A DNA stretch of 49,103 nucleotides from Thraustochytrium aureum (lineage: Eukaryota), in the NCBI GenBank assembly GCA_012862495.1, contig BLSG01000402.1, positions 1 to 49,103 on the forward strand, given 5' to 3'. Below are positions 1 through 49,103 of this stretch, in pieces. A model generated the notes under the pieces. It worked only from the letters and a program-made list of their open reading frames with translations, was not told where the DNA came from and searched no databases. Each line of letters starts with the position of its first letter. Position 1 is the first letter of the stretch. The position numbers and the translations under genes are program-made.

Positions 1-915
1 AAAGGAATCCAGCGATTTTCTCGTACTAGCTGAGCAGCAAACAGCTTTCATGAAGGGCGCCGCCGTCCAACTCGAATTCCCACCGCGCTCGAGACTGCGC
101 CGACGAAGGGCAGCAGCGACGCGCCCTGTGGACAGCGAGTCGCGAGGTGCCTACGCCACGTTCCCGAGGCCCGCCAAGCTTTGGAGAAGCGAGCTAGCTT
201 TCAGCGAGCCAGCCGGCCAGCCAGCCATCCGTTGCCGAGGTAGTCCATTGGCTGCGCGATTCAGCGTCCCGCTCGACCCAGCCCAAACGCTTGCTGCAGG
301 TTCACGTCAGGCAGCCTCGATCGCGCTTTTCGCCACACCGGGTGGCGATCCCACGTAGCTCCACAGCAAGTTCTGTGCCACAACAAACGTCCGTCCAATG
401 CGTCGCAGAAGCAAGACCATGGTCACATCATCCGTCGGGCCTTCGCGATCTTCATACCGTCGAAAACCAGTCCGGTTCGAGTGCCGAGACGCTCTTCAGC
501 TCGGTGGCGCGCAGGCGAGTCCCGGCCGTCACGGGCAGCCTGTAGCCAGAGTCATCAGGGTCTTCTCCGTCGGTAACGCGTTCACAGCATCGAGCATGCC
601 GGGCACGCGGCGCCGAACTGATTGATGGCAGCCACATTGCCTCGCAGCATCGTGTGGCTTGCTCGGCGGCGGGCTGGCGACATCGAGGAAGGCGGCCAAT
701 CTGGCGAGGTCCAGCGAGCAGTTCCCCGTTCGCAGCTCACCTGTGTCCAGCACGCAGGCCGCAGCGGAGTAGCTCTCCAACGCTGCGGGCGCCCGCGCAG
801 GGCGCAGAGGTAGGTCGGTAGGCGCTGCGCGGCCAGGATACAGTCGACGTCGAGTGCGCGCGGCGGTTTCGCTGTTGTTTAGTGCGGGAGCGGGCCGCAG
901 GGCTCTTGGAGACGC

Positions 916-3804
916 ATGGACCCTGCGGAACGTCCCGAGGCCTTCACGGCATTGCCGACCGTCGCACCGACCGTGCCGCCGACTATCTTTGTGGTGCCGG
1001 ACGATGGCGCGCTCGTGGGGATGCTGGCGTTCTACTTGAGCGTGACGGCGGCGTGCTTGGCAATGTATGGGTATTGCATGCGGCGTGGGTGGCTTCGGTG
1101 GCTGCTGGAGCCGAAAGGCACGACGAGCTTTGCGGATATTTTTAGCGGAGGGCACTTTGGCTGGGCGCAGCTGCGCGAGGCAGAGTTTGTTTCGCGGTGC
1201 GGGCTCGACGCGTACATGAGCCTGCGGAGCATCCGGCTCATGGCGAGCGCCATGCTCGGGTTCCTTGTTGTCGCTTGCGGGATTCTGCTTCCCTCGTACC
1301 GTCTCCAACCGCGCTCTGACGTTTGCAAGCAGTGGTGCTCTGGAGACCACGTGCCCAAGCAGGGCGAAGCGTTTGCAGAAGACTGCGCCTGCACGGTGGT
1401 GGACCGCTACAGCCTTGCAAACGTGGACAGCGAGTCCGCCGGCCTGTGGCTGCCCGTGCTGGCCATGGCAGGCTGCACAGCTGTCCTTTTGTTTCTCCTG
1501 CGTCGCGAATACCACGAGGTGGTGCGCATTCGAGCCGCCTACTGGCTCTCGATGCCGCCCGAGATGTTCACGGTCCTCATCGACGACATTCCGAAACATC
1601 TCGATCTGCACACTGCCGGGGGCCTCCGTGGCCACTTTGAGAGCCTCTTTCCAGGCAAGGTGGTCCGTGTCGACGCGGCCCGCTTTGTTGACGAAGAAGT
1701 GCTTTCCCAGCTGCGGCGCGCGGGAGTTGCGCGCATGGACGCGCTGGATACGTGCCTCCGCTTGCGCGCGATGCGCGACGAGTACGGCGACAGGGTACCA
1801 GCCTGCCACTCGCTGGCAGTGAATGCGTGCACCATGAGCGGGAGCCTATCATCGCGAATTGTAGATGCCGAGCTGCGCTTTGACACCCTGAACCGCACGT
1901 TCGCCGACCTTTTGCGCGCGTACAAGCGCCTCGCTGAAGACGAGAAGGAAGGCCGCATCTCCCGGCCAGTGACATCGTGCTTTGTGACCTTTTCCTCTGC
2001 CACCGTTGCTGCGATTGCTACACAGACGATAATTGAGCACCGGTTCAACGTGGTTGCTGTGCCGGGCCCTGAGCCGGACGACCTGCGCTGGGACTCGCTC
2101 GGGTTCGGGTTGCAGCGCCGAGCGTGCAGCCTCTACACGGCGCGCCTCGGATTCGCAACCCTGGTCCTCTCCTGGGGCGCCCTAGTGTCGCTTGTAGGCG
2201 CCATGACGTCCGTGGCCGCGCTTGAGGCGCGCTTTGAAACACTGCGCGACGTTCTGCGGGACAACGAGTGGCTCAGGTCGCTTATCGAGCAGGCGGCGCC
2301 GCTCGTGCTCACTGCTCTCGTGGCCGTGGTCAACCCGGTCGTCTGCCTCCTAGCTCGGATGGAGGCCCGGGCGAGCGAAGGCGACGCCGACCAGCTGGCG
2401 ACTATCTGGTACTTTGTTTTCCTGGTGATCCAGGTCTTCATCTTTTTCGGGGTCTCTGGCAGCTTGTTACGCACGATCAACACCATCTTGGACCACCCGT
2501 CGCAGATTGTCGACGTTCTCGCCTCCAACATCCCCAAGAACGCCGCCTTTTACATCCAATTCATCGTGACCAAGTTTGTCACCTCGCTCTGCGTGGACCT
2601 GTTTCGAGTTTCGGACATCGCAGTGCACGGGATCCGCAGAGTCGTTTTTGGAGCCGCTTTGACGGAGAGAGACCGCAAGGTATCGCGCTGCGGGTGCGGC
2701 GTGATCACGTTCCCCGGACACCGCAACTTGAGCTCGTTGAACGGCAACATGCTGCTTTTGTTCTTCATCGCGACGACGTACGCAGTGATCCAGCCGCTCA
2801 TAGTGCCTGCCGCGCTTGTGTTCTTCACGCTCGCCTACTTTGTCTACGCCAAGCTATTCATGTGCGCCAACATGCAGCGCTTCGATAGCGGCGGCACGCT
2901 TTGGCCGCGGACGTATTGGCTGTACGTGTCTGCGCTGCAAACGGCGCAGCTCACGCTGATCGGGCTGCTTTCGCTCAAGCGCGGCATCTCTGAGCCGTCT
3001 GCTGTTGTTTTGCTGTTTTTCGCGACGTCGTTTGTTGCGGCCCTCATCGACTTTCACTACAAACGCCTCGTTCTGGAGACGCCCTTGGACCTCGCCTCTG
3101 CCGTGGACGCGAGCATAGACGCCAGCAAGCCCGGGGTGGAGGTCCCAGCCTCTGTGTGGCGATACGGCGAGCTCTCGCGCGGCGAGCCCAACTACTTTGG
3201 CCGATACCTCGACTTTGGCGCCGCAACTTCCAAAGTGCTCGCCAGCGCCGCGCAGCGTGCCAACTACCCGGTGCGGAACGGCTCGCCTGCGCCGCAGCCG
3301 CTCACCACCAGTTTCGAGGAGCATGCCCTCCCGGACGAAACCGGCCTTGGTGCTGGGGCTGGAGATGACGCGTCGATGGCGCTTGGATGGGGCGGGCGCT
3401 CCACAGAGTCGACCCCGGGGCCCTTTTCGTCCAGGGCTTCAGATGACGGCGGCCAGGACCCCACCGCTGCGGTCCCAAGTGAAGATAGCCAGCAAGTCGC
3501 GCCCCCGCGACCTTCGCGCCCCACCAGGCCGCAAACGGGGCTCGGCCTTGCGGCAGAGCCGGGCGGCCTCGCGTGTCTCCCCCCTCAGATGCGGTCACGG
3601 CTAGTGCAGCGGTCGAGCTCGTCCTCGCTCAACTCGCTTCAGCGGGCGACCTTTGCGAGTCGCCCTTTTGAGTTTTACAGCTACGAGCTACCCGTTCTGC
3701 ACGAGGAGCCGCTTCTCGAGCGCGGCGAGCCGCGAGTGATGCTAGAGCCGTCCGATAGCGAGCAGACGGGGCTCGACGCCCCTCTTCTGGTCCAGGCGGC
3801 CTGA
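916..3804 (+). CDS. OSCA/TMEM63 (CSC1/ERD4-like) mechano/osmosensitive cation channel
   Basis: 962-aa ORF with family motifs GLDAYMSL, FTVLIDDIP, CFVTFSS, PGPEPDDLRWDSL, LASNIPKNAAFYIQFI, YAVIQPLIVP, FDSGGTLWP; many TM segments; low-complexity C-tail. Confidence 0.92.
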   Translation: MDPAERPEAFTALPTVAPTVPPTIFVVPDDGALVGMLAFYLSVTAACLAMYGYCMRRGWLRWLLEPKGTTSFADIFSGGHFGWAQLREAEFVSRCGLDAYMSLRSIRLMASAMLGFLVVACGILLPSYRLQPRSDVCKQWCSGDHVPKQGEAFAEDCACTVVDRYSLANVDSESAGLWLPVLAMAGCTAVLLFLLRREYHEVVRIRAAYWLSMPPEMFTVLIDDIPKHLDLHTAGGLRGHFESLFPGKVVRVDAARFVDEEVLSQLRRAGVARMDALDTCLRLRAMRDEYGDRVPACHSLAVNACTMSGSLSSRIVDAELRFDTLNRTFADLLRAYKRLAEDEKEGRISRPVTSCFVTFSSATVAAIATQTIIEHRFNVVAVPGPEPDDLRWDSLGFGLQRRACSLYTARLGFATLVLSWGALVSLVGAMTSVAALEARFETLRDVLRDNEWLRSLIEQAAPLVLTALVAVVNPVVCLLARMEARASEGDADQLATIWYFVFLVIQVFIFFGVSGSLLRTINTILDHPSQIVDVLASNIPKNAAFYIQFIVTKFVTSLCVDLFRVSDIAVHGIRRVVFGAALTERDRKVSRCGCGVITFPGHRNLSSLNGNMLLLFFIATTYAVIQPLIVPAALVFFTLAYFVYAKLFMCANMQRFDSGGTLWPRTYWLYVSALQTAQLTLIGLLSLKRGISEPSAVVLLFFATSFVAALIDFHYKRLVLETPLDLASAVDASIDASKPGVEVPASVWRYGELSRGEPNYFGRYLDFGAATSKVLASAAQRANYPVRNGSPAPQPLTTSFEEHALPDETGLGAGAGDDASMALGWGGRSTESTPGPFSSRASDDGGQDPTAAVPSEDSQQVAPPRPSRPTRPQTGLGLAAEPGGLACLPPQMRSRLVQRSSSSSLNSLQRATFASRPFEFYSYELPVLHEEPLLERGEPRVMLEPSDSEQTGLDAPLLVQAA

Positions 3805-4186
3805 ACGCGTCAGCCGCAGTCGAGGACTCTCGTAGCGAGAGTCAGCTCTTGAGGCAAAGCCGTCCGCAAGGCCCCTGCGGACGGCCAACGAAATGAAGTG
3901 GAGTGGGCATCGCGTTGAACCTTGTCCATGCAGTTCGGTGTGCGTCCGCGGACGCACACGCTCGTCAAGATCGATCGTGGGATGATTGCGGCTCGTCAGG
4001 GATGGTTAAGAAGAAAGCGTTCGAGTTGGTTTGCTGCTGCAGCTGCTGGTGCTGCTGGTGCTCTATGTATACAAGTAGTGTAGGGTGAGTAGACAAATAC
4101 ATGATTGCAGCGCGGGCGCACAAGCATGTCGTTGTGCACCTTGCGGGCTTGTCGGATGCGAGCCTCGCGGTCGGCGGCGTACCCTT

Positions 4187-5230
4187 TCAGATACCGGTAG
4201 CCCAAGCGTCAGCTCCGACGCGGGGAGACTTGTTGCGTGGCGCCCACGTGTCCTCGCTGAGCGAGGCGATCTGCGTCGGTTTTGCGACAGCCGGCACGGC
4301 CGCTGACATCGTGGAGCCCGCTGCACGCCAGTCGAATGCCTTTCGTTTATGCGCAGGGTTCGGAGACCCAAGCGACATGAGGGAGATGCCCGTCGCCGAA
4401 GTGGGCGACAGTGGATCAGCGCCCTTTTGCTCCTCCTCGTCCATGGCGGGCGCCATGGCGTTGGCGCTGCCGCCCGAGTCTTCCTCGTCCTCGGACGAAG
4501 ACGGGCAAGGGCTAGGCTGAGGAAGATGGTTCGGGAGCGCAAAGTCGGCCCCAAATTCCGCCGGTGCCGACGTGGTGAGCGGCGTGCCGAAGGAGCGGCT
4601 GCGCAAAGGGGCCATGAGCGAGCGCGGGCGCTTGAACCGGCTGATGATCGAGCCGAGCTCGGCCTTCTCGAAGAGAATCGCGCCAGGGAGTTCCTCTTCG
4701 CCCATCGAGACGCACCCTCGTACGCTCTCCTCAAAGGCCACGAGCTGGCGCCAAAAGCCGCGGTTGATGGACACTTCGGGCTTGTGGCTAGCGACGAGCT
4801 CGTGCGCGTTGCGCAGCGTCATTCCGAGGATTTTGATCAAGTACGCAATGCAGATGGTTGCGCTCCGCGAGACACCTTCGAGCGACACGATGCAGATTTT
4901 GCCGCGCTCTGCGAAGGCTTCGTTGATAAAGTCTACGCAGTCGTCCAAAATGTTGAGCAGATCTGCGGTGGGGCGGTTTTCGCGCTCGTACGTTTGCCAT
5001 TGGCCGGCGAGCACCATGTCCGGGTCAGGCTCAAAGCCCTGCTCAAAGGCGGTGATGATGGCGAGGACGTGGGTGATGCCGCGGTTGAGGCGGCCAGCAT
5101 GGTCGATCGCACACCCTTCGCTGCCGAAGAACAGCCCTGTCACCAGCTCGGTGCCGTCGAAAGCGCAAGGGTCAACGTCCTCCGAGAGCGCTTGGTCCGA
5201 ATCGTCCTGCTTGATCTGCTCCTCTTCCAT
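4187..5230 (-). CDS. Dual-specificity phosphatase-fold protein, catalytically dead signature
   Basis: TELVTGLFFGS..GITHVL..ADLL..VDFINEA..ICIVSLEGVSRSATICIAYLI..MTLRNAHELV..INRGFWRQL. First ATG (MEEEQ) at 5230; the 3' end could be spliced. Confidence 0.85.
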   Translation of the reverse strand: MEEEQIKQDDSDQALSEDVDPCAFDGTELVTGLFFGSEGCAIDHAGRLNRGITHVLAIITAFEQGFEPDPDMVLAGQWQTYERENRPTADLLNILDDCVDFINEAFAERGKICIVSLEGVSRSATICIAYLIKILGMTLRNAHELVASHKPEVSINRGFWRQLVAFEESVRGCVSMGEEELPGAILFEKAELGSIISRFKRPRSLMAPLRSRSFGTPLTTSAPAEFGADFALPNHLPQPSPCPSSSEDEEDSGGSANAMAPAMDEEEQKGADPLSPTSATGISLMSLGSPNPAHKRKAFDWRAAGSTMSAAVPAVAKPTQIASLSEDTWAPRNKSPRVGADAWATGI

Positions 5231-6255
5231 GTCAGCGGTTTGCTGGGGCTCTTCCTTTGACTCGCTCGTCAGCGACTTGCGGCTCCTGGACGCGTCACGA
5301 CGCCGGTCGTCTTGGAGAGGACCGGCTCCATCGGGTCTCGCGTGTTGGGGGCCAACGCAGCTCCTCCTGGATTCTCCAGACTGTGCTCTGCTTGCCTTTC
5401 CTCTCCTGAATTCGCCTGATCTCGCTCGACGTTGGGGGTCTGGTCTGGTGAGATTGTCCTCGCAAGACCAGCGTGGCAGCCTCCTTGCGTTGGGCTTTGT
5501 TTGGCGCGGTTCAGTCGGCGGGCTTGGATTCGGAAGTGAGAGTCCATCCGAGCTCGCCAAGCGAAGCAGAGCAAGCAGAACAGGCCCAACCCAACTCTTT
5601 CTACTCAACTGCTCATCTGCTCTACTCGAGAGCTCCAACAGGGAAAGCGCCAACCTGCCCTGCGGCGCAGCCTTCAGCTTGTCGAGGCTTTTCCTCTCCG
5701 CGTGGAGGCGTCCTCTGCTTTTCGCGTCCTCTGCTTTTCGCTGCCTTTTCAGGGCAGGGCGGGGAACAACGCCTCGGACAACTAACTGCCTTGCCCGTGC
5801 CTGCTCAAGTTCGTCGGAGGATGGCAGACTGAGAGAGCGGCGAAGCGCGACCAGACGCGTCGTGCGAGCTCGCTGCTCAAGCTGCTCGGCCGTCCGAGTC
5901 CTGGGCGATTCCGCGTCCGGCCCTGAAAATCACGTGTAAAGCGCTCGCTCCAGGATCCCTCTACTCCAGCAAGTGCTTTTGCAGAACATGTCGCCAGAGC
6001 CCGGCGTATTTTCTGGCCAAGTGTACCGGTCGCGAGAGGAAACGCTTCGGCCGGGACAGGCGAGCTGCAGCCTCGACTCGCCCCGGGCCAGGAAACTTCT
6101 TTCTCCCTACCCGCGCGATCTTTCACCTGCCCGCCCGCCAGGGGCTCGCAGCCGATGCAGAGTGCAGGGCCGGGGGGCTGGGAGGGTGGCGTGGCTGCAA
6201 CTGCTGCTTCCCACCCGCACCGAGAAGAGAAGATCCTTCCTGCCTGGTGGCCGAG

Positions 6256-6304
6256 GAACGGTGGCGGGAAGGAACGGTGGCGGGAAGGAACGGTGGCGGG
6301 AAGG
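6256..6304. repeat. 16-bp tandem repeat (GGAACGGTGGCGGGAA) x3
   Basis: Directly visible. Confidence 0.85.
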
Positions 6305-7822
6305 ACGCAAGCGAACGTGTGTCACGTATTTTTCTACTCTCGGCATGCATGCGGCGCTCGCGATCAACAGAGCTGGGCAAAATGGACACTTGATTTGANN
6401 NNNNNNNNNNNNNNNNNNNNNNNNNNNNNNNNNNNNNNNNNNNNNNNNNNNNNNNNNNNNNNNNNNNNNNNNNNNNNNNNNNNNNNNNNNNNNNNNNNNN
6501 NNNNNNNNNNNNNNNNNNNNTACTTAGAGTACAATAGCACTATACATTCTCTGCGCGCAACTGAAGCCGCAGCGAGCTCGTGGACGATCACCCGCGTATC
6601 GAATTCGCAATCAAAGCAGGCTCCTGGCGAAACAAACGAAAAAACCCAGACGATGCCAGCGAGCCCCAGCCAGCAGTGGCCTCGATCACGTTGATGAGCT
6701 ATTCAGACATGGCAGATCCCCACCGCCAAGCCTCGAGCAGACCCGTGGAAAAGGCCGATCTGGCACGCGCTTCCTCGCGGCTCTGAGTTCCTGGCCCGCG
6801 GTGAGAAAGATTGATTGGTCGGCGGTCTCGAGGCCGCTTGCACGTTGCGAGACAGTCACCCAGACTGCCGCTTTCGAAGCCCAGACGGAGCCCTTTGGGT
6901 GCGTGGGCGCGGAGAGTTCGCTCCCGTTCTCGAGCGTGATCGCCAACAAGGCCGCCAAACGCGTGCATTCTGCACGAGAAGCGGGTTTGCTGGCTCACCT
7001 GACTGATACATAGAGTACACGACAAGAACGAGGCAATTCTCGACGTTGTCTCCTCCAACATCATCCGACTGCTGACGCGAACTTGAGCTGCTCAGCACAG
7101 ACAGCTGTCACGGCACATCGCACTTCCAATCAAAGCCCACAAATGGGGCCTCGTGGTGCGAATCATCACGCTCGACACGGACGAGGTCTCCGCTCCCCTC
7201 CAGACAAGACTCGGCACAAGCGTCTGCCATCGCTGGCGGCGAACTCGAATCCGAGATCGTGCGGCCACTGTGGAAGGAGCCGCAGCGCAAGGCTGCGTCG
7301 ACGCTGTGCGTGAGGCCGACATACGGAACCGATTGAATGTGCGGAGGCGGACGGGACCCCCCCTCTGCGTTTCGCGACAGTCGAAGTCGGGGCATGAATC
7401 GGCGGAGGCGTTTCCACCACTTGCGAGGAGTCGAGCTCGAGATCGCTGACTGCACGCGCTTGGGCGACGCCGGGTCAACAATGTGCGTTGTGCGCCCCGC
7501 ATCGACGTCGCGAGCCGCGGGAGAGGGGCTCTGCGCGGCCGGCGCGGGAGCTGCCGTGCTCTGGGCTTGAAGCTCTGGGCTGTCGTCCTCGGCCCCGAAC
7601 GCCGACGCCGCCATGGAGTGGCGCCTGCCAAGCTGCCCACGAGAGGAGACAGGCAAAAGGCGCGAGCTGGACATCGACTTTTGGAGGCGAACGCGCAGCG
7701 TTGCCGGGTCGCGCGCCGCGCTCTCTGCAGAGTTCGGCCCTGCGCTCAAGAAAATGTTGGCCGAGTTGGAAAAGGCTCCATGGCTCGGAAGGACGAGCTC
7801 CGCCGGGCGGCGCGCCGCTGCT

Positions 7823-10144
7823 TCACGATGAAGGTGGATGCGCGGCGAGAGCTTGTGAAACCCACTTGAGTTTGCAAGCGTGGGACCAGTTTGTGCCAGC
7901 GAGCCACGGGTGGGCCCGCGCTTGCGAAAGCGACATGCGCGATCGCACGTCGCGGCGTAATAGGTTGCGAATGAAGCTCATCGCATCCTCGGAGCAGGCC
8001 GGCGCCGGCGGGAACTGAAGCGACTTGTCCGGCTGCAGAATCTTCGCGAAAAGCAGTCGGTTGTCCGAGTCACCTCGCGCAGGCAAGAAAGGCGGGAGGC
8101 CGAACAGGAGCTCGTACGTGAGCACCCCGAGCGACCAGTGATCCAAAGCGCACTCTTGTGGCTCTCCAGCCACTACTTCAGGGGCCATGTACTCGAGCGT
8201 CCCGACGAAAGAGTTGGACCGGAGCTGCACGGTTCCACGAGCGGCGCACCTCTCGCCCTTCTTGGAGATCCCGAAGTCTCCGAGGCGAATGTGGCCGTCG
8301 ACGTGGAGCATCACGTTCTGTGGCTTTATATCGCGGTAGACAAATCCCATGTTGTGCAAAAAGCTAAGCCCCTCGATGATCTCCGCAACGAGGAATTGCA
8401 CTTGCGACTCGTGCAGGGCGAAGCGGCGCAGCACAGATGAGACGCTCATGGGAGCGCGCAGGCGCCGGCCGCGACGCGCCGAGGCCACAACGACGCTCGG
8501 ATTGCTGAAATAGTCGATGTACGTGAGAGACCCTAGGAGGCCGAGCCCTTCTGCGGCCGCGTCCATGGCGGTCTTGTAGTCTTCGCGTGACATGGTCGCG
8601 TTGCGGATTTCGTGCTCGCGGATCACGCACTCGTGGAGGTTGCCCCCGGAGCAGAATTCCATGACGAAGAAGAGCATGTCGTGCGAGTGGAACGCAAAGT
8701 TAAGCTGGGTCAAGAACGGGGACTCGCTGGCACGCGTGAGAATCTCGCGCTCAGTTTTCACGCGCTCAATGCGCTTGGCGTGGATAATCTCGGCCTTGTT
8801 GAGCACCTTCATCGCAAAGCGCTTGCGCGTCACGAGGTGCCGGACAAGGTATACTTGGCCACTTCCGCCTGTGCCCACGATGCGGAGGGGCTCGAAATCG
8901 TCAGCGCTTGTGCGCAGCGAGCCGTTTCTGCGCGGGCTTCCGATGGGAGGATTCGGGGCGCCGACCTTGCTCGGCGCGCTCGATTGGTCAGGATTGGCAG
9001 AGGCTGGCGATCCACTTGAAAGCGGAGACAGCTCGTCCTGCCCACCTAGCCCGTCAGGGCCTTGTGCGAACACGTCTGGCCCGCCGTCAACGTCGGCGAG
9101 GAGCTCGTTCCAGCGCTGGCTGAACTCGCTCGAGTCGTCGTCGAAGAGGAGCTGTCTTAGGCTCTCGCAATCGTAGTCCTCGTCCTCGTCATCTGAAGTG
9201 GCTGGGGAGGGCTGGGCGCTGAGGAAACTTCTCTCGTGGGTGCGGCTCGAGTCTTCGTGGCGTGGCGATATGTCATGGAGGAGGCTCTGCGAACGAACTG
9301 TCCGCGCGGAAGCGGAAAACTTTGAGCTGCCAGAGGGGTCTGCTCCGGGGAGCGGGACGACCGAGCGGCGACTTGCTGGCGACTGCTGGTGTGGCGCACT
9401 CAAGTACTGCAGCCGATTGTTGTTCACGTAGGCCACAAATCGCTCCACTTCTAGCGCGTGGCTGTCGCGGCCAGAGGCGGGCGCTGGTTCTGAGACAATC
9501 TTGGCGCCGAGCTGAACAGTCGAGTTGCTGTCTCGGTCGCGTCCAGCCTCGTCCTCGCAAGAGCCGCAGTCCGTGTCGTCGTCCGTGTCGCCGTCCCCGA
9601 GTAAGCTTGGGCCAGTGTCGCCAGCCAGCCGGCCTGGCGCGTGCGCGGAGCCACTCTGCTCTGGTTCGGGAGCGCTTATGCTGCGCGTCATGAGAACACA
9701 AACATTACACCGCTTGAGTTTGTGGCTTTGCTGCTGCGAGCGCGAAAGGTCCAGCAGGTCGACTCGTTTAGGAAAGTCGAACCCGCCAAACTTGAGCGCG
9801 CTCGGACTTGAACCCATGGAAAAACGCGCGGCTGCGCGCACTTTAATACCTGCCATGCGCCACCGAATGCGCGCTGCACAGGCTCTCAGCCGCGTCTCAA
9901 CGCGGTGCAGCGCCAAAAGCTTGATCGCGAGAACGCGCCAGTGCGCCTCAACTCGGCGCGCACGACCCCTCTCGCCGGCCACCGAGAACGCCCGTGCTGC
10001 GCGCACCTGGAGCAACGCATGTCTCCACCGCCTTTGGCAAGGCGACAGGACAAGTTCAAGTTCCACAGACCGGAGCCGTTCGAGCTCTCGCACCTTGCGT
10101 TCGCGCTCAACCGCGACACCCACGAGCTCTGCCGCGCCCTTCAT
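7823..10144 (-). CDS. AGC-group Ser/Thr protein kinase with long N-terminal extension
   Basis: GTGGSGQV, FAMKVL, VKTEREIL, YRDIKPQN, LGDFG, SNSFVGTLEYMAPE, DHWSLG, PPF. A possible GT donor near 7864 suggests a further exon within 7108-7750. Confidence 0.9.
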   Translation of the reverse strand: MKGAAELVGVAVERERKVRELERLRSVELELVLSPCQRRWRHALLQVRAARAFSVAGERGRARRVEAHWRVLAIKLLALHRVETRLRACAARIRWRMAGIKVRAAARFSMGSSPSALKFGGFDFPKRVDLLDLSRSQQQSHKLKRCNVCVLMTRSISAPEPEQSGSAHAPGRLAGDTGPSLLGDGDTDDDTDCGSCEDEAGRDRDSNSTVQLGAKIVSEPAPASGRDSHALEVERFVAYVNNNRLQYLSAPHQQSPASRRSVVPLPGADPSGSSKFSASARTVRSQSLLHDISPRHEDSSRTHERSFLSAQPSPATSDDEDEDYDCESLRQLLFDDDSSEFSQRWNELLADVDGGPDVFAQGPDGLGGQDELSPLSSGSPASANPDQSSAPSKVGAPNPPIGSPRRNGSLRTSADDFEPLRIVGTGGSGQVYLVRHLVTRKRFAMKVLNKAEIIHAKRIERVKTEREILTRASESPFLTQLNFAFHSHDMLFFVMEFCSGGNLHECVIREHEIRNATMSREDYKTAMDAAAEGLGLLGSLTYIDYFSNPSVVVASARRGRRLRAPMSVSSVLRRFALHESQVQFLVAEIIEGLSFLHNMGFVYRDIKPQNVMLHVDGHIRLGDFGISKKGERCAARGTVQLRSNSFVGTLEYMAPEVVAGEPQECALDHWSLGVLTYELLFGLPPFLPARGDSDNRLLFAKILQPDKSLQFPPAPACSEDAMSFIRNLLRRDVRSRMSLSQARAHPWLAGTNWSHACKLKWVSQALAAHPPSS

Positions 10145-10184
10145 CTCCGGGCTCGCGCGCCGTCAGCACCAAGCGAGCCCGCCC

Positions 10185-10268
10185 GAGGCTCGCTCGGCCC
10201 CGCCCGAGCCCAACGCCGACGCTTGCTCGAGCGCGAGGCTCGCTCGGCCCCGCCCGAGCCCAACGCCG
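10185..10268. repeat. 34-bp direct duplication upstream of the kinase
   Basis: GAGGCTCGCTCGGCCCCGCCCGAGCCCAACGCCG at 10185 and 10235; a separate 25-bp doublet lies near 10434-10484. Confidence 0.75.
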
Positions 10269-10738
10269 TCTCTCCCGCTTGCAAGAGAGAGTTGGCTGCG
10301 CCACGTCGCGATCCCCCGCCCCGAGCAGCGCGGGACCTGGCCCTGCCACTCGCGCCCGTTCCGCTCCAGCAAGCGCGCGCCTGCTGCCACGCTGCCACAC
10401 CGCTGCGCGTCCGGTGCAGAGCGCCTGCGCGGGAGCCGCTCGGCCGCTTCTGCGCGAGTGCCGCTCGGCCGCTTCTGCGCGAGTGCAGCTTGCTCGGCCT
10501 CCAGCTCTTGATGGAACAACGCTTGCCACTGGCCTGCGAGGGCAAGAGGGCGCAATGCAGTGCGTGCTCCACCTGACGCGGTGCAGGTCGCTTGCGCCAG
10601 CTGCCTCGCGGGACTTTTAGACCCGAGTCCGGAGGCGTACTTGCTTGGTGCCGCTCAAGAGTGGTCTGCCTCTCGGGCAGCGCGCCTATCGGGCCAATTC
10701 GCAGTTCAACGCAATTGCACGCAGTGCTCTACTACTAC

Positions 10739-13028
10739 CTACTCGAAGCCTTCCGAGAGCATCTGCTCGAGCACCTGCGCGAAGAGCACGCTCTCCTCGC
10801 AGCGGACGATGCGCAGGCCGTCAATCATCTCCCTGCAGGCGGCCGCGGTGTCGAGGCGGATGTAAAAGTCAAAGTCGAGCTTGACGCCCTGCAGGACGAC
10901 AAACATGTCCATCGCGTTGAGCGCTTCCTGCACCTTGGCCTTGTCGTGGAGGTCGAGTCCCGGCGCCTGTTCCAGCTGCGGCTTCAAGAAGTTGTTGAAG
11001 ACGAGCTTGTCGTTGCGACCAAACATGACCCTCTGCACGAAGCGCATGGAGAGCGCGCAGCGCAGGTCCGGCTTGAGCGGCACGTAGCCTTCCTCGGAAA
11101 CGGGCTGGTAGAATATCGTCTTGAGCGCTCCGTCGGCGAAGACGGTTACCTTTCGCTCGCTGAGCTGGGCGGGAATCCGGCGCTTGCTGTCCGCCATTTT
11201 GACGAACTTTGTCGGAATGTACACCGTGCAGTCAAAACCCCTGCGCAAGACCTCCTTGATCTTCTCGCCCAGATCGTACTTTTGCCGGAGCTGCGCGTCG
11301 TGCAGGACGTCATACGCGGCCGCGAGGGAGGCAAACTCGTGCGGGTCGACGTCCGGGCTTTTTGTCCGGGTGGTAGACAGCGGCCAGCTTGTAAAAGCTG
11401 CGGCGGATGTCCTTGGGCTGCGCGTCGGGGGCCACGCCAAGCAAGTCGTAGTGGGTGGCAGGCTTGACGTAGAGCGGGTAAAAGTCTTCGGGCTTGGGCA
11501 GCGCCGGCTTGGGGAGACCAGCCTTGCGCTTCCGGTCCTCGATCTCGGCCAGTTGCTCTCTGGTAATTGGCGTGTGGTCCTTGGGAGGCAGGCTCGGGTT
11601 GGTGTTGAGGCAGAAGAAGACGGCGTTGTTGACAATGGCGCGGTACCACTCGAGGATGTCTTTGAACGAGTCGGCACAGACGCGAAATCCTTGGCTCGGC
11701 TTGCCCTTTTCGAATACCATCATCGCGTGGACTGTTGGTGTCTTGCCGAGCCGGATCGGGTCGGTTTCGATCTCGATTTTCGCGAGGTCGAGCATCCGCT
11801 TGGGCGCCTTGGCGTCCTCGCTGACCATGTAGAAGAGCACCTGGCCGGTGAGCTTGAAATAGCGCCGCTTCCACGACTGTTGAGCCGCAGACCCGATCCA
11901 CCGATTCTTCCTTGGCATTTTCAGCAGCCAGCCTTGCTTGACCACGGGAGCCCTGGCCGGCGCCGCGCCTTGGCTGTGCGAGCGCACGTGGCGCTTGGTG
12001 TCCGCGCTCTCTGCGGCATTGACTTGCGGCGGAGGCCGCGTCGGGTTGAGGTCGCGCTCTGTGGCGTACCGCGGCAACCGCGAGTGGGGCGACCGCCTGC
12101 CGCCGCGCAGTCGGTGTGTCTGCTCGAGGAGATCGCCGAATGGAATGAGGGCATGGTTGTGCGCGTCCGCAGCACTTTGCGCAGAGTGAATGGAGTCCAC
12201 CGTATCCAGCATACCCTGCAACTTGGCGTGGCGCTCGCGCTCGGCTTCCGCATGGTTTTCCTCGGCGCCCCCGGCGTCGCTGTCGTCGTCGTGGTCCTCC
12301 TCGTGGCTCCGCTGCACAGTGACGTTGCCGGGCTGCAGGTTTTGGGCTCCCCCAGCGCAGTTGCTCCCCGCTTCCCCAGCTGCGGGACTACGAGCTGCAT
12401 GAGGGCTCGCCCGCTGGTCGAAATCTGCGGGTTCGCGGCGCGCCGTTGCTGGGCTCATCGCCTCGGCTAGCATGACGAAGCCTTGGCTGTTCGAGTGAGG
12501 GCGCGAGCCTGCAGGCGCTTGTTGACTACCGCTCGAACCGTTAGCCAGGTCGTCGTCGCCTTCCTGCTCGTCGTCGCCTTCGCTACCTGGTTGCGGCATC
12601 GAGTCGTTGTCGCCGAGCATCGGGGCTAGGCCCTCGCTCGCGACCTCGTCAAGAACAACCGAGGCTGTCCTGCTATGACGCCGCTCGCCTGGCCGCCTCT
12701 CGCCTGGCCGCCTCTCGCCTGGCCCGAGAGGCTCGGCGCGCTTCGCTGGCTCTTCAGGCTCGGCGCTCTTCGCTGGCTCTGCACCTACGTCAGCTGCTCC
12801 GCTTGGCAACGCTGGGCTTGGCTCGATAGGGCTTTTGGCAGGGACCGCCGCCCGAGGCTTGCGCGTTTGCCGTTGCTGCGATTTCTTCTTGGCCAGGGTC
12901 GCCCGTTTCGCTTCTTCGAGCAGCTGCTTGGCTTTCAAGACTATCTCTGGCGGCGGCGGACCGGCCGCAAGCGGCAGTGAATTCTTTGCTCGCTGCCGGT
13001 TGCTTGGCCTTGCGGCGTGCGGTGACCC
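10739..13028 (-). CDS. PH domain + DnaJ domain + second PH-like domain protein (frame break near 11360; 5' end uncertain)
   Basis: VVKQGWLLK..WKRRYFKL..LFY..EWYRAI (PH); HYDLLGV..DIRRSFYKLAAVYHPDK, then in a shifted frame FASLAAAYDVLHDAQLRQKYD (J-domain); C-terminal PH-like region ending MIDGLRIV. Confidence 0.8.
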
Positions 13029-14459
13029 TTATCGGGCTGGTTTGCACCAGGGAAGCGGGTTGGTCTGCCTCGAGGGCCGCAGAGACACGACCTGAGTCGC
13101 CGAGAGGATTGTAGTAATGATGTGGTGGTGGTGGTGAATTTCGGTGACCAACCCTTTTGCGGAAGGCGTGGCGAGTTCGGCACCGTTGCCAATTGCGACA
13201 GTGCTTGCGTGGGGCATCGAGCCTAGCTCAGTGGCCCCGTTGGCGGACGGACGTTTGGTCGGTTGGCCTTGCCTCGCATTTCGAGCCAGCTGCTTTTGCG
13301 CGCGCTCGAAGAGGTCCAGCTGGGAAAGCCCTTGCTCAGCGAGAGTGTCTGCTGGTGTGGCTGCCGCAGGCACAAACCGCTCCTGCCTCCCGTACGCCCT
13401 GTCCGCCTCGTGAGGCCGCAGCGAGCCCAGCGCGTTCAACACCGCCGTCGCTCCCGTAGCATTGTGCAACGCGGCGTCCGACAGGGGGAGACGGCGGCGG
13501 CGGCGGCGCCGTCCTCACCGTCGGCGCCGGTGTCGTCGCGGCACGAACTGCCGCCAAGCGCAGATCGCGCACCAACTTGCGTCGATCTTGGAACGACAGG
13601 GCCGGGTCCAAGTGGACGGCGCCACGCACAGCGCTCCCGCCCTCACCGAGCCCGGCCGAGCCCCACGTCGCGCCAGCGCCGCCCTGGCTCTCCATCCTGC
13701 CCCCCACGCGCAGTTGGCGGCTCGAAGGGTCTCTGGAATGCGCCGCATGCGTCCTCGATCGGTCCTCTCGCAGGCTGAACGACTCGCGAAGTGCCCATGC
13801 AGCGACGGTCCTCGGTCCAGGTGGGCCGCGCGCGATGGGCCAGCCTGGGCGCGCAAGCCTGCACGGCGCCCTGTCCACGTGCGATGTGCGTGCAGCTGGC
13901 CCTGGTGCGGGTCGCCGCGGGCATCCATCGGGCGATGTTGACTGAATGAAAACCGTGGTGAGGCGTTTTCGATGGTGTGCTTGATGCTGCGCGCTCGGCG
14001 CCGTTCACGTCAAGAGGGGAGGACTCTGAGGAGGGCAGAGTCTCCAGGTGATCGGATCAAGGTACCGGTACGCGACGCTCGGCTGCGGGCGCGTGGACAA
14101 GGAAAGTGCTTACTCTACGTACGAAAGTGATCATCATCATCGGCAAGAACACGCTGGTGAGTCGTTGCACCTGGCGCGGAAGTCGACTTGCCAGCATCAT
14201 GGTCGGGCCGAACACACGACCGACATCGACGAGTGATCTCGAACGACGGCAGGACTTTCTTCTGCGAGCGGCCGAGCCAGCGCTCGCAGGCAGGCGAGGC
14301 GACGAACCAAAAGTCAAATTCTTTCGACTAGCTACTAGGGAATCGGATCGGAATGTACATGGTTTGGATGGCCAACGCAGCGACGCCATGGTCTACTCGG
14401 CGACGCAGACACGCACCCGCGCGGCTTGTTGAGAGAGCTAAAGAGTCGCGAGCGATTGG

Positions 14460-15706
14460 CTACGGCAGGGCCGCGCCGCTCGTGGGGCTCGAGAGCTCCG
14501 GCCTTCGCAACACCTTTCTTGGCGCCGCCGACGCGAGTTGTTGTTGCAGCTCGCTCCCCGCGACGCCCTGCTCTGCGACGCTCTCAACCGAGGAAACAGA
14601 GGAGCAGTCATCCGAACCCCGCGCTCGCTTGCCCGCCCCTGGGCTGCACGGCGCGCAAGGCCCCTCCGATCCGTGCTCGTTGCAGTGCATGTATCCGCCA
14701 CGGGCGGCCCGCTCGCACCCTTCTATCCTGCAGCGCGTCCCGCCGCCGTGCGACTTGCAAAACACCGTGGGCCCCTGGGCGAGCTTGGTGCAGGTATCGA
14801 CGACGCAGCACCGCGCAAACCGCTTGCCGTCCCAGCGCTTTACGCTGCCTTTCACCAGGTAGACCTTGCCCTTGNNNNNNNNNNNNNNNNNNNNNNNNNN
14901 NNNNNNNNNNNNNNNNNNNNNNNNNNNNNNNNNNNNNNNNNNNNNNNNNNNNNNNNNNNNNNNNNNNNNNNNNNNNNNNNNNNNNNNNNNNNNNNNNNNN
15001 NNNNNNTTACGCTGCCTTTCACCAGGTAGACCTTGCCCTTGATGCGCAAGTGTGCCGGCGGGCACTCCACAAAGACGGGCTCTGGCTTCAGGACATGAGA
15101 GATTCGCAGCTGCGGATCGCTGCTCGACGCGAACACGCACGCGGCGCTGGCCTCGGAGCGGCGTGGTGGCGGCGACGCGGACCCCAGCTCCCGAAGTGCT
15201 TCCCTTTCTGCCTTGAACAGTGGCAGCAGCTGGCCAGGTCTCCCTCGGGCGACATCGCTGTTGGACGACATTTGTGGCGGTGCGAGGTCAGGGTTGGCCT
15301 CGAGCTGCATGAGCTGCGACATGAGCGGATGGCGGCACAGGAGCTCGCTGATTAAGCTGGCGGATGGTATTGGCCGGGCAGACGGCAGCAGCGAGCTGTA
15401 GAGCCCGCAATGTAGCTGGCTCGACGGCGAGCTGCCGCGCAGCGACTGGTTGTACAACGAGAGGCTTGCCAAGTTGATCGGGGTTGGCTGGAGTTGTCGG
15501 GCCATCGCAAAGGTCGAGATTCCCGAAGGGCTGGGCGGCGAGATCGCTTGGCGGGCTGCCGCGGTGGAGTTGCAGGCAGGCCTGTTCTTGAGTATGGCCA
15601 ACAGGAGCTGAGAGCTATCGCCTTTCAAACCATCAGGACGCTCGTTGTTGGTATCGCTGTGGAGGAGCCTGTCGTTGCTCGGCGTCATGGCTTGTGGAAG
15701 GATCAT
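14460..15706 (-). CDS. WRKY19-like Cx4C..CxxHGGG zinc-finger repeat protein (spans an apparently false gap)
   Basis: CVVDTCTKLAQGPTVFCKSHGGGTRCRIEGCERAARGGYMHCNEHG; ORF is continuous once the duplicated 35-mer flanking the gap is merged; start uncertain (15706 or 15688). Confidence 0.75.
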
Positions 15707-15822
15707 CAACGCGAGCGAGCCTTTGCAAAAGGCCGGCCGGCAGGGCCGCTCGACGCGTTTCTTGGTGGCGCTTTTCTCGGGGCTGGGCGTTTCTTGGTGG
15801 CGCTTTTCTCGGGCCTGAGCGT

Positions 15823-15894
15823 GGCGTGCTCGATGGCGTGCTCGATGGCGTGCTCGATGGCGTGCTCGATGGCGTGCTCGATGGCGTGCTCGAT
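15823..15894. repeat. 12-bp tandem repeat (GGCGTGCTCGAT) x6
   Basis: Directly visible, perfect copies. Confidence 0.92.
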
Positions 15895-16813
15895 GGGCTC
15901 GCGGTTTCCTGACGCTTCGTCCACGGTGCAAGTTCGGCCACGTGGATGCGCAGGTTCCGTTTGGGGACTGGCTGAAGTCAAGCTTGAGGTGCTTGCCTCC
16001 TTTATGTCCTTGATAGTGAGGACAGCCGCGGTCCACGCGCAGGTGAGTATCCAACTGTCATCTGTCGTGCATCGGAAGGAAAAAGCCACGCAGCTGCTGA
16101 GAGTGACAACCTCGCTCAGAGGGCAAGAGCAGACTTGCTGGCCATTCAGCAGGAGCACAAATCGTCCGGACCCTCCACTCCGCTGGAGGAAGTACTCGCA
16201 CGGCGCCCGACTCGGATGCCGTGACTCTCGTCGCTTGCTTTTCAGGGTGGTAGTGGCTCTCCATCCAGCCCGCGAGCCCACTGGCAGCACTTTGAACGGC
16301 CAACTTTGTGATGTGTGGTTTCTTCCTCTGGACGAGTTTGGCGATAACTAACGCGTACTTCAGCAGAGTACCGGCAAGCCTCCCTTCCTCTTTCTGCCGA
16401 GATAGCCCAGCGCGCCGCCCACGTTCGAAGTAAGTGCGCTTCTCCGAGCGCAGAGCCAGAGCCGCTCCACCCTCGCGGAGGCCTTCACCCCTCGCCCAGT
16501 CGGGAAGTACTCAAGCTCGCTGGAGCTGAAGAGGAGAGTACTCCTCCCGAATCGAGCTGCGCACATCGTGAGCGGCATTGATGGGAAAGTGAGCGAATCT
16601 GGCAGAGCTGAGGAAAGGGAGTCGTGGCGGCCCCGTCCCGGCACGGATGGATTGACGCGCTCTCAAGTGCCCGCCCGCGACCTGACTGACATGGTTGCTG
16701 CGAAAGAAAGTAACCTCCGCAAACTCCCGCCCCTTTGAAAGAAGAGCCTCAAGCGTCAACTTGACGCGTTCACTCTGTGCCGAACGAGAGCAAGCACGCA
16801 AGGACACACCCGT

Positions 16814-16893
16814 TCGCTCGCTCGCTCGCTCGCACGCACGCAGGCACGCACGCACGCACGCCCGCAGGCTCGCACGCTCGCTCGCTCGCACGC
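16814..16893. repeat. Compound microsatellite (CGCT)n/(CGCA)n
   Basis: Directly visible. Confidence 0.85.
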
Positions 16894-19342
16894 ACATGCC
16901 TCTCCTCCACCTACGCACGCTTGCTGCCGCCTGCCGCATCATGGGCGGGGAGGAGAAACGTAGCTGCACTTGTCGGACCGATGGTTGGGAAACCTCGGCC
17001 CAGGCGAGCACCGCTGCAGCGCTCGGGCCGCCGCATAACTTTATACCTAATTGCGCTATTCGACCCTAGGACTCGTGGCCACTGTCGCGGTCCGTCGAGA
17101 CGTACGCTCGACGGCTCAGGCCGGTCACGCGCCTCCGCCCTCGCCGCCAGCTCGCAAACAGCTACACCACGCACACTTCGCCGCTCGAGAGGGCAGCGGC
17201 AAGAGGCCCCGTGCAAGGCGCCTCTCATCGCACGCACTGCAGGCGTACGACTAAGTACTCTTGCGCTGGCGCAGGCAGACTGCAGGCAGACGCCGCAGGC
17301 AGACTGCACTGGCAGGCAGGCAGGCAGGCAGGCAGAAAAGCCAACTCGGGTTGTTGTGCTTCAGGAGGTGTGATCGATCGAGTGGTCGATCGGTGGATCA
17401 ACCAATCGATGCATTCAACGAACTTGAACGCACTTGCCGCTGGAAAGCAGTGGGAGCACGTGGACAGCCTTGTCGACTCTGGCCCAAGAGTGGATTTGGT
17501 GCGCTCAGGCCAGCGGCGGGTCTGAAATCCTCCCGTCTCGCGTCGACCAGCAACGCGCAGAGACGGAGAGCGCTTGCTCGTCACGGCTTTCAACGGGGCT
17601 GATGAAATGAATGAATTGCATCGTCGTGTTCTCCGCGCGGAAAAAGGCAGTGCGTCAAATGAAACCAACCACGCCACAAACCAACAACACCACCAACGAC
17701 CTAGACGGCGCTATGAGGGGGCCGTGACCGCGACCGGAAAGTCGTCGTCGGTTTGAGCAAGTTTGAGGCCCGCTGCAGGCGCTGCTATCGCTCAGCAGGG
17801 GTACCTCCTTCCCTCCTGCCTGCCACAGTGCCTCCTTGGGCGGGCGACCATGCATGCGGTCTGCCNNNNNNNNNNNNNNNNNNNNNNNNNNNNNNNNNNN
17901 NNNNNNNNNNNNNNNNNNNNNNNNNNNNNNNNNNNNNNNNNNNNNNNNNNNNNNNNNNNNNNNNNNNNNNNNNNNNNNNNNNNNNNNNNNNNNNNNNNNN
18001 NNNNNNNNNNNNNNNNNNNNNNNNNNNNNNNNNNNNNNNNNNNNNNNNNNNNNNNNNNNNNNNNNNNNNNNNNNNNNNNNNNNNNNNNNNNNNNNNNNNN
18101 NNNNNNNNNNNNNNNNNNNNNNNNNNNNNNNNNNNNNNNNNNNNNNNNNNNNNNNNNNNNNNNNNNNNNNNNNNNNNNNNNNNNNNNNNNNNNNNNNNNN
18201 NNNNNNNNNNNNNNNNNNNNNNNNNNNNNNNNNNNNNNNNNNNNNNNNNNNNNNNNNNNNNNNNNNNNNNNNNNNNNNNNNNNNNNNNNNNNNNNNNNNN
18301 NNNNNNNNNNNNNNNNNNNNNNNNNNNNNNNNNNNNNNNNNNNNNNNNNNNNNNNNNNNNNNNNNNNNNNNNNNNNNNNNNNNNNNNNNNNNNNNNNNNN
18401 NNNNNNNNNNNNNNNNNNNNNNNNNNNNNNNNNNNNNNNNNNNNNNNNNNNNNNNNNNNNNNNNNNNNNNNNNNNNNNNNNNNNNNNNNNNNNNNNNNNN
18501 NNNNNNNNNNNNNNNNNNNNNNNNNNNNNNNNNNNNNNNNNNNNNNNNNNNNNNNNNNNNNNNNNNNNNNNNNNNNNNNNNNNNNNNNNNNNNNNNNNNN
18601 NNNNNNNNNNNNNNNNNNNNNNNNNNNNNNNNNNNNNNNNNNNNNNNNNNNNNNNNNNNNNNNNNNNNNNNNNNNNNNNNNNNNNNNNNNNNNNNNNNNN
18701 NNNNNNNNNNNNNNNNNNNNNNNNNNNNNNNNNNNNNNNNNNNNNNNNNNNNNNNNNNNTGCGTTGCGCTGCACTCTTGCGTGGTCGGAGTTGAGTGATC
18801 TTGGATCTCGAGAGTTGGCGCGACGAGCATTCGTGAGTGCCGTGTGGAAGGGCCCGGGAGTGCTCCAGACTCCATCTGTAAAGGAGATTACTCATGACCA
18901 ATCTCCTTGACTCTACTACCTTTGGAAGGAGGATGTATCAGCGGCAGCTGGCTTTTGAAAGACCAATTCCAAGGTCAAGGGCTTCCAGCGCGTCACATTG
19001 TCTGCTGCGCCAAGGAGGTACCTACGCTGCGCCGCGCCGTCTGCCTCCTTGCTTGGACCGAAGCGCGGGCGTCGGACCACCGAGCTGGTGTGGCGGGTAC
19101 AAATCCCACCTTCATCACGTTCACCGCTACTTTTCATCACGTTCACCGCTACTTCTGAAGTAGGTACCATGTCTCTGCCAGCAAGGCCAGGGGAATCACG
19201 TGCAATAGCGACGCACACGATGGGGAGGCTCTCGCGGCGCTGCAGTGACGGCGTGGCAGGACACAGGACAAGCCAAGGCGATCGATCGAACCATGACGCC
19301 AAATGACGCTAAAGCCTTGCTTTTTTTGCAGACAGGGGCTAC

Positions 19343-20690
19343 TTACAACACGATTCCCTCCGCAGCCGCTTGCCCTCGCTCTAAGAACGCGAGCGCGACC
19401 GCGTCGCCAAGGCTCCGCGGGTACAGCGCAGGGTCGCGGAGCTTGCTCGCACGCGGAACAGCCACATGCGTGCAAAAGCGGAGGACAAGATCCACGAGCC
19501 CAGCAAGCTGGCGGTTGCGCGGTTCCAGCTCCATCGCGCACCGGAAAAACGGACATGCACTCTGGACCCCTGTCTCGGCGTAACCCGCGCGATCGCCGCC
19601 CGACGACCGCGCATCCGAAACTGCCGATGAATGCGATTCAAGCTCAGCCCCAATCACGTCCGGCTCCGTCTGTGTAGCAAAGCGAGGGGCGTAGTCGCCA
19701 TCGAGGGGCGGGGGCTTGTTTTCTGCTGCCAAGCGGGCCTGTTCGCGCCGCACCTCAATGTGACGGACCTGCCTCAGCAACGCCAGATGCGTCACAAGTG
19801 CTAGGCCTGCCTTGAAGTAAACCAACGACCAGTTCGGAAACCGCCGCAGCAGGTCGAGCGCAATGCGCAGAGCAGACTCCCAGTTCTCTCGTTGAGCGCT
19901 CATCTCCTGCGCCTCGAACATCCGCACCGCATAGTCGAGCTCGGCCTCGACGAGACCTTTGCCGTTCACGTTCACCACCAGCTTGAGCGTCTCGACCAGC
20001 TCAACGCGGTCTGGCTCGCCGGTCCAACTCTGTACCTGGCCGCCCCCGAGCGCGGGCGGCTGCCAGTTGTCGGGCCGCCCAAGCCCGCCTCCAAACGTGA
20101 GCGGCAGGTGGTCTTGGAACAGGTCAAACCGGCCTTCGGGCCGCTCCGCCAGCCCGTCGATAGCGCCAGGCCGCACCCTGGCCGTCTCGCCGGCGCCGCC
20201 CTCCGCGTTCGACTTGGCGCTCTTGCCCTTCTTGCCGCGCCCTTTCTTCGCAGTCTCCTCCGCGTCGCCGTGCAGCGGCTCAGCACAGCGCGCAGGCCGA
20301 TCACGCTATCCGGCGCGTCCAGCCGCCACGCCCTCCTGGGCGCAGCAGCGCCGTGCTTGTCCATCCCGTCCCGCCCCGGCGATGCCGATGCGCCCCAACA
20401 ACCCTCGAACTGCTCAGCCTGGCAGCGGCGCTTGCTACTGCCCACCCGCTGCGACACAACCGAGGAGCAGCAGCTCTGCGCAAACGAATCGCCCCGCCGC
20501 CGAGCACTGGTGCGCGCCGCGGAGGAGCTCCAGCGCCACGAGCAGCTCGCACTCGTGATGGTACTCTGCCCACTCCTCGAGTAGGTACCGATGATCCGAG
20601 TCCTCGGCGTTGGCATTTTGCTCGGCGTCATGGAGCGTCGCCCGCATGCTGAAGGAGTCTGGCTGGGGTGCTCGCTCGCTATGCCTCATG
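19343..20690 (-). CDS. Hypothetical spliced alpha-helical (possibly TPR-like) protein
   Basis: Two protein-like ORF segments (RYLLEEWAEYHHECELL.. and ..WESALRIALDLLRRFPNWSLVYFKAGLAL..FFRCAMELEPRN); GTAAGT donor at the 19343 end implies further exons; boundaries approximate. Confidence 0.45.
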
Positions 20691-21238
20691 GCAGGCGCGT
20701 TGCCGATCAGAGCAGGGAGGAGATCCCGGGGTATCGAGTGATCGATCGACGCAGAGCCCGCGACCTGGGCAACAGCTTGCAGCAGAAGTGCAAGGTGACG
20801 TCGCGAGCGCTCAAGAAAACTGCACGCCCAGTGCTTCAAGTGCGAGCCCAAGACCGCCGCTGAGCGGGCCCTCCAAGACGACATGCGCGGCCCGGACAAG
20901 GCCCGGCTTGTTGAGGTCCGGGACGCCGGCAGGACGTCCTCAGCCAAGGGGCTCGTCCAAAATCAAGCGCCTGGCCCGGAAGAAGGCCCGCGCCAAGCCG
21001 CCTGCAACGCGCACATCCGCAAGCGCTCATCCTGGTGTCCCTTGCACGGTGTGGCGCGCATCTTGCATCGCTACATGCTGCGCACCCTGATGCCAAGAGG
21101 ACAGCAAGTTCGGCACGGGACATGTCGCTGCACAAGCGAGTCTTACACGCCCTGTGCCAACTGCCCTGTGCGAGGCGGAGAATGCGCAACCACCACAAGA
21201 CGTGCTTTCACTATTTCCTACATTTATTTGCTGTGGGT

Positions 21239-24200
21239 TTACTCTTCCGCGGCAGCGTCAGCCGCCGCGGCTTCAGCCTCGGCCTGCGCCTTTGCGGCCG
21301 CGTCCCTCTCGCGGCGGACCTGGGCTTCTTCCATCATCAGGAGTGAGCGAAACACAAAGTCAAACCACTGCGCTTTGGAAATGCTGTGGCCCTCGAAAAC
21401 GCCCTCCACAGATTGCTCAATGTTCCACTCGGCAAGCTTGGCCGCGACCTCGTCCAACGCAACCTCAAACTCGCCCGCAGGCTTATCGAACTGGTCCCAG
21501 TACTCTTCGGCCGCCTTGCTCTCGACACGCTTGGGCTCGAATGTGTCAAACACGGCTTGGAGGTCGGCCTCCGGCGAGCCGTCCCCTGGCGTCCAACGGT
21601 CTCGGCGCAGCTGCTCGGCCTCCGCGGCCAACACCTGGGCGATCCGCGCGCGCGCTGCCTCCACAATCTCGTCGGTCGGAGCAGTGGCATCGAGCCGCTC
21701 GTACCGGTCAAGCGACTGGAACAAATCCACAACGCCAGCGTCGGCTGCCGAGATCTGCTCGCCGTCCTGGAGGTGCAAGCACAGCTTGAACGAGCCGATC
21801 TGCTTTTGCGCGGCAAAGAGCTGGTCATGCGCAAAGGGGAAGGCCCCGCCCGTGGCGCTCGGGAACCCTTCAAGCAGGAACCGCGACGCGCCCGTCGCCG
21901 TGAATCGGGAAATCGCGCGCCCCAAAACCTGAACGCTCGCCTCGAGCGGGATAGGGCGCCCGGCGTCGATGGCTTGCGCGATCGTACGGCCTGTGCGAGT
22001 GCCCCTAGCCACTTCGGCGCGAAACTCGTCGCCAGCCCTGATACGGACGAGGCCAAACTCCTGCGCGAGCGCGGCGCACAAGTCTTGGGCAACCTGGCCG
22101 CGCGGTGCCACAAGCGAGTAAAGCTCCACCGCAAACTGCTCCCGGAGGAGCTCAAGGGCAGCCGCGGACTCGTCCTCCGCGGAGGCGCGAACCGCTACAA
22201 CACTCCACGCATTGGGGCAGGCTTCCCGTGCGAGCTCACGCAGCTCGGCCTGCGCACGCTCGACCGCAGCGATCGCACCAGCGCGGGCCTCGTCGTCCTG
22301 GTCGTCCGCGTCGGCAGCAGCTGCGGCGGCGGCGGCGGCAGCAACTGCGGCAGCACTTCGCTCAAGGACGATCACGCGAGTTGCGCAGAGGCCGCGCGAG
22401 AGAAGCTCGCGCTCGCCGTCGCAGTTGATGAGAATCAAGCCCCTGTCCCCGGCCGAGGCCGTGGCTCGCCTGATCATGCTGGCCTTGGCGAACAGCAGGT
22501 CCGCCAGCGCCTGGTCCGCCTCGGGGGTTGGGACCTGCTTGTCGACTGCAGCGGCGCGCAGCACCGCCCGCGCTTCCCAGGTCCCGGCGCATCGCGGGAG
22601 CGCCGCCAAGGCGGCGCCAAAGTCGAGGACGCGGAACCCTTGCTCGCCGGCCAGGGTCTCGAGCACGGCCTTGTCGCCAGCCTGAGCGCCGAGGCACACG
22701 ACGAGCTCGCTCCGGAGAGCGTCCACTTCGGCCTTGCCGACACGCAAAAGACCCTCAAGGCCCATGTGGTACTGCACGCGGCTCGTGGGGTCGCGGCTTG
22801 CTCAAGGAGCGTTGCGCGAGGCCGAGCTCCCAGCGTCTCGATGAGCTGGTGCGCCTCGTCGTGGTCGCCGGGAAGGCCGTGGACCAAGAACGGCTCTGGC
22901 CCTGGGACAAAGTACTGCGCCTCGCTGATCGACACCTGCACAGTCTCTGGCGAAGTGGCCGCCGCCTCGCTGAACACGTAGCACGGTTCGAGGCGGATCT
23001 GGCTCTGCGCAATCGTCTGGTCCACGCTGAGCCCGACCGCCTCGACAACGCCAAGCCGGCCCACAGACGCGAGATAGTCTGCCAGTGCGCTTCGCGGCTC
23101 GCTCGCGCTCGCACACAAATGCACCGCTCGCCGGATGGGGCCCACAGCGGACTCGAGCTTCGCGCACTCGTCAGGCGTCGACGGAAACATGACCAGGACA
23201 AAGCTCCTCCCACCGACGGCCTCGATGCGGCGCTCGATCAGCTCTATGACGACCTCCGTGGGAACCTTTTGTCCGCGGCTCTTGATTTCGCGGATGCGCT
23301 GGCCAAGCGGGCTGCCAGTGCGCGCTTCGAGCTCAACGAGAGCCGGGCCGTCCAAAACCATGTGCGTCTTGCGCGCCTCGAGCTGCGCGGCCACAGCGCA
23401 GGCGTGCTTGGCGTCCTGGCCAAGGAGCAGGACAAGCTCCGGCTCAAAGTGCTCGAGGACGCGCTGGAAGATCTGCTCGGGGGTGGCGTCACTGGAGCTT
23501 GCGTGCACAGTGCGGAGTTTGCCGCGCTGCTCAAAGTGCTTAATAACGGGGAGAGAGCGCTCCTGGAACGTCGCGAGGCGCTTGGTCACGATCTCCTCCT
23601 CGTCGTCGGCGCGCATTCGCTTGGCGAGTCGCTCGCGCGCGACCTCAAAGTCGACGGAGAGGTTGAGGACGAAGGTCGGCTGGCCCACGACGGACTCGAA
23701 TGTGCCGACCTGATCCATGTCGCGCGGAAAGCCGTCCACGAGGACGCACTCGGCCGAGCTCTTGCGGATCGCCTTGTTAAGAAGCCGCACAGTGGTGTCC
23801 GTGTCCACGAGACCGCCAGCCTGCATTTGCTTCATGATCTCGAGGCCCTCCTCGGACTTGAGCTCCACCTCCTGCCGAAGCAAGTCCCCAGTAGAGATGT
23901 GGTCGTACCCAAAGCGCGCAGCGAGCCGCATGCACTGTGTGCCCTTGCCGCTCCCAGGTGCGCCTAGAACAAAGACGATGCGCTTGCTGGGCTGCGTGGC
24001 GCTGCTGCTGCGCCTCGGCAAGACCGCGGCCGTGCTCGCCGGCGCGGCAGGCGGGATCGCGCCGGCCCGAGCAGGCCGCTTGCGCGTCGCGAGCCACTCG
24101 CGGCCGCGCTCTGCCGCCTCGCGGTCCGGGTTGTTCGTCAGGAGCCACTCGCCAAGCTGGCGCACGGCGTCGAGGCCCGCGGGCTTGACCTTGCAAAGCT

Positions 24201-25324
24201 CACTGAGCCCCGACACCACGACGGACTGGACGAGCTGCGCTTCCGAGCCCTCCGACCCGCGCGTTTCGGCCTTGCGGATGAACGACTTGGCGGAGGAGGC
24301 GTCCAGCTCGGCGGCGCGGTCCAGGCCCGGGAAAAGCCAGGCAAAGTCGGGTGAGGCGTACAGGTCGAGTGCCGGGTACTGGCTCACCATGAGGTGGCAC
24401 GTCTCCTCGGCGCCGGCCTTGGCGATGACAAGCGCGAATGCTGTTTCGCATCTCCGGCTGATCGCCACGATGTCCTTCGAGTAGATCTGCCGCTTAGCCA
24501 GCACCGCGAATCCGTACTTGGTGACAAGCTGCTCGACCCCTCGAGCCTGAGCGAGGTCGAACGCGACCAGGAGCATGCGCTGGATGGGCAGAGCCTTGAA
24601 CCAGTGCTGGACCGCGGCGTCGGCTGCCTCCGAGCTCGGGCTCGTGTATACGATGGCGCCGTCGGCGTCACCGAGGCGGTAGGCGGCGCTCACGGCGCCG
24701 CGCCCCTCAACGACGAGGACAACCGGGCTCTCGGTGGCTGCGAGCGTCGGGTATGCCACGGAGGCTTCCTCGCCGGAGACCTCGCGCTGGGCGACTATGC
24801 AGAGCCCGGCGGCAGCCAGCTCCCCCGTCACTTGTGCGAGGACCGCCTGCTCAGCAGCGACCACAACAGAGCGCTCCCATTTCTCAGTTGTGTTCGGGAA
24901 GAAGAACTCGAGCTCACGGGCCGCAGCGAGCTCCGAGGTGGAGCCTCGCGCGCCAGACCGCACGCCCGTGGCCCCAAACGCGCCGTGCAGGCTCCACCGC
25001 TCGATCTCCCTCCCGAACGCCTCCCGATCGAGCTCGCGCGCCTCCTCCGGGTCGGTGGGGCCGAGCAGGGCGAGCAGGTCGTCGACCGCTTGGGCCTTGC
25101 GCAGGCGGAGCGCGACTACGGGACCGCTAGTCAAGTAGTCCACGACGTCCTCCGAAGCGGCAGCCCCGCCCGCAGCGAGGTACCTCGCCGCCTGCGCGCG
25201 AGTGAGCACGCAGCGCTCTTGGCGGACGACCTCAAACCCTGCGCCTTCGATGCGCGCCACCATCTCGCGCGCCTTGTCCTTGGACATCACCTTGGTAACC
25301 TCCTGGGCGATCTCCTCGCCGCTT
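21239..25324 (-). CDS. Multidomain NDK-like + Dpy-30 + adenylate/UMP-CMP kinase protein with additional degenerate AK repeats (5' end in gap; frame break near 22788)
   Basis: NDK fold: IEGAGFEVV..YLTSGPVVAL..LLGPTDP..AARELEFFF; Dpy-30: GLSELCKVKP..AVRQLGEWLLTNNP; AK: IVFVLGAPGSGKGTQC..HISTGDLLRQEV..LVDGFPR; later partial AK repeats (GDEFRAEV..FLLEGFP). Confidence 0.85.
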
Positions 25325-26323
25325 NNNNNNNNNNNNNNNNNNNNNNNNNNNNNNNNNNNNNNNNNNNNNNNNNNNNNNNNNNNNNNNNNNNNNNNNNNNN
25401 NNNNNNNNNNNNNNNNNNNNNNNNNNNNNNNNNNNNNNNNNNNNNNNNNNNNNNNNNNNNNNNNNNNNNNNNNNNNNNNNNNNNNNNNNNNNNNNNNNNN
25501 NNNNNNNNNNNNNNNNNNNNNNNNNNNNNNNNNNNNNNNNNNNNNNNNNNNNNNNNNNNNNNNNNNNNNNNNNNNNNNNNNNNNNNNNNNNNNNNNNNNN
25601 NNNNNNNNNNNNNNNNNNNNNNNNNNNNNNNNNNNNNNNNNNNNNNNNNNNNNNNNNNNNNNNNNNNNNNNNNNNNNNNNNNNNNNNNNNNNNNNNNNNN
25701 NNNNNNNNNNNNNNNNNNNNNNNNNNNNNNNNNNNNNNNNNNNNNNNNNNNNNNNNNNNNNNNNNNNNNNNNNNNNNNNNNNNNNNNNNNNNNNNNNNNN
25801 NNNNNNNNNNNNNNNNNNNNNNNNNNNNNNNNNNNNNNNNNNNNNNNNNNNNNNNNNNNNNNNNNNNNNNNNNNNNNNNNNNNNNNNNNNNNNNNNNNNN
25901 NNNNNNNNNNNNNNNNNNNNNNNNNNNNNNNNNNNNNNNNNNNNNNNNNNNNNNNNNNNNNNNNNNNNNNNNNNNNNNNNNNNNNNNNNNNNNNNNNNNN
26001 NNNNNNNNNNNNNNNNNNNNNNNNNNNNNNNNNNNNNNNNNNNNNNNNNNNNNNNNNNNNNNNNNNNNNNNNNNNNNNNNNNNNNNNNNNNNNNNNNNNN
26101 NNNNNNNNNNNNNNNNNNNNNNNNNNNNNNNNNNNNNNNNNNNNNNNNNNNNNNNNNNNNNNNNNNNNNNNNNNNNNNNNNNNNNNNNNNNNNNNNNNNN
26201 NNNNNNNNNNNNNNNNAGCAGCAGCAGCAGCAGCAGCAGTCGAAGCGCGAGCGGTGGCGACGGCGTGGGTGTTTTTGCGTAGGCGAGAGCGAGCGCGAGA
26301 GGGTGAGGATTTTTGCAGCGAAG

Positions 26324-26650
26324 ATGCTTCGGGCCGTGAGCATGCTGGGCGGGCGCGCGGCGCGCGTGCAGGGCGCTGGACTGGCGGCGCGCACGCACCG
26401 TGCTGGCGCGGCGCAGCAGGCGAGGACCTTTGCGTCGACCAGCTCGGTGTACAACACGGTGTTGAGCTCCAACGCGCGGTATGTGTTGTTTATTGTGGCG
26501 GGGGCTGCTGTGGGCGAGGTCATGTTTGGTGCTATCGGCGACACCGTGTGGCGCTTGAACAACCGCGGCAAGCTGTACGAGGACATTGACTGGAGCAAGT
26601 GGGAGTCGCTCTACGTGGCTGAGGAGGAGGAGGCGGAGGACGACGAGTAG
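26324..26650 (+). CDS. QCR9: Cytochrome bc1 complex subunit 9 (QCR9/UQCR10)
   Basis: VYNTVL..YVLFIVAGA..E..GDTVWRLNNRGKLYEDI matches the QCR9 core; single TM. Confidence 0.85.
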   Translation: MLRAVSMLGGRAARVQGAGLAARTHRAGAAQQARTFASTSSVYNTVLSSNARYVLFIVAGAAVGEVMFGAIGDTVWRLNNRGKLYEDIDWSKWESLYVAEEEEAEDDE

Positions 26651-27165
26651 TCGTCGTGGCTGGCGCGTAGACGCCCGCTCTGAACTCTCTCACACCCTGC
26701 TCGCCATTCCATCGCTTTGGGCCACGTTAACCGGAGCGGCGGGGAGCGCAGTCTCGCACCATCGACTGCCTGCCCTCCAGCTGGCGATTCCAACGAGTTC
26801 GTCGCACGTCGCTGCCTGCAGAGTCTGTCTCCTTCGCCCGGCGAAGATGCTGTGAACAGAGCTCTTTGGCTGGCTAGCTGGCAGCTGCGCTTCAACGGAC
26901 TCTAGCACTCCATCGTCGCGATCCATCGTCGTGATTCAGCTCCGCTTCGTGAATGGGCCCTGCAACACTGCACACAACAAAAAGGAGACCCTTTTTTTCT
27001 CTCTCCACACTTGCTCCTTCAACCAAAAACAACGGGGTTGTGCCAACAGCGACACGGTTTTGCGCGCCCTGCGCCTGCTGCGCCATGCTGTCAAACGGCC
27101 TCCTGCGAATTGGCCCTGCTCGCTGAGCCCTGCTGTCGATGAGCTGCGTTGGCAGACGAGGTGGG

Positions 27166-27936
27166 TCACACGGCGTCGAAATAGTCGCGCACGAGGCAAA
27201 GCAACACGTCGGCCGCCTCCACGGGAACCAGCCCAGTGCCCCGCCGCAGAAGAAGCGCGCGAAAGAGCGACCGAAGGTGCGACTCCATGCCTGCACCAAG
27301 GGGCCGCTCCAAGCGCGCCAAGAGCGCGTACATCCACGAGCAGGCCTCCGTGCTGAGCGGCGCCTGCTGGCCCCCTTGGTCGCTGTCTAGTGCGTAAATT
27401 GCGTCCTTGAGTACCTTGCAGCACATCTCCGAGTCAACCTGCAACAACACGCCGGCAAGTGGCGGAACTGCCTCGCGCAAGGCAGCCCAGGCCGCCGCGT
27501 CGTTCCGCTTGGGGATTTCAGCGGCACCAGCCGCGTCCTCTCTTGGCAGCTTCAGCACCCACTGGCGTGCCGCGACGCGGTCCTCCCACCGTTCGAGAAA
27601 CCTCCGCGTCTCCACAAACTCGGCAACAACTCGGGCTTCCCAGGCTGCGGACGGCGCGTCAGGACCCTCTGCCGCCTCGATCCTCGTTGGCGCCAACAGC
27701 GCCTGCAGCGGCCTTCCCGCGACCTTCTCTCGGAACGCTCTCGCCAGCACCTCGTCCGCCTCGTGCACGTCCGGCATATCTCGCGCCTCGAGTCTGGTTC
27801 GCGCGAGGTGCTCGGCGGCGTCCTCCGAGGCCATTCCGGCGCGCATGCGCTCCCTGAGTTGACCATCGCTCCAGCGGCAGGCTCCCACCGGGAGCGCCTG
27901 CGACACGCCTGCCGCGCTCTCCTCGCCGCGTACCAT
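27166..27936 (-). CDS. GEMIN2: Gemin2 (SMN-interacting protein 1)
   Basis: AAEHLARTRLEARDMPDV, PSAAWEARVVAEF, PKRNDAAAW, SWMYALLARLERPL..HLRSLFR, LCLVRDYF. Confidence 0.85.
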   Translation of the reverse strand: MVRGEESAAGVSQALPVGACRWSDGQLRERMRAGMASEDAAEHLARTRLEARDMPDVHEADEVLARAFREKVAGRPLQALLAPTRIEAAEGPDAPSAAWEARVVAEFVETRRFLERWEDRVAARQWVLKLPREDAAGAAEIPKRNDAAAWAALREAVPPLAGVLLQVDSEMCCKVLKDAIYALDSDQGGQQAPLSTEACSWMYALLARLERPLGAGMESHLRSLFRALLLRRGTGLVPVEAADVLLCLVRDYFDAV

Positions 27937-28240
27937 CCTCCGCCGCGCTCACTCCCTCACCCACTCCCCCACGCACGCACTCACGCACGCACGCACTCCC
28001 ACGCGCCCATCGCCTTCTGCGCTGCCGCTCTCCATCTCGCGTCCGACCTGCCCTGCTCATGCCAAAACCGGGCACCTTTTGCGGTCCAAAGGGACGCTAG
28101 TGAAGGCAATGCGTAACGCCTTTCATTGGCTCGTGGCCTGCCTGCTCGATGCGAACGGTAGAAAGTGGCGACCTAACCTAACCTGACCTGACCCAGCGGA
28201 ACCCTTTCGGTCCGATCTGGGTCTGCATTCTGCACTGCTA

Positions 28241-28372
28241 CAATCGATTGCACGGCGAGACGTAATCGATTACGCGACGAACCTCGAGGCTCGCCCTGTT
28301 CCTCCTCGGCGCGCCTCGCAAATCGATTTACAGGGCGTGTTCAGTTGCTGGTGCGTGGAGGAATAATCGATT
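28241..28372. promoter_or_regulatory. Cluster of four AATCGATT palindromes in the divergent Gemin2/Sas10 intergenic region
   Basis: AATCGATT at 28242, 28264, 28321 and 28365; regulatory function inferred. Confidence 0.55.
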
Positions 28373-28619
28373 GTTCCTCGGAGGCGCGGAACGCAATCGG
28401 TAGGAAGCCAGGGGACAGAAGGGCAGCAGGTGGCAGAGCAGCAGGGCGAGTGCGTTGGGGCTGCGCGCGCGGTGTCGAGTGCCTCGCAAGGCCTTCGCTC
28501 TGGCAGGCAGTTTGCGGCAGGTTGGGCTGCGATAGGGCCTCGCAGGGCGCGCTCCTGGTCTTTTTTTTCTTCGCGGTGTTGCTGGTGTTGGTTTGGCCGT
28601 TCGTTGGCGGACGTCCAGG

Positions 28620-30783
28620 ATGGCGCGGGGCAGCGCGCGGAAGCGACGCGGGAGGCCCTCGCAGGAGATGGAGGTCTCGGACGATGAGGTTGACAAGCAC
28701 GATGCGATGCGCCTGGACGGCGGCGACAGCAGCGAGGNNNNNNNNNNNNNNNNNNNNNNNNNNNNNNNNNNNNNNNNNNNNNNNNNNNNNNNNNNNNNNN
28801 NNNNNNNNNNNNNNNNNNNNNNNNNNNNNNNNNNNNNNNNNNNNNNNNNNNNNNNNNNNNNNNNNNNNNNNNNNNNNNNNNNNNNNNNNNNNNNNNNNNN
28901 NNNNNNNNNNNNNNNNNNNNNNNNNNNNNNNNNNNNNNNNNNNNNNNNNNNNNNNNNNNNNNNNNNNNNNNNNNNNNNNNNNNNNNNNNNNGTCAGCTTA
29001 CTTCAAAGAAGGCGAAGGGAGCGGCAGCGAGGCCGAGGGCGGCGAAGAAGACCTGGACGAGGAGGACGAGGTCAAGGAGGCCAGACGCATGAAGAAACAG
29101 CTCATGACAAAGTTGCGCAAATCCGACCTGCTCGACCTGGGCTCGGACGACGAGAGCGGCGAGGACGGCCCCGCTCTTCGAAAGCAAACGAAGAAGCAGG
29201 CCAAGGGGAGCGCACGGCCAGCAGGCTCGCGCGGCCCCAAGGCTGGCTCAAATGAAGACCTGGAACGTGTTGCTGCGGCCGCACCAGAATTGCTGGGGCT
29301 GCTCAGCGAGTTCAAGAGCGGGCTGCGCACCTTGGAGGAGCACGTTGTGCCTGTTTTGGACAAGGTTAGGGAGGGCAAGGCCCCGACGCAGCACGGCGTC
29401 AGCTACCTCGAGGCAAAGTACCAGGCCATGCTGACATACTGCATCAACATCGCGTTCTACCTCTACCTGAAGGCCCAGGGCGAGTCGGTCCGCGAGCACC
29501 CGGTTATCGCCGAGCTGGTTCGCGTGCGCACCGTCCTCGAGCGGCTCAAGCCGCTCGATGCCAAGCTCAAGAACCAGATGGATGAGCTTTTGGCCGCCTC
29601 GGCAGAGCCGCGGGGCAACAAGGCCGCCGGCAAGGCGCGCCCTAACCTGGAGGATCTCTTGGACGACGACGAGGAGGAGGAGGACGAGGAGGAGCAGAGC
29701 AGCGATGAGGAAGGCGAGGCGCCCTCGAAAGCCAAGCGCGATCGCGCGCGCCGCGCCAAGGCAGCCACGGCCGGCGCGTCCACGTACCAGGCCCCGCGCG
29801 AGATGCTGGCGGCCAGCTCGTTCGCCGAAGACGAGCGCGAAGAGGACCGGTTCCGCAAGCGGCAGGCCAAGCTGCGCAGCAAGATGAAAAACAGCACGCT
29901 CCTCAAGGAGCTGACCAGCGAGTTCTCGGACCGCCCCATCGAGGAGCCCTCCATCGGGGCCACCATGGAGGACGCCAAGAACCGCAAGGTCGCTGCCGAA
30001 AGGGCCCGCTACGAAGAGGAGAACTTTGTCCGCCTGCGCGAGTCGAAGAAAGAGCGCGCCGAGCGCCGCCAGCGCGAGAACGACGCGCAGCTCGGGCTCA
30101 GCCGCAGCCTCGAGGAGCTCGAAGACTTTGGCGACCTCGAAGGCATCGTGCAGCGCGTCGACCGCGACGCGTCCTTTCGCGTCGACGACAAGGCGCGCCG
30201 CCAGCAAGAGCTGGAACGTTTCATGTCCAAGGTTCAGCAGCAGTCGGACGCTCGCCCTGCCAAGAAGGCGAGCGGGGACGAGGACCTGCGCGTGCGGGAC
30301 TCGTCGGCCATGCCGCGCTCGACCGGTGGCTCGAGCCGTTTCGACAGCCAAGCGGAGGAGCAGCGAAAGGAGGCGCGCAAAACCAAGCTCAAGCGCAAAG
30401 TCGAGGAGAACACCAAGGTGGACCTCGGCGAGGAGGACGAGTTTTACCGCGAGGCCGACCTCGCCGCGTCCACCAAGAAGCGCACGCGCAAGGAAAAGTA
30501 CACGGTGCCCGACCTCGAGCAGAAGGCCCCGTCCGCGTTCGTGGGCGAAGGCGACAAGCGCCGTGCCAGCTATCAGATCCTGAAAAACAAGGGCTTGCAC
30601 GCGCACAAGAAGAAGGAGGACCGCAACCCGCGGATGCGCCGCCGCAAGCAGTACGACAAGAAGATGAAGGCGCGCCAGGGCCAGGTTGTCTCGATGCGCT
30701 CGCACGAGGGGGATTCGTACGGTGGCGAGTCGTCTGGCCTCCGCACCAACCTTGTGGCCTCGCGCAGGCCGGGCAAGTCGTAG
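28620..30783 (+). CDS. UTP3: Sas10/Utp3 SSU processome subunit (interrupted by gap)
   Basis: APELLGLL..GVSYLEAKYQAMLTYCINIAFYLYLKA..HPVIAEL..LKPLD (C1D/Sas10 domain); C-terminal KRRASYQILKNKGL..KKEDRNPR..YGGESSGLRTNLV. Confidence 0.93.
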
Positions 30784-31140
30784 GCTATAGATGTAGAGGC
30801 AGGGGAAGAAAACTTGCGAGCTTGTTGGCTTTTGGTTTGATGCTACTTGCGCCTTCCAGTTGAGGCCACACCTCAGCTTCGAGTTGAGCGGGTGGGCGAG
30901 GCGTTCCCCGACCGAAACGTTGTGCTTTTGCGCGCTGCGAGTTTCTTGAGGACCACCCCGCACGAGCTCGTCGCTCAGAAAAGAAAAAAAGCAAGCTCCA
31001 GGCCCGCCCGCTGCCACTCTTACGTACGTCTGGAGATTTGATGGAGACCTGATGAACTCCGAGCCGAGCGCGCAGCGCAGGGTCACAAGAGAAGGGTCAA
31101 GTCATCAAAAAGAAAAGGAAATCAAAAAGAAAAAGAAAAT

Positions 31141-31219
31141 TGACCAGAGGGGGATTCGAACCCCCGAGCTTTCGCACTGGAGCCTAAATCCAGCCCCTTA
31201 ACCGCTCGGGCATCTGGCC
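31141..31219 (-). tRNA. trnL-UAG: tRNA-Leu (anticodon UAG)
   Basis: GGCCAGA/TCTGGTC acceptor stem, anticodon arm CTGGA-TTTAGGC-TCCAG, long variable arm, GGTTCGAATCC T-arm, followed by T-runs typical of a Pol III terminator. Confidence 0.96.
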
Positions 31220-31350
31220 GCACGATGGCGTCGTATCGCGAAGACTGTGGTCCAAGCTGCACCACTTGGATCAAGGCCCGAGGCGCGAAAAAGTACAATA
31301 ATGATTGAACAAAATGAACCTGCTTTTCTTGCGTTTCTTGCGACAAACCA

Positions 31351-31870
31351 CTAATGCCCCATCAGCGTCTCGATTGCGGCGCTGAAGGCGGCAAAGCCAG
31401 CGCAACCAGCGCACGCGGCGTACGGCCCCTGGCTCGCGGCCAGCGCCCCGCCCGTGAGGCAGCCTGCCACGACGCCATTTGTGATGTCATGCTGGGCCCG
31501 GTATTTCTCCACGCAGCACTCCACACCGGAGAAGATGACAGTCACGAACGCAAAGTTCTTGCCCATGCGCCGCGAGCGGCGCGCAGTGCTCAGCCAGCTC
31601 TCCCGCAGCTGCCACTTCATCGGGACGCTCGGTGGGTCCGGCACGCCGGGCAGTGTCACCGGAGGCGCAATTGAGCCGTACCCGCCGAAAACCATCCCGA
31701 TCAGCGCCCCCATGCCGCCTCCCATCAACCCCCCGAGAACCGCCTTGACCGCGCAGGACTCCATCGGGTCGCGAGAGTCTGCGGGCCTGAAGAGGTCCCA
31801 GCCCAGCCCAGGCCGCATAATCATGGACGGCACTTGCCCTTGCGCCGCTTGCCCGCCGTCCAGCCCCATC
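31351..31870 (-). CDS. TIM22: Mitochondrial inner-membrane translocase Tim22
   Basis: MESCAVKAVLGGLMGGGMGALIG..GKNFAFVTVIFSGVECCVEKYRAQHDITNGVVAGCLTGGALA..GCAGFAAFSAAIE; start may extend to 31943. Confidence 0.9.
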
Positions 31871-31874
31871 ACCC

Positions 31875-31888
31875 CTGCTGCTGCGCTG

Positions 31889-31920
<32 letters not shown>

Positions 31921-31939
31921 GCTGCCTGTTGCTGCTGCA
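31875..31939. repeat. Interrupted (CTG/CAG)n trinucleotide repeat
   Basis: Directly visible. Confidence 0.85.
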
Positions 31940-32932
31940 TCATCGGTCCACCGCGCCGCGCCGCCAGCTGGTCCGGCACGAGAATCTCGTCCGTCGCTTC
32001 TCCCGCGCAAATCGCCGCAGGGCCAGCCGTCACGGGCTCGAACGCAGAGAGCCAGGGTCGGGCCAGCCAGGCCAATTCTCCCGCCTGCCTGCTTGCGCTA
32101 CTGCCTGCGCTACTGCCTGCCTGCCTGCCTGCCTGCCTGCGCCCTGGCTCCTCTTCGCGTCGAGGAGGCGAATGGGTATGCTCAACTCTCGTCCTGTCCT
32201 TTTCCTTCATCATGATGACATCGAGTGCAAACCAGAACAGAAGGACTCAGGAGCTCAACGATCAGAACGGACGACAAGGTTTGCTCTTGGAAGAATTGGC
32301 AGGCAGGCGCCGATGTTGACCTACGATGTTCGTTGGACGTGGACGATCGCCGCGCGGATGGGGCCGTCGAGGCGCTGCTCGCTTTGGTCGAATTGGACGA
32401 GGAGTTGGATGGATGGACCGGTGGAAGACGTCGGCCGTCGCGGACTGGCTGAATGCGCCACGACCATCGACGTGGACGGGACGTGCGCCGGCGCGGATTC
32501 GAGGCAAGGTTGGTTTGTGGCTGTGCAAGTCCAGGTTTTGTTGGCTTCGGTCTGATGATTCGCGCGCGCACCTGTTGCCTTCGGCGCGTTGGAGAAACCG
32601 ACGGACGGACGGACGGTCGGTCGGTCGGTCGGCGGTTTTCGCTCAAGTCAGCGCCGGCAGCGACGAGGAACGCCTCTGTCGAATCACAAGGGGCCCAGCA
32701 CTTGGTCTCCTTGCTCGGCTGGTGGCATGATTGCCTGGTGAAGTCGGGAGACGCTGGAACCTAGATGCGAGAGCGACGCGTACAAACAAGCTCGACTCGT
32801 TTTCAATCGAAAGATCGAGTATCCTAATTGCTGCCAACTTCTCAGCAGAGTCCCATCGCTCAAGTCGTGGGGGCGCGCCTTCCGTTTCTTTTCAAAATTA
32901 AGCGGGGCGTAGTCGACATCGAGTAGGGCTGC

Positions 32933-33574
32933 TCACGCAGCAGCTTGGCTCGCGCCCGCGGCAGCCTTGAGGGCGCCTGCCTCCGAAAGCTGCATCGCTG
33001 AACGGCCCGCTTCACCCGCTGGCACAGCCTTGGAAGCCTCCGAGCCCTCTGAGAGTGGCCCAGCACCTGAGAATGAGCCGTTGTCAAGTTGGCGCGCGAC
33101 CTCGCCCTCCACGTCGGGCGGCAGCCAACCCTCCGGTTTGATAATTTTCCCGTCCGCACGCTTGATGAACTCGCCGGTTGCAGGGTCTCGCTTGTTCATG
33201 TTTGCCTCATGGACCACCGCGAACAGCGCGCTAAGGTTGACACCATGACGTGCGGCGCTGTTGAGCGAGTAATAGTACGAGTCAACGAGAGCGTCAGCTT
33301 GGTCAGCAATCTTTTGCACGAGGCCAGCACGCGTGCTCTCGTCATATTCGCCCTGCGGGATGTCCTTGCTGCCGTCAATGAATGCCTTTAGCGCTGCCTT
33401 GGACTCGTCCGGACCAGCCACCGTGGCCGTGAACTCCATGATCTCGTCGAGCATCATCTTGGCCAAGAAAAACACCTGCTCCTTCGACATGACCTCGGGG
33501 CGCTCAGGGGTGCGCTGTCCCGCGCCGCTCGTAAACTCGCGCACCATCTCCGCGTCGCTCCGCTGGTTGGCCAT
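32933..33574 (-). CDS. MazG-like / PRA-PH superfamily all-alpha NTP pyrophosphohydrolase (DR2231-like)
   Basis: MVREF..MLDEIME..DQADALVDSYYY..HGVNLSALFAVVHEANMNK..RADGKIIKPEGWLPPD. Confidence 0.85.
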   Translation of the reverse strand: MANQRSDAEMVREFTSGAGQRTPERPEVMSKEQVFFLAKMMLDEIMEFTATVAGPDESKAALKAFIDGSKDIPQGEYDESTRAGLVQKIADQADALVDSYYYSLNSAARHGVNLSALFAVVHEANMNKRDPATGEFIKRADGKIIKPEGWLPPDVEGEVARQLDNGSFSGAGPLSEGSEASKAVPAGEAGRSAMQLSEAGALKAAAGASQAAA

Positions 33575-33839
33575 GTTGCGAATCCGCGTTCGAATGCGCG
33601 CGCACGTGGGCGTGTGACGGATGCAATCCGCGATCGACTGCGCACGAGCGCGTGTGATGGGCGCTCTCCAAGGTGCACCGGCCGGGTCGAGAGGGGCTGG
33701 CAGGCAGCGTCGGCAAGGCAGTCTGCGCGAGGAAGGAAGGAGCCTTGCGCGAATGCTGCGGCCTCTACAAAAATCAAACCTTTGCTGTTCAAAAAACAAC
33801 CTAACCTGTGAACCTAACCTGTGAACCTATGAACCTCGC

Positions 33840-36800
33840 TCAGCCCGAATCTGTTAGCGATTTTCTGCCGTCGCGCTCCACGTGCAGCTTCGATCGGCGT
33901 TGCCGGTGCAACTCGGCCAGCATAGCTTTGAACGAGTCGTGCTGCATGAAGCGGCTTAGGCTGTCGCGCTCTAACGATCGAAGGATCTTGTCTTGCGCAT
34001 CGTCGAAGAGCGTCGGAGCGCCACCTCTACTGTTGTCGAGGACGCGCTGGCGCGTGTCGTGGTCCAGGTTGACCTCGCGTGGCGCACCGGGCTTTACGAA
34101 CTTGTTTATGAGCGTGGTAGCCTTCTTGACGCGCATTGCCTCGCCCTGGTTGCTGCTCCGCCGGTACGCGTCGACAGCGAGCACAAAATCGAGCCCCTCC
34201 TCGCCGTGCTCGAGCTTCAGAAAGTCAGAAAAGTGCTTCGCTGCGAGCGAGTTGGACAACATCTCCCGCAGGCTGTAAAACGTGCCTCCGATCTTGGGTT
34301 GCATCTTGACGAGCTTGGTGTACACTGACCGGGTGCACTGCCACGTCTCGCACACGGTCAAGCACCGAATGGTTTCTTTCGCCACAGACCCCACCTCCCG
34401 GTTGCTCAGCAGCAAGCCCGCGTCGCAGAGCTCGACGCACCGCTCGCGCTCGCCAGCATTGTCGAGGGCAGCCAGCGCCTTGAGCTGCGACATGTTTTTG
34501 GCCGTAAAACTCTGGAGGACCGAAGGCCGCGCGTTGTCCTGGAAACGCGTCGGCGCTTGCAGGTACACCTGAACGCGGCCTTTGAGGAGGAAGACGAGGC
34601 GGTCGATGCGCTCCCCCGCAGAAAACAGCACATCACCGGGCACGTGTATCACAGGGGACACGTTGGTCACCAAAGTGCGCAGCATCCCAGGATTGAAGTA
34701 CAAGAGCTGCGCACAGCTCTCGGGCGACTTTCCCATCGACCTGTGCAAGACGAGCCCGACCAATTGGTCCCGCAAAAACGAGTTGAGATGCGCCAGCACG
34801 GCGCTCTCCTCAACCGCTTTGCCCTCCTTGAGCTTAAAGTCATAGTACTTGGACACCGCGTCCTGGAGACTGGGCGAGAGCTTCGCAGACTGCGCAAATG
34901 CCATTGCTGCCTCCCGCATTCGGTTCCCCATGGCCCTCGTCGAGTCCTCAATGTCGATGATGCTCACCAGAGTAGACGTGATTCCTGCATCGCACAAAAA
35001 CGCGCCGACTATCATCACGACCATGGCGAAAATCTGCTCCAATGGCCCCTGGATCGCCACGTTGCCGTAACCGACGGTCGTCATCGTGTAGAGGGTCAAG
35101 TAGATGCTGTCGACGTACATCACGTCAAAGTTTGCCGTGGGCTGCTCCCGTGTGCCCGCAAGCACAAGCATGTGCGAGCAGGCGAGCCAGTGGGACGTCA
35201 GCAACACCCCAAACACGATCTTGGTCAGGTGTCGAAACCCGCTCTTCACGTTGAGCTGATTGCTCGACTCAACCGCGGTGTCTGCGATGGACCAGTACTC
35301 CCCCATGTGTCTCAGCCATGCCAACCGCAGTACTCGGACCATGTTGGCATCGTGCAGGCCAAGCGCTTCCTGGTTCGGGGTGAGGTCGCCAGAGGCTAGC
35401 ACGACCGCGAGCACAAGATCCACCGGAAGCGCAGAAATAATGTCAAGAATGCCTGACGCGCTCCGCAGGTAAGCCCGGCGAATGTGTTCAGAGCGCCGAA
35501 GCAACACACCGTTCTTCACCGACGAAATCACTGTCGCAGAGAGCCCGACGTGAACCCAGAGGAAAAGGTCAAAGGCAACATTGAGCGCCAGCGCCCGTCG
35601 CGCGAAGCGCACGTAGTCGGTTTGTTCTTCGTCTGGGCGCGACGCGTTGTACGCGCTCACGAGCAGAGGGACAAGCACACAGTTAAACGTGGTCACGACA
35701 AAGACGAGCATGTGCCACACAGTGTACGCTGTCGTCGCCGGGTAGATGATGTACTGGTCGAGCCCGCCTGCGACCTCGTCGTTCCCCGTGTTCTGGGCGC
35801 CTTGCAACATTTTGTTCAATTTGCTGTTGTCGAGGTTTTTGCGCAACTGTTCCAAAACGCTCGGATGGGCAAGAAACTGGTCCAGTTCCCGAAGGAAAGG
35901 CGCGCAAAGGTGCGGGTTGGCACGAAGGCAGTCGACAACGTCGTCCCGGGACAAGCGCGCGAGCTTGCACTCTCCCTGCGTCCGGGCTGTAGCGTAGTAG
36001 CCAGTCTTGAGGCGAAAGAATCCATCCTGGCCAAAAACAGCCCCGCACCCGATGGTTGCAAACACCGTCGTCAGGTCTCGGGACACGAGGTCCACGCTCC
36101 CATCCAAAACAAAGTACAGGTATGTGGCGTCCTGTCCATTCTCGAACACGGTGTCTTGGCTTGGAACAGTAACTTGCTCGATGACTGGCACGATGTAGCG
36201 CCATATACCGCTGGGGCCAATCACGGGCGCCTTTGAGAGGCTTGACTCGTTCAGGACTTCGAGCAGCAGCTCACCGCGAAGGCCCTCGTTCAAAAACCCA
36301 AGGATCTCGTTCTCGTCGACGGCTTTCTGTGTCATCCAGAGGTGCAGCGTGTACTGCTTGATGCGCGAACGCATCTGAGCAGGCAGTTTGCGCATCGACA
36401 TGTACGTCGTCATACGGTCCGACTTTTCTTGGTAGAGGATGGATGTCAGGTCGGCTTGCGCCACGATATCCTCTACGAAGGCGATGATGATAGAGTACAA
36501 GACACCACCCACCACTAAAAGGACGATTGTGTAGGCTCTCTCGCTCTGAGCAGCCGGTGTGACGTCGCCGTACCCAACGCCAGTTACTGTTGTCACTGCA
36601 AAGTAAAGAGCAATGATGTAGTGGTCAAACCATCGCGCCTCCTCCTGGGCAAACTTCACCTCGGAAGTCGCCTCGTCAAAGTGCAGCAGATTATGCACCA
36701 CTGCCCACGACGTGCCGGACTCCACGTTCCGCGCTCCGATAAAATAGAACAGGCACCCGGCCCAGTGAGCCACCAGCAACAGCATGAACACGAGTTTGAT

Positions 36801-39800
36801 GATCGTCACAATACTCTTGCGGTTCTGGTTCGTGGTGCCGCGCCCGATCGCAGAGATGTGGTGCACAAACCGCACACCCCGAAAAAGCTTGTTGAATCGC
36901 AGCGCCGACAAGGTGCGCGTGGAAAATGGCGCGGGTGCAGGTGACGCAGCAAGAACAATTGCGCCAAAAATGTCAAGCGGAACCACACTGAGCACGTCGC
37001 AGACACCAAAAAGGGAGCCCAGGTAGTATCGCGGGATGAGCCGCGGCCTGTTGATGCGGTGGCCGGTCGTCGTTTCGATTTCAAAGTGGCGCAGTCTCAG
37101 CAAGAGGTCGACGACGAGAAGCGCATCAAGGAAGTAATCGATGCCGAAGGTCCACTGCTCGGGACCCGAACGAACCGAAAACGACACTCGAATCGGGAAC
37201 GAGATAAAGTTCCAGAGCAGGCAGAGGAACATGAGATGGTCCCAGTAGACCTGGACGAGACTGTCCACCTCCCATATCCGGCGTTGCGAGCGGAAACCGC
37301 CGCCCTGAGCTTGGAGGCTCTCTTCGCCGCCCGCCATCTTTAACAGCTTACCCCCCTTGCGCAAGTTTTGCACCACCAGAGCATCGGCCTGCGCGTGACG
37401 GTAGAGCTCGATGTACCTTTTTCGTAGGGCCTCGCCTTCCCCAGGAAAGAGAGCGCACGCTTGCAGAACTGCGCGGCGCTCAATCACCCACACCTCAGAC
37501 ATTGAAGTCGAGATGTACTCGAGGGAAGGTGGAGCCCAATTTGTTGCAAACCCTCCGACGGGCAAGTCGAGCTGCAACGAGCTCTCGTTAAAGGCGGATC
37601 CTTCCAAAACGTTGCCCAATGCAGCGGTAGTACCAGGCGCGCGTTCTTGCACATTCCCGTTGCGCAGCAAAAACAGCTGTGCAGGGCAGCACATTGGGGT
37701 GATGAAGACGTGGCCCGAGTGCAGAACTTTGAGTTCAACGTTAGAACAGAGCTCGCGTAGGAACCTTTCAGAGATGCCCCCAAACAGCTTGCTCTGTCGC
37801 AAAAGAGGGGCAACCTGTTCTGCAAGGAGGATCGTTCTCTCCGCCGCCCCGACAAACTCGGACTCGCGAGGCACGAACGCCATGATTGGGCTCACATCGG
37901 TTATCATGTCCTCGAAGCACACTGGCCGGGCTTTTTGCTCCGCAATAGACCGCTTTTGACGCACCTGCGCTGCGAGCCGTTCATCTTCGGCCGAGATCTC
38001 CAAGCTTGAGCGCTGATCATCATGTGGTTGTCTCGATGCCATAGTCTGGCCCAACGTAGGGCTGGTAGACTTTGTCGGCGTTGCTTGAATCGCTGCTGCG
38101 GAATCTGCCAAGATTTCTGCTGGCTCTGGCGCGTGCGAAGAATTTTCGATAGGTGCGAGCCGTTGCTGGGTTGCGCGCGCTCCCCAACCAGCTTGGGAAG
38201 CAGCGCCGATTCCCGAGGCCGAAAACAGAAATACCTCGTGAGCCTCCCGAAAAGCCTGTTTGGTGGAACCTGCCTTCTTCAGGACCGAGTGGGTCTCCAA
38301 CCCAAGAACGCGGACTCGGGCAAGCAAGTCGCTCGTCTCCATGTATTCGAGGTAGTGCCAGACCCGCGTCTGCGCGGCCGAAGAAACCTCCCGGTCGATC
38401 AAGTAGCCTGTCAAGCAGTTTCGGAAATGTGTCACGTTGAGAGGGGAGAGCTCGACATCTTTCAGAAATGTGCCGACCAAGGAGACGAGAATCGAGTACA
38501 CCGCGACGCCGAGGACAGCGATGACGCAAGTTGAAAGGGAGTCTGTCCCCGTGACTGGCACTTGGTCCCCAAAGCCAACCGTTGTCATCGTCGTCAAAGC
38601 CCAGTAAAGCCCAAGGACATATTTGTCGCCAAAGGCGTGCGTCTCATCTTGAACAAGTGTCATGCCGAAGCACGCAATCCAATGCACACACATAACAAAG
38701 TAGATGCCGAGCTTGGACGACAAATACCGCGACTCGATGTCGTGCGCAGTTAGGGTTTCTCTCCTGCTCCTGGCATTGCGAAGCCACTTGTTTCTGTGCC
38801 TCGTGAGCAGCTCGAAGAGCTCGAAAACCATGAACGTGCGCAGCATGAACGGAGCGCGGAGGATGACCGAAATCCGCTGAGCGCCCACAAGCCGAGCAGG
38901 GTCGTCTCCAAACGCGGTCTCCGCGTGTATAAGAAAGGCTAGCGAGCCCAGCGAGACCGCGACGAGCGCAGATTCAAAAAGGACGCGCAAAGCAGACAGT
39001 CGCTTACGCCAAATTCGGTTCCTTCGCTCTTGGTTTTCCTTCGCCACAACCTTTTCGATCAAGGAAAAGTCGTGCGTCGCCGTGCCGTGGCGCGCCTTGA
39101 AGAACTGCGATTGGTTGGCCGTCAGGTTGTCCACGCTCGCCCTGTCCGAAGAATTCCTCCGTTGAGCAGACCCGTGCCGGACAAGTTCTGGCTTGAGGAA
39201 GCGGTTGAGGAGGACGAAGACGTCGCCAACGAGGTCCAGAACGGAGAGGGCAAGGCTCGAGCTCAATAGGAGCGGCGAACTTAGCGAGACAAAGCGCAGT
39301 GGGATCACGAACGAGTTGTACAAGATCACGGCCATGACAAAAGCGTCCCAAGTGATCTCTGCGAGGCCACCGGGCTCCATTGTGCAGCAGCGCCGACGAC
39401 TTGCTTTGTCCATCATGCTCGTCTCCGTACGCCTGAGCCGCTTGAGCTTGTCCATGCGCTGTTGCTGCACAAGCTCAGTGCTTACACGTTTTGCGGTTTT
39501 GTTGCTGCTCGTGGTGATTTCACTTTCGACGTCAAGGCGAATGCGATCATCGATCTGAGCGCAGTTCGTTTCAGAGCCCAAAACAGCGCAGACGGAGTCC
39601 ATCCCCCATTCTGGAAAAAGGAGCCCCATTTTCCGGAAGAGACTCTGATCCACAACGAGTACCTCGCAATGGGACACTGCGCGGTACATCGCCGTTGGAA
39701 GATCTGTGGCGCCGAAAAAGTACCCCGCCCCACGAGCTGGCCGGGCGATAGCAGCGGCAAGAAGCGAGCATGGTGCTCCAAAATTTGCGGCTCTGCAAGG

Positions 39801-41617
39801 CGCTCCTGAAGGTCATCCGACAAAGACTCGGTTGCCGAGCCGGACCGACGAAAAGACGAAGCCCGAAAGAACACTGCCTCACCTGCGCTGATTTGTCTCA
39901 CAAGGGACTGTACGACACTCGTCGACTTGCCTGTCGCTTTAGCATTCAAGCTGGGTGACGTACTGCTGCTCGTCGCGTCTGTCTCCGCCCTCGCTTCGGT
40001 AAGGACGGAAGGAGCCTTGTCCTCTTCACCCGCAGCTGCGCTTTGGTCGTTGACTGAGGCATCGCTCACAGGGACAACCTTGGCTCGGTTACGGTTTTTG
40101 GGCGATTCGACGAGAACTGCGTTGAGTCGGTTTGCAATCGAGCGAACATGGCTGCGCGAGGCTTCTTCTGCCGATGGTCCAGACGATTGCGGCACAATTC
40201 TTTGAGCGGTCCCAGACAACATGATTAAGATGCGGGGCTCCTCGACTTCGCTCGCCGAGAACTCGGGCTGGATTATGCTCCCAGAGACAAACCGCGCTGT
40301 CTCACCATGCTCAAGGGCGAAAAATGCTGCGGGCCGAAACACCTTGTCAGGCTTGTCGTGTCGGCGGAAAAAGTGCGCCCCAGAAAGGAGCTCGAGCTGC
40401 GCCTCCAAGATGTTGTTGACCATACTCCGAGGAAGGTCGGCAAGCAGGCGCCTGCGCGTTACTCCCTTTTGGTCTTGCCACATCCGACGAAGGCCGCGAC
40501 GAACTTGGTTCCTCGTCTTGACTTGAGCCTTTATGATGCCCATGACGCGCTCAACAAACTCCACGTTTGAGCGGTGCGCCGCAGAGGTGGCGTCCATGTT
40601 GAACAGGTATGACGTCATGTTGGCCAGCATATTGGCCATAACAAAGACCCCGACAAGCGAGAGAAGTGCGGCGAATATGCGCTCTGTCCAGTAGAACGGG
40701 GCTACATCCCCGTATCCAACTGTTAGCAGCGTCTGGAAAACAAAGTACACCGAGCGAGCGTATCGCAGACCCGCGGGGGAGAGTGAGTCGCTAGCCACAC
40801 GGGGTGACGTGGTGTTGCGCAGGTCGTCGCCGTCAATCCAGCCTTGACCCAGCTCGGCACGCCAGCCGAGGATAAAGTAGCCCCCGCCAGCAAGGTTTTG
40901 AATGACGAGCACTGTTCCAAACAGCCATCCAAGGCGGACGAGTTGTACTGGGGGCTCAGCCACGGCCCATGAAATGGCCTTTTGTATGGACTTGCCATAC
41001 TGCATATACACCGTCGGTATCCTTGTGTAGATGGCCATTACGGCAATGGACACGGCAGTAGGCGAGCCGCCACAGAGACTAACCAACGCCCCCCACGGAA
41101 CGATGGCGCCGAGCGTGGCGGGCAAGAGAGCTTGGCGGATTTTTTTCCTCCACGGAGAGCCACTCACCTCCCAGTGGAAGTCGGCGGCAAAAACGAGCGA
41201 GACCAGAACGTCGCTGATCAACACCGTTTGGAGCGTAGAGCTTGGGCCTAACCGGCTGGAAGAGTTATCCTCGAGCCCAAAGAAGACACAGTACAGCGGG
41301 TATATGAATGCACAGTACAGAATGACAACCGCGCACAATACTTCGAACCAGACTCGCGCAGAGATGCGACGGCTCAGTAGTCCCGCCGTCAGCCCTGCTG
41401 TGCTTTGCCCGGTCAACTTATATGAGCCCTCAGCGCCGTTCAGACTACTTGTTGCTCGCCCATCTTTGGTCTCGTTGGGTTCGTTTGCCCCAACGCTGGC
41501 GTTGTTGAGTTGTAGGACGCCTTCTGTCTTCCAGACGATCTGTTTCATCTGCCCAAGGGGAATGCCTTCATACTCGGCCTCAGGCGCGCCAGACTTGCGC
41601 CCAAACAGCCTACTCAT
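33840..41617 (-). CDS. Four-repeat CNBD-family K+ channel (CNGK/tetraKCNG-like) with C-terminal RGS domain; frame break or intron at ~39720-39880
   Basis: Four TM-pore-C-linker-CNBD modules with filters TVGYGD (~40710), TVGFGD (~38570), GVGYGD (~36570), TVGYGN (~35065); RGS motifs HFSDFLKLEHGEEGLDFVLAVDAYR..INKFVKPGAPREVNLD..LFDDAQ..LERDSLSRF. Confidence 0.9.
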
Positions 41618-43093
41618 CCTCCGCGCCCCTGCCCTTCCAGGGAGCGCGCACTGCGTGCGGCGCCGCGGCGCTGCAGCACCGGGGTGCTTTTTCTCGCCAG
41701 TACCGCGCAACTAATCGTTTCGCATCCAGAAGTCCAGTCCCTCGAGAGCCTTCCCGCGCGGCTGTCAACCGCGCCTTCCTGGCCTACGTGCTTGCCGAGA
41801 GGAAAGAACGCGCCCACGCGCTGCGGGCGCGGATGGCTGCTGCTGCTGCTGCGCGATGCTGGTTTGCCTCAGGCTGCCTTTTTGTGCGTTGGACGGCTTC
41901 TTGTTCTGGCTAAGTCAGAGCAAGTGCTTTCCATTCAATTTCAAGGAAGGGTCAACGGCATTGTGGACCGATCGAAGTGCGGCGAGGTCGTTGGCGGCGC
42001 TGCCCTTCGCCGCCACATGTTGGAGAGCAACGCCGACGGTCGGAACATCCCGGCTTGCCTGCGCTGCAGGAGCTGCCTGGCCCGTGAGACTTGCGCTTCC
42101 GCCTTTCTTTTCATTTCTTCGATGGAGAACGGAGGGAGGTGCAGACAGACGTTCGATGACGAGCTCTCCGGCAACGAAAATGGTTCGCAGCCATCAGCTG
42201 GCTTACCTTCCTCGATTCCACTGGGCGCTTTGGCCAGCTCGACGATTGGGGACTCGAGAGGGGGAGTGGGTTTCCGGAGTCGACGCTCGCTTGCAGAAGA
42301 GCGCAGGCCTGCGCTTAATGCACGACGCGGCACCTGGGCCTGACTGTTACCTGTACTTCCATTACAGCACCGGGTTGAGTGCCTTGGCAAGCGAGGAGCT
42401 TTGAGACCAGGGCGGAGGGCGAGGAGGAGGCGTTTGCTCCTGCGGTGGTCCTAGGCCTTGCTCAAGGGCCCCGCTCTGCAGACGAATGCTGAAGCTAAGC
42501 GTTGCGCCCTGAGGAAAGCGCAGCGCTACGCTGTACGAGTCGGCGCACGTGCAAGGCGGCGCCTGGAGAGGAGCCATCTCTACAGGGGCAACGCACCTAC
42601 CGGCTAGTTTCCGACCTTCACCGGCACTTGGGATTTCTCGGCCAGCACGACCCGGAAACGAAACCACCACCAGCATCATCGGCCTCCTGCCCGATGACCG
42701 AGACCAGCGCTCAGCTCCTCGCTCACTCGACGCGGCCAGCGAAACCTGCGCTCGCCCTGCGGTAGGCCGAAAAACAATTACTTACNNNNNNNNNNNNNNN
42801 NNNNNNNNNNNNNNNNNNNNNNNNNNNNNNNNNNNNNNNNNNNNNNNNNNNNNNNNNNNNNNNNNNNNNNNNNNNNNNNNNNNNNNNNNNNNNNNNNNNN
42901 NNNNNNNNNNNNNNNNNNNNNNNNNNNNNNNNNNNNNNNNNNNNNNNNNNNNNNNNNNNNNNNNNNNNNNNNNNNNNNNNNNNNNNNNNNNNNNNNNNNN
43001 NNNNNNNNNNNNNNNNNNNNNNNNNNNNNNNNNNNNNNNNNNNNNNNNNNNNNNNNNNNNNNNNNNNNNNNNNNNNNNNNNNNNNNNNNNNNA

Positions 43094-44524
43094 GAGCTGA
43101 CCTGGACCGGCGAATCGTTTGAGCGCGGCGTGGCTGTCACGGTGGACAAGGCGAGTGGGATGATCGTGGACGTGTCCAGAGATGACGAGCGAGCGAGGAA
43201 GCGTGCATGCGCGGAGGAGCTGGGCCAAGTCGTCAAGGTCGTGGAGCTTGCCGGACGGGCGCTGCTCCCGGGGTTTGTGAACTGCCACTCGCACGCTTTC
43301 CAGCGCGAGCTGCGTGGGCTCGGCGAGACCTACGAAGTCGGCAGCGTCGACTCGTTCTGGACTTGGCGCCAAGAGATGTACAAGTTGGTCGAGCGCATTG
43401 GGACGACTGATGAGTTCCTGGACGTGACGCAGCGGTGCTTTGAGGAGATGCGGGCGTCTGGCATCACCACGGTCGGCGAGTTTCACTACTTTCATCACAG
43501 CGAAGCGGCTGCGTCGGACAGCAGCGGCGACAAGCAAGAGGCAACCGCTGGCTCGACCTCTGGTCGGTTCGACTTGGACGAGGTCGTCATTCAAGCAGCA
43601 AAGCGCGCTGGTGTGCGGCTGGTTCTTCTGAACGCGATGTACGCCTTTGGCGGGTTCGGAAGCGCGCCTCTGGGGCAAGCACAGCGCAGGTTTGCGACGC
43701 CCTCCTTGGCCGAGTACTGGACCCAATTGGATGCTCTCCTGCAGCGCGTCGCCGCGGAGCCCCTGGCTTCTGTGGGCGTGGTGGCGCACTCCCTGCGCGC
43801 CGTCTCTTTAGAGCAGCTGGAAGAGCTGCACGCAGGATCCAGGAAGCGGGGCGTTCCGTTCCACCTCCACATCGAGGAGCAGCCGCGAGAAGTCGAGGAC
43901 TGCAAAATGGCCCTGCAGAAAACGCCAATGCGCGTCCTGCTCGACGCCGCCGAAATCAGCGCGGCCACCACTGCTGTGCACTGCAACCACACGGAACCCG
44001 CCGAGCTGCGAGAGTTTGTAGCGCGAGGCGGCAACGTCTGCATCTGCCCGCTCACAGAGGGCAACCTCGGCGACGGCGTTATGCCAGACTTTTCCGCCTG
44101 CGCCGAGTCCGTTTGCCTCGGCACAGACTGCAACGCCCGCATCGACATGTTGGAGGAGCTCCGCTGGCTCGAGTACTCGCAGCGTCTTGTGCGGCTGGAG
44201 CGCGGGGTTTGCGCCAAGGCTGCAAGCCGCGGCGCGGCCAAGAGTGAAGCGGGGCCCCAGCTCCTCCGCATGGCCACGGTGAACGGCGCCCGCTCGCTCG
44301 GGCTCGCGGCGGGCAAGATAGAGGCAGGTTGCGTTGCTGACTTTTGCGTCGTGGACCTCGCCGCGCCGCCGCTTCAGGTCGGCGGGTCGGCTGCATGCGG
44401 TGCAGGCGACCTTGCGTCGCGGCTGGCTTCGGCACTTGTGTTTGGCTGCGGGGCTCGCGAGGTCGTGTGCGCGACGTGTGTCGCTGGCGATTGGAAGGAA
44501 CCGAGGCCTGGGTTCGGGCAGTGA
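43094..44524 (+). CDS. hutF: Formiminoglutamate deiminase (amidohydrolase superfamily), 5' end in gap
   Basis: LLPGFVNCHSHAFQRELRG..DSFWTWRQEMY..EMRASGITTVGEFHYFHH..AHSLRAV..FHLHIEEQPREV..ICPLTEGNLGDG..LGTD..ELRWLEYSQRL. Confidence 0.9.
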   Translation, partial: ELTWTGESFERGVAVTVDKASGMIVDVSRDDERARKRACAEELGQVVKVVELAGRALLPGFVNCHSHAFQRELRGLGETYEVGSVDSFWTWRQEMYKLVERIGTTDEFLDVTQRCFEEMRASGITTVGEFHYFHHSEAAASDSSGDKQEATAGSTSGRFDLDEVVIQAAKRAGVRLVLLNAMYAFGGFGSAPLGQAQRRFATPSLAEYWTQLDALLQRVAAEPLASVGVVAHSLRAVSLEQLEELHAGSRKRGVPFHLHIEEQPREVEDCKMALQKTPMRVLLDAAEISAATTAVHCNHTEPAELREFVARGGNVCICPLTEGNLGDGVMPDFSACAESVCLGTDCNARIDMLEELRWLEYSQRLVRLERGVCAKAASRGAAKSEAGPQLLRMATVNGARSLGLAAGKIEAGCVADFCVVDLAAPPLQVGGSAACGAGDLASRLASALVFGCGAREVVCATCVAGDWKEPRPGFGQ

Positions 44525-44716
44525 GGCTCGAGCAGCACCGGCCACGCGCCCACTTGGGGGCTCGAGTCTGCGGGTGCCGGGGCAGTGCGCTGGGCACCGA
44601 GCCGAGCCTGAGGGAGCTGCGACGGGCTAATGGGCTGGCGATGACAGACTATCTGGCGGTTTTTAATTTATTTTTCTCTCCCGGAGCCTCGCGCCGCTTG
44701 GGAATGAGCGAGCCCT

Positions 44717-45595
44717 CTACAACTTGCTCTTTGAGGCCTTGCCCGTAGAGCTAGCCTTTTTGCGGAAAGCAGAGGCCCCGTCAAAGTCGCGGATTGAAGC
44801 AAAGATGGTCTCGTTCTCCATCCGAAGCGCGTTGTCCAGGTCCTTGCGAAGGTGGGCGTTGAGCAGTTTTTTGGACAACATGATCTGCGCAGGAGGCTTG
44901 GCAGCAACCTTGGCAGCGAACTCGAGCGCCTTGGGCATGAGCTCTTCAGGTGCAAAAACGTCGTTGACTAAGCCGTGACCCTTCATGGTCTCTGCAGAGT
45001 ACCAGTCCGCCGAGAAGATGAACTGCTTGGCGAGCTGCGGACCCACAACGGCGGGAAGCACCAGCGAGCTGCCGAGCTCGGGCGTAAACCCAATGTCCAC
45101 AAAGGGCCACTTGAAGCGCGCCTCGGTGCTGCAGAAAACCACGTCAAAGTAGTTGCAGAGGGCGATGTTGGCGGCCCCGCCCACGGCGAGCCCGTTCACG
45201 GCGGCCACGAGCGGCTTGTTGGTGTCCCAAAACGCGCGCGTTTCGCGCACGAAGGCATTGTCGGTGGTCATGTTGGGCGCCATATCGCGCCGCGCGTACT
45301 CCTTGACGACCTCCTCCGGCACGTTGATGTCGAGGCTGCCCCTGAGCTGTGCCCCGCTTGAAAACGCGCGCCCCTGACCGGTCCACACGACCGCCTTGAT
45401 GTCTGGGCAGCGCCGTACGTGCTCGAGGACAACAAACATCTCCATGCGCTTGTTGGGCGACAGGCCGTTCAGATTCTCTGGCGTGGCGAACTCGACGATG
45501 GCCACGCCGTCTTCACGAAGGGTAAACGTCAGGTCAGTGAGCTCGTACGGTTGGGTCGACCCATCGTCACGGTACAGCGGGATCTGCCTCGCCAT
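44717..45595 (-). CDS. Crotonase-family enoyl-CoA isomerase/hydratase (ECI2-like), peroxisomal
   Basis: TGQGRAFSSG, KPLVAAVNGLAVGGAA, PFVDIGFTPELGSS; C-terminal PTS1 SKL. Confidence 0.88.
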   Translation of the reverse strand: MARQIPLYRDDGSTQPYELTDLTFTLREDGVAIVEFATPENLNGLSPNKRMEMFVVLEHVRRCPDIKAVVWTGQGRAFSSGAQLRGSLDINVPEEVVKEYARRDMAPNMTTDNAFVRETRAFWDTNKPLVAAVNGLAVGGAANIALCNYFDVVFCSTEARFKWPFVDIGFTPELGSSLVLPAVVGPQLAKQFIFSADWYSAETMKGHGLVNDVFAPEELMPKALEFAAKVAAKPPAQIMLSKKLLNAHLRKDLDNALRMENETIFASIRDFDGASAFRKKASSTGKASKSKL

Positions 45596-45836
45596 TTTCT
45601 TCTCTCTGCCCCTGTTGTCGCTCCTGGGCTCGCTCCGCTCTGCTCTGCTCTGGTCCGTTGGCGCTGTATCTCGTGTCTTGGTGGAGCAGCTTCGCGTTCG
45701 TAGCTGGTCTGCGAGGGGCCGCAGCTGGCATCGCGTGTTCGAGGGCGCAGTCCGACGCCAACTCATTCCGACCAACTCGAACAGCCCATGTCCCTGGTGG
45801 TGGGCGGACAGGTGGGCCATGTTGTTGTTGTGGAGA

Positions 45837-46038
45837 GGCGTCAATGGCGTGGCATCAATGGCGCGGCGTCAATGGCGTGGCATCAATGGCGTGGCATCAA
45901 TGGCGCGGCATCAATGGCGTGGGATCAATGGCGTGGCATCAATGGCGTGGCGTCAATGGCGTGGCATCAATGGCGCGGCATCAATGGCGTGGCATCAATG
46001 GCGCGGCATCAATGGCGTGGCATCAATGGCGTGGCATC
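45837..46038. repeat. 14-bp minisatellite (GGCATCAATGGCGY) x14
   Basis: Directly visible with minor variants. Confidence 0.95.
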
Positions 46039-46485
46039 GCACGAATGGAGTGGAGAACGAGTACTTCTCACACTTGGTGTTTGAATCCCCCGCGGGCGCA
46101 TTTGCAGGCGAGCCATGGTAAGTATGCTCTGCGTAGAGTGGTTCAGGTACTTACGTAGAGGCCAGGCTTCCGGAGAGGCCAGGAGGGCCCTGGCCCGGTC
46201 CAAGTCGGCAGATCATTGGCATGGCNNNNNNNNNNNNNNNNNNNNNNNNNNNNNNNNNNNNNNNNNNNNNNNNNNNNNNNNNNNNNNNNNNNNNNNNNNN
46301 NNNNNNNNNNNNNNNNNNNNNNNNNNNNNNNNNNNNNNNNNNNNNNNNNNNNNNNNNNNNNNNNNNNNNNNNNNNNNNNNNNNNNNNNNNNNNNNNNNNN
46401 NNNNNNNNNNNNNNNNNNNNNNNNNNNNNNNNNNNNNNNNNNNNNNNNTATAAAACGAGATCTACGTGCAGGGACGGCAGCACGC

Positions 46486-48081
46486 CTATGAGTCGCCCTC
46501 GGGGCTAACAGATTCCGCGTCCGCCTCCTCCGCCGCCTCACTCTCCTTCGGCCCACGTGGAGCCAGCGTGTGGTTTGGGAAGAGGATCTTGTGCTCGTTC
46601 AGCTGCGAGAAACCAAACTTGCCCTGGAAGGTGACGAGGATGCTGCCGCGCGGCGGTGTGTCCTCGGGCGAGATGGTCACCCACAGGTCGGGCAGCGCAT
46701 TTTTGAGGTTGACGCGCTGGCGCGAGATAGTCTTGGAAAACGTCGAGTGCAAGCTGCCGACAAAGTGCTTGGCGCGAACACACACGAGCTGCTCCACAAG
46801 GCCGAAGAGATCAAAGCGAACGGCGTCGCTGCGCAAGCCCTTGTGAAAGCGCAGCAGCCACTTTTGGATGGCCTCATTCTTAGCGAGGTCGCCCTGGAAG
46901 ACGATCTTGTGGAAAAACTTGCGCGCAGGCTTGAAGTAGCGGTCGCGCGGGTCGCCGTCCGTAGCGAGGTAGACTGGGGTCTCGGCGTCAAAGCCGGTTC
47001 CCCGCGCCTTGCGGAGGAAGACGGCCGCGTTGTGACTGGACTGGCCAAGCTTCTTTAGCTTGTCCCCGGTCCGCACGTGGATCGCGTTGAAGGGCACGCC
47101 CTCGCCGAAAAGCTCGTCCGAAATAGCACGGGAAAAGGCTCGCAAAAAGGGAGCGAAGCGGACCTGGCGACGCAAATTGGGCTCTTCCCACCGGTGCGTG
47201 AAAAACCGGCCGTGGATCCACAAGACCTCCTTGTCGCTCCCTTGCAGGCGAGCGTAGATTTCCTTGTGGTAAGTGAGGGAACCCTTGGTGAGCCCATCTT
47301 CATTGAGGTGAACGAGGTCCACTCGCGCGGACTTGAGCTGCACCTTGAACTTGTTGGGCTCATTGAGCGGCTCGCCCAAAACGTCGGCCACAAAAGAGCG
47401 AATTGTGACGTTGAGAGGCACCATGGCCACGCCGCTGGCAGACTCCATGTACTGGAGATCGAGGGACTGGTCCATTGGCACAAGCTCCTCCTGCGTCAGG
47501 TTGTAGTACCGCCAGTAAAAGTTGCGATGGCGCCCGTTCTGTGGAACAATCAACGTGCGGTTGAACTCGCGCGCGAGCTTCATTGCCGTCAAAAGGCAGA
47601 TCAGCTGGTTGTTGAAGCCTCCGCTCGGGGTGTAAAGAAAGTACCGTTGTCCAGGCACGATGACGTTGTACTCGCGCTCGCTGGACCGCGGGAGAGCCGG
47701 CGGGCCAGCCGTGTCCCGAGACGAGAGGAGCTCAAAGTCGGCAAGCTTTGCAAGCTCTTTAAATACGGCCTCGCCTGTTGGCCCATCGTCTGAAGAAGTC
47801 CCCGCGATCAAGACCTGTGCCAGCGCGAACGCAGCATCCACGGGACCGGTCGCCTCGAGAAGCTCCAGATCGCTCCTCAGCACAAGGAAGACCATCACAA
47901 CTATCATCACAATACCAGCAAGGCGGCGCTTTGGCTCCCAGAGTTCAAAGGGGTCCCTCGCCTCGGGCGGCGCCATCGTGATCGAAGCCTTGTCTGGAGA
48001 GGGCGGCGCGCTGACGTCTAGTCGGGAGTACGCCGTGCCACCGATTGAAGAGGGAGACCCGGTGGTGCTTCCGTTTCTCAT
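46486..48081 (-). CDS. Type II membrane GDP-fucose O-fucosyltransferase-like glycosyltransferase
   Basis: N-terminal TM (LAGIVMIVVMVFLVL), SGGFNNQL, FNAIHVRTGD, VYLATD, VEQLVCVRAKHFVGSLHSTFS. Confidence 0.85.
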   Translation of the reverse strand: MRNGSTTGSPSSIGGTAYSRLDVSAPPSPDKASITMAPPEARDPFELWEPKRRLAGIVMIVVMVFLVLRSDLELLEATGPVDAAFALAQVLIAGTSSDDGPTGEAVFKELAKLADFELLSSRDTAGPPALPRSSEREYNVIVPGQRYFLYTPSGGFNNQLICLLTAMKLAREFNRTLIVPQNGRHRNFYWRYYNLTQEELVPMDQSLDLQYMESASGVAMVPLNVTIRSFVADVLGEPLNEPNKFKVQLKSARVDLVHLNEDGLTKGSLTYHKEIYARLQGSDKEVLWIHGRFFTHRWEEPNLRRQVRFAPFLRAFSRAISDELFGEGVPFNAIHVRTGDKLKKLGQSSHNAAVFLRKARGTGFDAETPVYLATDGDPRDRYFKPARKFFHKIVFQGDLAKNEAIQKWLLRFHKGLRSDAVRFDLFGLVEQLVCVRAKHFVGSLHSTFSKTISRQRVNLKNALPDLWVTISPEDTPPRGSILVTFQGKFGFSQLNEHKILFPNHTLAPRGPKESEAAEEADAESVSPEGDS

Positions 48082-48672
48082 GACAGCCTCTGCGACCTTG
48101 TCCAAGCAAGCCCCAGGAATTGTGAGCCGACCGACCGACCAAGCCCCTCCTGGTCGCCAGTCTCACGTCGCTCGCGTTTTCGAGACAAGTCCTGAGGCAC
48201 GGTAGGGCAGGGCAAGGCGGGAAGCAGCTCACACGGCCGTCCGTCACCGTCACGCAGCCAAAGAAAGCTCTCTAGCTAGCTGGAGAGACAGTCGATGAGA
48301 AAAGCTCGGCTCGCCGCCTGGCGTTGCGCCCGCCCAGGCCGCGAGAGAGCAAAGCGGTCCGCAGTCCAGCGCGCGGCAGGACTGGGCTTCCGGGCTCCAA
48401 CTTTGTCCTGGGCGCGTGAGGACGCAGGTCCGTTCGCACTGCGCGAGCCGGGAAGCCAAGGCGGCTCTGTCGTGCTTGTCGGGAGGCAGTCAGGTCAACT
48501 TGGGGAACAAGTAAGGCAGCGACCTCCGATAGCGCGGTAGAAAACAAAAGGGCTTGCGAGCATGCAGTTGTTCCACAATTACCCCGACGAGCTCGGAAGT
48601 AAGTGTGGACGGACAGTGGAGCCGACTCTGCTTGGCGCTCGATGCCTTCGGTGCACCCCGAGTCCCCGGCGC

Positions 48673-49071
48673 CTACTCAGCGGCATCGTTGTCGGTTTTG
48701 GCACGCTTCTCAGGCGCCAGCGGCTCTGCTTCCGCGCAGACTCGGTCGATGTCGGCCCAGAAATACGGGTACGTCTTGGCCGTGCAAGCGGGGTCAGTGA
48801 TGGTCACACCTGGCACGGCCTTGCCGAGAATGGCAAAGCTCATGGCCATGCGGTGGTCGGCGTAGCAGTGGATCTCCGCGGGCGTCACAGGCAGGACCGG
48901 GGTGATCTTCATCCAGTCGTCGCCGTGCTCCACCTTTTGGCCAAGGCGCTCCAGCTCGGCCACAGTGGCGGCGAGGCGGTCGGTCTCTTTGATGCGGATG
49001 TTGGCCACGTTCTTGATGGTGACGGGGCCCTTGCAGAGCGGCGCGATCGCGGCGAGGCTCATGACCGTGTC
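48673..49071 (-). CDS. aroA: EPSP synthase, last exon (gene continues beyond window)
   Basis: NVANIRIKETDRLAA..ELERLG..YADHRMAMSFA..DPACTAKTYPYFW; likely acceptor GCTCGCAG ending at 49072. Confidence 0.92.
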   Translation of the reverse strand, partial: DTVMSLAAIAPLCKGPVTIKNVANIRIKETDRLAATVAELERLGQKVEHGDDWMKITPVLPVTPAEIHCYADHRMAMSFAILGKAVPGVTITDPACTAKTYPYFWADIDRVCAEAEPLAPEKRAKTDNDAAE

Positions 49072-49103
49072 CTGCGAGCCGCCGCGCATGGGTGGAGGGA
49101 GGG

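Follow-up and report, generated by a model that had tools for sequence, protein, structure and literature searches.

The closest described relatives of the architecture reported here are potassium channels of the CNGK (tetraKCNG) type from sea urchin, zebrafish and choanoflagellates, which, in the available portions of PMC4749565 and PMC7576140, are single chains of four 6TM-C-linker-CNBD repeats with G(Y/F)G filters, the sea-urchin channel being opened by cGMP at CNBD3. CNGK proteins have been reported only from Metazoa and choanoflagellates, and tandem channels were not found in labyrinthulomycetes (PMC7576140). KCNH (EAG/hERG) channels have a CNBD fold without the phosphate-binding Arg and, in the part of PMC5806680 available, show no gating by cyclic nucleotides. 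Each subunit has one repeat and an N-terminal PAS (eag) domain, with an intrinsic-ligand strand following the C-helix, and the channels assemble as tetramers.

To our knowledge, CNBD channels respond to cyclic nucleotides, voltage or pH, and where direct G-protein gating of K+ channels is established, it works through Gβγ. GIRK (Kir3) channels have a 2TM fold, are opened by Gβγ, and rely on RGS domains in separate proteins. p115RhoGEF and PDZ-RhoGEF, with their rgRGS domains, and the Entamoeba RGS-RhoGEF each combine a Gα sensor with a GAP. In plants and protists, too, 7TM-RGS proteins and further membrane fusions tether an RGS domain to a multi-pass membrane module, as the accessible text of PMC3971589 describes. 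The architecture list in the accessible part of its supplement contains cNMP_binding//RGS and no Ion_trans//RGS, the paper's table of transmembrane counts reaches 15, and its sampling includes no labyrinthulomycete.

We analysed a 49,103-nucleotide stretch of Thraustochytrium aureum DNA (the window) that contains a gene resembling each of these systems in part. It has the CNGK layout, but CNGK proteins carry no RGS domain and here one is fused; moreover, all of its cassettes are degenerate and CNBD4 lacks a C-helix. KCNH channels rank high among the matches by sequence and by fold, whereas this protein has four fused repeats, no PAS match in a Pfam profile search, and an RGS domain where the last C-helix would be. 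As in the RGS-RhoGEFs, whose structures (1iap, 3cx6 and 4gou) are among the fold matches, an RGS-type domain and an output domain share one chain; their output is a Rho GEF, here it is an ion pore. As with GIRK, the combination suggests a G-protein-controlled K+ conductance timed by RGS. A literature search that covered all but one key survey returned no description of a four-repeat channel-RGS architecture, in agreement with the earlier note on this DNA, which knew of no CNGK-RGS fusion.

Gene layout and the break in repeat 1

All of the channel and RGS coding sequence lies on the minus strand, from 41617 to 33840, and the gene is nearly intron-free. ORF1 runs from an ATG at 41617 to a stop at 39482 and carries repeat 1. 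ORF2, in a different frame as the earlier note had implied, spans 39812-33840 and has 1990 stop-free codons (chance ~1e-31 at this composition), with its stop codon at 33840-33842. Profile searches and alignment resolve four repeats, each with a 6TM region, K+ filter, C-linker and CNBD, followed by one RGS domain. The earlier note had foreseen profile matches to four Ion_trans, four cNMP_binding and one RGS domain. Ion_trans was indeed found once in ORF1 (E 3.2e-10) and in three stretches of ORF2, where the single RGS match (PF00615) also lies, and cNMP_binding matched two stretches of ORF2.

The four channel modules with K+ filters claimed in that note are all present. The transmembrane region of repeat 1 (S1-S6) occupies 40583-41356 on the minus strand with the filter TVGYG at 40723; those of repeats 2, 3 and 4, on the same strand, lie at 38439-39341 (TVGFG at 38582), 36444-37256 (GVGYG at 36581) and 34944-35696 (TVGYG at 35078). 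Each has a G(Y/F)G potassium filter, and the pore helices and filters are conserved in all four. In repeat 3, the best conserved repeat, Gly replaces the Thr before Val-Gly-Tyr-Gly, a position that varies across the family. Selectivity cannot be read from the filter motif alone (PMC7576140); the pore is presumed to pass K+. In S4, repeat 1 is charge-poor, with two R/K in a 21-residue segment picked by eye, and repeats 2, 3 and 4 have three, five and three, respectively.

The C-linker and CNBD1 (40582-39549, minus strand) contain a long low-complexity insertion and span the point where the frame changes. A gap-free alignment to two intact homologues, P0001 and P0002, across the switch places a one-base deficit in a G-rich stretch at 39722-39740 (minus strand). 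This model scored 506 against the two homologues; among 668 GT/GC-AG intron models, the top one reached 437. A canonical-looking 77-nt GT-AG intron (39882-39806) that would join ORF1 to ORF2 scored 383 and was rejected because its excision removes residues matching both homologues. A programmed -1 frameshift was also rejected: a slippery site of the canonical X-XXY-YYZ form was not seen by eye, and the reading frame runs uninterrupted in the homologues.

The break is likely an assembly indel and possibly a true frameshift. If it were real, this copy would be a young pseudogene, or would make a 711-aa repeat-1 protein and a separately started protein with repeats 2-4 and the RGS domain. The break does stand in the sequence as given, and in-frame ATGs occur in ORF2 at 39689-39413, ahead of repeat 2. 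Nevertheless, we consider this reading improbable. It is the sole break within 7.8 kb, in a G-rich stretch of a gapped assembly (seven N runs in the window), and conservation to P0001 is equal on both sides (44% in repeat 1, 35-46% in repeats 2-4). The break also cuts CNBD1 in mid-domain, all six full-length relatives are continuous there, and a three-repeat chain alone could not make a four-fold pore. In this copy the complete four-repeat and RGS chain is obtained only across the one-base break; because CNBD1 straddles it, the single chain is observed in homologues, and for this copy we infer one of about 2590 residues.

That single chain, which the earlier note proposed, exists in six intact database proteins of 2030-2736 aa with four pores and an RGS domain, one of them encoded at the DNA level as a single ORF on contig L001. 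The named partial relatives are thraustochytrids. The RGS-bearing four-repeat proteins cluster, with support of 100/100 for a core of five and 76.8/82 for all seven (support splits recomputed on 30/60 rows). Proteins of the sister clade (P0008, P0010, P0012 and P0014) have a C2 domain at about the place of the RGS domain, which indicates that the end of repeat 4 tolerates varied add-ons. The word-based protein searches were insensitive: a repeat-3 query gave five matches without P0001 or P0002 among them, and a second search missed P0007, P0011 and P0028 although they were in range. Foldseek gave channel matches only, among the matches listed; no protein named CNGK appeared among the sequence-search matches, most of which are unnamed. 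A metagenome scan with the T. aureum protein produced 68 pattern matches and no relatives. The window and contigs L001-L003 share no neighbours, since only two of 205 window ORFs matched, both of them the channel ORFs. As far as the text and four supplementary files of an A. limacinum zoospore proteome (PMC12221091) were available, they mention neither RGS nor G proteins.

CNBD cassettes and the junction with the RGS domain

None of the CNBDs in the T. aureum protein or its four closest full-length relatives (P0001-P0004) has the G-E...R phosphate-binding motif. In CNBD1 and in CNBD4 (C-linker and β-roll at 34943-34299, minus strand, with a degenerate cassette and ending at helix B without a C-helix), its absence was judged from the alignment by eye. 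CNBD2 (37811-37419, minus strand) reads N-E without the Arg. CNBD3 (36443-35874 with its C-linker, minus strand) reads G-Q...Y, with Gln for the cassette Glu and a Tyr aligned to HCN1 Arg549, a residue that contacts the phosphate of the ligand in the available text of PMC5806680. With Tyr in place of the phosphate-binding Arg in CNBD3, some other input would be needed. Because no CNBD in these five proteins keeps the motif, gating by cyclic nucleotides is unlikely. The CNGK label of the earlier note thus fits the layout and probably misfits the gating, the cyclic-nucleotide-binding residues being gone. A G-E...R-like motif is present in the first CNBD of two distant members, P0022 and P0048, and the motif itself in 28 of 53 four-pore proteins without RGS, none of them from the sister clade. 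Cassette loss is common to the RGS-less sister proteins and so predates the RGS fusion and does not require it.

In repeats 1-3 of the alignment, channel sequence continues past helix B and its Pro, where the C-helix belongs. Repeat 4 instead passes from helix B directly into the RGS domain, which takes the place of the gating C-helix. The junction is a short conserved hinge of the Pro-x-Ile-Gly-Gly-x-Phe type (34301-34275, minus strand), located by alignment and in a predicted CNBD4-RGS model, that leads from helix B into RGS helix 1. Along this model, CNBD structural matches run out at residue ~312-320, and those to RGS domains set in at 313-318. The hinge is predicted to be ordered (pLDDT ~87), and its Gly is invariant in 15/15 and 16/16 aligned rows. 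The model as a whole has a pTM of only 0.68, which counts against taking rigid packing of the two domains as established. According to the accessible portion of PMC5806680, rotation of the B- and C-helices couples ligand to gating in HCN and CNG channels, and the C-helix sets efficacy.

The RGS domain and its Gα-contact residues

The RGS box that the earlier note placed at about 33920-34274, in frame with repeats 2-4, corresponds to a PF00615 match at 34274-33924 on the minus strand (ORF2 residues 1847-1963, E 9.7e-21, 74.8 bits against a cut-off of 23.9). Its nearest solved sequences are canonical R4 proteins, namely RGS8, RGS5, RGS1, RGS16 and RGS4 (E 1e-16 to 4e-14), compared to E 4e-4 for the non-GAP SNX13. 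The predicted model superimposes on RGS4 from the Gi-alpha1 complex 1agr with a Z of 17.8 and an rmsd of 1.1 Å over 116 residues. The domain is conserved to the same extent as the channel parts (42% compared to 34-51% identity to P0001).

Numbered after RGS4, by way of the RGS4 match (12-124 against 61-171) and an alignment with RGS8, the T. aureum domain retains equivalents of E83, E87, N128, D163 and R167, while His stands for Y84, Gly for S85 and N88, and Ser for L159. We take E83, S85, E87, N88, L159 and R167 to be contact positions in RGS4, where N88 and L159 are presumably important. In the available part of PMC11259961, N128 and D163 are essential to the GAP activity of RGS4 and Y84 is critical for binding. 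Both N128 and D163 are kept in six of 14 family members, including the T. aureum protein and its nearest relative P0001; one or the other is missing in the remaining eight. In five members (P0005, P0006, P0009, P0022 and P0048), of which P0005 and P0048 are the two named thraustochytrid proteins, 0-2 of nine contact positions remain while the channel part is still conserved. P0176 has an aberrant tail in which the last contact positions are not scorable.

Possible roles of the RGS domain

With the RGS domain in the C-helix position and the nucleotide-binding residues lost, the likely controller is a G protein and not cAMP or cGMP. The explanation that we tentatively put first is a four-repeat channel gated by activated Gα, which its RGS domain would also switch off, giving a Gα sensor with a built-in timer. 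Gα-GTP or its transition state would bind the RGS domain and, in the manner of the ligand-driven B/C-helix rotation in HCN and CNG channels, move the C-linker and helix B of repeat 4. This movement would alter the open probability, by opening or closing the pore, while the same RGS domain accelerates GTP hydrolysis, so that each G-protein pulse might yield a brief shift of the membrane potential that ends by itself. Still more tentatively, we propose an undescribed family of directly Gα-gated K+ channels in labyrinthulomycete-type protists, with the RGS domain as GAP timer and no second messenger. The earlier suggestion of effector and GAP in one polypeptide gains from the replacement of the CNBD4 C-helix by the RGS domain, but it is weakened because Gα-contact residues are eroded in about half of the relatives. 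A part in zoospore chemotaxis, the example offered in that note, stays conjectural; the one relevant observation is that relatives occur in thraustochytrids. Moreover, zebrafish CNGK is pH-gated without any fused domain, according to the available part of PMC4749565, which counts against a need for Gα gating.

If true, a CNBD channel with an RGS domain for its gating helix would be a new G-protein-to-voltage coupling with the timer built in, and would let receptors act on membrane voltage with no second messenger in between. It could also serve as a natural template for engineered Gα-sensitive channels. The proposal is directly testable because it concerns a single gene with next to no introns and with relatives in culturable thraustochytrids.

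It is unlikely, in our estimate, that the RGS domain is a working GAP for which the channel is a membrane anchor or an upstream sensor of voltage, K+ or pH that exposes or hides it and in this way, as in 7TM-RGS receptors, adjusts how long the G-protein signal lasts. Information would then flow from channel to G protein, or not between the parts at all. RGS-transmembrane fusions occur in most lineages, often independently, in the accessible text of PMC3971589. A linkage that carries force from the RGS domain to the gate could also work in reverse, and the S4 of repeat 3 retains its five basic residues. On the other hand, a passive anchor needs no short hinge with an invariant Gly at the C-helix position, and the pore helices and filters, conserved in all four repeats, speak for an output in the form of ion conduction.

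A non-GAP structural or scaffolding role for the RGS fold, comparable to SNX13/25, axin and GRK2, is doubtful. The domain would fix the state of CNBD4 or bind another partner, and gating would fall to voltage, pH or an unidentified ligand. The loss of contact residues described above and the C2 domain in the sister clade are in keeping with such a role, and RGS domains that have lost GAP activity are on record in the available portions of PMC3971589 and PMC11259961. However, the T. aureum domain is much nearer canonical R4 proteins than SNX13. It and those of P0001, P0007, P0028 and P0160 all keep equivalents of E87, N128, D163 and R167 despite far divergence (over the RGS domain, 42% identity to P0001 and 24% to P0160), a pattern not easily explained unless a Gα-type partner was selected for in those lineages. 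Even a purely structural RGS domain would leave four-repeat CNBD channels extending beyond animals and choanoflagellates, into a group with none in the published survey.

That the protein is a genuine CNGK orthologue, gated by cyclic nucleotides and extended by an RGS tail, is very improbable: its four 6TM-CNBD repeats, each with a G(Y/F)G filter, follow the CNGK layout, and P0022 and P0048 retain their G-E...R-like motif, but the motif is absent from the T. aureum protein and P0001-P0004, the Gln and Tyr lie in CNBD3, the active site of sea-urchin CNGK (both layout and site as in the available part of PMC4749565), and the CNGK pairing of repeats 1 with 3 and 2 with 4 (PMC7576140) is only half seen. 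Within the RGS clade, the mean BLOSUM score is highest for repeats 1 and 3 (0.83), followed by 2 and 3 (0.76) and 3 and 4 (0.73), and lowest for 2 and 4 (0.57).

A four-repeat channel gene with an RGS domain

The channel-RGS gene occupies two overlapping ORFs on the minus strand. ORF1, which starts at an ATG at 41617, encodes repeat 1, while ORF2 (39812-33840) encodes three further Ion_trans repeats together with cNMP_binding domains. Its RGS domain spans residues 1847-1963 (window 34274-33924; E 9.7e-21). ORF2 is stop-free over 1990 codons, which has a chance probability of about 1e-31. The K+ filters of repeats 1-4 are, in order, TVGYG, TVGFG, GVGYG and TVGYG. The domain scan thus bears out the four channel modules and RGS box that the earlier note had read from the sequence.

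A search with the C-terminal region yielded two matches among 7990 candidates scored, the database proteins P0001 (2736 aa) and P0002 (2450 aa), each covering ORF1 and ORF2 with four pores and an RGS. For a representative search, the best 150 of 3798 matches were used. A local screen of 152 proteins (these 150, P0001 and the query) found four pores in 59, six of which carry an RGS, query counted. Six relatives (P0001-P0004, P0160 and P0176) each have, by Pfam, four Ion_trans_2 stretches and an RGS, and the P0003 gene is one ORF on its contig (L001, 4059-10598) and therefore not a gene-calling fusion; the claimed single-chain architecture thus holds outside the window. P0022 also has four pores, its RGS being detected by the local profile only. 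Partial members are P0005, P0006, P0007, P0009, P0011, P0028 and P0048. P0005, a Mucochytrium quahogii transcriptome protein, contains pore 4, CNBD4 and an RGS-like part scoring under the Pfam cut-off; P0048 (Hondaea fermentalgiana GBG26762.1) has potassium channel AKT2 as its sole annotation. UniRef lists at least two of the members under generic names. We conclude that the channel-RGS fusion family is real and conserved. A tree built from 30 of 60 rows of pore and C-linker segments gives support of 100/100 to the five core members and 76.8/82 to all seven RGS-bearing rows, making a single fusion event plausible, not firm.

P0002 (CAK8988552.1) and P0022 (CAK8985757.1) are labeled Durusdinium trenchii. 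Their contigs, 9.4 and 10.2 kb long, are almost taken up by the 2450 and 2681 codons, so the genes look intron-poor. Typical dinoflagellate genes are not, and both proteins probably come from a co-sequenced protist. Taken with P0005 and P0048, these named members suggest a labyrinthulomycete-type host.

The accessible part of PMC7576140 places four-repeat CNBD channels in Metazoa and choanoflagellates only, gives labyrinthulomycetes no tandem channels and does not mention RGS. Likewise, the RGS architecture list in the accessible part of PMC3971589 has no Ion_trans//RGS entry and no labyrinthulomycete. No fusion of an RGS with a channel, CNGK included, was described in the literature searched, in keeping with the earlier note; because most subscription journals lie outside that search, the family is probably, not certainly, new.

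Position and putative Gα contacts of the RGS

In repeats 1-3, helix B and a proline are followed by sequence continuing into the C-helix position. In repeat 4 they are followed by a hinge of about nine residues, with a glycine invariant in both alignments, and RGS helix 1 comes directly after. Two predicted models (pLDDT 77 and 85; pTM 0.52 and 0.68) run from beta-roll through helix B and hinge into the RGS, with no C-helix. CNBD structure matches stop near residue 312-320, and RGS matches begin at 313-318; RGS4 matches the predicted RGS with Z 17.8 and rmsd 1.1 Å. Because the RGS follows helix B directly, in place of the C-helix, it occupies in these models the point where conformational input reaches the gating ring.

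The solved sequences nearest to the query RGS are canonical R4 RGS proteins. In RGS4 numbering, E83, E87, N128, D163 and R167 are kept and Y84, S85, N88 and L159 are changed. As far as the accessible parts of the sources go, RGS4 N128 touches Gα (PMC7572916), GAP activity requires N128 and D163, and Y84 is needed for binding (PMC11259961). Since N128 and D163 are both kept in six of 14 family members, yet five retain at most two of the nine contact positions (both named thraustochytrid proteins, P0005 and P0048, among them), the family seems to hold likely Gα-binding as well as degenerate RGS domains. By its residues, the query appears to be of the likely Gα-binding type.

Our leading, still tentative proposal, each step of which we infer, is that activated Gα gates the channel through the RGS. 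Activated Gα would bind the RGS, and in repeat 4 the docked subunit would shift helix B and the C-linker, altering gating; the RGS would then accelerate GTP hydrolysis and terminate the signal. Two alternatives, equal in weight, are each less probable: that the RGS is a channel-anchored or channel-controlled GAP, or that it is a structural module with no GAP role. In the gating proposal, the query would behave as a CNBD channel that takes a putative G-protein input, and the structural link is specific and testable. A role in zoospores is speculation that draws on the host group.

The frame break and the CNBDs

We scored every possible switch point between ORF1 and ORF2 against two intact relatives. 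The switch falls at 39722-39740, mid-CNBD1, where a G-rich stretch lacks one base and the alignment crosses without gaps. This one-base-deficit model scores 506, and none of 668 intron models exceeds 437; a 77-nt GT-AG intron (39882-39806) that would join the frames fits the homologues poorly (383 versus 506). Because this is the sole break in 7.8 kb, identity to P0001 is similar on both sides (44% versus 35-46%) and the window contains seven N gaps, the break is very likely an assembly indel, and the repaired gene would encode 2592 aa. The same break could mark this copy as a pseudogene, a question separate from mechanism, although the even conservation makes that improbable.

According to the accessible part of PMC5806680, HCN1 Arg549 contacts the cyclic phosphate, and KCNH channels lacking that Arg do not bind nucleotides. 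The phosphate-binding G-E...R motif is absent from every aligned CNBD of the query and P0001-P0004; CNBD1 and the CNBD4 cassette fell outside the profile alignment and were assessed by eye. CNBD3, the query's best-conserved CNBD, has G-Q...Y versus G-E...R in LliK and HCN1. Across 13 family proteins, the Arg occurs in three of 19 informative CNBD rows (P0022, P0048 and, doubtfully, P0160). In a control set of 53 RGS-less four-pore proteins, 28 have G-E...R, a partly circular comparison, as the motif seeded the profile. Judged by these residues, the query CNBDs are probably not nucleotide sensors. Sea-urchin CNGK acts via CNBD3 and zebrafish CNGK is gated by pH (PMC4749565, accessible part). 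With the cassette residues lost, the CNGK label given earlier fits the layout of four repeats with CNBDs, but probably not nucleotide gating. The query is not demonstrable as a CNGK member, and that it is a true CNGK is very improbable despite the shared layout.

Related channels and neighboring genes

Four K+-type pores without RGS occur in 53 of 151 proteins examined (among the best 150 of 3798 matches plus P0001), and four-repeat CNBD channels seem to range far beyond the Metazoa and choanoflagellates published for them, although most matches carry no taxon label. P0008, P0010, P0012 and P0014 form a sister group of four-repeat K+-filter channels in which a C2 domain, in place of an RGS, lies inside CNBD4 or directly behind it. 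These are four of the nine RGS-less relatives put through Pfam, and the group is a candidate counterpart regulated by Ca2+ or lipid. The local profile also finds tandem RGS-like domains in P0103, P0088 and P0069 (about 16, 5 and 4).

The downstream neighbor of the channel-RGS gene encodes a 213-aa PRA-PH (MazG-like nucleotide pyrophosphohydrolase) protein (32933-33574, minus strand). Elsewhere in the window are an RSN1/TMEM63-type channel (883-3801, plus), an O-fucosyltransferase-family gene (46489-48162, minus) and a nucleoside diphosphate kinase plus adenylate kinase ORF interrupted by an N gap (22477-26610, minus); proteins combining these two kinases are often flagellar.
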